Part shown: piece by piece, positions 1 through 64,000 of the stretch
Layout of the letters: every line of letters begins with the position of its first letter
Numbering within the stretch: the first letter of the stretch is position 1
NCBI GenBank assembly: GCA_011191985.1
Contig: DUEU01000069.1
Location: 6,424 to 70,423 of the forward strand
Direction: 5' to 3'
DNA from: Dehalococcoidia bacterium
GTDB lineage: Bacteria > Chloroflexota > Dehalococcoidia > Dehalococcoidales > W111
Length of the DNA: 64,000 bases
Program-made: the position numbers and the translations under genes
The notes under the pieces: generated by a model
The model's input: the letters and a program-made list of their open reading frames with translations, nothing else
Databases searched by the model: none
Told to the model about the DNA's origin: nothing

Positions 1-117
1 TCGGATTCTTAAAGTTTAAATACTTGAATAGTCCGAAACCGAGGTCTTCAGTTGGCGTCAGTTTTGGAGAGGCGTATCAACATACCATCGCCACTGTAAA
101 TTTTCCCGCTCTCACCC

Positions 118-873
118 TCACCTCATCATACTCTTATCTACGCCTCGCCGGTGATTGGCAAAAACCCAGGCTCGCGTTCTCCTGATAAAATCCCTGACCT
201 CTTCTTCAGTTCTGAAATCTTTTTCACCGAAGTAGTCATGATGAACCATCTTGCCAATCGGCCTCATAAACTTTGGCCTCGATTTATAGGCAGGATAGCC
301 CAATGCCATCATATCATAGATATCCACCTCGTTTGGTATGTTTAAAAGGTTCTTCAAAGCGCAATGGTTATACGGTGATGCCACTAAAGATACCCACTGG
401 CTGGCAAGCCCGAGTGTCGTCGTGGCCATATGCATATACAAAAAGGCGTTGGCAAGGCTGGAAATGTAGATTGACTGCCTCAGATACGGGTTATATCGTA
501 CCACCATGGGCAGCCCCAATTGAGTTCTGGTATCGCCGAATAGCAATATAAAAACCGGTGCATTCTGGTATTCCATTTCCGGGTCAAGCCAGGGATGCCG
601 TTTTTGTCGCATCCAGGCCTCACACATATCCTCTATTTTAGAGAATCCTGAGGCACCAGTAGGACGTGGCGGCCTGATAATTTGCACTACCGAATCTTTT
701 AGTTTCTTATCTCTGATGACAACGAATTCCCACGGTTGCGAGTTAAAACCCGAGGGAGCCCAGCGAGCCGCTTCAATAATCTTGTCTACGTATTCATCGG
801 GTACCGCATCCGGCTTGAACCGACGGATACTTCGCCTTGCTTTAACTAACTCCAGAAAGCTGTCGTAATCCAT
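118..873 (-). CDS. Nitroreductase-family flavoprotein
   Basis: ORF 118-906. RRSIRRF and SGFNSQPWEF motifs are typical of the nitroreductase fold. Start moved to ATG 873 (MDYDSF...), which has AGGAAGG 7 nt upstream. Confidence 0.8.
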   Translation of the reverse strand: MDYDSFLELVKARRSIRRFKPDAVPDEYVDKIIEAARWAPSGFNSQPWEFVVIRDKKLKDSVVQIIRPPRPTGASGFSKIEDMCEAWMRQKRHPWLDPEMEYQNAPVFILLFGDTRTQLGLPMVVRYNPYLRQSIYISSLANAFLYMHMATTTLGLASQWVSLVASPYNHCALKNLLNIPNEVDIYDMMALGYPAYKSRPKFMRPIGKMVHHDYFGEKDFRTEEEVRDFIRRTRAWVFANHRRGVDKSMMR

Positions 874-969
874 TTTAACCTTCCTTACCACTAGATAATT
901 GTACATCCCGCTGAGTTTTTATCTCTCTCATTTTCGCAAGAAGTCCGGCGCAATCTTTCCGTTCTTTAG

Positions 970-2385
970 TTAAACGCCGTACTTTCTGGTACTGTTGATG
1001 AAAGCAAGCAAGTTTTCCGGTCTGGCCTGGTCGATTACCGCTCCTGGAGCCAGGAAAAAACCACCGTCAGGCGCCGCTATGTCGAGCAGTCTCTGGCAGT
1101 AGTCCTCCATCTCCTGGGGTGTGCCGGTAGCGAACAGCGCGGCCGGTACATTACCACCAATGCAGGCCCAGCCGCCGAATTTCTCTTTGGCCGCTTTCAT
1201 ATCGGTCTTGTCGAATAACCACGACGTCTTACCTGACGGCAGGCCAGATTCAGCAATGATATCCAGGCGCTGGTTATAGCTGCCCTCCACGAATGGGCTT
1301 GGTATCAAGCCCGCCTCGATTAGCCCCAATAGCAATGCTTTGAAGCTGGGCCAGTAAAATTTAGCAAACTGTTCTTTTGACATAAAGCCATCGGCGCCCT
1401 TGTGCAAAGGGATACTGATATAGGGATTCCCGCTCGCCAGCGCAGATTTGGTGGCCATCTGGATGGCAAAGGGGGTAACCGCCTCACAGGCCGCTATAAC
1501 TTTATCCGGGTGGCGGTACATATCAAGCATGATGCCCCTGGTGCCGCGCATGGTATCACCGATGATGTCGAATGGGGCTTTAGTCATACCACCTCTAAGG
1601 CTCGGTGCTCCCCACTGCCATGTGATCTGCAAATTGGCTGCCTTCATTGGCTTCATATGTTCCACGGCCATATCGGCAGCCTTTAATATCTTCTCCAGCG
1701 AGCCCCGCAGCGAGCCACTGGCCACAGATGCCAGCACCCCCGGGATGCCCACAATTTCAACAAGGTTGTAAAGGTTGGGCAGCAGTTCCAATCCTTTCAA
1801 GTTCTCGAATATCCTCGGGATGTATGTTCGTAGCATGTAGCCGTCAGGGTTAGCAATCAATTGGTCATAATCCTCTGCGGGCATATACTCGCCCTCAGCG
1901 TACTGGAAGCGGATGTTCTCCGCAAGGGCGCCGGAGCGAGAACTGCCGGGCCAGCGGACACAGGTATATCCTATCAAGTCAAGGGCCCCACCGGGCAGGG
2001 AAGGAGCACCGGTGCTGTAATCGGGCTGGAAATCTTCCTGAAATCTCAGGGCCGCTTCAGCCATCCTTTCGGGGCGGTAAAAAGCATCCGCTTGCTTGAA
2101 ACCGGCATGTTCAATTACTACCCCATCGGCCAGCAGTAAATTAGGCACCCGGTCTGGTTTTTTCAAGGCGATAATATCCATCCATCTTTGAGCACGACGC
2201 CGAAAGGTTTCGGCGACTTCTCGTGAGGCGAAGGTTTTACCATTGGGAGTCATTGATAGGCGGCAAAAAAAATCGTATTTCTCATCTGCTGTCATGGAGT
2301 GAAAGTTGTCCGGATATGCTGGTGGCGTTGGCGATGAGGAAAAATCCGGCTTTTTGGAGGATATAGAATACTGAATCTCAGTCAT
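970..2385 (-). CDS. Uroporphyrinogen decarboxylase (URO-D / MtaA-CmuA-like) family protein with N-terminal extension
   Basis: 471-aa ORF whose overall pattern resembles URO-D-fold methyltransferase/decarboxylase paralogs (IPLHKGADGF, GGNVPAALF, APDGGFFLAPG). No corrinoid protein is adjacent. Confidence 0.6.
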   Translation of the reverse strand: MTEIQYSISSKKPDFSSSPTPPAYPDNFHSMTADEKYDFFCRLSMTPNGKTFASREVAETFRRRAQRWMDIIALKKPDRVPNLLLADGVVIEHAGFKQADAFYRPERMAEAALRFQEDFQPDYSTGAPSLPGGALDLIGYTCVRWPGSSRSGALAENIRFQYAEGEYMPAEDYDQLIANPDGYMLRTYIPRIFENLKGLELLPNLYNLVEIVGIPGVLASVASGSLRGSLEKILKAADMAVEHMKPMKAANLQITWQWGAPSLRGGMTKAPFDIIGDTMRGTRGIMLDMYRHPDKVIAACEAVTPFAIQMATKSALASGNPYISIPLHKGADGFMSKEQFAKFYWPSFKALLLGLIEAGLIPSPFVEGSYNQRLDIIAESGLPSGKTSWLFDKTDMKAAKEKFGGWACIGGNVPAALFATGTPQEMEDYCQRLLDIAAPDGGFFLAPGAVIDQARPENLLAFINSTRKYGV

Positions 2386-2392
2386 TGTATAA

Positions 2393-3328
2393 TTATGAAC
2401 CCTCGAAGATACGCCGGGGATTATCGGTCATTATCCGCTCAATGCTCTCCGGAGCAATACCGCCCGCCCGCAACCGGGGGATGAATTCGTCGTCAAGATA
2501 GTTCAGCCTCTTCTCTTCCTGGGATGCCGACGGGCAGGGTTTCTCCCGTATAACCATGATAGCATCCTGGCTGAGCACTAACCGGTCACTGTAGCCGGCG
2601 ACAATGAGCCCGGCAATGGCCACCAGCCTGACCTCATCGCGCTGGAATTCTTCGTATCCTATACGGTCAAAGCCAGCATAGGCCCCGCGTTCTATGATAC
2701 CCAGGTAGTATTTAATATCGCTGCTGCAGCAGGTGTGGCCGATAACTATCCGCGAAAGGTCAGCCCCTTCGCTCTCAAATATGTCTATCTGCTCGATACC
2801 CAGAGTACCGAGATCGGTATGGGTTATGATAGGCACACCGGTGCCTTTACTTACTCGCGCCGCCGCCCGTAGTATTTTCTCCTCAGACTCGGCAAAGGCG
2901 CCACCCCCGGTACATACTTTGATGACACCGGCCTTGGCGCTGGTATTCTGGATGCCCTTAGTGATTTCATACTCCATGATGGCGGCTAAACCATCAACGT
3001 CCATCTGAGCAAAATGGAAGGGGAGGTACATGTTATCGGGGAAACCGGTGGCGGCGATGACATTCATACCCGAACCTTCGGCGGCTGTCATCATTAAGTC
3101 GGCATAGCGGGACATGGTAATCGCGGTGGCATCCACCAGCGTAGATACCCCTCTTTTCTTCATGGTCAACAGCATCTCCGTCACCGTCTTAACCACGTTT
3201 TTCTTATCGAAGTCCAAGAGTGGGTCTAGGTCGACGCCGGGCCACCCAAAAAGCAGGTGTTCGTGCATGCGGGTGCGGCCCAGTGCTGATGAGTCGATAG
3301 GACCCAGCACCGTGTTGACCTTGCTCAT
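2393..3328 (-). CDS. Phosphotriesterase-related (PTER) amidohydrolase-fold metal hydrolase
   Basis: 311 aa with an N-terminal HxH metal motif (RMHEHLLFGW), GVIKVCTGGG and ITHTD motifs. GGGG RBS 7 nt upstream of the ATG. Confidence 0.75.
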   Translation of the reverse strand: MSKVNTVLGPIDSSALGRTRMHEHLLFGWPGVDLDPLLDFDKKNVVKTVTEMLLTMKKRGVSTLVDATAITMSRYADLMMTAAEGSGMNVIAATGFPDNMYLPFHFAQMDVDGLAAIMEYEITKGIQNTSAKAGVIKVCTGGGAFAESEEKILRAAARVSKGTGVPIITHTDLGTLGIEQIDIFESEGADLSRIVIGHTCCSSDIKYYLGIIERGAYAGFDRIGYEEFQRDEVRLVAIAGLIVAGYSDRLVLSQDAIMVIREKPCPSASQEEKRLNYLDDEFIPRLRAGGIAPESIERIMTDNPRRIFEGS

Positions 3329-3419
3329 GCTACTGCCCCTTTCGTAGTCGGCTTTACTATCGCACCGGTGCTACTGGATAATGAGAGACGCCTTTTGGCC
3401 GGTATCCCGAGTTGCCGCT

Positions 3420-4862
3420 CTACTTACCGATGTAGTTTAAGATATTTTTACCAGCAATACGACCGGAATTCAAGGCAAATGCCGATGAAGCCCCCGAAGC
3501 GATATTAATGGGGTAACTATCCCCCCACATTCCACCGGCATCGTATCCACCAGCATAGAGACCGGGAATAACCCTGTCTTTTTTATCCACCACCTCGGTT
3601 TTATGGTTGATCTTGATGCCGCCAAGGGTACCTAGAAAGATGGTACGGGCCCTGATGGCGTAGTATTTCGGCCCCTTCAGTGGCCTGAGGTATTTCTGGT
3701 CTTTGGCAAAAAGGTCATCGCGGCCTTTCTCGCAAAAACTGTTGTACTCGTCAACGGTAGCCTTCAATACCGCCGGGTCTATCCCTATCTTTTCTGCCAG
3801 CTCTGCCACAGAGTCCGCCACGAATATCTCCGTGGTTCCCCTTTCCAGGGCGGCATTCAGTTCCTTATCAAAATCGACCGGCCGGGTCCCCGGAAGATTC
3901 TCCCAGGCAAAATTCCGGTCAATTCCCTTCTCCATCAAATGCTGCTTGATCGATTCATCAAACATGCTGAAGGTGTAGCCTTCCTTGTATCTGGCGTTGA
4001 CATTGCCTACGGAGGTATCGTAAAAGGCGATACCTTCATCGCAGAACCGTTTTCCATGACTGTCAACCCAGAGGTCAGGCTGGGCAGCAACAACCTGAAT
4101 CGGCCCTTTCATGGGGTATTCCGGCCCCATAGGACCAACGCGGAACAACTCCAGGACATCCGTTCCTTCTTCGGCGGCACCGACCTCCCAGGCCATGCGG
4201 ATGCCGTCGCCTACCTTATCGACGTTACCTAAAGGAATTAAATTGACATCCAGGTCATATCCGGTGTATTTCTTAATCCATTCTTTATTGTTGGCATAGC
4301 CGCCGCTGGCGACAAAAACCGCCTTGGCCGCCACCTGTATTTCTTCCCCGTCCTCTGTCTCGACAACGACGCCGGTGATTCGGTCACTTTCCCTGAGAAT
4401 CTTCTTTACCGGCGTTGCCGGCCTGATGTCAACCCCCTTTTCTTTAGCCCGGGTAGCCAGCGTCTTCACCACGGCCTCGCCGGTCCCTTTGACAACATGA
4501 TACGTGCGGGGGGCATCAGGCATATTAATACCAGCTTCGATAAACTCAACACCTTGCCTTTGCAGCCAGGTAATGGTCTCGGCCGATTCATTAACGAAAG
4601 CCCTTACCAAACGGGCGTTGGCCCGCCAGTGGTTGTACTCCATGAGATTTTTAAATGCTTGGTCCCGTGAATAGGTGATGTAGTTCCGCCGTTGCATGTC
4701 GCTTTCTACAGCAAAAACGCCTTCAAAAAAGTTGGAAGACCCCCCTAGAGAGCGCTGTTTTTCAAAAACGATGACCCTAGCACCCCCTTCGGCTGTAGTT
4801 AAGGCCGCCGCCAGGCCAGAAGCACCGGCACCGATAACGACGACATCGGTCTCTAAGTTCAT
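3420..4862 (-). CDS. FAD-dependent oxidoreductase (fumarate reductase / succinate dehydrogenase flavoprotein-like, FAD_binding_2)
   Basis: 480 aa with an N-terminal dinucleotide fold (VVVIGAGASGLAAALTTAEGG..VFEK) and C-terminal GLYAGGYDAGG. Strong RBS GAAGGAG. Confidence 0.75.
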   Translation of the reverse strand: MNLETDVVVIGAGASGLAAALTTAEGGARVIVFEKQRSLGGSSNFFEGVFAVESDMQRRNYITYSRDQAFKNLMEYNHWRANARLVRAFVNESAETITWLQRQGVEFIEAGINMPDAPRTYHVVKGTGEAVVKTLATRAKEKGVDIRPATPVKKILRESDRITGVVVETEDGEEIQVAAKAVFVASGGYANNKEWIKKYTGYDLDVNLIPLGNVDKVGDGIRMAWEVGAAEEGTDVLELFRVGPMGPEYPMKGPIQVVAAQPDLWVDSHGKRFCDEGIAFYDTSVGNVNARYKEGYTFSMFDESIKQHLMEKGIDRNFAWENLPGTRPVDFDKELNAALERGTTEIFVADSVAELAEKIGIDPAVLKATVDEYNSFCEKGRDDLFAKDQKYLRPLKGPKYYAIRARTIFLGTLGGIKINHKTEVVDKKDRVIPGLYAGGYDAGGMWGDSYPINIASGASSAFALNSGRIAGKNILNYIGK

Positions 4863-4913
4863 TGTTTTCTCCTTCTTTCTCTCTTACCGGAATATTTTAC
4901 AGTTTTAAACTTG

Positions 4914-4942
4914 AGTATAATCCTGCGGTGAGATACTGTCAA
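4914..4942 (-). promoter_or_regulatory. Sigma-70-type promoter for the 4862->118 minus-strand gene set
   Basis: The minus strand reads TTGACA (4942-4937), a 17-nt spacer, then TATACT (4919-4914), about 45 nt upstream of the ATG at 4862. Confidence 0.5.
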
Positions 4943-5042
4943 CCAGACTACTCCCCCACTGGTAATGGAATAAAATGACCAAGATACTATAGAAATATGG
5001 TTAAAATAGATGTAGAATTCTATAGAGGGAGGTGGTTATCTA

Positions 5043-6647
5043 ATGAAAAGTACTGGCAAAAAAATATTTCTCACTGTTGCCCTAGCTATTGCCCTATGCC
5101 TGCTGATGGGCGCATTACCGGCTACCGTTTATGCTGTTGGATACCTTCAGCTTGGCTCGGAAATCGGCTCGGTTGGCGAACGTATTGACATTACCGGGTA
5201 CGGTTTCGACAAAAACCGCCTTATTGCTATATATCTATCCCCCATAGACGCCGAGATAGAGGAAGACTATATCAGGGACATCGATGTCTTCCAGAAGGTG
5301 CTGTCGAGGACCACCGACGCCAATGGTAGATTTAGTTCTTACTTCATTGTTCCGGAAAGACTCATGGATGGAGAGGAAGAGGAAGACGTAAAAAGCGGTA
5401 TATACTATATCTATCTCACTGAGGCCCGCATCGGCAAGATAAAGGCTAAAGTCGGGCTTGCTATCGCCGGCCTCAGTCGGGTCAGGCCCAGTGAAGGCCC
5501 GGCGGGGACTGAAGTCAGCATCAGAGGGGACGGTTTCGAGAAGAATGAGGATATCACCGTTTACTTCGATGACGAAAGCGTGCCTATTGTTGGTGGCGAC
5601 ACCAACACTGATATTAGAGGAGACTTTGAATGCACCATTGAAGTCCCCGAGGGCATCGTCGGTGAACATATCCTGGCTGTTGCCGATGATTCCGGTCACC
5701 GGGGGCAGACAGAATTTACCGTACAACCGGGATTAGTGTTAACCCCCTCACCAGCCTCCAAACTGGATAAAGTTACTATCAGGGGAACCGGCTTCAGCAA
5801 GAGGTCCTACATCGACATTTATTTTGACGGTGATGAGCAGATACTAGCCGGTAAATTTACCGATGACCGCGGTAGCTTCAATACTTCTTTGTCCTTGCTG
5901 CCCGACATCCCCGGCGACTATTCGGTGAGGGTCGAAGACGAGGATAAAAATGAGGCCGAGGCGGTCCTGACTATAGTCGCTGGTATCCGCATCAGCCCTG
6001 ATACCGGCAACGTCGGCACCCCGGTTACTGTCACCGGCACCGGCTTCAAGACCAAGACCGCCATAGCGATTACCTACGATAACGACCAGGCACCGGCTAC
6101 CACAACGACTACCGATAGCTATGGTAAATTTGAGGTAACTTTTACTGTCCCGGCCAGCCAATCTGGACTGCACAGTATCACGGCCACCGACGGCACCAGC
6201 ACTTCAAACACGTCTTTCGTTATGGAGTCCGATAATCCGGCCGTGCCGGTACCGGTAGCACCGGAAACAAATGCCAGGGCACCATCACGGGCTGTCTTTG
6301 ACTGGGAGGACGTTGATGATCCCAGCGGGGTCGTCTATAACCTTGAAATCGCCATTAGCCGGGAGTTCACGCCGGGGACCATGGCGCTCCAGAAAACCGG
6401 GCTTACCGAATCAGAATATGCCCTGACCGAAGCGGAACAGCTCAAGCCGACCCAGAAAAACGAACCCTACTACTGGCGTGTAAAGGCGATAGACGGCGCC
6501 TCTAATGAGAGCGAGTGGTCAGAACCAGAGCCATTCGCAGTTGGCGCCACCTTCAATATAATGGACTGGCTCCCGTACATCCTAATGGCGATCGGTGGCC
6601 TGCTCGTTATTTTTATTATCTTCTGGCTCAAAGGGAGAATGGCCTGA
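5043..6647 (+). CDS. Cell-surface protein with about 4 IPT/TIG repeats, an FN3-like domain and a C-terminal TM anchor
   Basis: N-terminal signal/TM (FLTVALAIALCLLMGALPA). Repeated G-x-G-F modules (ITGYGFDKN, IRGDGFEKN, IRGTGFSKR, VTGTGFKTK). C-terminal hydrophobic helix followed by KGRMA. RBS AGGGAGGTGG. Confidence 0.7.
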   Translation: MKSTGKKIFLTVALAIALCLLMGALPATVYAVGYLQLGSEIGSVGERIDITGYGFDKNRLIAIYLSPIDAEIEEDYIRDIDVFQKVLSRTTDANGRFSSYFIVPERLMDGEEEEDVKSGIYYIYLTEARIGKIKAKVGLAIAGLSRVRPSEGPAGTEVSIRGDGFEKNEDITVYFDDESVPIVGGDTNTDIRGDFECTIEVPEGIVGEHILAVADDSGHRGQTEFTVQPGLVLTPSPASKLDKVTIRGTGFSKRSYIDIYFDGDEQILAGKFTDDRGSFNTSLSLLPDIPGDYSVRVEDEDKNEAEAVLTIVAGIRISPDTGNVGTPVTVTGTGFKTKTAIAITYDNDQAPATTTTTDSYGKFEVTFTVPASQSGLHSITATDGTSTSNTSFVMESDNPAVPVPVAPETNARAPSRAVFDWEDVDDPSGVVYNLEIAISREFTPGTMALQKTGLTESEYALTEAEQLKPTQKNEPYYWRVKAIDGASNESEWSEPEPFAVGATFNIMDWLPYILMAIGGLLVIFIIFWLKGRMA

Positions 6648-6761
6648 TATTAAGGCTGTCAGACCCGTGTTGACGGAGTAAATCGTCAGCAAAACAGGGA
6701 TTTAGCGGACAGCCATTTGAGGCTGGTTCTTGGATTTCGTGATATCTCATGAGGAGAATAC

Positions 6762-6790
6762 TTGACAGTATGCCGCCGCGTATTTATAGT
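6762..6790 (+). promoter_or_regulatory. Sigma-70-type promoter of the aldo/keto reductase gene
   Basis: TTGACA (6762-6767), 17-nt spacer, TATAGT (6785-6790), 45 nt upstream of ATG 6835. Confidence 0.5.
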
Positions 6791-6834
6791 ATACCAGAAT
6801 AAAAACAGGCTGATCAGCCAGAAGGGAAATTACC

Positions 6835-7872
6835 ATGCAGTACAAAAACATGGGTAGGACAGGTCTTCACGTCTCTCGAATATGCCTTGGTGCTATGAAC
6901 TACGGGGACCCGGTCAGCGAAACAGAGGCTACTAAAATAGTAAAGAGCGCCCAGGATGCCGGTGTTAACTTTATAGATACCGCCGATGGATACGCTGCGG
7001 GAAAGTCCGAGACAATCTTGGGCAAGGCGATAAAAGGCGACCGTCATTCATTCGTTATCGCCACCAAGGTGTTTGTTAGAACCGGGCCCGGCCCCAATGA
7101 TACCGGGCTGTCACGCAAGCATATCATGCAGGCCATAGAGGACAGCCTGCGGCGGCTGCAGACCGACTATATCGACCTCTACTACTGCCATTTCCCCGAT
7201 TTTGACACCCCCCTTGAGGAGACGCTGCGCGCCATGGATGACCTGGTACGCCAGGGCAAGGTACGTTACCTCGGCTGCTCTAACTTCAGTGCCTACTGGT
7301 TATGCAAAGGGCTATGGCTGAGTGACGTCAATAATCTGGCCCGGTTCGAATGCGTTGAGCCGGTGTACAACCTGCTTACCCGGGATATTGAAATGGAGAT
7401 GTTGCCCATCTGCGCCGGGGAAGGAGTGGGGGTATGTACATATAACCCTCTGGCCGGTGAGATGCTTACCGGCCGGCACGAATTCGGCAAGCAGCCCGCG
7501 GAGGGCCGTTTCACTCACCCCGGTATGGGGGCAGGCTACCGGGAACGCTACTGGTCGGAGATAAACTTCAAGGCGGTAGACCGTCTCAAGCAGTTGGCCA
7601 AGGAACATGGCTGTACCCTGCCCCAGTTCGCCATCGCCTGGATACTGAACAACGATACCATTACATCGGTCCTCAGCGGCACTACCGAAATCAATCAGCT
7701 AGAAGAGAACTTGTCGGCTACCGAGATAAAACTGACACCGGAAGAACTCCAGGCCTGCGATGAGGTTTGGCAGATGTTCCGCCTGCCAAGATACCACTAT
7801 GCCAAGACGGCCGAAGAAATGGCTAAAGTTGTCAAAGGTGTCGAGCAGATAACCAAGGCCGTGAAAAAATAG
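6835..7872 (+). CDS. Aldo/keto reductase family oxidoreductase
   Basis: 345 aa with GVNFIDTADGY, DLYYCH and RYLGCSNF motifs characteristic of the AKR family. Confidence 0.85.
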   Translation: MQYKNMGRTGLHVSRICLGAMNYGDPVSETEATKIVKSAQDAGVNFIDTADGYAAGKSETILGKAIKGDRHSFVIATKVFVRTGPGPNDTGLSRKHIMQAIEDSLRRLQTDYIDLYYCHFPDFDTPLEETLRAMDDLVRQGKVRYLGCSNFSAYWLCKGLWLSDVNNLARFECVEPVYNLLTRDIEMEMLPICAGEGVGVCTYNPLAGEMLTGRHEFGKQPAEGRFTHPGMGAGYRERYWSEINFKAVDRLKQLAKEHGCTLPQFAIAWILNNDTITSVLSGTTEINQLEENLSATEIKLTPEELQACDEVWQMFRLPRYHYAKTAEEMAKVVKGVEQITKAVKK

Positions 7873-7880
7873 TACGAAGG

Positions 7881-10061
7881 CTATTTGCGGGACTTTCTGT
7901 CGCCTCTTGAGTAGAAGAGCGGTATCAACAGAAGGGCCCCCATTGAGGATACCACCATGGCGACCCACATAATATAGGCGACTTGCATGTGTATCCGCAA
8001 AGGGGAGAAAAACAGCACGGAAAGACCGATAGCCAGGCCAAGGGCGTTGGCCAGTATCGGCCGGGAAAGACTAGTCAGGGCCGAGTCTACCGATTCTATC
8101 CTGTCCAGACCGCGATTTCGGAAGTAGTAAATACCGGAGATGAGATGGATGGCGTAGTCCACGCCGACACCGACGGCAATCGCCGACAGATTGGCCGTCA
8201 TTATATTGAGTTGAAATCCGGTTATTGACAGCATGCACATTATGGCGGCAATGGTAATAATAATGGGCAACATGGCAACCAGGGCCGCCCTTACTTTCCT
8301 GATAGTTATCAGAAGCATGATAAAGATTAAGGCAAGCGCCAGCCCCAGGCTGCGAATCTGGCTCTCCACTACCAGACGGTTCATTTCGTCAAAAAGGACC
8401 GGCATGCCGCTGATAGTCCCGATATCAGGGTTATCGGCCACAAATTCCGCCAGCCTGTCCATGTCCAGGGATTCCAAGTCCTCGGTCTTGATAAGCATCC
8501 TCAGGCCATCATCCGAAACCCAACTGTCCAGCTCTTCGTCATCCATCTGCATCAGGAGCCGCTCGACCATCTGAGGGTTCTCCGGATAATCGGCGCTACC
8601 GGTCAGCATTTTATTGATGTTGCCTAAAATGTCAAAAAGAGAAACGGCACTCTGCACCCCGGGCAGCCTCTCCATCTCCCTCTCGGCATCCATAATGTCT
8701 TCGGCAAATTCGTAATCTCTTAATGCCGCGGCGCCTTTATCGGTAGCTATCTCGGCGACGAGGGGCAGGGCCCCACCGAAGTACTTTTCAACCTTGTTAA
8801 AGGTCTGCCTGATTGACGACTCTTCTTTAAAGAACATCAGTTGATTGGAGACGACCTCTAACCTCGGTATATATACGGCGGAAATGACCACGATAGCCAG
8901 GAACGCGACCAAGATTTTGCCCCGGTGCCGCGACATCGCCAGGACAATCCCGGCCAGATTACTCTCCTGGGCAACGGGCGGCGAGGGAGGCAGTTTTACC
9001 CGGGACAGTAAAGCCGGTAGAAAGAAGAGTGAAAGCACTCCCGCATAGCCGATGCCTAATGATACGAATATTCCCATCTGCCTCATGGGTAACACTTCTG
9101 TCCAGGTCAGGGAGGCGAATCCGGCCATGGTGGTAATAGTCGTCAGAAATATCGGCATGCCCACCATATCCATGGTCTCAACGGTGAGCTGCCGGCGGTC
9201 GGTGTATTTACTCATATTGTCCATAAAATGGCTTGTGTAGTGCAGACCATCGGCAGCCCCCATCACGATAACGAATATCGGGCTGATGACGGTTACCAGA
9301 TTCATCTCCTGCCCGCTCCAGCAGATTGTGCCTATGGTCCACAAAGCACCCATACCGGCCGGAATTATGGCGATAATAGTAAACAAGCGCTTGCGGAGAA
9401 TCAAAAAGAAGACCAGTAATATCAGGCAAACAGCCGATGGCGGCAGAATAAAGATTATCCTCTGGAGATAATACCAGAGCGTATCCCCGATGATTTCATT
9501 GCCGGCCAGAGAAATAGTCCAATCGGTCTCATTTTGGACTATCCCCTGCAATGACTTTACCACATCACCAGCAACAGCCTCCGCTTCCAAGCTGACGATA
9601 ATAACCGCCCGGCTGTTATCGTCAGTCAGAAACTGGTCAGTGAGGAAATACTCGTCTTCGATAAATTCGGCTAATATGTCATCGTGGCGCTCTATAAATC
9701 GCTCGTCAACCTCAAAAATCTGGCCCCCCACCGGGATATCCGACGGGATGAAGCTCTCCACCAGAGAAACACCATCCAGTGCCTCTATTTCCTGTTGCAA
9801 CCGATAGACCTTCTGAAGGGCCTCTTTTTCCAGAAGAGAGTTTTCCTGCTCGATAAGCACCGAGATAGCTTCACCGGCCCCGTATTTTTCCTGCAAGTGG
9901 TCATACTCGACTGCCTTGGGATTCTCCGAGGTGAAAAAACTGAGGAAGTCGGTATCAAGCTGAAAGCGGAAAAGGGAAACCAGGGCGGCAATACTTAAGA
10001 TGGCGACCAGAATAATAACCAGTCTGGCTCTGGCATAGATAAATCGAGCAATTTTTTGCAT
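7881..10061 (-). CDS. MMPL / RND-superfamily membrane exporter
   Basis: 726 aa with two blocks of about 6 TM helices, each following a large soluble loop. GADGLHY / GVGVDYAIHL motifs are typical of the MMPL family. Confidence 0.8.
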   Translation of the reverse strand: MQKIARFIYARARLVIILVAILSIAALVSLFRFQLDTDFLSFFTSENPKAVEYDHLQEKYGAGEAISVLIEQENSLLEKEALQKVYRLQQEIEALDGVSLVESFIPSDIPVGGQIFEVDERFIERHDDILAEFIEDEYFLTDQFLTDDNSRAVIIVSLEAEAVAGDVVKSLQGIVQNETDWTISLAGNEIIGDTLWYYLQRIIFILPPSAVCLILLVFFLILRKRLFTIIAIIPAGMGALWTIGTICWSGQEMNLVTVISPIFVIVMGAADGLHYTSHFMDNMSKYTDRRQLTVETMDMVGMPIFLTTITTMAGFASLTWTEVLPMRQMGIFVSLGIGYAGVLSLFFLPALLSRVKLPPSPPVAQESNLAGIVLAMSRHRGKILVAFLAIVVISAVYIPRLEVVSNQLMFFKEESSIRQTFNKVEKYFGGALPLVAEIATDKGAAALRDYEFAEDIMDAEREMERLPGVQSAVSLFDILGNINKMLTGSADYPENPQMVERLLMQMDDEELDSWVSDDGLRMLIKTEDLESLDMDRLAEFVADNPDIGTISGMPVLFDEMNRLVVESQIRSLGLALALIFIMLLITIRKVRAALVAMLPIIITIAAIMCMLSITGFQLNIMTANLSAIAVGVGVDYAIHLISGIYYFRNRGLDRIESVDSALTSLSRPILANALGLAIGLSVLFFSPLRIHMQVAYIMWVAMVVSSMGALLLIPLFYSRGDRKSRK

Positions 10062-10361
10062 AGAGACGCCTCAGGTGACTACTAGATTATAGCCTATAAA
10101 TCCTGTTTTGGGTATCGCCGCCCCTTGACAAGGGTCCCAAGCAAGGCTTAGAAGGCAGTAAAATTTGTATCCTTGTCGTTGGCGATGATGGGGTAATCAG
10201 GTTGCTCTTTAAAGATACCCTGGAAGAGCGTGTAGTGTGTTTACCGCTACTAGGCCGGGAGCTATTGAGGGTATCCAAACAGGGGACTTCGTAAATGGTT
10301 TTCTGAATACTAACCGGTAAAATGGCTTACTGGTGCCAGAAGTTTCCGCCGGGGTAGTTTT

Positions 10362-10550
10362 TCACTTTTTATTATTCGCCAGCGCGGCGAGGGTTGCGTT
10401 CAGTTGCGAGTCGTCCCAGGGAAGTGGTGCCCTGGGCTTTACATCTATCCACTGCCAGTTGGACAAACTGTGACCTAATTGTCTTTCTAGGTCTTTTTTG
10501 AACTCGTACCAAGTAGTATACCGCGTCGGCCTAGTTCTCACTTTCGGCAT
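10362..10550 (-). CDS. Small hypothetical protein (62 aa)
   Basis: ORF 10362-10559. ATG at 10550 (MPKVRTRP...) is preceded by GAGGTG with a 6-nt spacer. No recognisable family. Confidence 0.4.
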   Translation of the reverse strand: MPKVRTRPTRYTTWYEFKKDLERQLGHSLSNWQWIDVKPRAPLPWDDSQLNATLAALANNKK

Positions 10551-10613
10551 GCCACTCACCTCAGCCTTATTTCAACCTTTTCGGTATCCACACCGATAGT
10601 GCCGGAGACGGTG

Positions 10614-10817
10614 CTAAGGTTTATCCTCAGGGGGAGCGTCTTTCTCCGATTGGGACAGTGCTTCTACGGAATTGGCCTTATCCACCAGGTTGTAGCGGTA
10701 AGAGCACTCGACGCACTCTGCATACCAGCTCTCCAGGTCGGTGTAAAAGAACATTTTCCCCCCACATTTGGGACATTGCCTTGACTTTGGCATTTCCAAA
10801 TCAATCACCACCCTCAT
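10614..10817 (-). CDS. Small zinc-ribbon protein (CPKCGG...CVEC)
   Basis: 67-aa ORF with two CxxC pairs and no convincing RBS of its own. It lies in the same frame as the upstream ORF 10824-11075, separated only by TGA plus 2 codons. Confidence 0.4.
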   Translation of the reverse strand: MRVVIDLEMPKSRQCPKCGGKMFFYTDLESWYAECVECSYRYNLVDKANSVEALSQSEKDAPPEDKP

Positions 10818-10823
10818 CCATGT

Positions 10824-11075
10824 TCAACCCTGGCCATATCTCAGATATCCCCTGGCTACGATAATAGCCCAAAAGGAACATACCAGAAGCCGGATTCGCT
10901 GTCTTGGGCTCAACGGCGGTGGTGGCAAACAAGACGCAAGAAGGGAACTAATATGTTCTTCTATTAAACAGGTATCCGTTTCACCGGCTTCTCTACCGCG
11001 TCTGGCCAGCCATTCGTCTATCTCCATTACTATCAATTTACTTTCTTGTATTTGTTCATTCTCCGGCACAGTCAC
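10824..11075 (-). CDS. Small hypothetical protein with a weak sigma-70 region-4-like LSPRQR motif
   Basis: 83-aa ORF with a GTG start preceded by AAGGAAG. It ends at a TGA that is in frame with the downstream zinc-ribbon ORF. Confidence 0.35.
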   Translation of the reverse strand: MTVPENEQIQESKLIVMEIDEWLARRGREAGETDTCLIEEHISSLLASCLPPPPLSPRQRIRLLVCSFWAIIVARGYLRYGQG

Positions 11076-11360
11076 GCTTCCTTACGGCCTCGATACAACA
11101 GCCTTCTTACCCCTCGAACCGGCAGCCGTTCTATACCAACCCGGACGGAGAGGGAATAAACTTACCTTTCTCAACCAATCTAATCGTAACCCATCAATAA
11201 CCAATATAAAATAGCCCGAATGGGTGATATGCGGCATTTTCCAAAGAAAGGAGGATATTCCTCGAGGTAATTGATGGCAATGGCTGTCCCCCGGCTTACC
11301 AGAGACCTCGATTGCTACCTGGCAGCCGGGTAACTTTGTGGCACCGCTACCAATCAGGGA

Positions 11361-11678
11361 CTAGGACAGTATGCTTAACAGCACGTAACCATTATACAGG
11401 CACAATCCGAATATCCCCAGATTGAGCACCACAAGCCATTTATTCTTGCGGAGATAGACCAGCATAACGCCGATAATCACGGCCAGCAGCATCTTGTTGA
11501 TAGCCATGGCTATCCAGGTGCCGGTCAACTGGTACAACAGACCTATTTCCACCGCTCCGGCCCGTGTGGCCAGTATTGAGATAGTTATATCCAGGATATT
11601 AAAGGTCAGCCACACGGAGAACAGGGCCCAGGATACCAGCGTATTAAACCTGCCCGTCGCCCTAGCCTGTAATACCAC
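11361..11678 (-). CDS. Small integral membrane protein (3-4 TM helices, DUF5658-like)
   Basis: 105-aa hydrophobic ORF. The start is uncertain (GTG 11678 has no well-placed RBS). Confidence 0.5.
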   Translation of the reverse strand: MVLQARATGRFNTLVSWALFSVWLTFNILDITISILATRAGAVEIGLLYQLTGTWIAMAINKMLLAVIIGVMLVYLRKNKWLVVLNLGIFGLCLYNGYVLLSILS

Positions 11679-11827
11679 TATGCTGCCAGACTACTCCCGA
11701 ATGTCGTAACTGTCAATAAGTAAAGGGTATGAATCTGGTTAGAACTCGGTTGAATATACTGATGAAGACGAAACACCAGCTAAGACCGCTCCCGGAAGCT
11801 GACCTGCCCGGCTCCTGCTAAGACGAG

Positions 11828-12706
11828 TTACATCCCGGCCGCCGCCAGGATATCGGGGACTACTTCTTCACGGCCGATGGCCATGATATGGACACCGTCA
11901 CAAATGGCGTCCTTTTTAAGGGTAGCAATCATCCGCCCCGCAATCTCAATGCCCCGGCTAAGCGCTTCACCCTTGGGGGCCGCCGCTAGCTCATCAATAA
12001 GGTTCTGCGGTACGAAGATACCGGGCACGTTCTCCGTCATGAATTTGGCCATCCGGGCCGAAGATAGCAGGATTATCCCGGCCAGCACCTTGACCGGGAA
12101 CTGGCGAGCGTACTCCATGAACCGGCCGAAGTTGTCCAGATCATAAATACCCTGGGTCTGAAAGAACTCGGCGCCGGCCTCGACCTTCTTCTCGAACTTT
12201 ATAAGCTGAGGCTCGATAGGGTTTGCCTCCGGGGTAACGATGGCTCCAGCACAGAACTCCACAGCGCCATCGAGGTCGTTACCCCCCAGGTCTTTACCCG
12301 TTTCCAGCAGGCGGATAGTCTTCAACAACTGCACCGAATCAAGGTCAAAGACACCCTTAGCTTCCTTGTGGTCGCCTACCGGGACGGCATCACCGGTAAG
12401 ACAGAGGACATTCCTTATCCCCCGGCTGTAGGCCAGCAGCAGTTCCGCCTGAAGCGCCAGGCGGTTACGGTCGCGGCAGGTCATTTGTAAAATGGGCTCG
12501 CCACCCTGTTCCTTAATAGCCAGGCAGCCACCGATGGAGGGAAAGCGCATTACCGAGCTCTGGTGGTCGGTAACATTTATGGCATCTACTTTGTCTTTGA
12601 GAAGGTCAATGTGGTGCCGCAGATTATCCAGGTTGGTCCCCTTGGGCGGCGCCACCTCACTGGTAACCACGAATTTACCGGAGTTAAGGACATCTCTAAA
12701 CACCAT
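11828..12706 (-). CDS. metF: 5,10-methylenetetrahydrofolate reductase, MetF subunit
   Basis: 292 aa with a typical MTHFR TIM-barrel pattern (TSEVAPPKG, INVTDH, CRDRNR, LTGD). RBS GAGGAGG. Confidence 0.9.
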   Translation of the reverse strand: MVFRDVLNSGKFVVTSEVAPPKGTNLDNLRHHIDLLKDKVDAINVTDHQSSVMRFPSIGGCLAIKEQGGEPILQMTCRDRNRLALQAELLLAYSRGIRNVLCLTGDAVPVGDHKEAKGVFDLDSVQLLKTIRLLETGKDLGGNDLDGAVEFCAGAIVTPEANPIEPQLIKFEKKVEAGAEFFQTQGIYDLDNFGRFMEYARQFPVKVLAGIILLSSARMAKFMTENVPGIFVPQNLIDELAAAPKGEALSRGIEIAGRMIATLKKDAICDGVHIMAIGREEVVPDILAAAGM

Positions 12707-12722
12707 TGCCTTGCCTCCTCGC

Positions 12723-13367
12723 TCACGGGATTTTGAGTGTTCTCGGCCTCGGCACTACCTGGTAGTTCCGGGGAGGGAAATAGCGGCGCATAAGGTCGAG
12801 CCGGCCCTGCTCCTTCAGCCGCTGATAGATAAGAGTCCAGGCGCAGTCCTTCTCCTTATCGACTTCACATTTACCGTTGTTGGTGCCGCCGCAGGGACCG
12901 TTCACCAGACCTTTATGGCAGGCGGTGATGGGACAGATAGCGGCGGTCTCACCTAGGACACACTGGCCGCACTGGGCGCAGACCTCATGGAAATAGCCTG
13001 GTGTATCCTCCATAGCTATGAACAGGGTGTCCAGTGCCGGTATAACCGGCCGGTCAAGGTAAAGGCTCAGCCGGTGTACCCCGAGGGCACAGGTCATCAC
13101 CAGGACACAGGCCGCGTTCTCTATCGCCGGGCTGTTTTCCTTCATAACGGCCTCGGTCATTTCGTCACAGGCCGTGGGAATAACTACCTCACCGCTGACC
13201 CGCTTGCCCAGCTCCTGAAGTTTTTCCCTCATCTCGGCCACCTGGTCGACCCCGCCGGTCTTTAGCATGGTGGTACAGGTGCCACAACCAACGATGAAGA
13301 CCCGGTCGAAGTCGGCCAGCTGCTCCTTTATTTCGTCAAACGGTTTCTGCTTTGTTATCGATTTCAT
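12723..13367 (-). CDS. metV: MetV, Cys-rich MTHFR C-terminal-domain protein (FeS/zinc subunit of MetFV)
   Basis: 214 aa with CGTCTT, CAQCGQC and CHKGLVNGPCGGTNNGKCEV..KDCAW, the signature of the MTHFR_C family. It lies 16 nt upstream of metF. Confidence 0.85.
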   Translation of the reverse strand: MKSITKQKPFDEIKEQLADFDRVFIVGCGTCTTMLKTGGVDQVAEMREKLQELGKRVSGEVVIPTACDEMTEAVMKENSPAIENAACVLVMTCALGVHRLSLYLDRPVIPALDTLFIAMEDTPGYFHEVCAQCGQCVLGETAAICPITACHKGLVNGPCGGTNNGKCEVDKEKDCAWTLIYQRLKEQGRLDLMRRYFPPRNYQVVPRPRTLKIP

Positions 13368-13401
13368 CCTATCCCTCCCCCTGAATCAGCAACCCGGGCG
13401 C

Positions 13402-16400
13402 TCATTCTTCCAGGTCACACCTGAGGCACCGCTTCGCCTCCTGAACGGCCACCTCCTCGGAGAAAGGAAGTTCCACTTCGGCAAAGCTCCGCTTCCTTTC
13501 TTGAGTAGGCAGTACCGGTTCCGCCAGCCGCGGCTGCGCCTCCCAGGTCTCCTCCGTTTCGGAAACGGGCGCTTCGGCCACGATACTCGTCTTGAGTTCA
13601 TAGATTTCCACCCGGGAGGTATCACCCTTCAGGTACTTATCTATAGCTATGGCGGCCCTTCTGCCGTCGGCAATAGCCTCTATCACCATACCCGGCCCCC
13701 GGACAAAGTCGCCGCCGGCAAAAACGCCCTCGACATTGGTCGCCAGCTTATTGCTATCAACCACCAGTGTTTCCCACCGGGTGCGCTCCAGGGCGCTGTC
13801 AGCGGGCAGGAAGGAAAGATCAGGCGCCTGGCCCACGGCGGCAATCACGGTATTAGCCGCAACAAAGAAATCAGAGCCTTCTACTGGCACCGGCCGCCGT
13901 CGCCCGCTCTCGTCAGGCTCGCCCAGTTCCATGCGGATAACCTGCAGACCGCTAAGCTGCCAGTTATCGCTGACTACCCGCGTAGGATTGGCCAAAAAAT
14001 TTACCTGGATGCCCTCGGCGACGGCCTGGTCGTATTCCACCTCGGTCACCGGCATTTCCTCCCGCGACCGCCGGTAGTAAATACTGACCTGTTCTGCGCC
14101 GAGTCGCAGGGCGGTACGCGCCGCATCCAGGGCGACATTGCCGCCCCCGATGACGGCCACCCGCTGGCCTACCGGCGCCGTCCGTCCCAGCTTGACATCC
14201 CTGAGGAATCGCAGGCCGTAATAGAACCCGGTAACGTCCTCCAGTTCACCGGGAATCCCCAGCCGCTGACTACGCTGGGCGCCGGCGGCGATAAAGACCG
14301 CCTCGTAACCCTCTTTCTTCAGGTCTTCCACAGTATAATTGACGTTTATTGGGGTATTATATCTTATCTCGACACCCTTCTGGGCTATATAATCAATCTC
14401 CTTATCAATAACCGCACGCGGCAGGCGGAATTCCGGTACCGCTACCGACAGCATACCGCCGCCGATGGGCAGGGCCTCGAATACGGTTGCCGGGTAACCG
14501 GACTTGGCCAGAAAATAGGCGCAGGACAGCCCGGTGGGGCCTGCCCCGACCACGGCCACCCGCTGGCTGTGGACCACGGGGAATGGTTCCGGGTCCTCGG
14601 TGACATTATTGAAGTACCAGTCGGCGGCGTACCGTTTTATGGCCCGTATGGCCACCGGCTCATCCAGTTCGCCGCGCCGACACCGGAACTCGCAGGGATG
14701 ACTACAGATACGGCCACAGATAGCCGGGAATGGGTTACGCTCGCGAATGGTCTCGACTGCCTCCAGCGGTTCACCGGCGGCGACATGAGCGACATACTTG
14801 GGTACATTTATCCCGGCCGGGCAGGTATGTTGACAGGGCGATATCATCAGGGCATCACAGACGGCGGCCGGACACTTCTTTTCCTTTATGTGAGACTCAT
14901 ACTCGTCGCGAAAGTAGTTGATGGTAGAGAGTACCGGATTGGGCGAGGTCTGGCCGAGACCGCATAGCGAGCACTCCTTGACCGTCTTCGCCAGGGTAAG
15001 TAGGGTATCAATATCACTATCACGTCCCTGGCCCTCGGTTATTCTGGTCAGGATTTCTAGCATCTGCCGCGTTCCCAGGCGACAGGGGGAGCACTTGCCG
15101 CAGGACTCGTCCTGAGTAAAGCTCACGAAATAGCGGGCCACCTCGACCATGCAGGTGGCCTCGTCCATCACCACCATGCCGCCGGAGCCCATTATCGAGC
15201 CCAGGCCGGCCAGCGTGTCGTATTCCACCGGCATGTCGATGAAACGGGCCGGTATGCAGCCCCCCGAAGGGCCGCCGGTCTGTATCGCCTTCAACTGCTT
15301 ACCCCGGGGGATGCCACCCCCAATATCGTAGATAATCCGGGATAACGGTGTCCCCATGGGCACCTCGACCAGACCGCTATTGGCAATCTTTCCGGTGAGG
15401 GCAAAGACCACCGTCCCTTTGCTCTTCTCAGTGCCGATACTGGCGAACCAGTCGGCACCCCGTTCAATGATGACCGGGACCGTGGCCAGCGTCTTGACAT
15501 TGTTGATAATAGTGGGGCTTCCGTCCAGGCCCGACTGGGCCGGGAACGGCGGCCGGGGACGGGGAATACCGCGCCGGCTCTCGATGGAAGCAATCAGGGC
15601 CGTCTCCTCACCACAGACAAAGGAACCAGCCCCCTCCTTAATATGCAACCTTAAATTGAAACCGGAACCCATGATGTCTTCACCCAGCAAGCCCCTGTCC
15701 TGGGCTTGGCTGAGGGCAATACCGAGACGGCTCACCGCCAGCGGATACTCGGCCCGGACATAAAAGTAGCCCTCGGCAGCGCCGATGGCATAGGCGGCAA
15801 TGGCCAGCCCTTCGATAACGGCGTGCGGGTCCGACTCCAGGATGGAACGGTCCATGAAGGCCCCGGGGTCGCCTTCGTCGGCATTACAGATCATGTACTT
15901 CGCTGAGCCAGGAGCCTGGCGGCAGAAATCCCACTTTACCCCGGTGGGAAAGCCAGCACCGCCGCGACCGCGCAGTCCGGAACTTTTTATCTCGGCAATG
16001 ACCTGCTCCGGCGTCATCTCAAGAAGAACCTTGCGCAGGGACCGGTAGCCGCCGGCAGTGAGGTACTCCTCGATATTCTCCGGGTTGATGCGGCCGCAAT
16101 TACGCAGGACAATGCGCTCCTGTTTCCGGTAAAAATCAATGTCGGCATAGTGGGGGATAGCCTGGTCAGTCACCGGGTCACGGTAGAAAAGGCGTTCTAC
16201 CGGCACCCCGCCGTCGAGGTGGGAAGCAACAATCTCGGCAGCGTCCTCCGGTTCGACATGGCAGTAGAAGATGCCCTCCGGTTCCACCATAACCGTAGGG
16301 CCGACCTGGCAGAAACCGTGACAGCCGGTGGCCTTTACCTTAACATCCAGACCAAGCCGGGCTATCTCTTCTTCCAGACGCCCCAGAATCAGGTCCGAGC

Positions 16401-16467
16401 CGGGACAGCCGGAAGCACGGCAGACTAGGACTTCGCGCTGCTTTTTTTTAGCCCCTCTCGGCGCCAT
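13402..16467 (-). CDS. Fusion protein joining a HydB/NuoF-type NADH-FMN-FeS module to a GltD/NfnB-type FAD-NAD(P)H module
   Basis: 1021 aa. The N-terminal part has a Trx-like 2Fe-2S domain (CRASGCPG..GCHGFCQVGP), the NuoF core (GRGGAGFPTGVKW, ESCGKCSPCR) and CGLGQ. This is followed by a GltD-like 4Fe-4S region (CQHTCPAG..CGRICSHPCE), an FAD site (VAVVGAGPTGLSCA) and a second dinucleotide site (VAVIGGGNVALDAART). Confidence 0.85.
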   Translation of the reverse strand: MAPRGAKKKQREVLVCRASGCPGSDLILGRLEEEIARLGLDVKVKATGCHGFCQVGPTVMVEPEGIFYCHVEPEDAAEIVASHLDGGVPVERLFYRDPVTDQAIPHYADIDFYRKQERIVLRNCGRINPENIEEYLTAGGYRSLRKVLLEMTPEQVIAEIKSSGLRGRGGAGFPTGVKWDFCRQAPGSAKYMICNADEGDPGAFMDRSILESDPHAVIEGLAIAAYAIGAAEGYFYVRAEYPLAVSRLGIALSQAQDRGLLGEDIMGSGFNLRLHIKEGAGSFVCGEETALIASIESRRGIPRPRPPFPAQSGLDGSPTIINNVKTLATVPVIIERGADWFASIGTEKSKGTVVFALTGKIANSGLVEVPMGTPLSRIIYDIGGGIPRGKQLKAIQTGGPSGGCIPARFIDMPVEYDTLAGLGSIMGSGGMVVMDEATCMVEVARYFVSFTQDESCGKCSPCRLGTRQMLEILTRITEGQGRDSDIDTLLTLAKTVKECSLCGLGQTSPNPVLSTINYFRDEYESHIKEKKCPAAVCDALMISPCQHTCPAGINVPKYVAHVAAGEPLEAVETIRERNPFPAICGRICSHPCEFRCRRGELDEPVAIRAIKRYAADWYFNNVTEDPEPFPVVHSQRVAVVGAGPTGLSCAYFLAKSGYPATVFEALPIGGGMLSVAVPEFRLPRAVIDKEIDYIAQKGVEIRYNTPINVNYTVEDLKKEGYEAVFIAAGAQRSQRLGIPGELEDVTGFYYGLRFLRDVKLGRTAPVGQRVAVIGGGNVALDAARTALRLGAEQVSIYYRRSREEMPVTEVEYDQAVAEGIQVNFLANPTRVVSDNWQLSGLQVIRMELGEPDESGRRRPVPVEGSDFFVAANTVIAAVGQAPDLSFLPADSALERTRWETLVVDSNKLATNVEGVFAGGDFVRGPGMVIEAIADGRRAAIAIDKYLKGDTSRVEIYELKTSIVAEAPVSETEETWEAQPRLAEPVLPTQERKRSFAEVELPFSEEVAVQEAKRCLRCDLEE

Positions 16468-16468
16468 G

Positions 16469-16960
16469 TCACTGCCCCCCGTCGCGATGAAAGACTGCCG
16501 CCACCTTCTTGGGATTCATGTGACCGTAAATGTCCCGGTTGACGACGATATTCGGTGCCAGGGCACAACAGCCGATGCAGGCCACAGTCTCCAGGCTATA
16601 CTCAAAGTCAGGGGTCGTTTCCCCCTCATCAATACCAAGCTGCTGTTTGACCAGTTTTAGGATGGTCTTGCCGCCACGCACGTGACAGGCAGTGCCCCGG
16701 CACACCCGGACGATATTCTTTCCCCGCGGTTCGGTGTAGAACTGGCTGTAGAAAGTAATCACGCCCTGTACTTGGCTGGGGAAAAGGCCCATCGCGCTGG
16801 CAATAGGACCTATCGCCGGCGGTGGAATGAAACCGAATACCCGTTGTATCTCATGGAGGAGAGGGATAAGCGCCCACTGCTGACCCTTATAGTCAGCGAT
16901 AATTTTCTCTATCTGCTCCAGTTCTGGCCCAGTAAGTGCCTTTGCTTCACCCATCAGCAC
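16469..16960 (-). CDS. NuoE/HydC-like 24-kDa-type [2Fe-2S] subunit
   Basis: 163 aa with CRGTACHV ... CIGCCALAP, the thioredoxin-like 2Fe-2S pattern. Its stop lies 1 nt from the downstream ATG, and its start overlaps the upstream gene by 14 nt. Confidence 0.85.
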   Translation of the reverse strand: MLMGEAKALTGPELEQIEKIIADYKGQQWALIPLLHEIQRVFGFIPPPAIGPIASAMGLFPSQVQGVITFYSQFYTEPRGKNIVRVCRGTACHVRGGKTILKLVKQQLGIDEGETTPDFEYSLETVACIGCCALAPNIVVNRDIYGHMNPKKVAAVFHRDGGQ

Positions 16961-19529
16961 TCATCCTTTCCAGCCTGACGGCGCACGTCTTTAAATCAGG
17001 AACCCCGGCTGCCCACAGGTCGTTAACGGGGCTTTCCGGGAACGAGATGGGCATGAAAAGCATCCCCTGAGGCAAAGCTTCGGTCACCCTGACCGCCGCG
17101 GTCACCTCGCCTACCGGTGATACTACCTTTACTGGGTCACTGTCAGCCAGGCCAAGCCGCTGTGCATCACCCCCGCTTACCTCTACCCAGGCCGCCGGCG
17201 AGAACTTCTTCAGCCGCCAGGCCCTCAGGCTGCGGGTACCACTGCCGAAGTGGGGCAGTACCGACCCCGTCAGCAGCGTCAGCGGATAACCATCGCCCGA
17301 TATACTTACCGGTTTATACTCAACCGGTATAAAAAGTCCTGGTTTGACCGATGTTTTTTTCGGTACCAGTTCATCAATCTCATTCCTGACCTCTTGGAGA
17401 GAAGAGTACGGCATCGGCTGGCCCATATAACGGGCCATTTCAAGGAGTATCGCCCAGTCCGGCCGGCTATCGCCAATGGGCTCAATCGCCCGGTTCAGCT
17501 TCTGGACTCTACCCTCGAAATTGGTAAAGGTACCTTCTTTCTCGGCGAAGCTGGCCGCCGGTAAGACGACTTCAGCCAGCCTGGCCGTCTCCGTGAGGAA
17601 CATATCAGCAACCACCAGAAACTCGAGGGCAGCAAGGGCATTTTTAACCAGTGCCGAATCCGGGAAGCTGGCCGTCGGGTTTTCTCCCACGATTAGCATC
17701 GCCTTCAAACTGCCCTTGTCTGCCTGCTCAATCATCTCTAAAGCGGTCAGCCCGGAACCGTCCGGCGGGCTGACTCCCCAGCGTTCCTCAAATTTTCCTC
17801 TTGCCTGAGCATCATCAACGCCCTGATAGCCGGGGAGAAAGTCGGGCAGACTGCCCATATCACCCGCCCCCCGGGCATTGTTTTCCCGCTGTAGGGCAAA
17901 GATGTCCCCTCCCCCATTGCTGATATTACCGGTCAACCGGGCTATATTGGTCAGCGCTAATATGCTGTCAACGCCACTGACATGCTGCGTAATACCGTTG
18001 CCATAAACAATGGCCGCGCTCTCCGCGCCGGCAAAGAGCCGGGCGGCCAGCACTACATCCTGAGTCGGGACGCCGGTAACCTCCGCCACGTATTCGGGGG
18101 TGTATTTCTTCAGGCTCGACACCAGTTCCGTGAAGCCTTTCGTTTTACCAGTTGAGAACTTGGCATCAACGAGTTTTTCTTCAATCATCACCCGGGCCAG
18201 GCCGTTGACAAGCGCAATATCCGTGCCGGGTCGGGGCCGCAGCCAGAGGTTAGCGAACTGGGCCAGCTTCGTCTGTCGGGGGTCGATAAGTAGCAGCCGG
18301 GCACCACGATACCTGACGGCCCGCTTTATGGCATAACCCACCGCCGGCGCCGAAACCGTAGGATCGGCCCCGATGACCATTATCACGCCGGCCTGCTCGA
18401 GGTCTTCAATCGAGTTAGGCGTAGCCGGAATACCGGCCGACCGTTCCAGACCAAGCCGCCTAGCGGAGCTATACAGCCGGCTGCCGTTATCGATATTGTT
18501 GGTGCCAATAACGGCTCGCGCCAGCCTCTGCAGCAGGTAGTTCTCCTCGTTGGTGCACTTGGAGGAACCCAGGACAGCCAGACTGTCGGCGCCGTGTTTT
18601 TCCTTTATCCGGTTGAATTCACTGGCGACCCGTTCCAGGGCTTGTTCCCAGGATACCGGCTCAAATTCACCGTTCACCTTGACCAGGGGAGCGGTGAGCC
18701 GCTCCGGGCTGTGGACGAAATCGCAGCCGTAGCTTCCCCGGACACAAAGCGTGCCCCGATTCACCGGACTAGCGGTGCCCGGTATGACCCGTACCAGATG
18801 GTTGTCCTTTACCTCCAGACTGATACTGCAGCCACAGCCGCAGAAGGGGCACACGCTGTCAACAGAATGGGAGGTCGTCCCCCCGTATGCCCGCTCCTTT
18901 TCCATAAGGGCGCCGGTAGGACAAATGGCCACACAACTCCCGCAGAAGGTGCACTCCGACTGTTCCAGCGGCGTATTATTCACGGTTGACGGTCGGGAGG
19001 CAAAGCCCCGCCCGATATAATCAATGGCACCCTCGACAACCAGCTCCTGGTCAACGCGAATGCACTTGGCGCAAAGGATACATTTGGAGAGGTCCCGCTC
19101 AATGAAGGGGTTGACTTCCTCGATGGTAGCTGCCTGGGGAATCCTCTGCAATTCCACCAGACCGACACCAAGCTCGGCGGCTATCTGCCGCAACTTGCAG
19201 CGGTTGCCCTTATCGCAGACAAGGCAGGAATCAGGGTGGCTAGCCAGCAGGAGCTGGACAATAACCCGGCGGCGCTCTATCACCCGCGGTGAGTGGGTGG
19301 CAATTACCATCCCCGGGGCTATCGGGGTGGCACAGGCTACCACCAGTGCCCCGGACTGCTCGTTCTCTACCAGACAGAGCCGACAGGCGCCAACCGGAGC
19401 CAGATAAGGCTCATGACATAGGGTAGGGATTTCCACCCCGGATTCCTGGGCCAGTTCCAGGATGGTCATCCCTGGATAACCGCTAACCGCTACCCCGTCA
19501 AGCGTAATCGTGATTGCTTCCAACCACAC
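16947..19529 (-). CDS. Formate-dehydrogenase-alpha / NuoG-like molybdopterin-fold FeS subunit lacking the catalytic Sec/Cys
   Basis: 860 aa with N-terminal 2Fe-2S (CRLC..C), a His-ligated 4Fe-4S (HPDSCLVCDKGNRC), 2x 4Fe-4S, an MopB-type cluster (CPFCGCGC..C) and MGD-fold domains. The Fdh active-site stretch reads GSRLYSS instead of CARV(U/C)HG. The start may be TTG 19523 (5 nt after GGAGG) rather than GTG 19529. Confidence 0.8.
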   Translation of the reverse strand: MWLEAITITLDGVAVSGYPGMTILELAQESGVEIPTLCHEPYLAPVGACRLCLVENEQSGALVVACATPIAPGMVIATHSPRVIERRRVIVQLLLASHPDSCLVCDKGNRCKLRQIAAELGVGLVELQRIPQAATIEEVNPFIERDLSKCILCAKCIRVDQELVVEGAIDYIGRGFASRPSTVNNTPLEQSECTFCGSCVAICPTGALMEKERAYGGTTSHSVDSVCPFCGCGCSISLEVKDNHLVRVIPGTASPVNRGTLCVRGSYGCDFVHSPERLTAPLVKVNGEFEPVSWEQALERVASEFNRIKEKHGADSLAVLGSSKCTNEENYLLQRLARAVIGTNNIDNGSRLYSSARRLGLERSAGIPATPNSIEDLEQAGVIMVIGADPTVSAPAVGYAIKRAVRYRGARLLLIDPRQTKLAQFANLWLRPRPGTDIALVNGLARVMIEEKLVDAKFSTGKTKGFTELVSSLKKYTPEYVAEVTGVPTQDVVLAARLFAGAESAAIVYGNGITQHVSGVDSILALTNIARLTGNISNGGGDIFALQRENNARGAGDMGSLPDFLPGYQGVDDAQARGKFEERWGVSPPDGSGLTALEMIEQADKGSLKAMLIVGENPTASFPDSALVKNALAALEFLVVADMFLTETARLAEVVLPAASFAEKEGTFTNFEGRVQKLNRAIEPIGDSRPDWAILLEMARYMGQPMPYSSLQEVRNEIDELVPKKTSVKPGLFIPVEYKPVSISGDGYPLTLLTGSVLPHFGSGTRSLRAWRLKKFSPAAWVEVSGGDAQRLGLADSDPVKVVSPVGEVTAAVRVTEALPQGMLFMPISFPESPVNDLWAAGVPDLKTCAVRLERMSADG

Positions 19530-19730
19530 CTCCTACCAACGCTGTGACTTGACTGCCTATTTACTGCCAGCGTACCTGAACCAATCTACTTGACTTACTT
19601 TCCCCATGCCAGATACAAGACGACAATCCACGGCGATTCTGGCAAAAAGCCCACGCTCATATCTATATATGGTGCTCTACTCTGGCTAAGACCTGAAGCA
19701 GCCGGTATTACCGGTTGGGATAAGCGTATA

Positions 19731-19759
19731 CTAAAAACCGGAGTATGTCAATACTCCGG
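19731..19759 (-). terminator. Intrinsic-terminator-like hairpin oriented on the minus strand
   Basis: Perfect 9-bp stem CCGGAGTAT / ATACTCCGG with a 4-nt loop (19738-19759), followed on the minus strand by TTTTT (19737-19733). No annotated minus-strand gene lies upstream of it. Confidence 0.4.
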
Positions 19760-19877
19760 CCCATAAAAGCGGTATACGCAGACGGTGGGACTCTTTCTGT
19801 TAGACGGTAACTCGCCAGCCAGTACGTTTGTACCGGTACATAGTGCTTGTACCGTGCTTCCCCTTTGCCCCTGTATC

Positions 19878-19886
19878 TGGTATAAT
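19878..19886 (+). promoter_or_regulatory. Extended -10 promoter element upstream of ftsH
   Basis: TGGTATAAT (TGnTATAAT) 41 nt upstream of the ftsH ATG. The -35 is weak. Confidence 0.4.
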
Positions 19887-19926
19887 AAAACTAGCAAAAG
19901 GATTAACCGGACAGCGGGAGCAGGGT

Positions 19927-21870
19927 ATGAAGCAAGGTGGTATATCCAAGATATTGTTCTTTGTAGTAATCATCGTCGGCGGGATAGCGTTATTCTCGCT
20001 GCTCTTCCAGGACACGGATAAACCGAAAGATATTCCCCTGAGTGAAGTTGTCACCATGTCACAGAACAACCAGATAAAAAGTATCCTGGTGGACGGTGAT
20101 ACCTTACTCATCACGGCAACTGACGGCGCCGAGTACCGGGCTTTTAAGGAAAGCAATGCCACGATATATGACATTGAAGGGCTCAACCTTGAAGCTGTGG
20201 AAGAGTTAAATGTTAAAGATTCCGGCAGCTTTAACTGGGGAGGGCTGCTCATTAACTTCCTGCCCCTGCTAATCTTCGGTGGCCTGTTATTCTTCCTTTT
20301 CCGGCAGGCGCGGGGGGCTAATAGCCAAGCACTCAGCTTCGGTCGCAGCCGTGCCAGACTGTTCCCGGCTGACAAGCCGCAGGTAACGTTTGATGATGTC
20401 GCCGGGGTTGAGGAAGCCAAACAGGAACTGCACGAGGTGGTCGACTTTTTGAAGTCGCGCGAGAAGTTCCAGACGCTGGGGGCGCGTATACCCAAGGGTA
20501 TCCTGCTGGTCGGCCCACCGGGAACAGGCAAGACGCTGCTGGCGCGGGCCATCGCCGGTGAGGCCGGGGTGCCTTTCTTCTCCATCAGCGGCAGTGAATT
20601 CGTCGAGATGTTTGTCGGCGTCGGCGCCTCAAGAGTACGCGACCTATTCGACCAGGCAAAACGCAACGCCCCCTGCATCATCTTTATTGATGAGATTGAT
20701 GCCGTCGGCCGCCACCGTGGCGCTGGTCTCGGGGGCAGCCATGACGAGCGGGAACAAACCCTCAACCAGATTCTGGTAGAGATGGACGGCTTTGATACCA
20801 GCACCAATGTCATCATCCTGGCTGCCACCAACCGCCCGGATATACTTGACCCCGCCCTGCTCCGCCCCGGCCGTTTTGATCGGCGCGTCATCCTGGACCG
20901 CCCGGATATCAACGGCCGACTCGGCATCCTCAAGGTCCACTGCAAGGGTAAACCCCTCGGCGAGTCTGTTGACCTTGAAGTACTGGCCAAACAGACGGCC
21001 GGCTTCAGCGGCGCTGACCTGGCCAACTTGGTGAACGAGGCCGCCATACTGGCGGCGAGGCGGGGCAAGCAGGTAATTGAGATGCAGGAACTTGAGGAGT
21101 CTATTGACCGGGTGATTGCCGGCCCGGAGCGAAAGAGCCGCAAGATAAGCCCCAAAGAGAAAGAGGTTATTGCTTATCACGAGGCCGGCCACGCCCTGGT
21201 TGCCAAGATGCTGCCCAATGCCGACCCAGTGCATAAAATCTCCATAGTGTCGCGCGGGATGGCGCTGGGATACACCAAGCAGATACCCATCGAGGACCGG
21301 TACCTCATCTCGCGTTCCCAGATTATGGACATGCTGGCCTCTCTCCTCGGCGGGCGCACTGCTGAAGACCTCATCTTTAATGAAATAACCTCAGGGGCCG
21401 CCGATGATATTAAACGGGCCACGGAACTGGCCCGCCGGATGGTAACCGATTTTGGCATGAGCAACAAACTGGGCCCCCGTACCTTCGGTGACAAGCAGGA
21501 ACTGGTCTTCCTCGGCCGGGAAATATCCGAGCAGAAAGACTACGGCGACAAGATAGCCGATGCCATTGATGAGGAAGTCAACGGGGTAATTCGCCACGCC
21601 CAGGAGACCGCCCTTAAGATATTAACGGAGAATAGAGACAAACTGGTTACTCTTGCCGAGAAGCTGATTGAGAAAGAGACACTTGAAGGTGAGGATCTGG
21701 ACGCCGTATTAAGCGAAACGACACCATCAGAACCCCCCAAAACGATACCGCCCGCCCCCGTCCCGGCAGAGGCAAACGCTAAAGAAAAAAAGCGGGCACC
21801 CAAGGCAAAGCCGGTGCCCAAGATATCACCCCCGGTCTTCCCGGAACGGGCTCCGTTAACACCCGATTAG
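19927..21870 (+). CDS. ftsH: ATP-dependent zinc metalloprotease FtsH
   Basis: Walker A (GPPGTGKT), Walker B (IIFIDEIDA), SRH, and the HEAGHA zinc site. Start moved from 19828 to ATG 19927 (MKQGGISK..., followed by a TM helix) with GGGAG upstream. Confidence 0.95.
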
Positions 21871-21880
21871 AGCGCGATAC

Positions 21881-22285
21881 ATGATCGAGATTACCCGGCA
21901 GCCGATTTCCCCCGAAGTAGTAATTAATCGGGCAAAAAGTGACAGCAGCGGCTGCGTGGTTACCTATGTCGGGCTTATTCGTAATGAATCTCATGGTAAA
22001 CCGGTTCTCTCTGTGGAATACCAGGACCCTGGGGGCAACGCCCAGTGCAGACTGCAAGAAATCGCTGACCAGGTTAGAGCCAAGTGGCCGGTAAATAACG
22101 TCGCCATAACCCACCGCATTGGTATTCTCGAGGTGGGAGACATGAACCTGGTTGTTGCCATCGCCGCGGCACACCGTGAGGAAGGCCTGGCCGCCTGCCG
22201 GTATGCCGTCGATCTGTTCAAAGAGTGTCTGCCCACCCGCAAAAAGGAGACTTACCAGGACGGTAGCATCTTGACCGGGGACTAG
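21881..22285 (+). CDS. moaE: Molybdopterin synthase catalytic subunit MoaE
   Basis: 134 aa with a MoaE-like pattern (TYVGLIRN.., ITHRIGILEVGD, VAIAAAHR..A..A..Y.VD..K). Confidence 0.75.
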   Translation: MIEITRQPISPEVVINRAKSDSSGCVVTYVGLIRNESHGKPVLSVEYQDPGGNAQCRLQEIADQVRAKWPVNNVAITHRIGILEVGDMNLVVAIAAAHREEGLAACRYAVDLFKECLPTRKKETYQDGSILTGD

Positions 22286-22369
22286 ACCTCCACAATGCCA
22301 GAATACTCGAAGGGCTGCTTTTCAAAACACGTTATGGCCGAAGTACAGCACTCTTGGGGGAAAAAGAAG

Positions 22370-23338
22370 TCATTCTTTACGTTTGATAACGTAGTTGGCC
22401 AGGGCCAGTAATGCCCGGCGGCTGGTATTATCCGGCAAATGGTTAAGGTTGCGGCAGGCCGCGGTGCTATACTCCCCAGCAATATCGTAGCACTCTTCAA
22501 CAATTGCTGAATTGCCGACCCACTCCACCGCCTGCCTCATGTCATCCAAGCTTGTCGGGTCTTTAAAAAACCTCTTTACCGGATTATCTTCGGGGTAACG
22601 CTCCAGGAGAAGCATCGCCGGCAGGGTGAGCGTCCCCTGAGCCAGGTCTGACCCCACCGGTTTACCCAGCTCTTCTTCATTACCGATAAAATCAAGCACG
22701 TCATCTACGATCTGGAAGGCGATACCTAGGTTATGGCCGTACTCCTTCAGAATCGTTACCGCACTCTCGGGGGCCTGACTCAGAACAGCCCCGGACTCCG
22801 TTGACAGCACGAATAGCGAGGCGGTCTTAGCGATAATCCTCGCCAGGTACTGCTCACGAGTCTGTTCCAGACGAAAGGCGTCGAAGCTCTGCCTCAACTC
22901 ACCGCTGGAGATGGTGGCCAGGGTCTGAGCAAACAACTTGGTCACCAGTACCACGCCGGTATTGGCACAGTGTTCTCCTGCTCGGGCAAACAGGTAATCC
23001 CCGAGTAGAACCGCCTTGTCTTCACCCCAAATCGCATTGACCGTTGGCAGGCCGCGACGAACTGCCGACTTGTCAATAGTATCATCGTGAACCAGGGTGG
23101 CCGTATGCAACAGCTCAACGGCAACTGCCATCGACAGCAGTGCATCGCGGTTATAGTTATAGAAATTCCCCGATAGAAGGGTAAGGATAGGCCGTACCCG
23201 CTTGCCGCCCGCCTTAAGGCTATGGTCCAGCAGTTCCGAGAGGTGTTTATCAGGAACCTGGCTCATCGACCTCAGCCTGTCTTCCACGCTATTCAGGTCT
23301 TCCTGGATTGGCTCATAAATGGCGCTAAGCGGCAACAC
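22370..23338 (-). CDS. Long-chain polyprenyl diphosphate synthase (hepta/octaprenyl type)
   Basis: 322 aa with both Asp-rich motifs (LVHDDTIDK and QIVDDVLDF). GTG start with GAGGAG RBS. Confidence 0.85.
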   Translation of the reverse strand: MLPLSAIYEPIQEDLNSVEDRLRSMSQVPDKHLSELLDHSLKAGGKRVRPILTLLSGNFYNYNRDALLSMAVAVELLHTATLVHDDTIDKSAVRRGLPTVNAIWGEDKAVLLGDYLFARAGEHCANTGVVLVTKLFAQTLATISSGELRQSFDAFRLEQTREQYLARIIAKTASLFVLSTESGAVLSQAPESAVTILKEYGHNLGIAFQIVDDVLDFIGNEEELGKPVGSDLAQGTLTLPAMLLLERYPEDNPVKRFFKDPTSLDDMRQAVEWVGNSAIVEECYDIAGEYSTAACRNLNHLPDNTSRRALLALANYVIKRKE

Positions 23339-23350
23339 TCTTCCCGCTCC

Positions 23351-25018
23351 TCAAATATATTTGCCCAGACGGCCGGCTTCTTCATCAGCCAGCTTTTCGT
23401 CAAGCTTGCTAAACAGCGGCTCCGGCGGGAGCAACCTCTGCCCCGGTGACGGCAGTCGTGGCTGCCATCCATCTGCTTCCAGGCTACCGTCGAACCCGAG
23501 AAGCTGATGCAGCTTCTCGGAACTGAAAGGCAGGAAGGGATACAGCATCGTTTTCAGATAGGCAATGACGACAATGGCCACGTATAGCGAGTCCGCCGCC
23601 GCCTGTCGGCTCTCCTTAACCGCTTTCCAGGGCGACTTCTCCTCCAGGTAGCGGTTTGCTTCCTGCGCCAGTTGCATGGCCGACCCTATCGCCAGTCGAA
23701 ACTGGCATCGGGAAAGCAGCCCGTCTTCCGTCGTCATGGATTCTCTGGCTTTTTCAATCAGGCTCTGGCTGCTGGTGTCCAGGGCACCAGGCGTGGGTAC
23801 GCAGCCGTCGAAGTTGCGGTAGGTAAAAGTGAGCACCCGGTGCACCAGATTGCCATAGGTAGCTACCAGTTCGTCATTGTTGCGACGGATAAGCTCGCGC
23901 CAGGAAAAGTCGGTATCCCCCGTCTCCGGCATGTTGACCGAAAGCAGATAGCGCAACGGATCTGGGTCATAGCGGGACAAATAGTCGGGCAGCCACACTG
24001 CCCAGTTGCGACTGCTGGAGAGCTTGCGACCTTCGATGGTCAGGAACTCATTGGCCGGCACATCGTAGGGCAAATTGAGCCCGCCGTAGCCCATCAGCAT
24101 TGCCGGCCATATCATGGTATGAAAGGGGATATTATCCTTGCCGATAAAGTAGTAGCTTTTGGCCTCATCCTGCCAGAACCGGCGCCACCTTTCGCTATCG
24201 CCGGTAGACATAGCCCACTCCTTGGACGCCGAGAGATAGCCGATAACGGCCTCAAACCATACGTAGAGACGCTTATTCTCAAAACCGGCCACCGGCACAG
24301 GTACTCCCCAATCTATGTCGCGGGTAATGGCCCGGTCAATAAGCCCCTCCTCCAGATAGCGCTGGGTGAAGTTAAGGACATTCTGTCGCCAGTGGGTCTG
24401 CTGCCGTACCCAGTCCAGTAGCCGGTCGCGAAACTCACTCAGCTTAAAGAAGAAGTGCTCCGAGTCGCGGAACTGTGGCGGCGTACCACAAAGGCGGCAA
24501 CGCGGTTCGGTCAGCTCGGCCGGGTTTAGCGGCCGACCGCAGTTATCGCACTGGTCACCCCGGGCCCCGGTAAAGCCGCAGTGGGGACAGGTACCCTCAA
24601 TATAGCGGTCGGGCAGAAAGCGCCGGCACTGTGGGCAGTAGGCCTGCGATACCGTAGACCGGTAGACATAGCCCTTATCGAGCAGGGTCAGAAACATGTC
24701 CTGGGCCACCTTGGCATGGTTGGCCGTCTCGGTGCTGGTGAACAGGTCAAAGGAGATGCCCAGTTTCTGCCAGGAATCAAGAAATTCCCGGTGATACCGG
24801 TCAGCTATCTCCTTTGGTTCTTTGCCCTCCTGCTCCGCCTTGATGGTTATCGGGGTGCCATGCTGGTCGGAGCCCGACACCATCAGCACCTGATTGCCCT
24901 TCATGCGATGGTAGCGGGCAAATATGTCCGGTGGTAGATAGGCACCGGCAATCTGGCCCAGGTGCAGCGAGCCATTGGCATAAGGCCAGGCTACCGCGAC
25001 CAGTATTGTCTCACTCAT
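23351..25018 (-). CDS. metG: Methionine--tRNA ligase
   Basis: 555 aa with a HIGH-type region (PYANGSLHLGQ), zinc knuckles (CPQC..CPHC, CDNC..CRLC) and a KMSKS-type loop (RKLSSSR). Confidence 0.95.
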   Translation of the reverse strand: MSETILVAVAWPYANGSLHLGQIAGAYLPPDIFARYHRMKGNQVLMVSGSDQHGTPITIKAEQEGKEPKEIADRYHREFLDSWQKLGISFDLFTSTETANHAKVAQDMFLTLLDKGYVYRSTVSQAYCPQCRRFLPDRYIEGTCPHCGFTGARGDQCDNCGRPLNPAELTEPRCRLCGTPPQFRDSEHFFFKLSEFRDRLLDWVRQQTHWRQNVLNFTQRYLEEGLIDRAITRDIDWGVPVPVAGFENKRLYVWFEAVIGYLSASKEWAMSTGDSERWRRFWQDEAKSYYFIGKDNIPFHTMIWPAMLMGYGGLNLPYDVPANEFLTIEGRKLSSSRNWAVWLPDYLSRYDPDPLRYLLSVNMPETGDTDFSWRELIRRNNDELVATYGNLVHRVLTFTYRNFDGCVPTPGALDTSSQSLIEKARESMTTEDGLLSRCQFRLAIGSAMQLAQEANRYLEEKSPWKAVKESRQAAADSLYVAIVVIAYLKTMLYPFLPFSSEKLHQLLGFDGSLEADGWQPRLPSPGQRLLPPEPLFSKLDEKLADEEAGRLGKYI

Positions 25019-25068
25019 AACTCGCCCCCTGACCGGAAGGCGGCATAATACTTAATCACTACTCTAAC

Positions 25069-25287
25069 CTAAGGGCTACTGTCCACGCCGACAAAGAAAG
25101 TGGTCGTTTTTTCTCCCTTCTCCTCCTTGTACTGAGCATAACCCTTGGTCAGGGCACATTCGATACACAAACGCTCCACAGTGTCCTCCGCCTCGCTACC
25201 TATGGCCAGGTAGCGCTCCAGATAATGTATGGTGCGATGACAGGCATCACACCGGACATCACCCATAGAGATACAGCCACAACGCAT
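25069..25287 (-). CDS. Small Cys-rich (zinc-ribbon-like) protein
   Basis: 72 aa with CDAC...CIEC pairs. It starts 3 nt after the rsmI stop, and metG lies 50 nt downstream on the same strand. Confidence 0.5.
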   Translation of the reverse strand: MRCGCISMGDVRCDACHRTIHYLERYLAIGSEAEDTVERLCIECALTKGYAQYKEEKGEKTTTFFVGVDSSP

Positions 25288-25290
25288 CTA

Positions 25291-26109
25291 TTACCTCCTT
25301 AGCTTAAGCCAGGCCTGATATAGCTGCCTCTTTGGTAGACCGGTCTCGCCAGATAACCGGGATATTGCCTCCCGGGCCGTCATGCCGGCCTGGTGCATCT
25401 GCCGAAGCCTGTCCCCGACTTCCCGGGTCATCTCAGGCTTGTCCCTTGCCTGCTTACCTTCAATTACCAGGGTAAACTCGCCCTTCGGCTCGGTAAAATA
25501 GGCCATCGCCTGGCTGACCTTCCCCCGGAAAACCTCTTCGTAAACCTTGGTAAGCTCGCGGCAAACGGCCAGCCTCCGGTCACCGAGAACCGCCAGTATG
25601 TCGCCCAGCGAGGCCGGCAGCCGGTGAGGAGACTCCAGAACGACAACCGCCCCTGACTCGGTGGCAACCGACTCCAGCATCCGGCGTCGCTCACCAGCCC
25701 GGTGTGGTAAGAATCCGAGATAAGTAAATCGCCGAGCGTCCAGCCCAGATATGGCCAGTGCGGCGGTAACGGCTGAGGCGCCGGGCACCGGCACCACCGG
25801 TATCTGCCGCTCGCTAGCTGCCAGAACCAGTTCGTGGCCAGTGTCGGACACCCCTGGCATACCGGCATCGGCTACCAGGGCCACGTCCCCGTCTTCAAGG
25901 CACTTTAAAACGTAGCCCAGCTTTGTCCACTTGTTACGCTCGTGGTAACTCGTCACCGGTGTCTTGATATCGTAGGTAGTCGCCAGTATCCTGGTCCGGC
26001 GCGTATCTTCAGCAGCAATCAACTTCACTTCACGTAGAACCCGCAGGGCACGCAGCGAAATATCCTCCAGATTACCGATAGGGGTCGCTACCACGTACAG
26101 CGTCGGCAT
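25291..26109 (-). CDS. rsmI: 16S rRNA (cytidine1402-2'-O)-methyltransferase RsmI
   Basis: LYVVATPIGNLEDIS and EDTRRT motifs of the tetrapyrrole-methylase-fold RsmI. Start moved from 26190 to ATG 26109 (MPTLYVV). Confidence 0.9.
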   Translation of the reverse strand: MPTLYVVATPIGNLEDISLRALRVLREVKLIAAEDTRRTRILATTYDIKTPVTSYHERNKWTKLGYVLKCLEDGDVALVADAGMPGVSDTGHELVLAASERQIPVVPVPGASAVTAALAISGLDARRFTYLGFLPHRAGERRRMLESVATESGAVVVLESPHRLPASLGDILAVLGDRRLAVCRELTKVYEEVFRGKVSQAMAYFTEPKGEFTLVIEGKQARDKPEMTREVGDRLRQMHQAGMTAREAISRLSGETGLPKRQLYQAWLKLRR

Positions 26110-26180
26110 CGGCCTTCCTGTCCCCAGTGTTGCTATTATAACCCAGACTTTTGCTGCCCGTCTATACTGGCCCAGTTTGC

Positions 26181-26210
26181 TTGACCTCATCGTTACTCCT
26201 TTGGTATAGT
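26181..26210 (+). promoter_or_regulatory. Sigma-70-type promoter of the IMPDH-family gene
   Basis: TTGACC, 18-nt spacer, TATAGT with a TGG extended -10, 24 nt upstream of ATG 26234 (RBS AGGAGG). Confidence 0.5.
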
Positions 26211-26233
26211 TTGTTCAATAAGGAGGTAGACTG

Positions 26234-27373
26234 ATGACCACCCCCCAGTTCAAGCAGCTGCGTCGCTCGTACGGGTTTGACGAGGTAGCCATAGTCCCGG
26301 GTGAAGTAACCATCAACCCCGACCAGACCAATATTGACCTGCCGATAGGCGATTTCACATTCTCCATTCCCATCCTGGCATCTGCCATGGATGCCGTCAC
26401 CAATGTTGATTTCGCCATCCGCTACGGTAAGCTGGGCGGTCTGGCTGTTCTCAACCTCGACGGAGTCCAGACCCGCTACGATGACCCTGAAGAGGTACTG
26501 GGGCAAATCGCCGGAGCCTCGAACAGCAAGGTGACGGCCCTTATGCAGAAAGTGTACTCGGCACCAATAAAGGAAAATTTGATTGCAGAACGCATACAGG
26601 CAATAAAAAAGGGGGGAGTTGTCTGTGCCGTTTCCGCGGTACCGGCCAATACCAAGAGACTGGCCCCAATCGCCGAGGCCGCCGGCGCCGATATATTCGC
26701 CGTCCAGTCATCGATTACCAGTGCCCGTCATTTATCCAAGAGTGTCCGTGGCCTGATCTTCGAGGAGTTGTGTCAGGCAGTGTCAATGCCAATAATGGTT
26801 GGTAACTGCTGCAGCTACGGCGCCTGCCTGGAACTGATGAGGACCGGCATTCACGGCGTCCTGGTCGGGGTCGGCCCGGGAGCCGCCTGCACCACCCGCC
26901 AAGTCCTCGGGGTCGGTATCCCCCAGATAACGGCCACCATAGATTGCGCGGCTGCCCGAGACTTATACTTGAAGGAATCGGGCCGGTACGTGCCAATAAT
27001 TACCGATGGCGGCTTTCGCAATGGCGGCGACTTGTGTAAAGCCTTTGCTGCGGGTGCCGACGCGGTGATGCTGGGCTCTATCTTCGCCCAGACGGAAGGG
27101 GCCCCCGGGAAGGGATACCACTGGGGTATGTCGCATCCCCACCCGACACTGCCGAGAGGGACCCGAATCAAGGTAGGCACTACCGGTACCCTGGAACAGG
27201 TCCTCTTCGGCCCCACTTCGGTTACCGACGGCAGTCAGAACCTGGTTGGTGCCCTCCGTACCGCCATGGGCGTTTGCGGGGCCGCCAGCATTGCCGAGAT
27301 GCATAATGCCGAGATGGTAATCGCCCCGGCCATAACCACTGAAGGGAAATCGTGGCAGATATCACAATCCTAG
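26234..27373 (+). CDS. IMP dehydrogenase-family protein without CBS insert (GuaB3-like)
   Basis: 379 aa. IMPDH TIM-barrel pattern including the active-site loop [11 protein letters not shown]. The CBS pair is absent. Confidence 0.8.
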
Positions 27374-27431
27374 CTATTCATGACTTATCCCCCTTAAACT
27401 CAGGTTATAAACAGCATTCAGGGGTAAAATA

Positions 27432-28676
27432 ATGCTGCATAAGGTCTCCCTGGGCACGGGTAATATCAATAAGTACCGCCTGATTCTGGACCGAGAGACC
27501 ATAGATGAGGTGGTGGCACTCGGCGAAGAGCTGAAGGGGCTGCGCGTGTGCCATATTAACTCTACCCCGTTCGGCGGCGGCGTGGCCGAACTACTGGTCT
27601 CGCATATCCCGCTGCTGCGGTCACTGGGTATTAAGGCCGACTGGCAGGTCATCCACGGTGACCGTCGTTTTTTTACCATCACCAAGGGCCTGCATAATTC
27701 TTTGCAGGGAGCTAAATTCACCGCCACCAGGGCCGAGAGCTGGCGGGACCTGTACCTGTCCATCAACAAGGTAAATGCCGCCCAGCTTGACGCCGACTAT
27801 GATGTTTTTATCGTTAACGACCCGCAGCCGGCCGCCATGCGCCATTACCTGCCGGATAACAAGGCCAAGTGGGTCTGGCGCTGCCATGTAGACAGCTCGC
27901 AACCGGATGAGACGGTATGGCAATTCCTGCGCCCGTATATTGAAGAGCATGATGCCGCCGTCTTCACCACCAGCAAGTTTATCCCGGAGACCCTCAAACT
28001 AAAGAGGATTGCCACCATGGCCCCGGCCATAGACCCGTTCACCTCTAAAAATATGTTTATTAAAAGATATCTGTGTCGGGAAATGCTGGAGACCCTCGGC
28101 ATCGACCGCCACCGCCCTTTAATTACCCAGGTATCCCGCTTTGACCGCTGGAAAGACCCGTTCGGCACCATCGCCGCTTACCAGATAGCAAAAGAGAAAG
28201 TGCCCGGCCTCCAGCTGGCCATGATCGGCAGCTTTGCCAGTGATGACCCGGAAGGCTGGGAGATGTATGCTGCCCTTAACGAAGAGGCCAACAAAGATGA
28301 TGATGTCATCATCTCCTCGAACCTGACCGGTGTCGGTAACATGGAGGTCAACGCCTTCCAGCGGGCCAGTGACCTGATTGTCCAGAAGTCCATCAGGGAA
28401 GGGTTCGGCCTGGTAGTGGCCGAGGCTTTATGGAAAGGTACCATGGTGGTAGCCGGCAATGCCGGCGGCATCCCCCTGCAAATGCCCGGCGAGCTTGGCA
28501 ACTACCTAGTGGATAATATTGAGCAATGTGCCGAGAAAATAGTGTACCTCTTACAGAATCCGCAGCAACGGGAAAGACTCGGCCAGGCAGGCCACGAAGT
28601 CATCACCCACCATTTTCTCACCCCGAGATTAGTCCGTGATGAGCTCGCCCTGATAAAGGAACTCATGGCCAAATAG
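27432..28676 (+). CDS. treT: GT4 glycosyltransferase, TreT-like trehalose glycosyltransferring synthase
   Basis: 414 aa. Long stretches match my recollection of archaeal TreT (NSTPFGGGVAE, WRCH.D.S, ITQVSRFD.WK, DDPEGW, NAFQRASD, SIREGFGL). Not verified by search. Confidence 0.7.
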   Translation: MLHKVSLGTGNINKYRLILDRETIDEVVALGEELKGLRVCHINSTPFGGGVAELLVSHIPLLRSLGIKADWQVIHGDRRFFTITKGLHNSLQGAKFTATRAESWRDLYLSINKVNAAQLDADYDVFIVNDPQPAAMRHYLPDNKAKWVWRCHVDSSQPDETVWQFLRPYIEEHDAAVFTTSKFIPETLKLKRIATMAPAIDPFTSKNMFIKRYLCREMLETLGIDRHRPLITQVSRFDRWKDPFGTIAAYQIAKEKVPGLQLAMIGSFASDDPEGWEMYAALNEEANKDDDVIISSNLTGVGNMEVNAFQRASDLIVQKSIREGFGLVVAEALWKGTMVVAGNAGGIPLQMPGELGNYLVDNIEQCAEKIVYLLQNPQQRERLGQAGHEVITHHFLTPRLVRDELALIKELMAK

Positions 28677-28704
28677 GCCTCTAAGGCCCCCAAGAGTTAG
28701 CAGA

Positions 28705-29484
28705 TTATTCCTCGTCTGGCTCTTCGGCTTCTCTATCCATCCCAGGAGTAGAGTAAGGTAATAGAGCGGCGGTCTTCCCCCGGGTACGTATGGTTGTCGG
28801 AGGCATATCATCAATCGCCTGACGCAGCTCCAGCAGTCCGCCCGCCGGCGGCTTCGCCCCGACCTCCACCACGACGCCATCTACGCCGGCATCCCAGAGG
28901 GCTCGAAGCCCACTCGCCGCTAAATCTGAAGGGATAGAAACCAGTAGAGGCTTAGCCAGCAGGTCAGCACAGCGTCGCAGGCGCATCAAACGATACCAGT
29001 TAAGGAAAGCCCCTTCCGGTGGCTCGGAGGTGACCAGCACCGCATCGACCGGTAGCTTGTTGACCGCGGCCAGCAGACCTTCTTCCAGCGATATATCTAC
29101 CTCCAGCACCAGACCCACCGTACTGCCCTGAAGCTCGGGCAGCACCCCGCTGGCCGCGGTCAACACCAGAAAATCACCACCGGCTTTGGCTATCTGGTCA
29201 ATCTCATCGGTGCCAACACCTTCCAGCCGGCTGCCCCAGGGGATACCCGATACCGCCTGTGTGGCTTCCTTAATAGTCTTGGCCCCTGACCCCGCTTCCG
29301 AGGTGACTATTAGCCCGGCATCGGCCCCGGCTACGTAATCGGGCAGTTTATCAGGACCGGCCTCAGCTAAACCGGCCACCAGCAACATCTTCATCCAGGA
29401 TAGGGCGTCATTCGACGCCTTAAATCCCATCGGCCGGCTTGCCCCTTGCGCTACCTGTTTCAATCGGGTAATGAATCGGCTCAT
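28705..29484 (-). CDS. Conserved-looking hypothetical protein (Ala/Gly/Leu-rich, acidic tail)
   Basis: ORF 28705-29541. Start moved to ATG 29484 (MSRFITRLK), which is preceded by GGAGGA. No family recognised. Confidence 0.55.
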   Translation of the reverse strand: MSRFITRLKQVAQGASRPMGFKASNDALSWMKMLLVAGLAEAGPDKLPDYVAGADAGLIVTSEAGSGAKTIKEATQAVSGIPWGSRLEGVGTDEIDQIAKAGGDFLVLTAASGVLPELQGSTVGLVLEVDISLEEGLLAAVNKLPVDAVLVTSEPPEGAFLNWYRLMRLRRCADLLAKPLLVSIPSDLAASGLRALWDAGVDGVVVEVGAKPPAGGLLELRQAIDDMPPTTIRTRGKTAALLPYSTPGMDREAEEPDEE

Positions 29485-29611
29485 ATATCCTCCATGCAGT
29501 GTCAACAAAATAGCATAACGCTTCCCGGTCCGGGGCGTCAAGATGGCAGAACCCGATGCGTAATAGACGAGCCGCCGCCAAATGGTTTAAACTAAAGTTG
29601 GGCAAGACGAT

Positions 29612-30124
29612 ATGGCCGAGGAAGCAGAAAAAATAAGACGGGAAACCGGGCGAGTTTTGGGCAGGTTCAGCCGGAAAAGGGGGAACCTCATCCCGATTCT
29701 GCAAAAGGTCCAGCACCGGCTTGGTTATCTCCCCCGGGAAGCTATGCTGGAGATTGCCCGGTTCCTTGATATACCCGAGATAGAAGTCTACGGTGTGGTT
29801 ACCTTCTATAACCAGTTCCGGCGCAACCCTCCGGGAAAACACTCGATAAGGGTATGCCTGGGCACCGCCTGCCATATGAAGGGCGGCTACATCACCTTGG
29901 ACGCCTGGAAAAGAAGGCTGAATATTGGCCAGGGCGAGACTACCGCGGACCGTGAATTTGACCTGGATACGGTGGCCTGCGTCGGCTGCTGCACCATGGC
30001 CCCGGTAACCGTGGTCGACGACAAGCCACAGGCCAATGTCGAGCCGACCAGGGTGGACGGTATACTGCTCGCCTTCGAACGCGAGCGAGAAAAGAAACAC
30101 AAGGAGAACCGTGAAAGTAGCTGA
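29612..30124 (+). CDS. NuoE/HydC-like [2Fe-2S] subunit (second copy)
   Basis: 170 aa with CLGTACHM ... CVGCCTMAP, the thioredoxin-like 2Fe-2S pattern. Confidence 0.85.
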   Translation: MAEEAEKIRRETGRVLGRFSRKRGNLIPILQKVQHRLGYLPREAMLEIARFLDIPEIEVYGVVTFYNQFRRNPPGKHSIRVCLGTACHMKGGYITLDAWKRRLNIGQGETTADREFDLDTVACVGCCTMAPVTVVDDKPQANVEPTRVDGILLAFEREREKKHKENRESS

Positions 30125-32027
30125 ACCGGCAGCAGTAGCCGTTGCCTATAACGAAATAAAGAGCCGGGCCGAATCACGCTGGCGGGAACTGGCAAACGGC
30201 GATAAACCGGTAATCATGGTCGGCACAGCTACCTGTGGTCGCGCCGCCGGCGCCCTGCAAGTACTGAAGACTCTGAGAAATGAGGTCAAAAAGCATAACC
30301 TGGACTGTCCAGTAGTAGAGGTTGGCTGCATGGGCCACTGCCACGCCGAGCCAATCGTGATGATAAAAAAGCCAGGCTATCCGTTCATCAGCTACGGGTA
30401 CGTTAACCCGGTCGTGGCCGAAAGACTGGTTAAAGAATTTCTCTTGGGTGATGACCCCTGCCTCGAGTCCGTACTGGGCGCCCTGGAGGAGAATGACCTG
30501 GTGCCCAGCCTGGCCGACTTTCCCCGGGCCGTATACGAGAAGAAGATTATCCTTCAGAATTGCGGGCAGATTGACCCCACCGATATAGACCACTATGTTG
30601 CCCGGGATGGCTACGCCGCCCTGGCCAGAGTGCTCCAGATGCCGCCAGATGATGATGTTATTAACGAGGTAAAAAAGTCGGGGCTAAGGGGAAGAGGTGG
30701 TGCCGGCTTCCCCGCCGGGCAAAAGTGGCATGCCTGCCGCAGCACCCCGCCGGGCCCCAGATACATCATCTGCAACGGGGACGAAGGAGACCCGGGCGCC
30801 TTTATGGACCGGGCCATCTTGGAAAGCGACCCCCACTCGGTTATTGAGGGCATGATTATCGCCGGCTATGCCATCGGTGCCAGCTATGGTTACATCTATG
30901 TCCGCGCCGAATACCCGCTGGCGGTAGCCCGTCTGGAAATTGCCCTTCGCCAGGCAAGGAAGCTCAATCTCCTGGGTAAGAATATCCTGGGCAGCGGCTT
31001 CAGCTTTCACATCAGGCTGTTTCAGGGCTCGGGGGCTTTCGTCTGTGGTGAGGCGACCGCGCTGGCGGCCTCCATTGAAGGGAAGCCAGGCACCCCCCGC
31101 CCCAAACCCCCTCGTATGACCACTGAAGGACTCTTTGGCAGGCCGACTGTCGTCAACAACGTCAAGACCCTGGCCTTCGTGCCACCGATAATCAGGAACG
31201 GCGCTGCGTGGTTTACCAGCATCGGCACCAAAGACAGCCCGGGCACGGCTGTCTTCGCTCTGGCCGGTAAGATAGCCAACACCGGTCTGGTGGAGGTGCC
31301 CATGGGTACAACGCTGCGCCAGGTTATCTTCGATGTTGGCGGCGGCATCCCCAAAGGCAAGAAGTTTAAAGCCGTCCAGATAGGCGGGCCATCGGGCGGC
31401 TGCCTGCCCGAATCGGCCCTCGACCTGCCCATCGACTTCGATTCCCTGCAAGATGCCGGGGCGATGATGGGATCCGGGGGGATGGTCGTCCTCGATGAGG
31501 ACGACTGCATGGTGGAGATAGCCCGCTATTTTCTTGAGTTTACCCAGAGAGAGTCCTGTGGTAAATGCACCTTCTGCCGCCTGGGCACCAAGCAGATGCT
31601 GGCTATCCTGGATGATATTACGCTGGGGCAGGGAAAAGAGGGGGACATTGATACCCTTCTCCAGCTGGCTGAGGACGTGAAGCTCGGCTCGCTCTGCGGC
31701 CTGGGTAAGACGGCCCCCAACCCGGTATTAACGACACTGCGCTATTTCAAAGACGAATATGAGGCCCACATCACGGAGGGACGCTGCCCGGCACTGATGT
31801 GCCGTGAACTCATCGCCTACTATATTCTCCCTGATAAGTGCGAACGGTCCTGTGATGCCTGTGTTGGTACCTGCACCGTGGAAGCTATAACGCCCAACAA
31901 GAAGCGGATAAAGGTCATCGACCAGGAAAAGTGCGTTAAGTGCAATACCTGCTTGGTGGCCTGTCCGCCACAGTACAATGCGGTAATAAAGCTGTCTCCT
32001 CCGAGCGAGGTGCCTGCTGCCAAGTAG
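30111..32027 (+). CDS. HydB/NuoF-like NADH-FMN-FeS subunit with C-terminal 2x[4Fe-4S] ferredoxin domain (second copy)
   Basis: Start set to GTG 30111 (RBS AAGGAG 4 nt upstream, 14-nt overlap with the NuoE-like stop). GRGGAGFPAGQKW, ESCGKCTFCR, CGLGK, and a C-terminal CERSCDAC..C / CVKCNTCLVACP. Confidence 0.85.
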   Translation: MKVAEPAAVAVAYNEIKSRAESRWRELANGDKPVIMVGTATCGRAAGALQVLKTLRNEVKKHNLDCPVVEVGCMGHCHAEPIVMIKKPGYPFISYGYVNPVVAERLVKEFLLGDDPCLESVLGALEENDLVPSLADFPRAVYEKKIILQNCGQIDPTDIDHYVARDGYAALARVLQMPPDDDVINEVKKSGLRGRGGAGFPAGQKWHACRSTPPGPRYIICNGDEGDPGAFMDRAILESDPHSVIEGMIIAGYAIGASYGYIYVRAEYPLAVARLEIALRQARKLNLLGKNILGSGFSFHIRLFQGSGAFVCGEATALAASIEGKPGTPRPKPPRMTTEGLFGRPTVVNNVKTLAFVPPIIRNGAAWFTSIGTKDSPGTAVFALAGKIANTGLVEVPMGTTLRQVIFDVGGGIPKGKKFKAVQIGGPSGGCLPESALDLPIDFDSLQDAGAMMGSGGMVVLDEDDCMVEIARYFLEFTQRESCGKCTFCRLGTKQMLAILDDITLGQGKEGDIDTLLQLAEDVKLGSLCGLGKTAPNPVLTTLRYFKDEYEAHITEGRCPALMCRELIAYYILPDKCERSCDACVGTCTVEAITPNKKRIKVIDQEKCVKCNTCLVACPPQYNAVIKLSPPSEVPAAK

Positions 32028-32030
32028 ACT

Positions 32031-32705
32031 ATGAAGACCGTATCTTTAACCATTGATGGCCGAAAAATAATCGCCGAAGAGGGGACGAAGCTCCTCTGGG
32101 TGGCGCTGGATAACGGCATTTATATCCCCAACCTTTGTGCCATCCGCTCCAGTCCGGAGCCGGCGGCCGCCTGTCGTTTATGCTTCGTCGAAGTAGCCGG
32201 CAAGGAAGCGCCGGTCACCGCCTGCACCGAGACGGTGGCTGAGGGTATGGTAGTAAACACCAGAGGAAAAAAGGCCCTGCGGCTGGCGCGTAGCGCTTTT
32301 GAGCTGCTCATGGCTTCCCACCCGGTGGACTGCGCCGGCTGCCCTGCCAACCGCTCCTGCGAACTACAAAAAATTTCCGGCCACCTCAAGGTCAAGCTAA
32401 AAACAAAGCGCCTGCGTACTCTGCTGCGGGAACTCCCCATAGACGATAGCCATCCCCTGTTCACCTACGACCCCAACAAATGCGTCCTCTGTGGTCGGTG
32501 CCTGTGGGTATGCCGGCAGCAACTGGGCATCGGCGTCCTCGGCTTTGCTCACCGCGGCTTTCAGCGGGTAGTGACCACCTTTGCCGATGAACCCCTCGGC
32601 CAGTCCCGCTGCCAGGAGTGCGGCGACTGCATCGCCGTCTGCCCTACCGGTGCCCTGTCGTTTAAAGACAGCGCCAAACCTGCCGCCAGGGCCGTTAAGA
32701 TATAA
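32031..32705 (+). CDS. NuoG/HydA N-terminal-type FeS protein (2Fe-2S + His-ligated 4Fe-4S + 2x 4Fe-4S), no catalytic domain
   Basis: 224 aa with CRLCFVEV..C, HPVDCAGCPANRSC, CVLCGRCLWVC and CQECGDCIAVCP. It ends directly after the cluster domains. Confidence 0.8.
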   Translation: MKTVSLTIDGRKIIAEEGTKLLWVALDNGIYIPNLCAIRSSPEPAAACRLCFVEVAGKEAPVTACTETVAEGMVVNTRGKKALRLARSAFELLMASHPVDCAGCPANRSCELQKISGHLKVKLKTKRLRTLLRELPIDDSHPLFTYDPNKCVLCGRCLWVCRQQLGIGVLGFAHRGFQRVVTTFADEPLGQSRCQECGDCIAVCPTGALSFKDSAKPAARAVKI

Positions 32706-32735
32706 ACAGCTGAGTCGTGAAGATGCCGAAGGCTA

Positions 32736-32744
32736 TGGTATAAT
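32736..32744 (+). promoter_or_regulatory. Extended -10 element upstream of prfA
   Basis: TGGTATAAT 21 nt upstream of ATG 32765. Confidence 0.4.
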
Positions 32745-32764
32745 TTAAATACAGGTAATCGGAC

Positions 32765-33835
32765 ATGTTGGACAAGCTCAAACAGATAGAAAAACGCTAC
32801 GAAGAGCTGGAGAAGCAGATAGCGTCACCGGAAATAGTATCCGACCCGCAGCAGCTTCAGAGGCTGGCCCAGGAGAGGGCGACCATCGAAGAGTTGGTAA
32901 CCATGTTCCGGGAATACAAGAAAGCCTCAAGGGAACTGGAAGATGTCAAAGCGATGCATATTGCTGGCCTAGATGCAGAGATGGAAACCCTGGTAAGGCA
33001 AGAAATCGAAAGTTTGGAATCGCGCCAAGAAAATCTTCTAGAGGAACTGAAGCTCGCGCTGCTGCCCAAGGACGCCAATGACGAGCGGGATATCATCGTG
33101 GAAGTCCGGGCCGGGGCCGGTGGGGACGAGGCCGGCCTGTTTGCCGCTGACCTGTTCCGCATGTACAGCCGGTATGCCCAGAATAAAGGCTGGGCAGTCG
33201 ATATCATCGACAGCAATGAAAGCGGTATCGGCGGCTTCAAAGAGATTATATTCGAGATAAAAGGCCGGGGCGCCTTCAGCCGACTGAAGTACGAGCGGGG
33301 GGTCCACCGCGTACAGCGGGTGCCGGTTACCGAGTCCTCCGGCCGAATCCACACCTCAACGGCCACCGTGGCCGTCTTGCCCGAAGCTGAGGAGGTTGAG
33401 GTAGATATCAATCCCGAAGATTTAAAGACCGATATCTTCCACAGTGGCGGCGCCGGTGGACAGAATGTAAATAAAGTGGCTACCGCCGTGCGCATTACCC
33501 ACCTGCCCACCGGCATTGTAACCGTCTGCCAGGATGAGCGCTCACAACTGAGAAACCGTAACAAGGCAATGGCCGTGCTCCGGGCCCGGCTCCTCGATAT
33601 AGAGCAACGCAAACAGGAGACGGAAGTCAGTCAGCTACGCCGCTCTCAGGTAGGCAGCGGCGACCGGGCCGAGAAGATACGTACCTATAACTTCCCGCAG
33701 GACCGACTTACCGACCACCGCATCAGCCTTAACATGCATAACCTGCCCCGAATCCTTAGCGGTGAGCTTGACGAGCTTATAGACGCCATAGCCACTAGCG
33801 AGCAGGCAAAACAGCTGGCCGAGCAACTGGCATGA
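32765..33835 (+). CDS. prfA: Peptide chain release factor 1
   Basis: 356 aa with the GGQ motif ([12 protein letters not shown]) and a PVT (PxT-type) stop-codon recognition tripeptide (RVPVTES). Confidence 0.95.
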
Positions 33836-34713
33836 ACCGCAGACAGGCGCTTGAGCGCGCCCGCAAAATTCTTGCCGAAAACAAGATCGAGGACACCCCT
33901 CTGGAAAGTGAGTTGCTACTCAGGCATACCCTGAAGACAGACCGCGTCCAGCTCTACTTGAAACCGGGCGACGAATTGACGCCACAACAAGACTATGAAT
34001 TCTGGCAACTGGTCGAACGCCGCGTTGGCGGCGAGCCCACTGCCTATATCACCGGCCACCGTGAGTTCTACGGGCTCGACTTCCATGTTGACCGCCGTGT
34101 TTTAATCCCGCGGCCGGAAACTGAGTTGCTGGTAGAGAAAGCCATAAGCCTGGCCCGGCACTGCGCCAGCATTACCATAGCCGAAATCGGTACCGGCTGC
34201 GGTGCCATTGCCGTCTGCCTGGCCCTTAATCTGCCCCGGGCCCGAATCTATGCTACCGATATATCCGCTGTTGCCCTGGAGGTTGCCTCTCTCAACAGCG
34301 ATAGGCACGGCGTAGCCAATCGCATAACCCTTCTTCATGGCGATATGCTGGCACCGCTGCCCGAGCCGGTTGACCTCATCGTGGCCAACTTGCCCTACAT
34401 CAGAAGAGCCGAGCTTAATGACATTCGTGAGCCGCTACTGGCGCTGGACGGCGGCCCCAACGGGCTGGACAACATCGTTAAGCTGGGCTACCAGCTGGTT
34501 TACAAACTCCGCGCCGGGGGGCAACTCCTCCTGGAGATCGGTCAGGGCCAGGCTAGTGCCGTAACCAGCTGGCTGTACCGCCTTTTCCCGGGGGCCGGAA
34601 TAGAGACAGCCCCAGACCTGGCCGGAATAGAGCGGGTGGTGAGCCTAACACCAGCCGTGGCCAGCCACGGCACCAGTCAGCTTGACACAGAACTATCACG
34701 AATGTTAAATTAA
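33832..34713 (+). CDS. prmC: Release-factor glutamine N5-methyltransferase PrmC/HemK
   Basis: ATGA overlap with prfA. SAM motif ([10 protein letters not shown]). The catalytic tetrapeptide reads NLPY instead of the usual NPPY. Confidence 0.9.
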
Positions 34714-34763
34714 CTATTGGCTACTGAAATCCCCGACCCAATTAGTAAACCAGGAGGTTAAGT

Positions 34764-35567
34764 ATGGCAAACGTGATTGTCTGCGTCAAGCAGGTGATCG
34801 ACCCTGAGGCACCGCCGGCCAGCTTCAAGATTGATGCTGCTGCCAATAAGGTGGTCCCACCAACCGGCATATCCCCTGTTTTAGACCCCTATGCCGAGTA
34901 TGCCGTAGAGGCAGCGTTAAAGATTAAAGACACCGTCGGCGGCAAGATCACCGCCGTCAGCCTGGGGACAGGCCAACTTAGAGACGTGGTTAAAAAACCG
35001 CTGTCCATGGGGGCGGATGAACTCGTCCTGCTGGAGGATGAGGCATTTGCCGGTGGCGATAGCTGGTCAACCGCCTATGCTCTGGCCATGGCCATTAAGA
35101 AGCTAGGCGAATACGACCTCATCCTCTGTGGCCGGGAGGCTTCTGACTGGAACGCCGGACAGGTAGGTTCCGGCATTGCTGAGATACTGGAACTGCCCAG
35201 TGTTACCCTGGTCAAAAAGATAGAGATCATTGATGGCAAGGCGAGGGTGGAACGGGCAACCGATAACGGTTATGAGGTTATTGAGGTGTCCCTGCCGGCG
35301 CTGTTATCCATAAGTCACGAGATAGGCGAACCCCGCTACCCTACTATTAAAGGGATTATGGCTGCGAAAAAGAAGGAGCCCATCAGCTGGGCACCGGGCG
35401 ACATTGGTGTTGAGCCTTCCCAGATTGGTGTTGCCGGACGGCGCACCAAACTGACCAAACTGTTCCAGCCGGTGCGTGAAGGCAAGTGCGAGATAATCGA
35501 AGGCGAGAGCCCTGAGGATGCCGGCGCCAACCTGGCCAAGAGGCTCAGGGAGGCCAAAATTCTGTAG
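34764..35567 (+). CDS. etfB: Electron transfer flavoprotein beta subunit
   Basis: 267 aa with VCVKQV..., LCGREASD..GQVG. RBS AGGAGG. Confidence 0.9.
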   Translation: MANVIVCVKQVIDPEAPPASFKIDAAANKVVPPTGISPVLDPYAEYAVEAALKIKDTVGGKITAVSLGTGQLRDVVKKPLSMGADELVLLEDEAFAGGDSWSTAYALAMAIKKLGEYDLILCGREASDWNAGQVGSGIAEILELPSVTLVKKIEIIDGKARVERATDNGYEVIEVSLPALLSISHEIGEPRYPTIKGIMAAKKKEPISWAPGDIGVEPSQIGVAGRRTKLTKLFQPVREGKCEIIEGESPEDAGANLAKRLREAKIL

Positions 35568-35621
35568 GGTCTCTTAACCGTTTCTTAACATTCTGGCAGT
35601 ATTATTAGGGGGTAAACTAAT

Positions 35622-36620
35622 ATGGCTGAATACAAAGGAATTCTGGTACATTGCGAGGTTGCCGAAGGCAAGCTAACCTCAATGGCTACTGAATTACTGG
35701 GCGGCGGTAGAAAGCTGGCTGATGACTTGGGAGAGCCGCTGAGTGCCGTCTTAATCGGCAGTGGTGTGGCTGGTCTGGCCCAGGAAGTCATCGCTTTTGG
35801 TGCCGATAAGGTATATGTAGTTGAAGACGCGTTAATAAAAGACTACCAGACAGACCCCTATATCATGGTTATGGAGAAGATAACCAAGGAAGCGATGCCA
35901 CAGGTCATTATGCTGGGGCAGACCTCTATTGGCCGTGACCTGGCCCCAAGGCTAGCCTTTCACTTGAGTACTACCGCAAACCTGGGCTGTCTGGAGCTGG
36001 CTGTCGACACAGAGACAAAGCGACTGCTACAGACAAAACCGGTCTATGGAGGCAATGCCCTGGCCATCTTTATTTCGGAAACCGATCCTCAGATAGCCAC
36101 CGTCAGGGCTAAGGCAATGTCACCCCTGGAACCGGACCCCGCCCGGAAGGGCGAGGTAATCACGGTCGACGCCGGCCTGGCCCCTTCGTTAATAAGAACC
36201 ACCGTACTGGAAAAGGTGCCGGAAGAAGTGGCCGGAATAAAGCTGGAGGATGCCGAGGTAGTGGTTGCCGGCGGCCGGGGCATTGGTGGGCCTGAGGGGT
36301 TCCAGCAGCTGGAAGACCTGGCCAAGCTGCTGAAAGGGGCCGTGGGGGCTACCAGACCACCCTGTGATAACGGCTGGGTACCTACCGGGCAACAGGTAGG
36401 GCTTACCGGTAAAATCGTAACTCCCGACCTTTATATCGCGGTAGCGGTTTCCGGCGCCAGCCAGCATATGAGCGGTTGCTCTGGCTCTAAAAATATCATC
36501 GCTATAAATAAGGACGAAGAGGCCAACATATTCCGGGAAGCCCGTTACGGTGTTGTCGGGGACTGGAAAAAAATACTACCAGCCTTTACCGAGAAATTGA
36601 AGGAGCTTCTGGCAGGCTGA
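35622..36620 (+). CDS. etfA: Electron transfer flavoprotein alpha subunit
   Basis: 332 aa with a C-terminal FAD motif (YIAVAVSGASQHMSG..INKDEEA.IF). Confidence 0.9.
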   Translation: MAEYKGILVHCEVAEGKLTSMATELLGGGRKLADDLGEPLSAVLIGSGVAGLAQEVIAFGADKVYVVEDALIKDYQTDPYIMVMEKITKEAMPQVIMLGQTSIGRDLAPRLAFHLSTTANLGCLELAVDTETKRLLQTKPVYGGNALAIFISETDPQIATVRAKAMSPLEPDPARKGEVITVDAGLAPSLIRTTVLEKVPEEVAGIKLEDAEVVVAGGRGIGGPEGFQQLEDLAKLLKGAVGATRPPCDNGWVPTGQQVGLTGKIVTPDLYIAVAVSGASQHMSGCSGSKNIIAINKDEEANIFREARYGVVGDWKKILPAFTEKLKELLAG

Positions 36621-36666
36621 AGGCTGGTTTCTTTACAAATCAGCGGATGTACTGGGAGGCCAAGTC

Positions 36667-37545
36667 ATGAGAAAAGCAAGATTAGTCTTTTTGTGCCTTT
36701 GTCTACTGAGCTTACTAGCCCTTATACCGTCGGGTCTCGTTCTGGCTCAGGAAGAGGAAGTAGAGGAAGTAGAAGTAGAAGAGGACGTTACACTGGAGGC
36801 CACCTACCGTAAGCTGGAGGACTCCTATCCGGGGATCAGCTTTGAATACGAGGTGGCTCTGAGCTACACCGGCCCGGAATACGGTTCCTCCCGGGAATTT
36901 GACCTGGCTGTAAAAGCACCGCCGGACTGGTCAACATATATTACGCCGCAATACGGCGACCAGAGACTGCTCAGCATCCCGCTGAAAGCGGGCATGGGTT
37001 CCTCGAAAATAAAGGTCTATGCCTCCCCACCAACATTCACCATGCCCGAGGCGGGGGAATACAGTATAACCCTGGACGCAACCTCTGATGAGGTCAGCGG
37101 CAGCGTTGAACTCCTGGCAGTAATTACCGCTACCTACGCCTTCAACCTGATTCCGGTGAACGACCTTTACAGCACCTCGGCCACCTCTGGCAAAGATAAC
37201 TTTTACTCTATCGTGATTCGGAACACCGGCAGCGATACTTTGGAGAATATAAAGTTCTCTTCAATCAAGCCGGAGGGATGGTCGATCGATTTCTCCCCGG
37301 AGCAAATAGACGAGCTATCGGCCGGCAGCTTGCAAACAATAGACGTGAACATCAAGCCCGCCGCCAAGGCTATTGCCGGAGACTATCAAATCACCCTCGC
37401 CGCTGACACTACTCGCGTCACAGAGGAATTTAAAGTAAGGGTCACCGTACAGACCCCCTCCATCTGGGGCTGGGTTGGTATAGGCATTATCCTGGTAGTC
37501 ATTGCTGGTGTGGTTTTTGTCTTCATGCGGTTCAGCAGGCGGTGA
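36667..37545 (+). CDS. Secreted NEW3/CARDB-like domain protein with C-terminal TM anchor, partner of the ABC-2 exporter
   Basis: Signal peptide, an acidic EEEVEEVEVEE stretch, a NEW3-like pattern (IRNTGSDTLENIKF..PEGWSIDFSP..L.AGS..TIDV.I.P...A.AGDY.I) and a terminal TM helix followed by RFSRR. Confidence 0.6.
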   Translation: MRKARLVFLCLCLLSLLALIPSGLVLAQEEEVEEVEVEEDVTLEATYRKLEDSYPGISFEYEVALSYTGPEYGSSREFDLAVKAPPDWSTYITPQYGDQRLLSIPLKAGMGSSKIKVYASPPTFTMPEAGEYSITLDATSDEVSGSVELLAVITATYAFNLIPVNDLYSTSATSGKDNFYSIVIRNTGSDTLENIKFSSIKPEGWSIDFSPEQIDELSAGSLQTIDVNIKPAAKAIAGDYQITLAADTTRVTEEFKVRVTVQTPSIWGWVGIGIILVVIAGVVFVFMRFSRR

Positions 37546-37549
37546 TGAG

Positions 37550-38485
37550 ATGAGCCTAAGTGCAGCGGTGGAAACCAGTGGTCTGAGCAAGGCCTACGAT
37601 GGGAAGACCGTAGTCGATAACTTGAGGCTTCGCATCGCCGAAGGAGAGATATTCGGTCTGCTTGGGCCCAACGGTGCCGGTAAAACCACGACCATCCTCA
37701 TGTTGCTCGGCCTGACCGAACCAACTTCGGGCACGGCTTCGATATACGGGCATAATCCCACCCGGGAACCGCTCCAGGTCAAGCGCCTGATCGGCTATCT
37801 GCCAGAGAATGTCGGCTTCTACGATAACCTAACGGCTAGAGAGAATTTGCAGTTCATCGCCGAACTGAATGGTATTGGAGAGGCCGAGGCCGATGCCAGG
37901 GTAACCGAGTTGCTTGATGCCGTTGGCCTTCACGATGTTAACGACCTAGTGGTGGGCAAGTACTCAAAGGGCATGAAGCAGCGTTTGGGGATTGCCGATG
38001 TCCTGATAAAAAGACCAAAGGTGGCTATTCTTGACGAGCCCACCGCCGGACTTGACCCGGAAGGGATAAACCAGGTACTTGACCTGATCACCGGCCTGCC
38101 GGAAAAAGGGGCAATGGTGATTCTGTCGTCCCACCAGTTATACCAGGTACAGAAAATATGCCATCGAGTGGGCATAATGTCCCAAGGCAAGCTGGTGGTG
38201 GAGGGCGCCCTGGACGAACTCGGTAAGAAGGTGGGCGGCGGTACGCGCTACCAGATAGAGGTGGAGACCACCGAGCCCGGCATCAGGGCAATAGCAATCA
38301 TCAAGAAAGTAAAGGGGGTAATCAGGGTAGAAACCAAGGGTAATATGCTGCTAATAGGCACCAACTCTGACCTGAGGGCAGAAATCTCCAAGGCGATGGT
38401 GAACAACAACCTGCCCTTGATCCAGATGAGAATCCAGACGCTTACCTTGGACGATATATATATGAGGTATTTCAAAGAGGGCTAG
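37550..38485 (+). CDS. ABC transporter ATP-binding protein
   Basis: Walker A (GPNGAGKTT), signature (YSKGMKQR), Walker B (ILDEPT). Start moved from 37502 to ATG 37550, 4 nt after the upstream stop. Confidence 0.9.
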   Translation: MSLSAAVETSGLSKAYDGKTVVDNLRLRIAEGEIFGLLGPNGAGKTTTILMLLGLTEPTSGTASIYGHNPTREPLQVKRLIGYLPENVGFYDNLTARENLQFIAELNGIGEAEADARVTELLDAVGLHDVNDLVVGKYSKGMKQRLGIADVLIKRPKVAILDEPTAGLDPEGINQVLDLITGLPEKGAMVILSSHQLYQVQKICHRVGIMSQGKLVVEGALDELGKKVGGGTRYQIEVETTEPGIRAIAIIKKVKGVIRVETKGNMLLIGTNSDLRAEISKAMVNNNLPLIQMRIQTLTLDDIYMRYFKEG

Positions 38486-38491
38486 CTCACC

Positions 38492-39376
38492 ATGAAAACG
38501 GTATTCCGGAAAGAGATGGCCGACCATTTCTCCAGTATAAGGGTGTTCATAATGTTTCTGTTGACCCTTTTTATCAGTGGCCTGGCCCTCTTTGCCGCTT
38601 ACCAAGGAATCCGGGGGACGGGAAGCGGTGGTTTCGTTTTCCTTAGGCTCTTCACAACTCAAATACCTGACTTCCCATTCGCCTTTCTGCTTATCTTCGG
38701 CAATTTTAACGCCCTATTTTTCATACCGATAATCGGTATCATCCTGGGCTTTGACTCCATAAACAGCGAGCAATCCGGCCGTACCTTGAGCCGAATCCTG
38801 TCCCAGCCCATTTTCCGGGATAGTGTCATCAATGGCAAATTCCTAGCCAGTATCGCTACCCTGTCAATTATGATAGTGATCTCAGTACTGCTGATTTCGG
38901 GATTCGGCTTGAGATTGATTGGCGTGCCACCGTCCTCAGAAGAAATCATCAGGCTCTTTTTATATCTCGTTCTTGCCATCATCTACGGGGGCTTCTGGGT
39001 AGGCCTGGCCATGCTGTTCTCCGTCTTATTTCGCAGCACCGCTACTTCGATACTATTTTCGCTTTTCGTCTGGATAATCTTCAGCTTTGGCGTGTTTATC
39101 GTAGCTTTAGCTGTTCCTGCACAAACATCCTCACTGCTGCTGCAGTTTTCCCCCAACTGGCTTTTTGCCCTGGCATCCGGGGTGCTCATGCAGCCCCAAC
39201 TTGGGGCCGGTATTGTGCTCGAGTTGGTGAGCAGCACCATACAACCCAATCCGCTATCACTCGGCCAGAGCCTGCTCCTAGTCTGGCCCCATCTCACTCT
39301 ACTGGTCAGCATAACCCTCATCTGCTTTGCCATTAGCTATATAGTTTTCATGAAGCGAGAGATAAGGTCCACATAG
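38492..39376 (+). CDS. ABC-2-type transporter permease
   Basis: 294 aa with about 6 TM helices, immediately downstream of the ATPase. Confidence 0.75.
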   Translation: MKTVFRKEMADHFSSIRVFIMFLLTLFISGLALFAAYQGIRGTGSGGFVFLRLFTTQIPDFPFAFLLIFGNFNALFFIPIIGIILGFDSINSEQSGRTLSRILSQPIFRDSVINGKFLASIATLSIMIVISVLLISGFGLRLIGVPPSSEEIIRLFLYLVLAIIYGGFWVGLAMLFSVLFRSTATSILFSLFVWIIFSFGVFIVALAVPAQTSSLLLQFSPNWLFALASGVLMQPQLGAGIVLELVSSTIQPNPLSLGQSLLLVWPHLTLLVSITLICFAISYIVFMKREIRST

Positions 39377-39391
39377 CATATTATTATTGAA

Positions 39392-39468
39392 CCCCTCACC
39401 CTTTATCCCTCTCCCCTTCACAAGGGGAGAGGGAAGAACTATTGAGAGAGGCTTCGCCTCTCTTCAAC
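39392..39468 (-). repeat. Double-hairpin REP/MITE-like repeat, copy A (inverted orientation)
   Basis: CCCTCTCCCCTT / AAGGGGAGAGGG 12-bp stem, a GAGAGAGGC / GCCTCTCTT stem, and a terminal GGGTGAGGGG box. It starts 15 nt after the ABC permease stop. Confidence 0.65.
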
Positions 39469-39503
39469 TCTTCTTGCTAACCGCTTCACTAAAATTTATG
39501 GTA

Positions 39504-39533
39504 TTGACAAATCAAATCAACAGGTACTAAACT
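39504..39533 (+). promoter_or_regulatory. Sigma-70-type promoter inside the convergent intergenic region
   Basis: TTGACA (39504-39509), 18-nt spacer, TAAACT (39528-39533), with an AT-rich upstream flank. No annotated gene lies downstream. Confidence 0.4.
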
Positions 39534-39586
39534 AACCCACTAACAAATGAAATGACCTTAATACAATCGAAAAAGGGTTGGTGAAG

Positions 39587-39664
39587 ATGAATATGGGTAT
39601 AGAGGTAGGGGTACCAGAAACGTTAGTTTCTAGCGGTGGCTGGTGCCCTTGTTATTGTTACTAA
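39587..39664 (+). CDS. Candidate 25-aa Cys-rich micro-protein MNMGIEVGVPETLVSSGGWCPCYCY
   Basis: Hand translation. ATG 39587 is preceded by GGTGA / AGGG, with in-frame GTG 39581 and TTG 39578 alternatives. TAA at 39662-39664. It lies about 50 nt downstream of the candidate promoter and is followed by repeat copy B hairpins. Too short for statistical support. Confidence 0.25.
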   Translation: MNMGIEVGVPETLVSSGGWCPCYCY

Positions 39665-39671
39665 GCAGGGT

Positions 39672-39748
39672 GTTTGAGAGGGGCGGTAGCCCCTCTTCCT
39701 TTATCTCCCCCTCTCCTTAATAAGGAGAGGGGGACTGAGGGGGTGAGG
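39672..39748 (+). repeat. Double-hairpin REP/MITE-like repeat, copy B
   Basis: GTTTGAGAGGGGCGGTAGCCCCTC hairpin, CCCCCTCTCCTT / AAGGAGAGGGGG hairpin, and a GAGGGGGTGAGG box. It lies 14 nt beyond the EF-G2 stop on the opposite strand. Confidence 0.65.
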
Positions 39749-39762
39749 TTTATAAATCCAGA

Positions 39763-41814
39763 CTACGCTTTCTGGGCCTGGCGTTCGGCGATTATCTTCT
39801 GGGAAACTTGGGCCGGTACCTCCTCGTAATGGCTGAATTCCGTTTTGTAGCTGCCCCTTCCCTGAGTGATCGACCGCAGGTCAATGGCATAGCGCTGAAC
39901 CTCGGCCATGGGTACCTGGGCCTCGATTACGTTCACCCCACCTTCGGGATTCATACCCTGTACGCGGGCCCGTTTGGTGTTGAGGTCGGCAATAATATCA
40001 CCGGTAAAGTCCTGGGGTACCGTCACCTTTATGTTGACTATTGGCTCCAGGAGAATCGCCTGCGCCTGTGATAGTCCCTTCTTAAAGGCCTGTGCCCCGG
40101 CAATCTTAAAGCATATCTCCGAAGAATCGACCGGGTGGAAGCTACCATCATAGACGGTTGCTTTTACGTCGATAACCGGATAGCGGGCCAGTATCCCTTC
40201 CTGAACCGCCTCATTGACCCCTTTCTCCACCGCGGGAATGTAGTTCTTGGGGATAGTACCGCCCACTATTCTGTCTTCAAACTCGTTGCCGTTGCCGCGG
40301 GGAAGCGGCTCCATCTCAAGCAGGACATGACCATACTGACCGTGGCCGCCGGTCTGTTTCTTGTGCTTGTATTCCGCCTTGGCCGGTACGGTAATCGTCT
40401 CCCGATAAGGGACACCGGGAGTATCCATTTCCACGGCAACACCGAACTTGCGCAGCAGCTTTTCGGCCGCTACTTCGAGGTGCGTTTCACCGAGCCCGGA
40501 GACGATAGTCTCCCCGGTGTCATGTGCCCGACGTACCGAGAGGGTAGGGTCCTCCTCGACCAGACGGGATAACGAAGCCCCCAGCTTGTCAACGTCGGCT
40601 TTAGTCTTCGGGTAAACTGCCTGAGCGAAGACCGGCTCGGGAAAGGTTGCCGGCACGATCTTTACCGGTTTTTCCCTTGTAGACAAGGTATTTCCGGTAC
40701 CGGTGACGTTTAGCTTGGCGACGGCGCCGATATCGCCCGCCTTAAGCTGGGGCACCGGCTCCTGAGTTTTACCTTTAAGGACAAAAAGTTGGCCAATGCG
40801 CTCAACGCCCTGGTGGGTGGCATTCCATATCTGAGAGTTGCTGCTGATAGAACCGTTGTAGACCCGGAAATAGGTAAGTTTGCCGACATAAGGGTCGGCG
40901 CTGGTCTTAAGGACAAGAGCAGCCAGAGGAGCATCCTCGCTCGGTTCGACGCCGGCTGATTCACCCTCAACAAGCACTTTGCACTCTCTGGGTGCTGGTA
41001 GATAGGCACTGGCTGCGCCCAGCAGTAGGCTGGCCCCGACATTTTGCAGTGCCGAGCCAACCAGAATGGGCATAGCCTTGCCGCTCGCCACTGCCTGCCT
41101 CAGGCCACGGCCAATCTCCTCAACGGTAAGCTCTTCCCCACCGAGGTACTTCTCTATCAGCGTGTCGTCCACCTCGGCCGCCGCCTCTATCAGCTTCTCC
41201 CGGTAGGAGTCTACATCACCCTGCATGCTGGCCGGTATCTCTGCTTCCTCAAGTGAGGAACCGAGGTAACTTTTCATCGCCAGCAGGTCAACAATACCCT
41301 TGAAGTCGGCCTGGGCCCCGACCGGCAACTGAATGGGGACGCATCTTATACCAAACAGTGCCCGGAGTTGCTCCAGAGTCCGGTAAAAATCGGCGTTTTC
41401 TCGTTCCATCTTGTTGATAAATACGAGGCGGGGCAGGTTAACCTGCTCGCAATACGACCATACCTGTTCCGTGCCGACTTCCACTCCGGAGGCGGCACAG
41501 ACGACGATGACGGCCCCCTCGCAAACACGCATCCCGGCCTTTACCTCACCGTTGAATTCGGGGTAACCGGGGGTATCAACAAGGTTAATCTTTATATCAT
41601 CCCGGTAACAGGGGAGCACGCTGAGATTGATGCTCATCTTACGTTTTACTTCATCTGGGTCGTAATCAGAGACAGTGTTGCCTTCATCAACCTTGCCCAG
41701 GCGGGTAACCGCCTTGGTGGTGAACAGGGCTGCTTCGGCTAAAGACGTCTTGCCCGAACTACCGTGCCCTAGCAAGACGATATTGCGAATATTATCAAGA
41801 CCGTACTCCTGCAT
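39763..41814 (-). CDS. Elongation factor G paralog (EF-G2-like translational GTPase)
   Basis: 683 aa with G1 motif GHGSSGKT (canonical EF-G has AHIDAGKT), DTPGY and NKMER. The domain II-V pattern resembles Thermus EF-G-2 as I recall it. Confidence 0.85.
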   Translation of the reverse strand: MQEYGLDNIRNIVLLGHGSSGKTSLAEAALFTTKAVTRLGKVDEGNTVSDYDPDEVKRKMSINLSVLPCYRDDIKINLVDTPGYPEFNGEVKAGMRVCEGAVIVVCAASGVEVGTEQVWSYCEQVNLPRLVFINKMERENADFYRTLEQLRALFGIRCVPIQLPVGAQADFKGIVDLLAMKSYLGSSLEEAEIPASMQGDVDSYREKLIEAAAEVDDTLIEKYLGGEELTVEEIGRGLRQAVASGKAMPILVGSALQNVGASLLLGAASAYLPAPRECKVLVEGESAGVEPSEDAPLAALVLKTSADPYVGKLTYFRVYNGSISSNSQIWNATHQGVERIGQLFVLKGKTQEPVPQLKAGDIGAVAKLNVTGTGNTLSTREKPVKIVPATFPEPVFAQAVYPKTKADVDKLGASLSRLVEEDPTLSVRRAHDTGETIVSGLGETHLEVAAEKLLRKFGVAVEMDTPGVPYRETITVPAKAEYKHKKQTGGHGQYGHVLLEMEPLPRGNGNEFEDRIVGGTIPKNYIPAVEKGVNEAVQEGILARYPVIDVKATVYDGSFHPVDSSEICFKIAGAQAFKKGLSQAQAILLEPIVNIKVTVPQDFTGDIIADLNTKRARVQGMNPEGGVNVIEAQVPMAEVQRYAIDLRSITQGRGSYKTEFSHYEEVPAQVSQKIIAERQAQKA

Positions 41815-41979
41815 CTAGTCACCTGCCTTTTCGCCATTCACCCTATTATTATAAGCCGTCCCCACCGGGACTATCAAGCAGGCGGGAAATGACCGCCGTT
41901 GCCGACAGCTAAGTACGGGTGTTATAATTAGCCAACCAGCGTAATTCTCCGTTTTCACGACGTAACCGGGGAGGAAACC

Positions 41980-42267
41980 ATGAAGCTGAGCCGTGATGAA
42001 GTGCTGCATATCGCCCGCCTGGCCCGACTTGGCCTGACCGAGAGCGAAGTGGACAAGATGCAAGAGCAATTATCCCATATCCTGGAGAACTTTGAGATAT
42101 TGCAGCGGGTGGATACCACGGACGTGCCGCCGACGGCGCAGTCCATTCCTCTCCAGAACGTGCTGAGGGACGACGAGGTGGCCGAATCCTTCCCGCCGGC
42201 TGACATTCTGAACAACGCACCCCGCCGGGAAGGGGACTACTTCAGGGTACGTCCCGTACTGGAATAA
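41980..42267 (+). CDS. gatC: Glu/Asp-tRNA amidotransferase subunit C
   Basis: 95 aa. MKLSRDEVLHIARLARL..., typical GatC. RBS GGGGAGG. Confidence 0.9.
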   Translation: MKLSRDEVLHIARLARLGLTESEVDKMQEQLSHILENFEILQRVDTTDVPPTAQSIPLQNVLRDDEVAESFPPADILNNAPRREGDYFRVRPVLE

Positions 42268-42299
42268 TCCACCAACCGTAAACGATTAAGGGGGCAAAT

Positions 42300-43757
42300 T
42301 TGACTGACCGCCGGCTGACCATCCATGAAGCAGGTAAACTGCTTAAAGATAAGCAAATTTCATCGGTGGAACTGACCAGAGCCACGCTGGAGCGCATCGA
42401 GCAGGTAGAGCCGAAAGTCCACGCCTGCGTTACTGTCGCCGGCGAGCGAGCTATGCAGCAGGCTGAGAAGGCCGATGGGCTTCTGGCCGCCGGTAACGGC
42501 CATCCCCTCACCGGTATCCCCGTGTTCATCAAAGACAACATGTGCACCCGGGGGATACTGACCACCTGCTCATCGCGGATGCTGGAAAATTTTATACCGC
42601 CATATGATGCCTTCGTGGTGGAGAGGCTGAACAACTGCGGGGCGGTAACTGTCGGCAAGACCAATCTGGATGAGTTCGCCATGGGTTCCTCCACGGAGAA
42701 CTCGGCCCTCTTTACCACCGCTAATCCCTGGGACCTGAGCCGCGTGCCCGGCGGCAGCAGCGGCGGCTCTGCGGCGGCGGTAGCCGCTGGCGAGGCGGTA
42801 TATGCCCTGGGCTCGGACACCGGTGGCAGTATCCGCCAGCCGGCCGGCTTCTGCGGTGTCACCGGTCTCAAGCCCACCTACGGACGGGTAAGCCGCTACG
42901 GTCTGGTCGCCTTTGCCAGTTCCCTTGACCAGATTGGCCCCCTGACCCAGGACGCTACCGACTGTGCCTTGGTGATGAATACCATCGCCGGCCATGACCC
43001 GAGGGACTCTACATCGGCACCCTACCCCACCCCCGACTACACGCAGTGTATTAATGGCGACCTGAAAGGGCTCAAAATAGGCATCCCCAAAGAGTATTTC
43101 GTGGAGGGCATGCAAAAAGAAGTAGCCGCAGCGATACGGGCTGCCATCGGCCAGCTTGAGCAGCTCGGCGCCGGTGTAGACTGGGAGGTGTCGCTGCCCA
43201 GCACCCCCTATGCCCTGGCGGTCTACTACATCATTGCCCCTTCCGAGGCTTCGGCCAACCTGGCCCGCTACGACGGGGTAAAGTATGGCTTCTCCTACGC
43301 CGACACCGACAACATGTGGGAGGCCCTGGAAAAGACCCGACAGCACGGCTTTGGTGCCGAAGTGAAGCGGCGCATCATGCTGGGAACATATGCCCTGTCC
43401 GCCGGCTACTACGACGCCTACTACCTGAAGGCCCAGAAGGTACGCACCCTGATACGGCAGGAGTTTGACCGTGCCTTTGAGAAATATGACGCCCTGCTGA
43501 CGCCCACCTCGCCCACGGTGCCGTTCAAGATTGGCGAGAAGACTGACGACCCGCTTCAGATGTACCTGAGCGATGTCTGCACCCTGCCCATTAACATTGC
43601 CGGGGTGCCGGCCATCTCCATTCCGGCCGGCTTTGCCGACGGGCTGCCCGTGGGCATGCAGATAATCGGCAAGCCCTTCGGCGAGGAGACCATACTCAAA
43701 GTAGCCCACGCCTACCAGCAGTCCACCGACTGGCACAAGAGAAAGCCTGAAATCTAA
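42300..43757 (+). CDS. gatA: Glu/Asp-tRNA amidotransferase subunit A
   Basis: 485 aa with the amidase signature ([26 protein letters not shown]). TTG start after AAGGGGG. Confidence 0.95.
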
Positions 43758-43763
43758 GCGGGA

Positions 43764-43837
43764 GTTTGAGAGGGGCGAAGCCCCTCATCTCAACCTCCCC
43801 CTCTCCTTTGAAGGAGAGGGGGAACGAGGGGGTGAGG
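43764..43837 (+). repeat. Double-hairpin REP/MITE-like repeat, copy C
   Basis: GTTTGAGAGGGGCGAAGCCCCTC, CCCCCTCTCCTTTGAAGGAGAGGGGG and GAGGGGGTGAGG. It starts 6 nt after the gatA stop. Confidence 0.65.
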
Positions 43838-43890
43838 TCGTTAATAATTTTTAACCATCTATTCCCACCCACCACCCTAGAGGAGGTTGC

Positions 43891-44118
43891 TTGGACAACC
43901 TAACAGTCAGATGCTACTCGGGCCATACCTACGCTGAGAGACCGCAGTCCTTCTGCTGGGAAGGCAAAGAATACGAGGTGGCGGCAATAGAGAAAGACTG
44001 GCAGGAGCCAGGAAAGAAGTGTTTCCAGGTCCGCACCAGGGATAGCAAATTGTGCCAACTCTGCTATAATGATATGGAAAATACATGGTCAATCATTGAG
44101 CTCACAGGGGGCAACTGA
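43891..44118 (+). CDS. Small conserved-looking hypothetical protein (75 aa, 5 Cys)
   Basis: TTG start 5 nt after AGGAGG. Its stop lies 1 nt before the AsnC-family gene start. Confidence 0.5.
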   Translation: MDNLTVRCYSGHTYAERPQSFCWEGKEYEVAAIEKDWQEPGKKCFQVRTRDSKLCQLCYNDMENTWSIIELTGGN

Positions 44119-44119
44119 A

Positions 44120-44602
44120 ATGATAACCGAAATCCTAAAGGTACTGGAAAATGATGCCCGGGCCACCACCAAACAGCTCGCCGCCATGACCGGCCTCCCC
44201 GGCACCGAGGTCAGCCGGCTTATCAAGCAGGCCGAGGAAGACCGCATAATTTTAAAGTATAAGACCATGATAAACTGGGGCCGGGCGGGGGAAGAACAGA
44301 TATGGGCACTGATAGAGGTCAAGATAACCCCCCAACAGGAGGTCGGTTTCGACGCGGTAGCCGAGCGCATCTATCTTTTTCCGCAGGTACGCACGGCCTA
44401 CCTGCTTTCCGGCACTTACGACCTGCTTGTCGTGGTCACCGGCAAGACCATGCATGAGATAGCCGATTTCGTGGCCCAAGAACTGGCCCCCATTGAGGGA
44501 GTGCGAGGGACGGTGACCCACTTTGTGCTGAAGCGCTACAAAGAGGACGGCGAAATCCTCGAAGGTGGTGGGGAGGCAAAGCGGCAACCGGTAATACTCT
44601 GA
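44120..44602 (+). CDS. Lrp/AsnC-family transcriptional regulator
   Basis: N-terminal HTH (ILKVLENDARATTKQLAAMTGL) followed by an RAM domain. Start moved from 44069 to ATG 44120. Confidence 0.85.
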   Translation: MITEILKVLENDARATTKQLAAMTGLPGTEVSRLIKQAEEDRIILKYKTMINWGRAGEEQIWALIEVKITPQQEVGFDAVAERIYLFPQVRTAYLLSGTYDLLVVVTGKTMHEIADFVAQELAPIEGVRGTVTHFVLKRYKEDGEILEGGGEAKRQPVIL

Positions 44603-44622
44603 GCAGCCAGAGGAGCTATTAA

Positions 44623-45816
44623 ATGGCAAGAACTACCCGACAACAACCTGGGATGAAGCGCAGTTTCTCTTCGCAGAGAGTAAACCAGCTATCTCCCTCC
44701 GGGATACGCAAATTTTTCGACCTTATCGCCTCAACGGAAGGGGTTATCACGCTGGGTATCGGTGAGCCGGATTACGCCACCCCCTGGCACATCTGTGAAG
44801 CCGCCGTCAGCTCCCTGGAAAAGGGCTACACAATGTACACCTCAAATCTGGGCATGCCCGAACTGCGCCACGAGCTTTCCGGATACCTCAAGAAGACATC
44901 CGGCCTCGACTACGACCCTGATAGCGAGCTGCTGATTACCGTTGGCGTCAGCGAGGCCATGGACTTAGCCATGAGGGCCGTACTCGACCCCGGCGATGAG
45001 GTTATTCTGCCCGACCCGTGCTATGTTTCCTATAAGGCCTGTGTAATTCTGGCGGGGGGCAACCCGGTCACGGTACCGACCAGCGAAGAGAACCGCTTCG
45101 AGATGAGCCCGGCTGATATTGAAGCCCGCATAAGCGACCGGACCAAAGCCGTCATACTTGGTTACCCTGCCAACCCGACCGGGACCGTCATGCCCCGAGA
45201 GAAGCTGCAGCAGATAGCCGAAGTTGCGCGGCGCCACAATCTGCTGGTCATCTCGGACGAAATCTACTCCCGGCTGGTCTATGGCGTTGAGCATACCTGT
45301 TTCGCTACGCTCTCCGGAATGAAAGAAAGGACGATTCTACTTAACGGCTTCTCCAAGGCCTACGCCATGACCGGTTGGCGCATCGGGTATGCCGCCGCCC
45401 CGGCCGAGATTATCGCCCTGATGACCAAGATACATCAGTACACGATAATGTCGGCGCCGACCATGGCCCAGGTGGCCGCTATCGAAGCCCTGAAGTCGGG
45501 CGAGGACAGTGTCACCGAAATGGTCGAAGACTACAACCGGCGGAGACTCTTTACAGTAAAGGGACTTAACGAGATTGGCCTGACCTGTTTTGAACCCAAA
45601 GGGGCATTCTACGCCTTCCCATCAATAAAAGGCACCGGCCTGACCTCTGAAGAGTTCTCGGAAAGACTGCTTACCGAAGAGAAGACAGCCGTGGTGCCGG
45701 GGACAGCGTTCGGGGAATGTGGCGAAGGCTATGTCCGCTGCTGCTATGCCACCTCGCTGGCCGACCTCGAAGAAGCCCTGACCAGAATGAAACGATTCAT
45801 GGAGAAACATACATGA
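44623..45816 (+). CDS. Class I/II pyridoxal-phosphate aminotransferase (aspartate aminotransferase-like)
   Basis: 397 aa with the PLP-lysine context (NGFSKAYAMTGWRIGY) and NPTG. Confidence 0.9.
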   Translation: MARTTRQQPGMKRSFSSQRVNQLSPSGIRKFFDLIASTEGVITLGIGEPDYATPWHICEAAVSSLEKGYTMYTSNLGMPELRHELSGYLKKTSGLDYDPDSELLITVGVSEAMDLAMRAVLDPGDEVILPDPCYVSYKACVILAGGNPVTVPTSEENRFEMSPADIEARISDRTKAVILGYPANPTGTVMPREKLQQIAEVARRHNLLVISDEIYSRLVYGVEHTCFATLSGMKERTILLNGFSKAYAMTGWRIGYAAAPAEIIALMTKIHQYTIMSAPTMAQVAAIEALKSGEDSVTEMVEDYNRRRLFTVKGLNEIGLTCFEPKGAFYAFPSIKGTGLTSEEFSERLLTEEKTAVVPGTAFGECGEGYVRCCYATSLADLEEALTRMKRFMEKHT

Positions 45817-46322
45817 TTAAAAGTTACAACGGCAAGACACCGATAATTGCTGAATCTACCTTCGTCAGCGAGACCGCCTATATCATCGGCGACGTCGAAA
45901 TTGGGGAAGACTGCGGTATCTGGCCTGGCGTGATAATCAGGGGCGATTTCGCCCCGATCAAAATCGGCCGCGGTACCGATATCGAAGATAACAGCGTCAT
46001 TCATACGGCAACACCGATGGAAATAGGCGACAACATCATCATCGGACACGGCGTAGTGATGCACGGCCAGAAAATTGGTCACAATACCCTGGTTGGTAAT
46101 AACGCTACGATACTGGATGAGGCCGAGATTGGCGATAACTGTATCATTGCCGCCGGCTGTGTGGTTACTGAGAGGATGAAAATCCCTGACCAGTCATTTG
46201 TAACCGGCATACCGGCTAAAATCAAAGCCAAAATCACCGCCGACCAGATGGCAAAGTTCGATAAACACGACGTGTATTACTCCAAGGAACTCAAGCAGGC
46301 ATATAAAGAACAGGGACTATAG
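45813..46322 (+). CDS. Gamma-class carbonic anhydrase / hexapeptide-repeat (LbH) family protein
   Basis: Left-handed beta-helix hexapeptide repeats. Start moved from 45717 to ATG 45813 (ATGA overlap with the aminotransferase stop). Confidence 0.85.
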   Translation: MIKSYNGKTPIIAESTFVSETAYIIGDVEIGEDCGIWPGVIIRGDFAPIKIGRGTDIEDNSVIHTATPMEIGDNIIIGHGVVMHGQKIGHNTLVGNNATILDEAEIGDNCIIAAGCVVTERMKIPDQSFVTGIPAKIKAKITADQMAKFDKHDVYYSKELKQAYKEQGL

Positions 46323-46332
46323 CAAATTCCCC

Positions 46333-48006
46333 TTACATTTTCTCCGGTGCCGTCATCCCCATGAAGCCGAGAGTCCGGGACAGGACGGTCTTGGCCGCCT
46401 CAACCAGCTTCAGACGGGCAGGGGTCAATACCCGGTCATCCGAGACAACCCGGCAGTTCTTGTAGAAGCTGTGGAATACCGTGGCCAGGTCTACAGCGTA
46501 ATAGGTTAGGTGGTGCGGTTCCAGGGTTTCGGCAACGGTCTCCACCAACTCAGGTAAGAGCAGCATCTTGCGGATTAAGGTAAGCTCCGGCTCGGTGACC
46601 AGCACGGAAACGTCGCCACCCTGCCCACTAACGCCCCTTTCCCGTGCCAGACGGAGAATGCTGGCAATGCGGGCGTGGGCATACTGGACATAATAGACCG
46701 GATTATCAGCCGACTCCTTCTTGGCCAGCTCCAGGTCGAAGTCCATCTGACTATCCGCGGAACGGGACAGGAAGAAGAAACGGCAGGCATCGCTGCCCAC
46801 CTCCTCCACCAGCTCCCGCAGGGTGATTATGTCCCCGCTACGCTTGGAAACACGTACCAGCTCGTCACCACGGCGCAGGGTGACCATCTGAGATATTATC
46901 ACCTGCAGCTGTTCCGGAGGGATGCCCAGTGCCCCGACTACCGCCTTCATGCGGGATATGTGCCCCTGATGGTCGGCACCCCAGATGTTTATCACTCTGT
47001 CAAACTTGCGGCTGACGAACTTGTCATAGTGGTAGGCAATATCCGAGGCAAAATAAGTGGGTGATCCGTCGCCGCGCACAACGACATTATCCTTATCATC
47101 GCCAAGGGCGGTGGAAGTAAACCAGGTAGCCCCTTCTTTTTCGGTGAGGTGGCCCCCCTGTTGCAGCAAGGCCATCACCTTCTGGTACTGTCCGCTATCA
47201 TAGAGGCTTTGTTCGCTGAACCAGACGTCGAAACCCACCCCGAGCAGCTCCAGGTCGCTTCTGATACTGTCTATCATCCTGGCCAGCCCCACCTCCCCCA
47301 GTTTCTGCACGGCTTCCGGTTCCGGCATTTTCAAGAACCGGTCTCCTTCATCGGCCACAATCGCCCTGGCCAGGTCAACCACATAGCCGCCAAAATAACC
47401 CTCGGTGGGCATCTCGGAATCAACCCCCAGAGACTGCTGGTAGCGCACATAGAGTGAGCGCCGGAAATTGTCTATCTGCCGACCGCTATCATTGATGTAA
47501 TATTCCCTCTCTACCTGATAGCCAGCGGCAGTGAGAACATTGGCCAGGGTACTGCCTAGGATAGCACCACGGCCATGGCCGACATGAAGCGGCCCGGTGG
47601 GGTTGACACTCACATACTCTATCTGCACCCGGCTTCCCCCGCCCAGGTCAATATTGCCGTAGGTATCACCGGCCGCCAGTATCGACTCCACCTGGCCGGT
47701 TAACCAGTCATTTTTAAGGCTGAAATTGATAAACCCCGGTGGGGCCACAACAACACTACCAACCTCAGGGGTAGCCACCATAAGGTCCGCTATCTCGCTG
47801 GCAATAGTCAACGGGTCAATCCCGGTTGACCGGGCCAGTTTCAGGGGCAAACTGGAGGCATAGTCCCCGTGCTCCGGCTGCTGGGGATGCTCAACATTAA
47901 TCTCGGGTAACGTCACCGCCGGCAGTTTACCCTGCTGCTGTAACTCACCCACTGCCTGTGTTAGCAGCTCTATAAGCCTTTTCTTAAGCGCTAATATTCC
48001 ACTCAC
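46333..48006 (-). CDS. argS: Arginine--tRNA ligase
   Basis: 557 aa with a HIGH-type region ([12 protein letters not shown]) and a C-terminal anticodon-binding DALR domain. GTG start. Confidence 0.95.
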
Positions 48007-48043
48007 CGATGTCTGTTTACCTCGGTCTTTAAAATACAGCTAA

Positions 48044-48073
48044 ACTATAGCACGAAGAACGATATATACTCAA
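48044..48073 (-). promoter_or_regulatory. Sigma-70-type promoter of argS
   Basis: The minus strand reads TTGAGT, an 18-nt spacer, then TGCTATAGT (extended -10), about 38 nt upstream of the argS start. Confidence 0.45.
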
Positions 48074-48080
48074 ATACGGC

Positions 48081-50549
48081 CTAGCTCCACTCACCGCCCT
48101 GCTGCCAGACCCGGGCCATCTCCCGGGTTAAAATCCGGTGTTCCGGCTTTTCCAGTATCGGGTCCTCTTGGAACAGCTTTATCGCCTCATTTCGGGCCAT
48201 CTCTAGAAGGGCCACATCCGACAGCCGAGCCATACGCAGGTCAGGCAGACCGCTCTGCCTGACGCCGAAGAACTCTCCAGGGCCCCGCAGCTCCATATCC
48301 TTTTCGGCTAGAGCAAAGCCGTCCTGGGTCTCTTCTATCAGGCCCAGGCGCTTCAGACCTATCTCAGATGGATTTTCCGCCAGCAGCAGGCAATAGCTCT
48401 GCTCCGGCCCCCGCCCAACCCGACCCCGGAACTGGTGCAACTGCGACAGGCCAAAACGTTCGGCACTCTCCACCAGCATCACGGTGGCATTGGGCACGTC
48501 TATACCGACCTCGACCACCGGTGTCGAAACCAGGATATCAGTGTCACCGCCGCGAAAACGGCGCATCACCTCATCCTTCTCCGCTGCCGGCATACGGCCG
48601 TGCAGTAATCCCAGCTTCAGGTCGGGAAACACCTCGCGTGACAGGCGTTCGTATTCGGCCACCGCCGCCTTTACCTGGAAAACCTCCGACTCTTCGACGA
48701 AGGGACAGACGACAAATGCCTGGCGGCCGGCCGCTACCTGGCGACGGACGAAAGCATAAGCGCTTTCGCGCTGCTCGGGCTTGAGCCATCTGGTCTTTAC
48801 AGCCTGCCGGCCCGGAGGCAGCTCGTCAATAACCGAGAGGTCGAGGTCGCCATAGAGTGTCAGGGCTAGGGTCCGCGGGATAGGCGTCGCCGTCATTACC
48901 AGCACGTGAGGATTAAAGCCCTTCTGGCGCAGCGCCGAACGCTGGGTGACACCGAACCGGTGCTGCTCGTCAACCACGACCAGCCCCAGTTTGCGGAACG
49001 CTACTTCCTTTTGAATTAGGGCATGAGTGCCGATGGCAATATCTATCTCTCCTTCCGAAATAAGCCGGTGCAGCCCCTGCTTTTTGACCAGACTTGCCTC
49101 ACCGACAAGCAGGGCTACGGTAAGCGAACGGGACAAGACCCCCGAATAGCGGCTCAGGTGGCTTTCCGCCGGCTCCTGACACCCCAGCCGGGAGAGAAGC
49201 TGGCAGATAGCGTTAAAATGCTGCTCGGCCAGTATTTCAGTTGGCGCCATGAAGGCCCCCTGGTAGCCACTGGCAGCCGCCGCCAGCAAAGCTGCCGTGG
49301 CCACCACCGTCTTGCCGCTGCCCACCTCACCCTGAAGTAACCGCGACATGGGCCTCGGCTTCTGCAAATCATCGAGTAGCTCCTTCAGTACCTTCTGCTG
49401 AGCCGTGGTCAGCGTAAAAGGTAGGGAACCGATAAACGCCTCCAGCACCGGTGTTACCAACCTCACCGGGTTGCCGGGCTGGCTGTCCTGCCAGTCACGC
49501 TTTCGGCTGAGGACACCGAGCTGAAGCAGAATCAGCTCGTCAAAGGCCAGTCTGAGCCTGGCCCGGGCCTTCATGACCTCGTCTTCGGGATAGTGGGCCT
49601 GGCTAATGGCCACGGGCAGGTCCAGCAGGCTACATCGTTTTTTCACCGCCGCCGGCAGAAAATCCTCCAGCTGTCCCACCCACTGGTCGACAACCCTTTT
49701 CATCAGCAGTCTTACCTGGCGGGAGCGCAGCCCCTGGGTAAGAGGGTAGACGGGGACGAGCCGCCCGGTATGGACCAACTCCTTTTCCTCCGCCAGTTCC
49801 CACTCCGGCGATTCGAAGACATGCCGCCCTCCGAACAGACTGACCCGACCGCTGATGACCACCTTCATGTTGGTGCGCAGCTTTTTAGCTAGATATGGAT
49901 TATTGAACCAGACTACCCTAAGGTTACCGGTCTCGTCGCCGACAATAGCCTCGGTGCTGCGCCGGCCGCCGGGCCTAGTCTCCTGAGCTTGCCACACATG
50001 AGCAATAATGGTTTGCTCTTCGCCCTCGTTAAGCTGGGAGATAGACTTTATCTGGCTGTAGTCAAGGTGACGGTTCGGGAAGAAGTAGAGCAGGTCGCGG
50101 ACTGTCTTGACCCCCAGCCGCCCTAGCTTGGCCGCTAGGTTAGCGCTGATACCCCCAACTGTTGTAGCCGGTGAGTCAATAGACGGCAGGCCAGGCGTTT
50201 TTGCTTTCACGCGCGGCCGGCCGGCTGTCTTCGCCGGGCTGCGGCCTGCTGGGGCAACGTCCGGTGGGAGAGGTTTCTTTTCTGCTGGTTCCTTCTTCGC
50301 TACCTCGGCCAGAAAATCGAGCACCTCAGCCGCCCACTGCTTACGCTGCTCCAGAGTCAGGGAGGCATAGCCGGCATCAATAAGGCGAAGTTTACGGAAA
50401 CGTTCGAGGATCCGTCGGTCGGTTATCGACTCTATAGCCTGTCCCGTCCATCGGTGTAGGAATCTATCCAGACCACCGATGACCGTGGAATCGGTATAGC
50501 CTTTCTTACGCTCAAGCTCGAGTATCTTGACCAGCGGCGCGGCATTCAT
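48081..50549 (-). CDS. recG: ATP-dependent DNA helicase RecG
   Basis: 822 aa with a wedge domain, helicase motifs (GEVGSGKT, VVDEQHRFG, MTATPIPRT) and a basic low-complexity N-terminal linker. Confidence 0.95.
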   Translation of the reverse strand: MNAAPLVKILELERKKGYTDSTVIGGLDRFLHRWTGQAIESITDRRILERFRKLRLIDAGYASLTLEQRKQWAAEVLDFLAEVAKKEPAEKKPLPPDVAPAGRSPAKTAGRPRVKAKTPGLPSIDSPATTVGGISANLAAKLGRLGVKTVRDLLYFFPNRHLDYSQIKSISQLNEGEEQTIIAHVWQAQETRPGGRRSTEAIVGDETGNLRVVWFNNPYLAKKLRTNMKVVISGRVSLFGGRHVFESPEWELAEEKELVHTGRLVPVYPLTQGLRSRQVRLLMKRVVDQWVGQLEDFLPAAVKKRCSLLDLPVAISQAHYPEDEVMKARARLRLAFDELILLQLGVLSRKRDWQDSQPGNPVRLVTPVLEAFIGSLPFTLTTAQQKVLKELLDDLQKPRPMSRLLQGEVGSGKTVVATAALLAAAASGYQGAFMAPTEILAEQHFNAICQLLSRLGCQEPAESHLSRYSGVLSRSLTVALLVGEASLVKKQGLHRLISEGEIDIAIGTHALIQKEVAFRKLGLVVVDEQHRFGVTQRSALRQKGFNPHVLVMTATPIPRTLALTLYGDLDLSVIDELPPGRQAVKTRWLKPEQRESAYAFVRRQVAAGRQAFVVCPFVEESEVFQVKAAVAEYERLSREVFPDLKLGLLHGRMPAAEKDEVMRRFRGGDTDILVSTPVVEVGIDVPNATVMLVESAERFGLSQLHQFRGRVGRGPEQSYCLLLAENPSEIGLKRLGLIEETQDGFALAEKDMELRGPGEFFGVRQSGLPDLRMARLSDVALLEMARNEAIKLFQEDPILEKPEHRILTREMARVWQQGGEWS

Positions 50550-50640
50550 CGGCCAGACCTTATCTCCATAGTCTCCAGGACTATATCTAACGGAGAGGGA
50601 AAATCCCGGTACTCGCGGAGGAGGCAGGTAAAATCGCTCC

Positions 50641-52281
50641 CTACTCTACAGAAACAATGTAGTTATAATGGGGCTGACCACCCCGTACGACTTCAACCTG
50701 TAGATGGGAGTGCTTCTGGCATATCTTATTGCTGACCTCCTGCGCCTCGGCCAACTCGGAATCAGCCCCGAAGTAGATAGTAATCACCTCGGCCATGTCT
50801 AAATCCAACCCGGCTAGGACCTTACTCAGAGCATCAGCGGGGGTAGTGCCCACATTCACCAGCTCCCCATCCAGAAAGCCGATAGCCTGCTTCCGTTTGA
50901 TAGTCAAATCACCGAGCTTGGCCGAACGCACGGCCCGGGTAATCTCGATAGACCTCACCGTTGATATCGCCCTGGCCATAAGTTTGGCGTTGGTCTCGAA
51001 GTCGGCCTCATAGTCGAAGGCCAGTAGGGCCGACACTCCCTGCGGGATTGTCTCCGAAGGCACGACGACAATCTTTTTGGGGGTCACCGACTCGACTTGA
51101 TTGGCTGTAGCGACGATATTCTTATTATTGGGCAGAATAATCACATTATCCGAGGTCACCGACTCTACCACCCGGAGTAAGTCCTTAGTGCTGGGGTTCA
51201 TCGTCTGCCCGCCGGCGACAATGGCTGTCGTCCCCAGGCTCTTGAAAACCTCGGCCAGCCCTTCCCCGGAGACCACGGCAATGGTAGCCACATCAACCAG
51301 CGGCATTCGCTCCTTCTGCATCTCCAGATAAGCTTCATGCTGTTCGTCCATATTGCGAATACTTACCTGATGCACCGTACCCAGCGCGGTAGCATAGCGC
51401 AGAACATTGCCCGGGTCCAGAGTGTGGATATGGATTCTCACCGCCGATTCATCGCCGACCACAATCAGAGACTCACCCCTGTTCTTCAGCCTAGTTCGAA
51501 TTTTATCCGGGGCTAACTCCTCTCCTTTGAGGAGAAACTCGGTGCAGTAACCGTAAGGCACCTCATCAGCGGCTACCATCTGGGGCATCCTGGTGGCAGC
51601 TATGTCAGCGACCACCAGCTGCGGTTTACGGTACTTCATCTGCTCCGCTTCACCTTTAAGGTAGCGCAGGGCCCCATCAAGTATGGTGTATAGACCCTGT
51701 CCCCCGGCATCCACCACGCCGGCTTCTTTCAACACCGACAGCAGGTTAGGGGTATTGGCCACCGATCTGGCAGCCGCGCTAACCATCGCCTCCATCACCG
51801 ATACGAAATCCTTCTCACCATCAGCTACCTCAGCCTGCGCTGCTTCCGATACATCCTTGATTACGGTCAGAATAGTCCCCTCCACCGGATTGCTCAACCC
51901 CTTATAAGCCATCTCCGAGGCCGACTCCAGGGCAGCGGCGAGATCGCCGCCGGTACACGATTCCTTGTCCTCCAGGCCCTTGGCCAGCCCCCGCCAGATC
52001 TGGGACAGAATTACCCCGCTGTTACCCCGCGCCCCCATCAGCGCTCCCAAGGCAACAGCCTCAGCTACTGTGCAAGCACTGTTGTCGGGAGCGCGAAAGG
52101 CCTCCTCTATGGAGGAGCGCATGGTCAGCAGCATATTGGTACCGGTATCACCATCAGGCACCGGAAAGACGTTGAGAGCATCAATATCGGCAGAGCTTTT
52201 TTCCAGCCAGTTAGTCGCCGCCGCCAACATCTCCCTCAGGTCCTGCCCGCCGATAGTATCAGCTTGCTTCATCTTAGCCAT
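50641..52281 (-). CDS. DAK2-domain fusion protein (YloV family)
   Basis: 546 aa with an N-terminal Dak2 phosphatase-domain pattern (FPVPDGDTGTNM) and a DegV-like C-terminal part. The rpmB / yloV / recG neighbourhood is conserved in Gram-positive-type genomes. Confidence 0.85.
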   Translation of the reverse strand: MAKMKQADTIGGQDLREMLAAATNWLEKSSADIDALNVFPVPDGDTGTNMLLTMRSSIEEAFRAPDNSACTVAEAVALGALMGARGNSGVILSQIWRGLAKGLEDKESCTGGDLAAALESASEMAYKGLSNPVEGTILTVIKDVSEAAQAEVADGEKDFVSVMEAMVSAAARSVANTPNLLSVLKEAGVVDAGGQGLYTILDGALRYLKGEAEQMKYRKPQLVVADIAATRMPQMVAADEVPYGYCTEFLLKGEELAPDKIRTRLKNRGESLIVVGDESAVRIHIHTLDPGNVLRYATALGTVHQVSIRNMDEQHEAYLEMQKERMPLVDVATIAVVSGEGLAEVFKSLGTTAIVAGGQTMNPSTKDLLRVVESVTSDNVIILPNNKNIVATANQVESVTPKKIVVVPSETIPQGVSALLAFDYEADFETNAKLMARAISTVRSIEITRAVRSAKLGDLTIKRKQAIGFLDGELVNVGTTPADALSKVLAGLDLDMAEVITIYFGADSELAEAQEVSNKICQKHSHLQVEVVRGGQPHYNYIVSVE

Positions 52282-52387
52282 CCTTATTAAGTGCCTATCT
52301 CGCCCTTGCCAAGGTCAGCCAGCTTATGATAGTATTATGACAAGGATTTTACAATAATTCTGGCCGCCAGTCAAAGGAGAAGAGATA

Positions 52388-52573
52388 TTGAAGTGCGATT
52401 TATGTGGCAAATCACCTCAGTTCGGTCACAATGTCAGCCATTCCAAGCGTCATACCAAGCGGGACTGGCTCCCCAATATTCATCCGGCGACTGTTATGAT
52501 AGACGGCCAGCTAAAAAGGCTCAATCTGTGCACCAGATGCCTGCGTACTCAGAACAAAGTCGTTAAAAGCTAG
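52388..52573 (+). CDS. rpmB: 50S ribosomal protein L28
   Basis: 61 aa. CDLCGK..FGHNVSHS.RHTKR.W.PN, typical L28. TTG start after AAAGGAG. Confidence 0.85.
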   Translation: MKCDLCGKSPQFGHNVSHSKRHTKRDWLPNIHPATVMIDGQLKRLNLCTRCLRTQNKVVKS

Positions 52574-52705
52574 CCCGCATCTTCTCCATGACTGATAGTA
52601 CCCTCAGGTCAAGTCTCACCAGTACCCTCATAGAGCCTGTTAATTACCTGTCCTGAAGAACCCGAGATAAGCCAGAGAAGGGACACGTTTGACCGGCGCC
52701 ATATA

Positions 52706-54073
52706 CTATGCCAGTAGCTTCTTGGCACTGGCCAACGCCTGTTCCACCCGGCCGGGTGCAGTGCCGCCAACGACATTACGGGCAGCCAGCGACGACTCCA
52801 CCGTAATAGAGTAGACATCCTGGCTAAAGAGCGGGGAGAATTTCTGATACTCTTCGAGGCCAAGCTCAGGGAACCACTTGCCCTGTTCAATTGCGTAGCT
52901 TACCAGCCGGGCCACCACCCCGTGGGCAGTGCGGAATGGCTCGCCTTTCCTGACCAGGTAGTCGGCCAGGTCGGTGGCCAAGATATAGCCCTGCTCAACC
53001 GCCCGCCGCGTATTTTCTGCCTTTACCCGCAGGGTACCTAACATACCGGTAAAAACTTCCAGGCTGGAAAGCAGGGTGTCCACGGTATCGAACAGGCCTT
53101 CTTTATCCTCCTGGAGGTCCCGGTTATAGGCCAGCGGCAGACCTTTCATGACTACCAGCAGTGCCATAAGCTGGCCGTAGACCCGGCCCGTTTTGCCCCG
53201 GGCCAACTCAGCAACGTCCGGATTCTTTTTCTGGGGCATAATGCTGCTGCCGGTGGCATAGGCCTCGTCCAACTCGATGAAATCGAACCCGGCCGAGGAC
53301 CAGAGAACGACCTCCTCGGCCAGCCGGGAAATATGCATCATGGCCAGGGAGGCAGCCGCTTCATACTCAATTATAAAATCCCGGTCCGAGACGGCATCCA
53401 GGCTGTTAGCGCTTATCCCGCCAAAGCCCAGTTCACGGGCTATAAACTCACGGTCAATATCGTAGGCGACCCCGGACAGGGCCCCGCTGCCTAGGGGCAT
53501 GACATCGGTGCGCTTAAGGCAGTCCCGGAACCGGTCGGCGTCCCGACGGAACATCTCGAAATAGGCAAGGAGATGGTGCGCCAGCAACACCGGCTGTGCT
53601 GGCTGCAGATGGGTGTAGCCTGGCATGACCACCGCTTTGTTAGCCTCGGCCAGATTAACCAGCGCCCGCTGAAATTCCTTTATCGCCGTCAGCGTATCCG
53701 CGATGATCTCCTTGACGAAGAGACGCAGGTCAAGCGCCACTTGGTCATTCCGGGAGCGGGCTGTGTGTAGCTTACCGCCCACATCGCCCACCTTCTCGAT
53801 GAGGCGGGCCTCGATATTCAAATGGATATCTTCCAGCTCCACCCTGAACTCAAACTTGCCCTGCTCTATCTCGTCCCTGATGGCAGCCAACCCATCGGCG
53901 ATTATTTTGGCCTCTTTGTCCGGGATTATCCCCTGCTTGGCCAGCATCCGGGCATGGGCAATGCTGCCGGCGATGTCATAGGGGTAGAGACGCCAGTCGA
54001 AGGGGACAGAAGCGGCATATTCCGCCACCAACTTATCTGCTGCCTTTCCGAAACGACCCCGAATATTACTCAC
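52706..54073 (-). CDS. argH: Argininosuccinate lyase
   Basis: 455 aa with the fumarate-lyase signature (GSSIMPQKKNPD). Confidence 0.95.
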   Translation of the reverse strand: MSNIRGRFGKAADKLVAEYAASVPFDWRLYPYDIAGSIAHARMLAKQGIIPDKEAKIIADGLAAIRDEIEQGKFEFRVELEDIHLNIEARLIEKVGDVGGKLHTARSRNDQVALDLRLFVKEIIADTLTAIKEFQRALVNLAEANKAVVMPGYTHLQPAQPVLLAHHLLAYFEMFRRDADRFRDCLKRTDVMPLGSGALSGVAYDIDREFIARELGFGGISANSLDAVSDRDFIIEYEAAASLAMMHISRLAEEVVLWSSAGFDFIELDEAYATGSSIMPQKKNPDVAELARGKTGRVYGQLMALLVVMKGLPLAYNRDLQEDKEGLFDTVDTLLSSLEVFTGMLGTLRVKAENTRRAVEQGYILATDLADYLVRKGEPFRTAHGVVARLVSYAIEQGKWFPELGLEEYQKFSPLFSQDVYSITVESSLAARNVVGGTAPGRVEQALASAKKLLA

Positions 54074-55318
54074 CTATCCCTCCTCTTTGACCGGCGGTAT
54101 GATGCCTGACCGGCCCTCGGCCTCTTCCAGCAGCTGCACCTGCGCCTGCGTCCTGACCGGCAGCCCCCAGAGGTGAATAAAGCCGGCCGCCGCGCTCTGG
54201 TCAAATAAATCGCCTTTGTCATAGGTAGCCAGGCTCAGGTTGTAGAGCGACTTGGGCGACTTCCGTCCTACCACCTGGCAGCTGCCCTTGAAAAGTTTCA
54301 GGCGTACCGTGCCGCTGACATGTCGCTGCGAGCTTTGCACGTAAGCGGCTAGGTCCTGATGCAGCGAGGTGAACCACAGACCATTGTAGATGAGGTCGGC
54401 GTACTCCTGGGCTACCCGCTGCTTGAAACGGAGCTGGTCTTTGGCCAGGGTCATCGCCTCCAGGGCCAGGTGTGCCTGGAGCAGCACCACCGCCGCCGGG
54501 GCTTCATAAATCTCCCGCGATTTTATGCCCACCAGCCGGTTCTCGATGTGGTCAATCCGGCCGACTCCGTGGCTACCGGCCAGCTCGTTAAGCTGTTGAA
54601 TCAGGCCAACTCCGGCCACCTCTTTGCCATCAACAGTCACCGGAACACCTTTTTCAAAACCAATCTCGATATAGACGGGTTTATCCGGAGCTTGGGCCGG
54701 TGCTTTTGTCCAGGCAAACACGTCATCCGGCGGCTCAGCCCACGGGTCTTCCAGGACACCGCACTCAATACTGCGCCCCCACAGGCACTCATCGATGGAA
54801 TAAGGACTGGCTACCGTTATCGGTACCGGAATATCATGGCGCCGGGCGTATTCAATGGTCTCCTCACGTGTCATCCCCCATTCCCGTGCCGGGGCGATGA
54901 TTCTCAGATTGGGCGCCAGGGCACTGACACCGACATCAAACCTTACCTGGTCATTCCCCTTGCCAGTACAGCCGTGGGCTATGGCAGAGGCTCCCTCCTC
55001 CAGAGCGGTATCCACCAGCAGCTTGGCCATCAGCGGCCGGGAGAGGGCCGTCGCCAGAGGATATTGCCCCTCGTAGACGGCATCCGCCTGCAAGGACGGA
55101 AAGACGAAGTACTTGACGAATAAGTCCCTGGCATCTATCACCAGCGACTTAACAGCCCCGACCTTAAGTGCCTTCTGCTTGATAGCCGAAAAGTCACGCT
55201 CATTACCGACATCAATAGTCAGGGCAATAACGTCGAGGTCGTAGTTCTCCTTCAGCCACTGGATGGCCACCGACGTATCCAGGCCGCCGCTGTAAGCCAG
55301 CACCACTTTATTCGACAC
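54074..55318 (-). CDS. argG: Argininosuccinate synthase
   Basis: 414 aa with AYSGGLDTS (PP-loop) and AHGCTGKGNDQVRF. Confidence 0.95.
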   Translation of the reverse strand: MSNKVVLAYSGGLDTSVAIQWLKENYDLDVIALTIDVGNERDFSAIKQKALKVGAVKSLVIDARDLFVKYFVFPSLQADAVYEGQYPLATALSRPLMAKLLVDTALEEGASAIAHGCTGKGNDQVRFDVGVSALAPNLRIIAPAREWGMTREETIEYARRHDIPVPITVASPYSIDECLWGRSIECGVLEDPWAEPPDDVFAWTKAPAQAPDKPVYIEIGFEKGVPVTVDGKEVAGVGLIQQLNELAGSHGVGRIDHIENRLVGIKSREIYEAPAAVVLLQAHLALEAMTLAKDQLRFKQRVAQEYADLIYNGLWFTSLHQDLAAYVQSSQRHVSGTVRLKLFKGSCQVVGRKSPKSLYNLSLATYDKGDLFDQSAAAGFIHLWGLPVRTQAQVQLLEEAEGRSGIIPPVKEEG

Positions 55319-55319
55319 G

Positions 55320-56519
55320 CTAAACCTCCTTCCGTCCCATCACTGCCACTAGTACGTTATCCAGAATATCCAGCGCCTCATCCACCTCTTCCTTACCGAT
55401 AATGAGCGGCGGCATAAGACGCAGGGCATTGGGCTTGACCCGATTGACCAGCAGGCCTTCGTCCAGGCAAGCCAGTACCAGTTGCTGGGCAATATCGCTG
55501 TCAAACTCTATCGCTACCAGCAGACCCCGGCCGCGCACATCGGTAATGAAATGGTACTTCTGCTTCAACCCTTCCAGACCCGCCAGCAGATACTGCCCCA
55601 CCTGCCCGGCGTTATCCGAAATATCGTTCTCGATGACGAATTTAAGCGTCGCATAACCGGCGGCGCAGGCCAGTGGATTACCGCCAAAGGTAGAGCCATG
55701 CTCACCCGGGACAAATACCGAAGCGCTGTCCGTTGCCAGGAACGCCCCGATAGGGACGCCACCGCCCAGGCCTTTAGCTAGGGTCATTATATCCGGTTCA
55801 ATATCATACTGCTGGTAGGCAAAGAGCGTGCCGGTTCGGCCAATGCCGGTCTGGATTTCATCCAGAATCAGCAGGAGACCCTTAAGGTCGCACCAGGCCC
55901 TGACCTCGGCCAGGTACAAATCATTGGGTAAATTCACCCCTCCCTCCCCCTGAACCGTTTCCAGCATCACGGCACAGGTCTGGTCTGTGGTGGCCGCCTG
56001 TATTGCTTCAATACTATTGTACTCCACGTTAACGAACCCCGAAGGCAGCGGTACATATCCCTCCTGGAACTTGGCCTGACCGGTAGCCGCTACCATAGCC
56101 AGGGTACGACCGTGAAAGGAGCCGGTGGCGGTGATAACCTCGTAAGCCCCCTTCAGGTGGAGCTTGCCGTAACGACGGGCCAGCTTCACTGCCCCTTCTG
56201 CGGCTTCGGCACCGCTGTTACACAGAAAGACCTTGTCCAGGCAGCTATTCTGCACCAGAAGCTCGGCCAGCTGGAGTTGGGGGATGGTATAGAACTGGTT
56301 GGAGACCTGAATCAGCGTCCGGGCCTGTGCCGACACCGCTTCGACAACCGCGGGATGGCAGTGCCCCAGGCAGGTGACCGCCCAGCCGCCAACAAAGTCC
56401 AGGTACTCCCGTCCGGTATCATCCCACACCCGCGCCCCCTGCCCCCTGACCAAGGTCAGCGGGAGCCGCTCAAACGTTCTCATAAAATACTTCCGTTCCA
56501 GTTCCGGCCAGTCAGTCAT
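55320..56519 (-). CDS. argD: Acetylornithine aminotransferase
   Basis: 399 aa, class III aminotransferase (LILDEIQTGIGRTG, TLAKGLGGG). Confidence 0.9.
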   Translation of the reverse strand: MTDWPELERKYFMRTFERLPLTLVRGQGARVWDDTGREYLDFVGGWAVTCLGHCHPAVVEAVSAQARTLIQVSNQFYTIPQLQLAELLVQNSCLDKVFLCNSGAEAAEGAVKLARRYGKLHLKGAYEVITATGSFHGRTLAMVAATGQAKFQEGYVPLPSGFVNVEYNSIEAIQAATTDQTCAVMLETVQGEGGVNLPNDLYLAEVRAWCDLKGLLLILDEIQTGIGRTGTLFAYQQYDIEPDIMTLAKGLGGGVPIGAFLATDSASVFVPGEHGSTFGGNPLACAAGYATLKFVIENDISDNAGQVGQYLLAGLEGLKQKYHFITDVRGRGLLVAIEFDSDIAQQLVLACLDEGLLVNRVKPNALRLMPPLIIGKEEVDEALDILDNVLVAVMGRKEV

Positions 56520-57313
56520 TTCCCTTCACCTATTCCTATTATAGTGCCGCTACCCTTACCCTCGAGTTCCTGGAAGAGGGCATGGGGTTGCCGCCCATCG
56601 ATAATTCGGGCGGTCTTGGCAACAGTGAGCGCCCGGAGACAGGCCCTTATCTTGGGAATCATCCCCCCCGAAGCCGTCCCGGAGGCGACCAGTGCCGCCG
56701 CCTCATCCGGCCGTAAATGAGACAGCAGTTGGCCAGACCGGTCACTGACACCAACCACATCGGTCAAAAATATAAGCTGCCCGGCAACGATGGCTGCCGC
56801 AATCTCGCCGGCCACGTCATCGGCATTGATGTTGACCACGGGCGGACCCTGCCCTAATTTACCGGTCGTATTAAGACTAATCGGGGCGACCACCGGTATA
56901 TAACCAGCATCCAGCATTATCCGTAACGGCGCCGTATTTACCGCCACCACCGAGCCGACATAGCCCAGTTTCTCGTCCTTAACCTCTGCCTGAACGAGGC
57001 CCCCATCGACGCCACTGATACCTATCGCCTGCCCGCCCTGGTCATTGATGGCGGCCACTATCTGCTTGTTAACCAGCCCGGCGAGCACGGCCACGACCAC
57101 CTGCAGCGTCGATCGGTTGGTTACCCGCTCGCCACGGACAAAGCGGCTGGGAATATCCTGCTTATCAAGCCACTCAGTAATTATTTTACCGCCACCGTGG
57201 ACGATAATCAGCAACCGGCCTTGTCTCTGCAGTGTGACCACATCTTCAATGGTGGTATCGTGACTGCCTAGGGTAGCCCCACCAATCTTGACCACGACGA
57301 TGTTCTCATCCAT
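56516..57313 (-). CDS. argB: Acetylglutamate kinase
   Basis: 265 aa, amino-acid kinase fold (VVKIGG, VHGGG, NINADD). 4-nt overlap with argD. Confidence 0.9.
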   Translation of the reverse strand: MDENIVVVKIGGATLGSHDTTIEDVVTLQRQGRLLIIVHGGGKIITEWLDKQDIPSRFVRGERVTNRSTLQVVVAVLAGLVNKQIVAAINDQGGQAIGISGVDGGLVQAEVKDEKLGYVGSVVAVNTAPLRIMLDAGYIPVVAPISLNTTGKLGQGPPVVNINADDVAGEIAAAIVAGQLIFLTDVVGVSDRSGQLLSHLRPDEAAALVASGTASGGMIPKIRACLRALTVAKTARIIDGRQPHALFQELEGKGSGTIIGIGEGK

Positions 57314-57328
57314 TTAATTCTACACCCC

Positions 57329-58546
57329 TCAGGTGGTATATTCGCTATTAATGGCTACATAATCTTTCGTCAGGTCACAGCCCCAGGCAGTAGCGCTGGC
57401 CGCCCCCTTATTCAATTGCAGGGTTATCGGCACCTCCTTGCCGTGTAAAAACCGCCTTGTATCCCGCCGGTTGAATTTCACCGACCGTCCGCCGCTGGCC
57501 ACGCATATGCTGCCGAAATAGAGGTCAACCTTCGCTTCGGCCACTTCCGCCCCACTCCGGCCCAAGGCCGCCATAATCCGCCCCCAGTTGGGGTCGCCAC
57601 CATACACCGCTGTCTTGACTAGGGACGAGCTGATTATCGTCCGCGCTGCTCGTCTCGCCTGAGCAACGCTGGCCGCCCCTTTAACCGTGACCTCAATAAG
57701 ACGGCTGGCGCCCTCACCATCGGCCGCAATACGCTTCGCCAGAAAGATACACAGCCTTTCCAGTGCCTGTTGAAAGGCCTCCGCCCGTTTGCTATCCTGG
57801 TCAATCGGTCTGCCGTCCGCCAGCCCGTTGGCCATCATCAGCACCATGTCGTTGGTGCTGGTATCACCATCAACGGATACCATATTGAATGAGACATCTA
57901 CCGCCTTCCGCAGTGCCGTTCTGAGAAAGTCTAACTCCAGCGCCGCATCGGTGCTTATGAGGCCGAGCAGCGTGGCCAGGTTGGGATGGATCATCCCGGA
58001 ACCCTTGGCTATGCCGCCGATGACGAAAGCACCATCATCGGCCCTGACGGCTACCGCCGCTTCTTTGGGCACAGTATCGGTAGTCATTATTGCTCGCGCC
58101 AAGGTGTGTCCGCCATCTCGGGAAAGGACAATCCGGTCCATAGCCTGCTGAATCCGCCGCATGGGCAATCGCCGTCCAATAGTACCGGTGCTGGCCACGA
58201 CAACATCATCCGGCGATACACCGAGCCCCTCGGCTGCCAGTTCAGCCATCTTAGCGGCGTCCCTGAGCCCTTTCATTCCGGTACAGGCATTGGCACAACC
58301 GCTGTTGACGACGACAGCCGTGGCCTTCCCATAACGCAGACGTCTTCGAGTCAGAACCACCGGTGCCGCCTTAATCCGGTTGGTAGTGAATACAGCACCA
58401 GCGACACAGGGCGCTTCTGAAAAGAGGATACCCAGGTCAGGCTTAGTGCCAGTATCCTTCTTTATACCGGCCCGAATAGCACCAGCATGAAACCCCTCCG
58501 GGGCAGTAACGGTGCCCGTCCTAATAAATTCGACACTCTCTTCCAT
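57329..58546 (-). CDS. argJ: Bifunctional ornithine acetyltransferase / N-acetylglutamate synthase ArgJ
   Basis: ATLLG autoprocessing-site context (HPNLATLLGLISTDA). Start moved from 58666 to ATG 58546 (MEESVEF...). Confidence 0.9.
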   Translation of the reverse strand: MEESVEFIRTGTVTAPEGFHAGAIRAGIKKDTGTKPDLGILFSEAPCVAGAVFTTNRIKAAPVVLTRRRLRYGKATAVVVNSGCANACTGMKGLRDAAKMAELAAEGLGVSPDDVVVASTGTIGRRLPMRRIQQAMDRIVLSRDGGHTLARAIMTTDTVPKEAAVAVRADDGAFVIGGIAKGSGMIHPNLATLLGLISTDAALELDFLRTALRKAVDVSFNMVSVDGDTSTNDMVLMMANGLADGRPIDQDSKRAEAFQQALERLCIFLAKRIAADGEGASRLIEVTVKGAASVAQARRAARTIISSSLVKTAVYGGDPNWGRIMAALGRSGAEVAEAKVDLYFGSICVASGGRSVKFNRRDTRRFLHGKEVPITLQLNKGAASATAWGCDLTKDYVAINSEYTT

Positions 58547-58693
58547 AGTTATACCTGAATATACCATATAAAGGTGACTAAGGCAACGAGATTGTGCCCA
58601 ACCTTTTATGCCGTTGCCGGTGCCCGGGTGACAAAGGCCGACACCCTGTAGTATAATCAACAGCAATCGCCGCAGAATAATACCAACTGGTTA

Positions 58694-59257
58694 ATGGAAG
58701 TAAAGACGGTATATTTCAGCAGCCCCGGCAGTGGTAATACGGACGAAGTGCTCCGTATTGCCCGGCAGCGGGCAGAAGAACTGGGCGTAAAGACGGTGCT
58801 GGTGGCCTCCACCACCGGTGACACTGCTGCCAAAGCCGCCGACCTTTTCACCGGCGTGAAGGTAATTGCCGTAAGCCACTCCGCTGGCTTCCGGGAGTCA
58901 GATACCCAGGAGTTCAGCGAAGAAAATAGAAAGCTGGTGGAGGGCAAGGGGGGTACCGTATTAACCACCACTCATGCCTTCGCCGGGGTCAGCCGGGCCA
59001 TGCGCAAGAAATTCACGACCCACGTTATCGGGGATGTAATCGCCAATACCCTGCGTATCTTCGGTGAGGGCGTGAAGGTGGTCTGCGAGATTGCCATCAT
59101 GGCCGCCGACAGCGGTCTGGCACGCACTGATGAAGACGTAATCGCTATTGCCGGTACCAGCCGGGGGGCGGATACCGCCGTGGTCCTCAGGCCCGTAAAC
59201 TCCCAGGACTTTTTTGACTTAAAAATCAAAGAAGTCCTATGCAAACCACGATTCTAA
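58694..59257 (+). CDS. Pyruvate-kinase C-terminal (alpha/beta) domain-like protein
   Basis: 187 aa with VLVASTTGDTA and AIAGTSRGADTA patterns resembling stand-alone PK_C domain proteins. No clear RBS. Confidence 0.55.
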   Translation: MEVKTVYFSSPGSGNTDEVLRIARQRAEELGVKTVLVASTTGDTAAKAADLFTGVKVIAVSHSAGFRESDTQEFSEENRKLVEGKGGTVLTTTHAFAGVSRAMRKKFTTHVIGDVIANTLRIFGEGVKVVCEIAIMAADSGLARTDEDVIAIAGTSRGADTAVVLRPVNSQDFFDLKIKEVLCKPRF

Positions 59258-59336
59258 CTAATCCATGCGCCTGGCACAGTATGGACCGGCCAGAAATCCG
59301 GTGGCAGCACAGCGGCCAGAACCACCTGAATGCAGA

Positions 59337-59362
59337 CGGGGGCTTTCCAGCCCCCCCGTTTT
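59337..59362 (+). terminator. Intrinsic terminator after the PK_C-like gene
   Basis: GC stem CGGGGGC / GCCCCC(CC)G with a 6-nt loop, followed by TTTT. Confidence 0.55.
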
Positions 59363-59407
59363 AAATGAGCCATTCGGGGGTTACACTCGGCCGCAGACAG
59401 GGTTCCT

Positions 59408-60142
59408 TTATTGTGGTTGCATCACGTAAAACCACCCCACGGCATCCCCCAGAGAGACGGCATATGTCGCCGGAATGGTCTTGTACACGGTGAAACTTAC
59501 CGGGAAGGCAGTCGCCGGGGAAACGTTTACCGGCCGGCTCTGCTCGAATTGCCCGTTTATTATCAGGTTAACCGTCATAGAGGCCGGGCCGCCGCCAATA
59601 TTGGCGACATCGGCATTGATAGTCACCGCTTGGCCGGGTTGAGCATAAGTAGGCGTTATGTTCAGGTTGAGCACCGTCAGACGGCCAGCGCTGGCCCCGG
59701 CATCGATGACGACATCAGTATAGTAAGTATCGGTAACTTCTTCCAGGACAGTATCACCGCCGTTATCGCCGTCACCGTCTACTGGCGTCTCCACGATAAC
59801 GGTCGTTGTTAGCGCCACGTGATAGAACCCCTCCGCATAGTATGTATGAGTAGGATTCTGCAAACTGCTGTGCTGGCCATCACCGAAGTCCCAGTCCCAG
59901 GACTGAGATACGAAATCACCGCTGTAACTCGAACTATCGGTGAAGTGCACCGTCATCGGTGCCTCGCCCAGCGTCGGCTGGGCGTCAAAGCTGGCTACCG
60001 GCGGGGACGGCGACGGGGGCGGCGGCGGTTCAACCATGGCCGCACCCGGCCCGCCCATTATTGACGGTGCCAGCACTATCCCCAATGTTAAAAGCAGCGC
60101 CACCGATGCCGCCACGCAGATAATCTTCCCTGTTCTATCCAT
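59408..60142 (-). CDS. N-terminally anchored PKD + CARDB domain surface protein
   Basis: TM helix, a PPPPSPSPP linker, PKD motif (WDWDFGDG...NPTHTY) and a CARDB-like C-terminal domain. Start set to ATG 60142 (RBS GGGGGAG) rather than 60157. Confidence 0.7.
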   Translation of the reverse strand: MDRTGKIICVAASVALLLTLGIVLAPSIMGGPGAAMVEPPPPPSPSPPVASFDAQPTLGEAPMTVHFTDSSSYSGDFVSQSWDWDFGDGQHSSLQNPTHTYYAEGFYHVALTTTVIVETPVDGDGDNGGDTVLEEVTDTYYTDVVIDAGASAGRLTVLNLNITPTYAQPGQAVTINADVANIGGGPASMTVNLIINGQFEQSRPVNVSPATAFPVSFTVYKTIPATYAVSLGDAVGWFYVMQPQ

Positions 60143-60175
60143 CTCTCCCCCTATCATCTCTTATCTACGGATAAT

Positions 60176-60184
60176 ATTATAGCA
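60176..60184 (-). promoter_or_regulatory. Extended -10 element of the 59408-60142 gene
   Basis: The minus strand reads TGCTATAAT about 34 nt upstream of ATG 60142. Confidence 0.4.
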
Positions 60185-60223
60185 CGCAGCGTCAATATAG
60201 TTGAGACAATCCTGGCCCGTCGC

Positions 60224-60261
60224 ATTATTAAAGAAGTGGGAGTCCACAGGACTCCCACTTC
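60224..60261 (-). terminator. Conserved terminator hairpin after surface-protein gene B
   Basis: 13-bp stem GAAGTGGGAGTCC / GGACTCCCACTTC with a 3-nt loop, then TTTAATAAT on the minus strand. The same hairpin recurs at 63166-63192. Confidence 0.55.
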
Positions 60262-60292
60262 CCTCGTTAACGTGTAAACCACTCTCTGTAAC

Positions 60293-62908
60293 TTAACTGG
60301 GCTTGAATACCACAATGGCCACTATCAGCGCCGCAATAACAAATACCCCGATCACTATCAGCGCTATCAATGTGCCACTGTCCATCGGTATGCCACCTAC
60401 CTGCGACGGCTGCTGCTCTTCTACTACGTAGAACGTCCCCATGGCATTACCAACAACTACCTGGTACTCCCCAGCTTCTACCTTGTATACCGTGAAGCTT
60501 ATCGGCTGTGATGTCCCCGCTGCTACACCTACCTGCGCTGACTGCTCATACTGCCCGTTGATCAACAATTGTATCTCACCATCACCCCAGGCTCCACCTT
60601 CATTGAATACATCGGCTGTTATCATTACCTGCTGCCTCGGCTGTGCCTGCGTGGCCGAGATGTACAGGTTGCGCACTACCAGCTCGGGCAGTGCTGCCGA
60701 CGCCTCCACTATCACCTGGTTAGAGTCATCATCGGTACCACCACCCGGTCCTTCCACCGTGAGACGAACCGAGTACACACCTTCATTCTGATAGGTGTGC
60801 GTGGGATACTGGGCCTCGCTGACGCTACCATCCCCGAAGCTCCAGAACCACGTCTCAGCACCAGTTGACATGTCGTAGAACTGGACGGTAAGTGGTGCCT
60901 GACCCGTCGGCGGCGTTAACGTAAACGCGGCCTTCACCACCTCTTCCCCACAAGGCGCAAACAACCACCCTTCATACTCGACATTTTCACTAACGGCATC
61001 GCCGCTACCAGGCCCCTCACCACTGGGCCCAGATTCGTCACCCCACCAGTTGCCGGTGGCGTCAACCATATAGCCACTTTCGTTATAGACACCGTAATCG
61101 GAATTATTAAAAATGTCATTACAGTCGCTAACGGTGACCTGATAATCATGGTTTTGGTAATTGATGTCAACGCCGTCATCACCGTTCTCCGATATAGTGT
61201 TACACAAGATTATTAACTCTGCGTCCGAGGAATCCTCTTCATGGCCTACTTCGGAGACATATATGCCATCATCTGTATTCTCGTTGATGATGTTGTAGCT
61301 GATAGTGGCTTGACTATCCACATACACATGGATGTGCACGCCATCGTCACCGTTTGATGAAATGTTATTATTGCCGGTGATTTCGTAGGTGCTGCCACCT
61401 CGCATACTCCCGTTATATATACCATCATCCGCATTCCCAGTAATGGTATTTTCGTCGTCAATAGTGACAGTGCTCGCATCTACCGTACCCAGGTAGATGC
61501 CAGCCTCAGGTCCTTCACAGTGAAAGCCGTTACCGGTAATAGTGTTGCCGCTAATGGTGACGCTGCTACCTCCGTAAACACTTGGAAGATATATGCCGGC
61601 ACAACCGTTATTCGAGACGGTGTTATTAGCTATGGTCAGCGTGCTGGCCTCTTCAATTGACCAAGCATATATCCCGACACCGAAGTTCTGCGTGATAATG
61701 CAGTCCTCAATGGTCAGGCTGGAGCCATCGTATAAATAATCAACGTGTATGCCGCTCGTTGGCGCCATGCCCTCGCTGATGGTGAAGCCATCAATAACAA
61801 CCGTTTCGCCGTCAAGGTCTACGGTAACTACGTCCCCGTAATACGCGATTATGGTTTCCTCGGCGCTGCCGGTCGCCTTAAGAATCAGATCCTTATCGAT
61901 GCTGACAGCCTCGTAGTACGTACCCGGCCGCACGTTAACCGTACTGGCAACCACATTGTCAATGCCGTCCTGTATGGTGGCAAAGGCATCATGGCCAAAG
62001 ATGTGTCCGTCAGCATCATCGCCGGGGTTAAGGCCGGCCCAGTCGTCATCAACCCAGACCGTAGTCGCTGATGCCTCTACCGTGATATAATTAGTCTTGG
62101 TTTCGGTATCTTCCCCGCCGTTAACCGTCAGGCTGACGGTGTATGTTCCCGGCACGTTGTAGGTGTACTCTGGGTCCTCCTCAGTGCTGTCCTCTGTAGT
62201 ATCATTGTCAAAGTCCCAAGACCACGACGTAACCGTACCGCCGGTTGTCTCGTCGCTAAATTGAACGGTCAGCGGTGCCGGGCCGGATGTCGGCGTGCCG
62301 CTGAAATCAGCGTCGATGAGTACTATGTCCGGGTCGCCATATATCCGAAACAGGAAATCAGGGCTAAACGAAGACCAGGTACTGCCACCGTCAGTGCTCT
62401 GCTCCATATTGCCGAAAGAAAAAGTTGGAGAAGAACCGTCGGCCCGCCACCAGACCTGGCCAGAAGTACTCGTTCTGATGGAACGGACAACTAAGGCATA
62501 TCGGGTAGCTTGGCTCACCGCAATCGGCGTGCTGAATGTGGCACTTACATAACCGGCAGTCGTCGGCACAGCGCTGGCGTTGAAACTGACTGAGGTCAAA
62601 TCGGTACCGGTGGGATGATTACTACCATCGGTGTTTTTTATCGAGACCGTTACGGTGCCGGTAAAATCTGAATCTCTCACCATTAACATCTCGGCCCGGG
62701 TGATGTTATGGTTCGAGGTTGGCGTGAAGGTCTGCGCCTGCCAAGTATTGCCCCAACAGGTATAGGGAGTATCATCACCGGTGGTGTAACTCTCGTAGAG
62801 TGTCTCCACGGCCTTTACGATATTTGCCGGCAGTAATGCTACCGCCCCCAGCGCCAGCACCAGCGCCAGTATTGAAATCAAACAAACCGGTTTTAATGCT
62901 TTAATCAT
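60293..62908 (-). CDS. Large surface protein: signal/TM, N-terminal domain, PKD, right-handed beta-helix (PbH1/NosD-like repeats), PKD, CARDB, C-terminal TM anchor
   Basis: Start moved to ATG 62908 (MIKALKP..., RBS GGAGGTGG). PKD motifs WSWDFDND..PEYTY and WFWSFGDG..PTHTY. Repeated N..I..N...GI beta-helix turns. Terminal helix followed by FKPS. Confidence 0.75.
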   Translation of the reverse strand: MIKALKPVCLISILALVLALGAVALLPANIVKAVETLYESYTTGDDTPYTCWGNTWQAQTFTPTSNHNITRAEMLMVRDSDFTGTVTVSIKNTDGSNHPTGTDLTSVSFNASAVPTTAGYVSATFSTPIAVSQATRYALVVRSIRTSTSGQVWWRADGSSPTFSFGNMEQSTDGGSTWSSFSPDFLFRIYGDPDIVLIDADFSGTPTSGPAPLTVQFSDETTGGTVTSWSWDFDNDTTEDSTEEDPEYTYNVPGTYTVSLTVNGGEDTETKTNYITVEASATTVWVDDDWAGLNPGDDADGHIFGHDAFATIQDGIDNVVASTVNVRPGTYYEAVSIDKDLILKATGSAEETIIAYYGDVVTVDLDGETVVIDGFTISEGMAPTSGIHVDYLYDGSSLTIEDCIITQNFGVGIYAWSIEEASTLTIANNTVSNNGCAGIYLPSVYGGSSVTISGNTITGNGFHCEGPEAGIYLGTVDASTVTIDDENTITGNADDGIYNGSMRGGSTYEITGNNNISSNGDDGVHIHVYVDSQATISYNIINENTDDGIYVSEVGHEEDSSDAELIILCNTISENGDDGVDINYQNHDYQVTVSDCNDIFNNSDYGVYNESGYMVDATGNWWGDESGPSGEGPGSGDAVSENVEYEGWLFAPCGEEVVKAAFTLTPPTGQAPLTVQFYDMSTGAETWFWSFGDGSVSEAQYPTHTYQNEGVYSVRLTVEGPGGGTDDDSNQVIVEASAALPELVVRNLYISATQAQPRQQVMITADVFNEGGAWGDGEIQLLINGQYEQSAQVGVAAGTSQPISFTVYKVEAGEYQVVVGNAMGTFYVVEEQQPSQVGGIPMDSGTLIALIVIGVFVIAALIVAIVVFKPS

Positions 62909-63040
62909 ATTCCACCTCCACGAGTGATTTGCCCCAACCACGGGCTATTATATCATACTTGATAATCAGGGTACTCTTCAATATATTTATATTCGTCCGT
63001 GTCCACCCACTTTCTTTTCGCCACTCGGCCAGTGAATATA

Positions 63041-63070
63041 TTTATAAACCATTGTACTATCACCTGTCAA
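63041..63070 (-). promoter_or_regulatory. Candidate promoter of surface-protein gene B
   Basis: The minus strand reads TTGACA (63070-63065), an 18-nt spacer, then TATAAA, in an AT-rich region about 130 nt upstream of ATG 62908. Confidence 0.35.
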
Positions 63071-63157
63071 CAGGTTAAATAATTACGATTTGTTAACCTT
63101 AACACTGAATTAACAATGTCACCGGCTGAGGGTATAAGCCGGCGGGAATATACGGCA

Positions 63158-63192
63158 TAACAACAAAGTGGGAGTCCACAGGACTCCCACTT
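63158..63192 (-). terminator. Conserved terminator hairpin after surface-protein gene C
   Basis: 12-bp stem AAGTGGGAGTCC / GGACTCCCACTT with a 3-nt loop, then TGTTGTT on the minus strand. Near-identical to 60233-60261. Confidence 0.55.
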
Positions 63193-63229
63193 CCCTCGTT
63201 AACGTGGTTCTAACAACACTCCTTCTCTC

Positions 63230-64000
63230 TTAACTGGGTTTGAATACCACGATAGCCACTATCAACGCCGCAATAACAAATACCCCGATCACAATTAGGG
63301 CAATCAATGTGCCGCTGTCCATCGGTATGCCACCTACCTGAGACGGCTGCTGCTCTTCTACTACGTAGAACGTCCCCGTGGCGTTACCAATGGTCACCTG
63401 ATATTCCCCGGCTTCTACCTTGTATACCGTGAAGCTTATCGGCTGTGACGTGCCTGCCGAAACACCAACACCTGTTGTCTGCTCATACTGGCCGTTGATA
63501 AACAGGTCTACATCACCATCACCCCAGGCGGTACCTTCGTTGAATACATCGGCCGTTATCATTACCTGCTGCCTCGGCTGTGCCTGTGTGGCTGAAATGT
63601 AAAGGTTACGTACCACCAGGTTGGGCGCCCCTGCCCCTTCCTCCACTATCACCTGTATACAAGCTGTATCACTGCCTTCTGGCCCTTCCACTGTGAGACA
63701 TACCTGGTACGTCCCTCCATTCTGATAGGTGTGCGTGGGATACTGGGCATCGCTGAAAGAGCCATCCCCGAAGCTCCAGAACCAGGAATCAATATCACCG
63801 GTGGACATATCGTAGAACTGTACCTGGTGCGGCGCTTCACCCATAGGTGCACTAACCCTGGCCGCAGCACGCGGCGCTTCAGGAACTACACAAATTGGTC
63901 CCTGATAAGTGGTGTACCAGATTTCAGCGTAGCCGCTCCTATCATCACACCACGCTACGTGAGCCTTGCCGTATGAATCCACGGCCACGGGTATCACATT
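63230..64000 (-). CDS. PKD + CARDB surface protein with C-terminal TM anchor, 5'-truncated by the window edge
   Basis: The reading frame is open to position 64000. PKD motif WFWSFGDG..PTHTY. The CARDB domain and the last 46 aa are identical to gene B. Confidence 0.7.
   Translation of the reverse strand, partial: NVIPVAVDSYGKAHVAWCDDRSGYAEIWYTTYQGPICVVPEAPRAAARVSAPMGEAPHQVQFYDMSTGDIDSWFWSFGDGSFSDAQYPTHTYQNGGTYQVCLTVEGPEGSDTACIQVIVEEGAGAPNLVVRNLYISATQAQPRQQVMITADVFNEGTAWGDGDVDLFINGQYEQTTGVGVSAGTSQPISFTVYKVEAGEYQVTIGNATGTFYVVEEQQPSQVGGIPMDSGTLIALIVIGVFVIAALIVAIVVFKPS

Follow-up and report, generated by a model that had tools for sequence, protein, structure and literature searches.

The window analysed here is a 64,000-nucleotide stretch of a Dehalococcoidia contig (DUEU01000069.1). 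Its minus strand carries a block of five open reading frames (ORFs), spanning positions 11828-19529, that encode an Fdh-like subunit, a NuoE-like subunit, a NuoF::GltD fusion, MetV and MetF. The features of the locus are as follows.

19530..19827, no strand assigned: divergent intergenic region between the operon and ftsH, 298 nt, likely promoter region (predicted from sequence)
16947..19529, minus strand: Fdh-alpha/NuoG-like subunit, BfuA-like, 860 aa (Pfam)
16469..16960, minus strand: NuoE/HydC/BfuC-like [2Fe-2S] subunit, 163 aa (PF01257, 168 bits; NCBIfam NuoE)
13402..16467, minus strand: NuoF::GltD fusion, 1021 aa (Pfam and NCBIfam)
13368..13401, minus strand: junction between the fusion gene and metV, 34 nt (sequence, terminator and promoter scan)
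12723..13367, minus strand: MetV, 214 aa, Fe-S/Zn subunit of a MetFV-type methylene-THF reductase (PF12225, 124 bits)
11828..12706, minus strand: MetF, 292 aa, flavin- and methylene-THF-binding catalytic subunit (PF02219, 145 bits)

The ORF check returned exactly these coordinates for all five genes, and the spacings calculated from them, in order from the Fdh-like gene to metF, are -14, +1, +34 and +16 nt, confirming the tight packing described in the initial annotation. Thus, the start of the NuoE-like gene overlaps the Fdh-like gene by 14 nt, and metV lies directly upstream of metF. Scanning the block for terminators and promoters gave no match, and the sole feature in the 34-nt gap before metV is a Shine-Dalgarno-like GGGGGAGGG. 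No Rfam element was found in the divergent intergenic region. ORF spacing and Pfam domains support both the five domain assignments made earlier and the notion that the five genes are probably a single operon. The neighbours of the block are ftsH, an MMPL transporter gene and housekeeping genes. As Pfam and the flank annotation revealed no other Wood-Ljungdahl genes within the window, pathway clustering does not account for the adjacency of metFV and the three upstream genes (hereafter the trio).

By its sequence, the MetF-MetV pair is a methylene-THF reductase (MTHFR) of the MetFV type. MetF covers the full-length profile of the MTHFR TIM barrel and shows the highest conservation among the five proteins (71-90%); an E. 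coli NADH-type enzyme was rejected, since the protein falls far short of the NCBIfam cut-offs set for NAD(P)H-MetF equivalogs. MetV carries the 'VNGPCGG' motif and twelve Cys residues that are invariant in all 56 homologues, and no relative of it was found in the PDB. MetFV enzymes have no NAD(P)H site of their own (PMC8760232), and the MetVF heterodimer of several acetogens needs no partner for activity with reduced ferredoxin in vitro (PMC8760232, PMC8515935).

The NuoE-like protein consists of a 2Fe-2S_thioredx domain (Pfam), with Cys87, 92, 128 and 132 kept in 43-44 of 44 homologues. The fusion protein, matched by Complex1_51K, SLBB, NADH_4Fe-4S, Fer4_20 and Pyr_redox_2, is composed of a thioredoxin-like [2Fe-2S] domain (residues 1-100), a BfuB/NuoF core with an FMN and NADH site, a [4Fe-4S] cluster and the 'HIKEKKCPAAVC' motif (residues ~120-541), and an NfnA/StnC-type GltD module with two [4Fe-4S] clusters, FAD, a predicted NADPH-type site and an RCLRC motif at its C-terminus (residues ~542-1021). 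The best matches of its N-terminal half are the bifurcating HydB/StnB/NfnB proteins (7t2r_B, 782 bits; HydB, 726; StnB, 666), with the non-bifurcating FdsB or Nqo1 scoring about 400 bits, and its C-terminal half matches the GltD part of NfnA/StnC. The cluster Cys are all conserved (50-56 of 56 homologues), and the motifs GRGGAGFPTG..KW, NADEGDPGAFMDR, GAGPxG and GGGNVA are invariant. This supports the two pyridine-nucleotide sites and the long Fe-S wire that had been proposed for this locus. The second nucleotide site carries 'YRR' in the window protein and an acidic 'CLE' in its place in a Desulfobacterales sub-clade (20 of 56 homologues), so that the role of this site is not uniform.

A domain comparison with Bfu proteins showed that the B3/B4 ferredoxin-like domain is absent from the fusion: after 'HIKEKKCPAAVC' (the counterpart in HydB is 'HIRDKKCPAGVC'), the protein switches to the NfnA-type GltD module, and no CxxCxxCxxxCP pair follows that motif. 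This domain, which carries the B3 and B4 [4Fe-4S] clusters at the C-terminus of BfuB, provides the ferredoxin route in Stn/NfnABC and in all Bfu enzymes with a characterised structure, and it belongs to the family definition (PMC11829005, PMC9304861).

The Fdh-like protein (Pfam: Fer2_4, NADH-G_4Fe-4S_3, Fer4, Molybdop_Fe4S4, Molybdopterin and Molydop_binding) has N-terminal [2Fe-2S] and [4Fe-4S] clusters followed by a molybdopterin-type domain without catalytic residues. Its closest PDB relatives are true Fdhs. In the alignments, Tyr353-Ser354 stand opposite Sec140-His141 of FdhH, and Gln547 stands opposite the Arg of 'LRGQNN'. A formate dehydrogenase of the FdhF/FdsA type is ruled out, as Sec/Cys, His and Arg are all replaced and formate chemistry is not expected; the true Fdhs of loci L066, L074, L078, L080, L083 and L085 keep CARL[C/U]H and PLRGQNN. 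The Fe-S Cys ligands, including those of the cluster adjoining the dead pterin site, are all kept in 41 of 41 homologues from two phyla. The Mo-domain is the least conserved part of the subunit (identity down to 34%) and is absent altogether from one relative, L063. It retains 74-76% of the positions invariant in true Fdhs. At the former active site, 'RLY[SN]' is fairly conserved within the Dehalococcoidia, and there is no conservation at all in the Desulfobacterota carriers of the same operon. The loss of the catalytic residues agrees with the silent third subunit of the initial annotation, and the protein is read as a putative Fe-S wire or scaffold.

Synteny was surveyed in 65 MetV relatives with readable upstream DNA, from species-level genomes of two phyla. 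Within the MetV clade, to which the statistic applies because loci were picked by MetV similarity, a NuoF-type or Fdh-type redox gene lies immediately 5' of metV in 62 of the 65 loci and a NuoF::GltD gene in 52 (type A; 41 full and 11 truncated), among them a Desulfarculales MAG (L031). The complete Fdh-like/NuoE/NuoF::GltD/MetV/MetF order is present in 41 of 65, in Dehalococcoidia and several Desulfobacterota orders, with MetV identity down to 49% among syntenic loci. Conservation of synteny in related genomes had been named beforehand as a test, and it held. As the order recurs in two phyla although the outer flanks differ, the link between metFV and the trio goes beyond chance. The gap between the fusion stop and the metV start (34 nt in the window) has a median of 13 nt and is at most 70 nt in 47 of 56 loci. 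In nine loci without GltD (type B), metV is immediately preceded by genes for a 225-aa NuoG-N Fe-S protein, NuoE and a 400-aa NuoF, with no other substrate site; in L063, genes for NuoG-N, NuoE and NuoF::GltD stand before metV. Judged by gene content, type B loci and L063 keep only what the input module needs. In addition, MetV::RnfC_N::Complex1_51K fusions (P0252, P0259) join the MetV domain to a NuoF-type NADH/FMN module.

On balance, we slightly favour the view that the five genes encode a single NAD(P)H-linked MetFV-type methylene-THF reductase complex. The evidence pointing to it comprises: the synteny and the short gaps; the simpler relatives; the conservation of Fe-S ligands despite drift of the Mo-domain; the MetV::RnfC_N::Complex1_51K fusions; the lack of a pathway cluster; the lack of a nucleotide site in MetFV; and the monophyly of the MetFV clade with this neighbourhood ('group III = X type'; Yi et al., PMC8515935). 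Counted against it, in our analysis, are the S. ovata Stn precedent, the activity of MetVF alone with ferredoxin, and the 'CLE' sub-clade.

In such a complex, MetF (flavin and folate site) and MetV (Fe-S) would exchange electrons, in either direction, with a dedicated NuoE/NuoF/NuoG-like flavin-Fe-S module rather than with free ferredoxin, RnfC2 or HdrABC-MvhD. This module probably derives from a formate dehydrogenase linked to NAD(P)+; its FdhA-like subunit has lost the active site and would persist as a chain of five Fe-S clusters. NADH would be oxidised at the FMN of the NuoF-like subunit, whose C-terminal ferredoxin-reducing domain has been exchanged for a GltD/NfnB-type FAD domain, predicted to bind NADPH in this organism. 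The net chemistry would be NAD(P)H + methylene-THF <-> NAD(P)+ + methyl-THF. The two nucleotide sites might be either alternatives or energetically coupled; if coupled, exergonic methylene-THF reduction by NADH could drive NADP+ reduction, with the reverse occurring during methyl-THF oxidation.

It is conceivable, but rather unlikely, that the operon specifies two separate co-transcribed enzymes, a free Stn-like NADH/NADPH (with or without ferredoxin) oxidoreductase and a stand-alone 'type II' MetVF, with the trio balancing nucleotide pools for the methyl branch and MetVF using ferredoxin or another carrier. The stnABC genes of S. ovata directly follow metVF, but Stn was purified by itself, as a free three-subunit enzyme with transhydrogenase activity (PMC7483475), so adjacency alone can mislead. 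Type II MetVF functions by itself with reduced ferredoxin in vitro, and an NADH-type and an NADPH-type site both reside in the trio. However, MetVF of S. ovata has its own Hdr/Mvh partner (PMC7483475), whereas that of the window has none nearby, and no examined locus had the trio separated from metV or metF. Without B3/B4, the carrier of electrons to ferredoxin in Stn/NfnABC, the trio could only be an uncoupled NADH:NADP+ transhydrogenase, hardly needing ~10 clusters, and such a role would be pointless in the 20 of 56 homologues whose second site looks NADH-type. Moreover, the GltD-less relatives have no second substrate except MetVF.

A special case of the complex model, the view of the initial annotation and of Yi et al., is a ferredoxin-coupled bifurcating or confurcating MTHFR (2 NAD(P)H + Fd(ox) + methylene-THF <-> 2 NAD(P)+ + Fd(red) + methyl-THF), which we consider improbable. 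Such a reaction is thermodynamically feasible and would solve the MTHFR energetic problem discussed in PMC8760232. The NuoF half scores far higher against bifurcating BfuB proteins than against FdsB or Nqo1, and it retains the N-terminal [2Fe-2S] domain and the 'HIKEKKCPAAVC' motif, which is of B2 type. However, with B3/B4 missing (PMC11829005, PMC9304861) and the GltD module in place, the ferredoxin link claimed earlier has no sequence support. The operon also lacks a ferredoxin gene, and the NuoF of GltD-less relatives is of the minimal, non-bifurcating type. Very improbably, the Fdh-like subunit has remained a working molybdo- or tungsto-enzyme with Tyr353 as a new ligand and a new substrate, adding a fourth reaction coupled to MetFV: the 'RLY[SN]' motif, fairly conserved in Dehalococcoidia, and the retained Fdh-invariant positions would suit this, but Sec/Cys, His and Arg are all lost, the site is unconserved in Desulfobacterota, L063 dispenses with the domain, and to our knowledge no Tyr-ligated Mo/W-bisPGD enzyme is known.

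The candidate single complex can be compared with several known systems. Stn/NfnABC (PDB 8oh5, 9bov and 9n5u) shares with it a NuoE-like subunit (BfuC with the C1 [2Fe-2S] cluster), a NuoF-like subunit (BfuB with FMN, NADH site and the B1 [4Fe-4S] cluster), a GltD/NfnB-like FAD-NADPH module of the same sub-type (without N-terminal RCxxC, with a C-terminal Cys pair), a pterin-less Fdh/NuoG-like Fe-S subunit and, in S. ovata, proximity to metVF. The initial annotation erred in ascribing a NuoF::NfnB-like fusion to the Stn layout, as the GltD module of those enzymes is inserted in the NuoG-like BfuA (StnC/NfnA); in the window it sits on the NuoF-like C-terminus, exactly in the place of the B3/B4 domain, and the BfuA-like subunit has no insertion between Fer2_4 and NADH-G_4Fe-4S_3. 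The GltD position and the lack of B3/B4, which Stn/NfnABC BfuB proteins possess, led us to reject a canonical Stn/NfnABC. There are further differences: the Fdh-like subunit matches genuine FdhA (E 1e-165) much more closely than StnC/NfnA (E 1e-79 to 1e-84), the gene order is A-C-B in the window and A(NuoE)-B-C in Stn, and the linkage to MetVF is strict.

Yi et al. (2021) designated NuoEFG-homolog genes upstream of metFV as an MTHFR of 'X type', unstudied but common among Desulfobacterales and Chloroflexi, and raised bifurcation as a speculation (PMC8515935). The window has NuoE/F/G-homolog genes directly 5' of metV-metF, and the X type of Dethiosulfatarculus sandiegensis, known here by the description in PMC8515935, fits the window and the 52 type A loci. 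Novelty is therefore limited, as the layout is widespread and was flagged in 2021; the combination had thus already been noticed when the initial annotation proposed it as a candidate new coupling mode. In agreement with that annotation, we found no biochemical characterisation of the arrangement in the literature. The single paragraph on the X type in Yi et al. is silent on the GltD/NADPH module, on the inactivated Fdh site, on the loss of B3/B4 and on the variants without GltD (PMC8515935).

Acetobacterium woodii RnfC2-MetVF (type III / 3S) likewise has a dedicated NADH-oxidising Complex1_51K-type flavo-Fe-S subunit, encoded beside metVF, that supplies MetVF with electrons; its closest functional analogue would be the type B relatives, and the MetV::RnfC_N::Complex1_51K fusions follow the same principle (PMC8760232). 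Its input module is one RnfC-like protein with a MetV domain, and the window, with NuoE, NuoF::GltD and the Fdh-like subunit, adds a second (NADPH) site and ~10 clusters. Type III identity was rejected, as RnfC_N is absent and matches to the RnfC NCBIfam models are weak and confined to the 51K region common to both. The type IV / 6S enzyme of Moorella thermoacetica, HdrABC-MvhD-MetVF, resembles the candidate complex in having a multi-subunit flavin-Fe-S module on MetVF and suspected energy coupling, but the modules are unrelated (HdrA FAD versus NuoF FMN and GltD FAD), and hdrA, hdrB, hdrC and mvhD are not adjacent to the operon in the window, which excludes type IV. Finally, the FdhA, NuoE and NuoF subunit set and the Fe-S layout are common to the window and FdsABG / Type 1 Fdh-Bfu, but the window protein has lost Sec/Cys, His and Arg; an Fdh version with an intact active site and the same NuoF::GltD fusion occurs in Dehalococcoidia (L074, L080 and L083).

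The five open reading frames of the operon (window 11828-19529, minus strand) lie, with spacings of -14, +1, +34 and +16 nt, exactly where the initial annotation had placed them, and its five domain assignments, for which an HMM check was run, were every one confirmed by Pfam, with NCBIfam in agreement.

Genes of the operon in gene order (all minus strand), with Pfam domains
Fdh-like protein, 860 aa: Fer2_4, NADH-G_4Fe-4S_3, Fer4, Molybdop_Fe4S4, Molybdopterin, Molydop_binding
NuoE-type protein, 163 aa: 2Fe-2S_thioredx
NuoF::GltD fusion protein, 1021 aa: Complex1_51K, SLBB, NADH_4Fe-4S, then Fer4_20, Pyr_redox_2
MetV, 214 aa: PF12225
MetF, 292 aa: PF02219 (MTHFR)

The window MetF scores far under the cut-offs of the NCBIfam equivalogs for NAD(P)H-dependent MetF. 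The 34-nt gap before metV contains nothing but a Shine-Dalgarno-like GGGGGAGGG, a terminator and promoter scan returned chance-level matches only, none of them on any operon junction, and a 298-nt divergent region sets the operon apart from ftsH. Riboswitch or other RNA control was rejected, as there was no Rfam match in the whole window or in the leader/298-nt divergent region; no tRNAs were found in the window. An NCBI-listed protein from a Dehalococcoidia MAG is 100% identical to the fusion protein. Antisense to the fusion gene runs a 566-aa ORF (13267-14967, plus strand), most likely no gene but an artefact, the G+C-rich coding strand having left this frame free of stops. About 9 kb from the operon, a 471-aa protein (970-2385, minus strand) carries a C-terminal URO-D-family domain, a fold used by corrinoid methyltransferases, and a link to C1 metabolism is possible.

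Close homologues of the fusion protein (77-81% identity) occupy the same block of five genes, with outer flanks that differ. Using a MetV alignment built from diverse representatives, 80 MetV loci (handles L0xx) were fetched from species-level genomes and scored with the window's proteins; the 65 that had 1.6 kb or more of DNA ahead of metV were taken as informative.

Genes directly upstream of metV in the 65 informative loci
NuoF::GltD: 52 loci, 41 of them with the full five-gene order
Minimal NuoF, after NuoE and a 225-aa NuoG-N Fe-S protein: 9 loci
Catalytic FdhA: 1 locus
None of these redox genes: 3 loci, one of them adjoined by a 100-N assembly gap

The initial annotation had made its proposal depend on synteny in related genomes, and across these loci the order is clearly conserved. 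Loci with the full order come from Dehalococcoidia as well as from Desulfobacterales, Desulfarculales, Desulfomonilaceae and Syntrophaceae, at MetV identities down to 49%, and the fusion gene and metV lie a median of 13 nt apart. The complete genome CP070645.1 is among the carriers of the operon. Only one close relative, L020, whose MetV is 73% identical to that of the window, apparently lacks the redox module. It is uninformative because 100 N (L020:9372-9471) abut metV directly upstream in a "complete" MAG chromosome (CP070642.1), and an assembly join may be behind the absence. Pathway clustering does not explain the adjacency: a big WLP cluster of the kind known from S. ovata is rejected, because outside the operon the window carries housekeeping genes, among them those for EF-G, tRNA synthetases and arginine synthesis.

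The best PDB relatives of the Fdh-like subunit are genuine formate dehydrogenases. Its Tyr353-Ser354 aligns with Sec140-His141 of E. coli FdhH, positions at which T. kivui FdhF has Cys-His and the F420-dependent Fdh has Sec-His, and Gln547 aligns with the Arg of the "PLRGQNNVQG" motif. All Fdh-like homologues in five-gene clusters are without these catalytic residues, and the site is unconserved in Desulfobacterota; CARL[C/U]H and LRGQNN are kept by other Fdh genes in the examined loci (L066, L074, L078, L080, L083, L085). All Fe-S ligands, including the four Cys of the cluster beside the former pterin site, are kept in 41/41 at overall identities down to 34%; C227/230/234/262 belong to one of the subunit's clusters. 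Within the molybdopterin domain, retention of positions invariant in true Fdh is 0.76 for the Dehalococcoidia members and 0.55 for those of Desulfobacterota, and in L063 (Dehalococcoidales) the Mo-domain is wholly absent, NuoG-N, NuoE and NuoF::GltD preceding metV. These alignments mark the Fdh-like subunit as a fossil, with selection acting on the wire and not on the catalytic domain. An active formate dehydrogenase beside MetFV, as two WLP steps, is rejected with all three catalytic residues missing and the site unconserved.

Enzymes of the Bfu family are defined by clusters B1 to B5 (PMC9304861). In the PDB search, the N-half of the fusion protein was closest to bifurcating BfuB (NuoF-like) subunits (bits: A. 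mobile HydB 782, HydB 726, StnB 666 and NfnB 664; FdsB/Nqo1 about 400), while its C-half finds its match in the GltD portion of NfnA/StnC. The window's 'HIKEKKCPAAVC' matches HydB 'HIRDKKCPAGVC'; where HydB enters the B3/B4 ferredoxin-like domain, the window turns to 'ISPCQHTCPAGINVPKY', matching NfnA 'IGPCQNGCPAHSDVQGY', and the fusion protein ends on a conserved RCLRC motif. The GltD module stands in place of the B3/B4 domain, and therefore an NADPH-FAD module has replaced the ferredoxin-reducing domain. Across 52-56 homologues there is no variation in the FMN/NADH motifs or in the FAD GxGxxG motif. At the second nucleotide site, GGGNVA plus an NADPH-type "YRR" (fusion residues 798-800, window about 14068-14076, minus strand), the 2'-phosphate-binding position of the GltD module, is found in the window and in 36/56 homologues; the other 20/56, all in one Desulfobacterales/Desulfobacteraceae sub-clade, have "CLE". 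By the general Rossmann rule an acidic residue here is NADH-like, and the change from YRR to CLE suggests a switch of the second site from NADPH to NADH.

Common to all variants are the NuoG-N Fe-S chain, NuoE, NuoF, MetV and MetF; what is optional is the Mo-domain and the GltD module. A variant without either is seen in L065, L066 (NPL-UPA2 Unc8), L071, L072, L074, L075, L077, L080, L081 and L083, where, as at L071:7636-11606, metV-metF are directly preceded by NuoG-N (225 aa, an Fe-S protein), NuoE (145 aa) and a minimal NuoF (400 aa); by analogy with RnfC2-MetVF, this variant looks like a plain NADH:methylene-THF reductase. A Dehalococcoidia MAG (L078:7347-11617) has a gene for a catalytic FdhA of 885 aa, with both CARLCH and LRGQNN intact, that runs 4 nt into the start of metV; metF comes next, RACo lies upstream and NuoE/NuoF are not nearby. 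This may be a formate-linked MetFV unit. Redox islands occur in L074, L080 and L083. At L083:1-13014 the order is MetF, DUF3786, NuoE, NuoF::GltD (1015 aa) and catalytic FdhA, followed by NuoG-N, NuoE, NuoF, MetV, a histidine kinase and MetF. NuoF::GltD thus exists with an intact-active-site Fdh in Dehalococcoidia, and these islands are an ancestor-like form of the window's trio. MAG W73_240 has both the island type (L080) and a cluster with NuoF::GltD directly upstream of metV (L007).

An additional, divergent MTHFR-family gene directly upstream of the Fdh-like gene makes a six-gene cluster in Desulfobacterota (L040:2735-3604, and in about 20 Desulfobacterota loci at the corresponding place: L033, L034, L043-L046, L049-L051, L053, L054, L057-L059, L062, L068, L069, L076). 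Its product is about 30% identical to the window MetF (PF02219, 61 bits), and the gene is absent from the Dehalococcoidia loci. Histidine kinases are repeatedly tied to the MetFV system: a GAF-HisKA-HATPase gene lies between metV and metF (L063:5395-6672, L083:10659-12092), the MetV representative P0123 is a MetV-domain::HisKA::HATPase fusion, and a GAF-HisKA_3 kinase with response regulators lies just upstream of the operon in Dehalococcoidia relatives (L001:1825-4797, L002, L004). The window is without them, the neighbour of its operon being ftsH. A Rosetta-stone search among long MetV representatives found MetV::MetF, MetV::RnfC, MetV::Rieske and MetV::histidine-kinase fusions and no MetV::NuoF, GltD or Fdh fusion; natural fusions (P0132, P0139, P0142, P0212, P0122) include single-chain MetV::MetF reductases of about 545 aa, a 385-aa MetV::Rieske and a 311-aa 4Fe-4S dicluster::MetV protein.

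By themselves MetFV enzymes lack a nucleotide site, for which the remedy in A. woodii is an RnfC-type Complex1_51K subunit that itself has a MetV domain (PMC8760232). Given this precedent and the parts constant across the variants, we consider it somewhat probable that the operon encodes one NAD(P)H-linked MetFV reductase, its input module being a recycled NAD(P)+-formate dehydrogenase, an origin supported by the Dehalococcoidia loci in which an intact-active-site Fdh goes with the same NuoF::GltD. The initial annotation had envisaged a bifurcating MTHFR linked to NADH, NADPH and ferredoxin; the two nucleotide sites stand, and may be either alternatives or energetically coupled, but the ferredoxin part gets no support from the sequence, and ferredoxin-coupled bifurcation would be without its usual hardware (B3/B4).

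That the trio and MetVF are two enzymes on one transcript, functioning separately, is rather unlikely. We retain this alternative because the stnABC genes of S. ovata follow directly after metVF, on its downstream side, yet Stn was purified as a free transhydrogenase (PMC7483475), and because MetVF heterodimers are active alone with reduced ferredoxin in vitro (PMC8760232, PMC8515935). However, the trio lacks the ferredoxin domain, one sub-clade has an NADH-like second site, and there are GltD-less variants. Doubtful, and less probable again, is a ferredoxin-independent, three-substrate energy-coupling enzyme, with NADPH-FAD on the ferredoxin branch and MetVF ending the BfuA (NuoG-like) wire. 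The NADPH-FAD module would then sit on the branch which in other Bfu enzymes carries low-potential electrons to ferredoxin, and NADP+ reduction would be driven by exergonic methylene-THF reduction with NADH (2 NADH + NADP+ + CH2-THF -> 2 NAD+ + NADPH + CH3-THF); in the oxidative WLP, FolD-made NADPH would help push methyl-THF oxidation onto NAD+. If true, flavin-based bifurcation would gain a new kind, with the FolD and MetF steps stoichiometrically matched by built-in means.

The predicted NAD(P)H-linked reductase bears on how methylene-THF reduction, the most exergonic WLP step, connects to cellular electron carriers, and on energy conservation there. In known MetFV enzymes ferredoxin is wasted, NADH is used without coupling, or the second acceptor is unidentified. 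The redox module is the standard MetFV partner in Dehalococcoidia and Desulfobacterota, which dominate anoxic sediments and subsurface habitats; some carriers reverse the WLP, and methyl-THF oxidation is then the thermodynamic bottleneck. The parts list and wiring are now concrete and testable: a pair of nucleotide sites, the lack of a ferredoxin domain, and a fossil formate dehydrogenase as wire, a clean case of a catalytic subunit recycled into an electron conduit. The simpler variants offer a natural series for comparison. In the PDB, MetV is without relatives and MetF has only distant ones, and since, to our knowledge, no MetFV-type structure has been solved, the complex is worthwhile for cryo-EM.

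NuoEFG-homolog genes upstream of metFV were reported by Yi et al. (2021) in Dethiosulfatarculus sandiegensis, as an arrangement widespread in Desulfobacterales and Chloroflexi, unstudied, and speculatively an "X type" with bifurcation (PMC8515935). The Bfu survey does not mention MTHFR, no characterisation of a NuoEFG-type/MetFV system was found in the literature, and the cluster is not discussed in proteomic and genomic papers on Desulfococcus, ANME partners, deep-sea Chloroflexi, Acetothermia and NPL-UPA2. The operon is therefore real and conserved, an uncharacterised variant within a known kind of enzyme; that it exists had already been noted, and to this we add the dead Fdh, the exchange of B3/B4 for GltD, the nucleotide-site switch and the variant series. 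Fusions like the A. woodii MetV::RnfC occur among the MetV representatives. For Stn/NfnABC, the initial annotation had given a NuoF::NfnB-like subunit; the GltD module is in fact inserted in the NuoG-like subunit (PMC7483475), and electrons travel from FAD along the A-clusters, reach the [B1-FMN-C1] site, and leave it via C1 for B3/B4 and then ferredoxin (PMC11829005). A canonical Stn/NfnABC is ruled out on two defining features: the parts are alike, but the wiring is unlike, with the window's GltD module on the NuoF-like subunit and B3/B4 gone.
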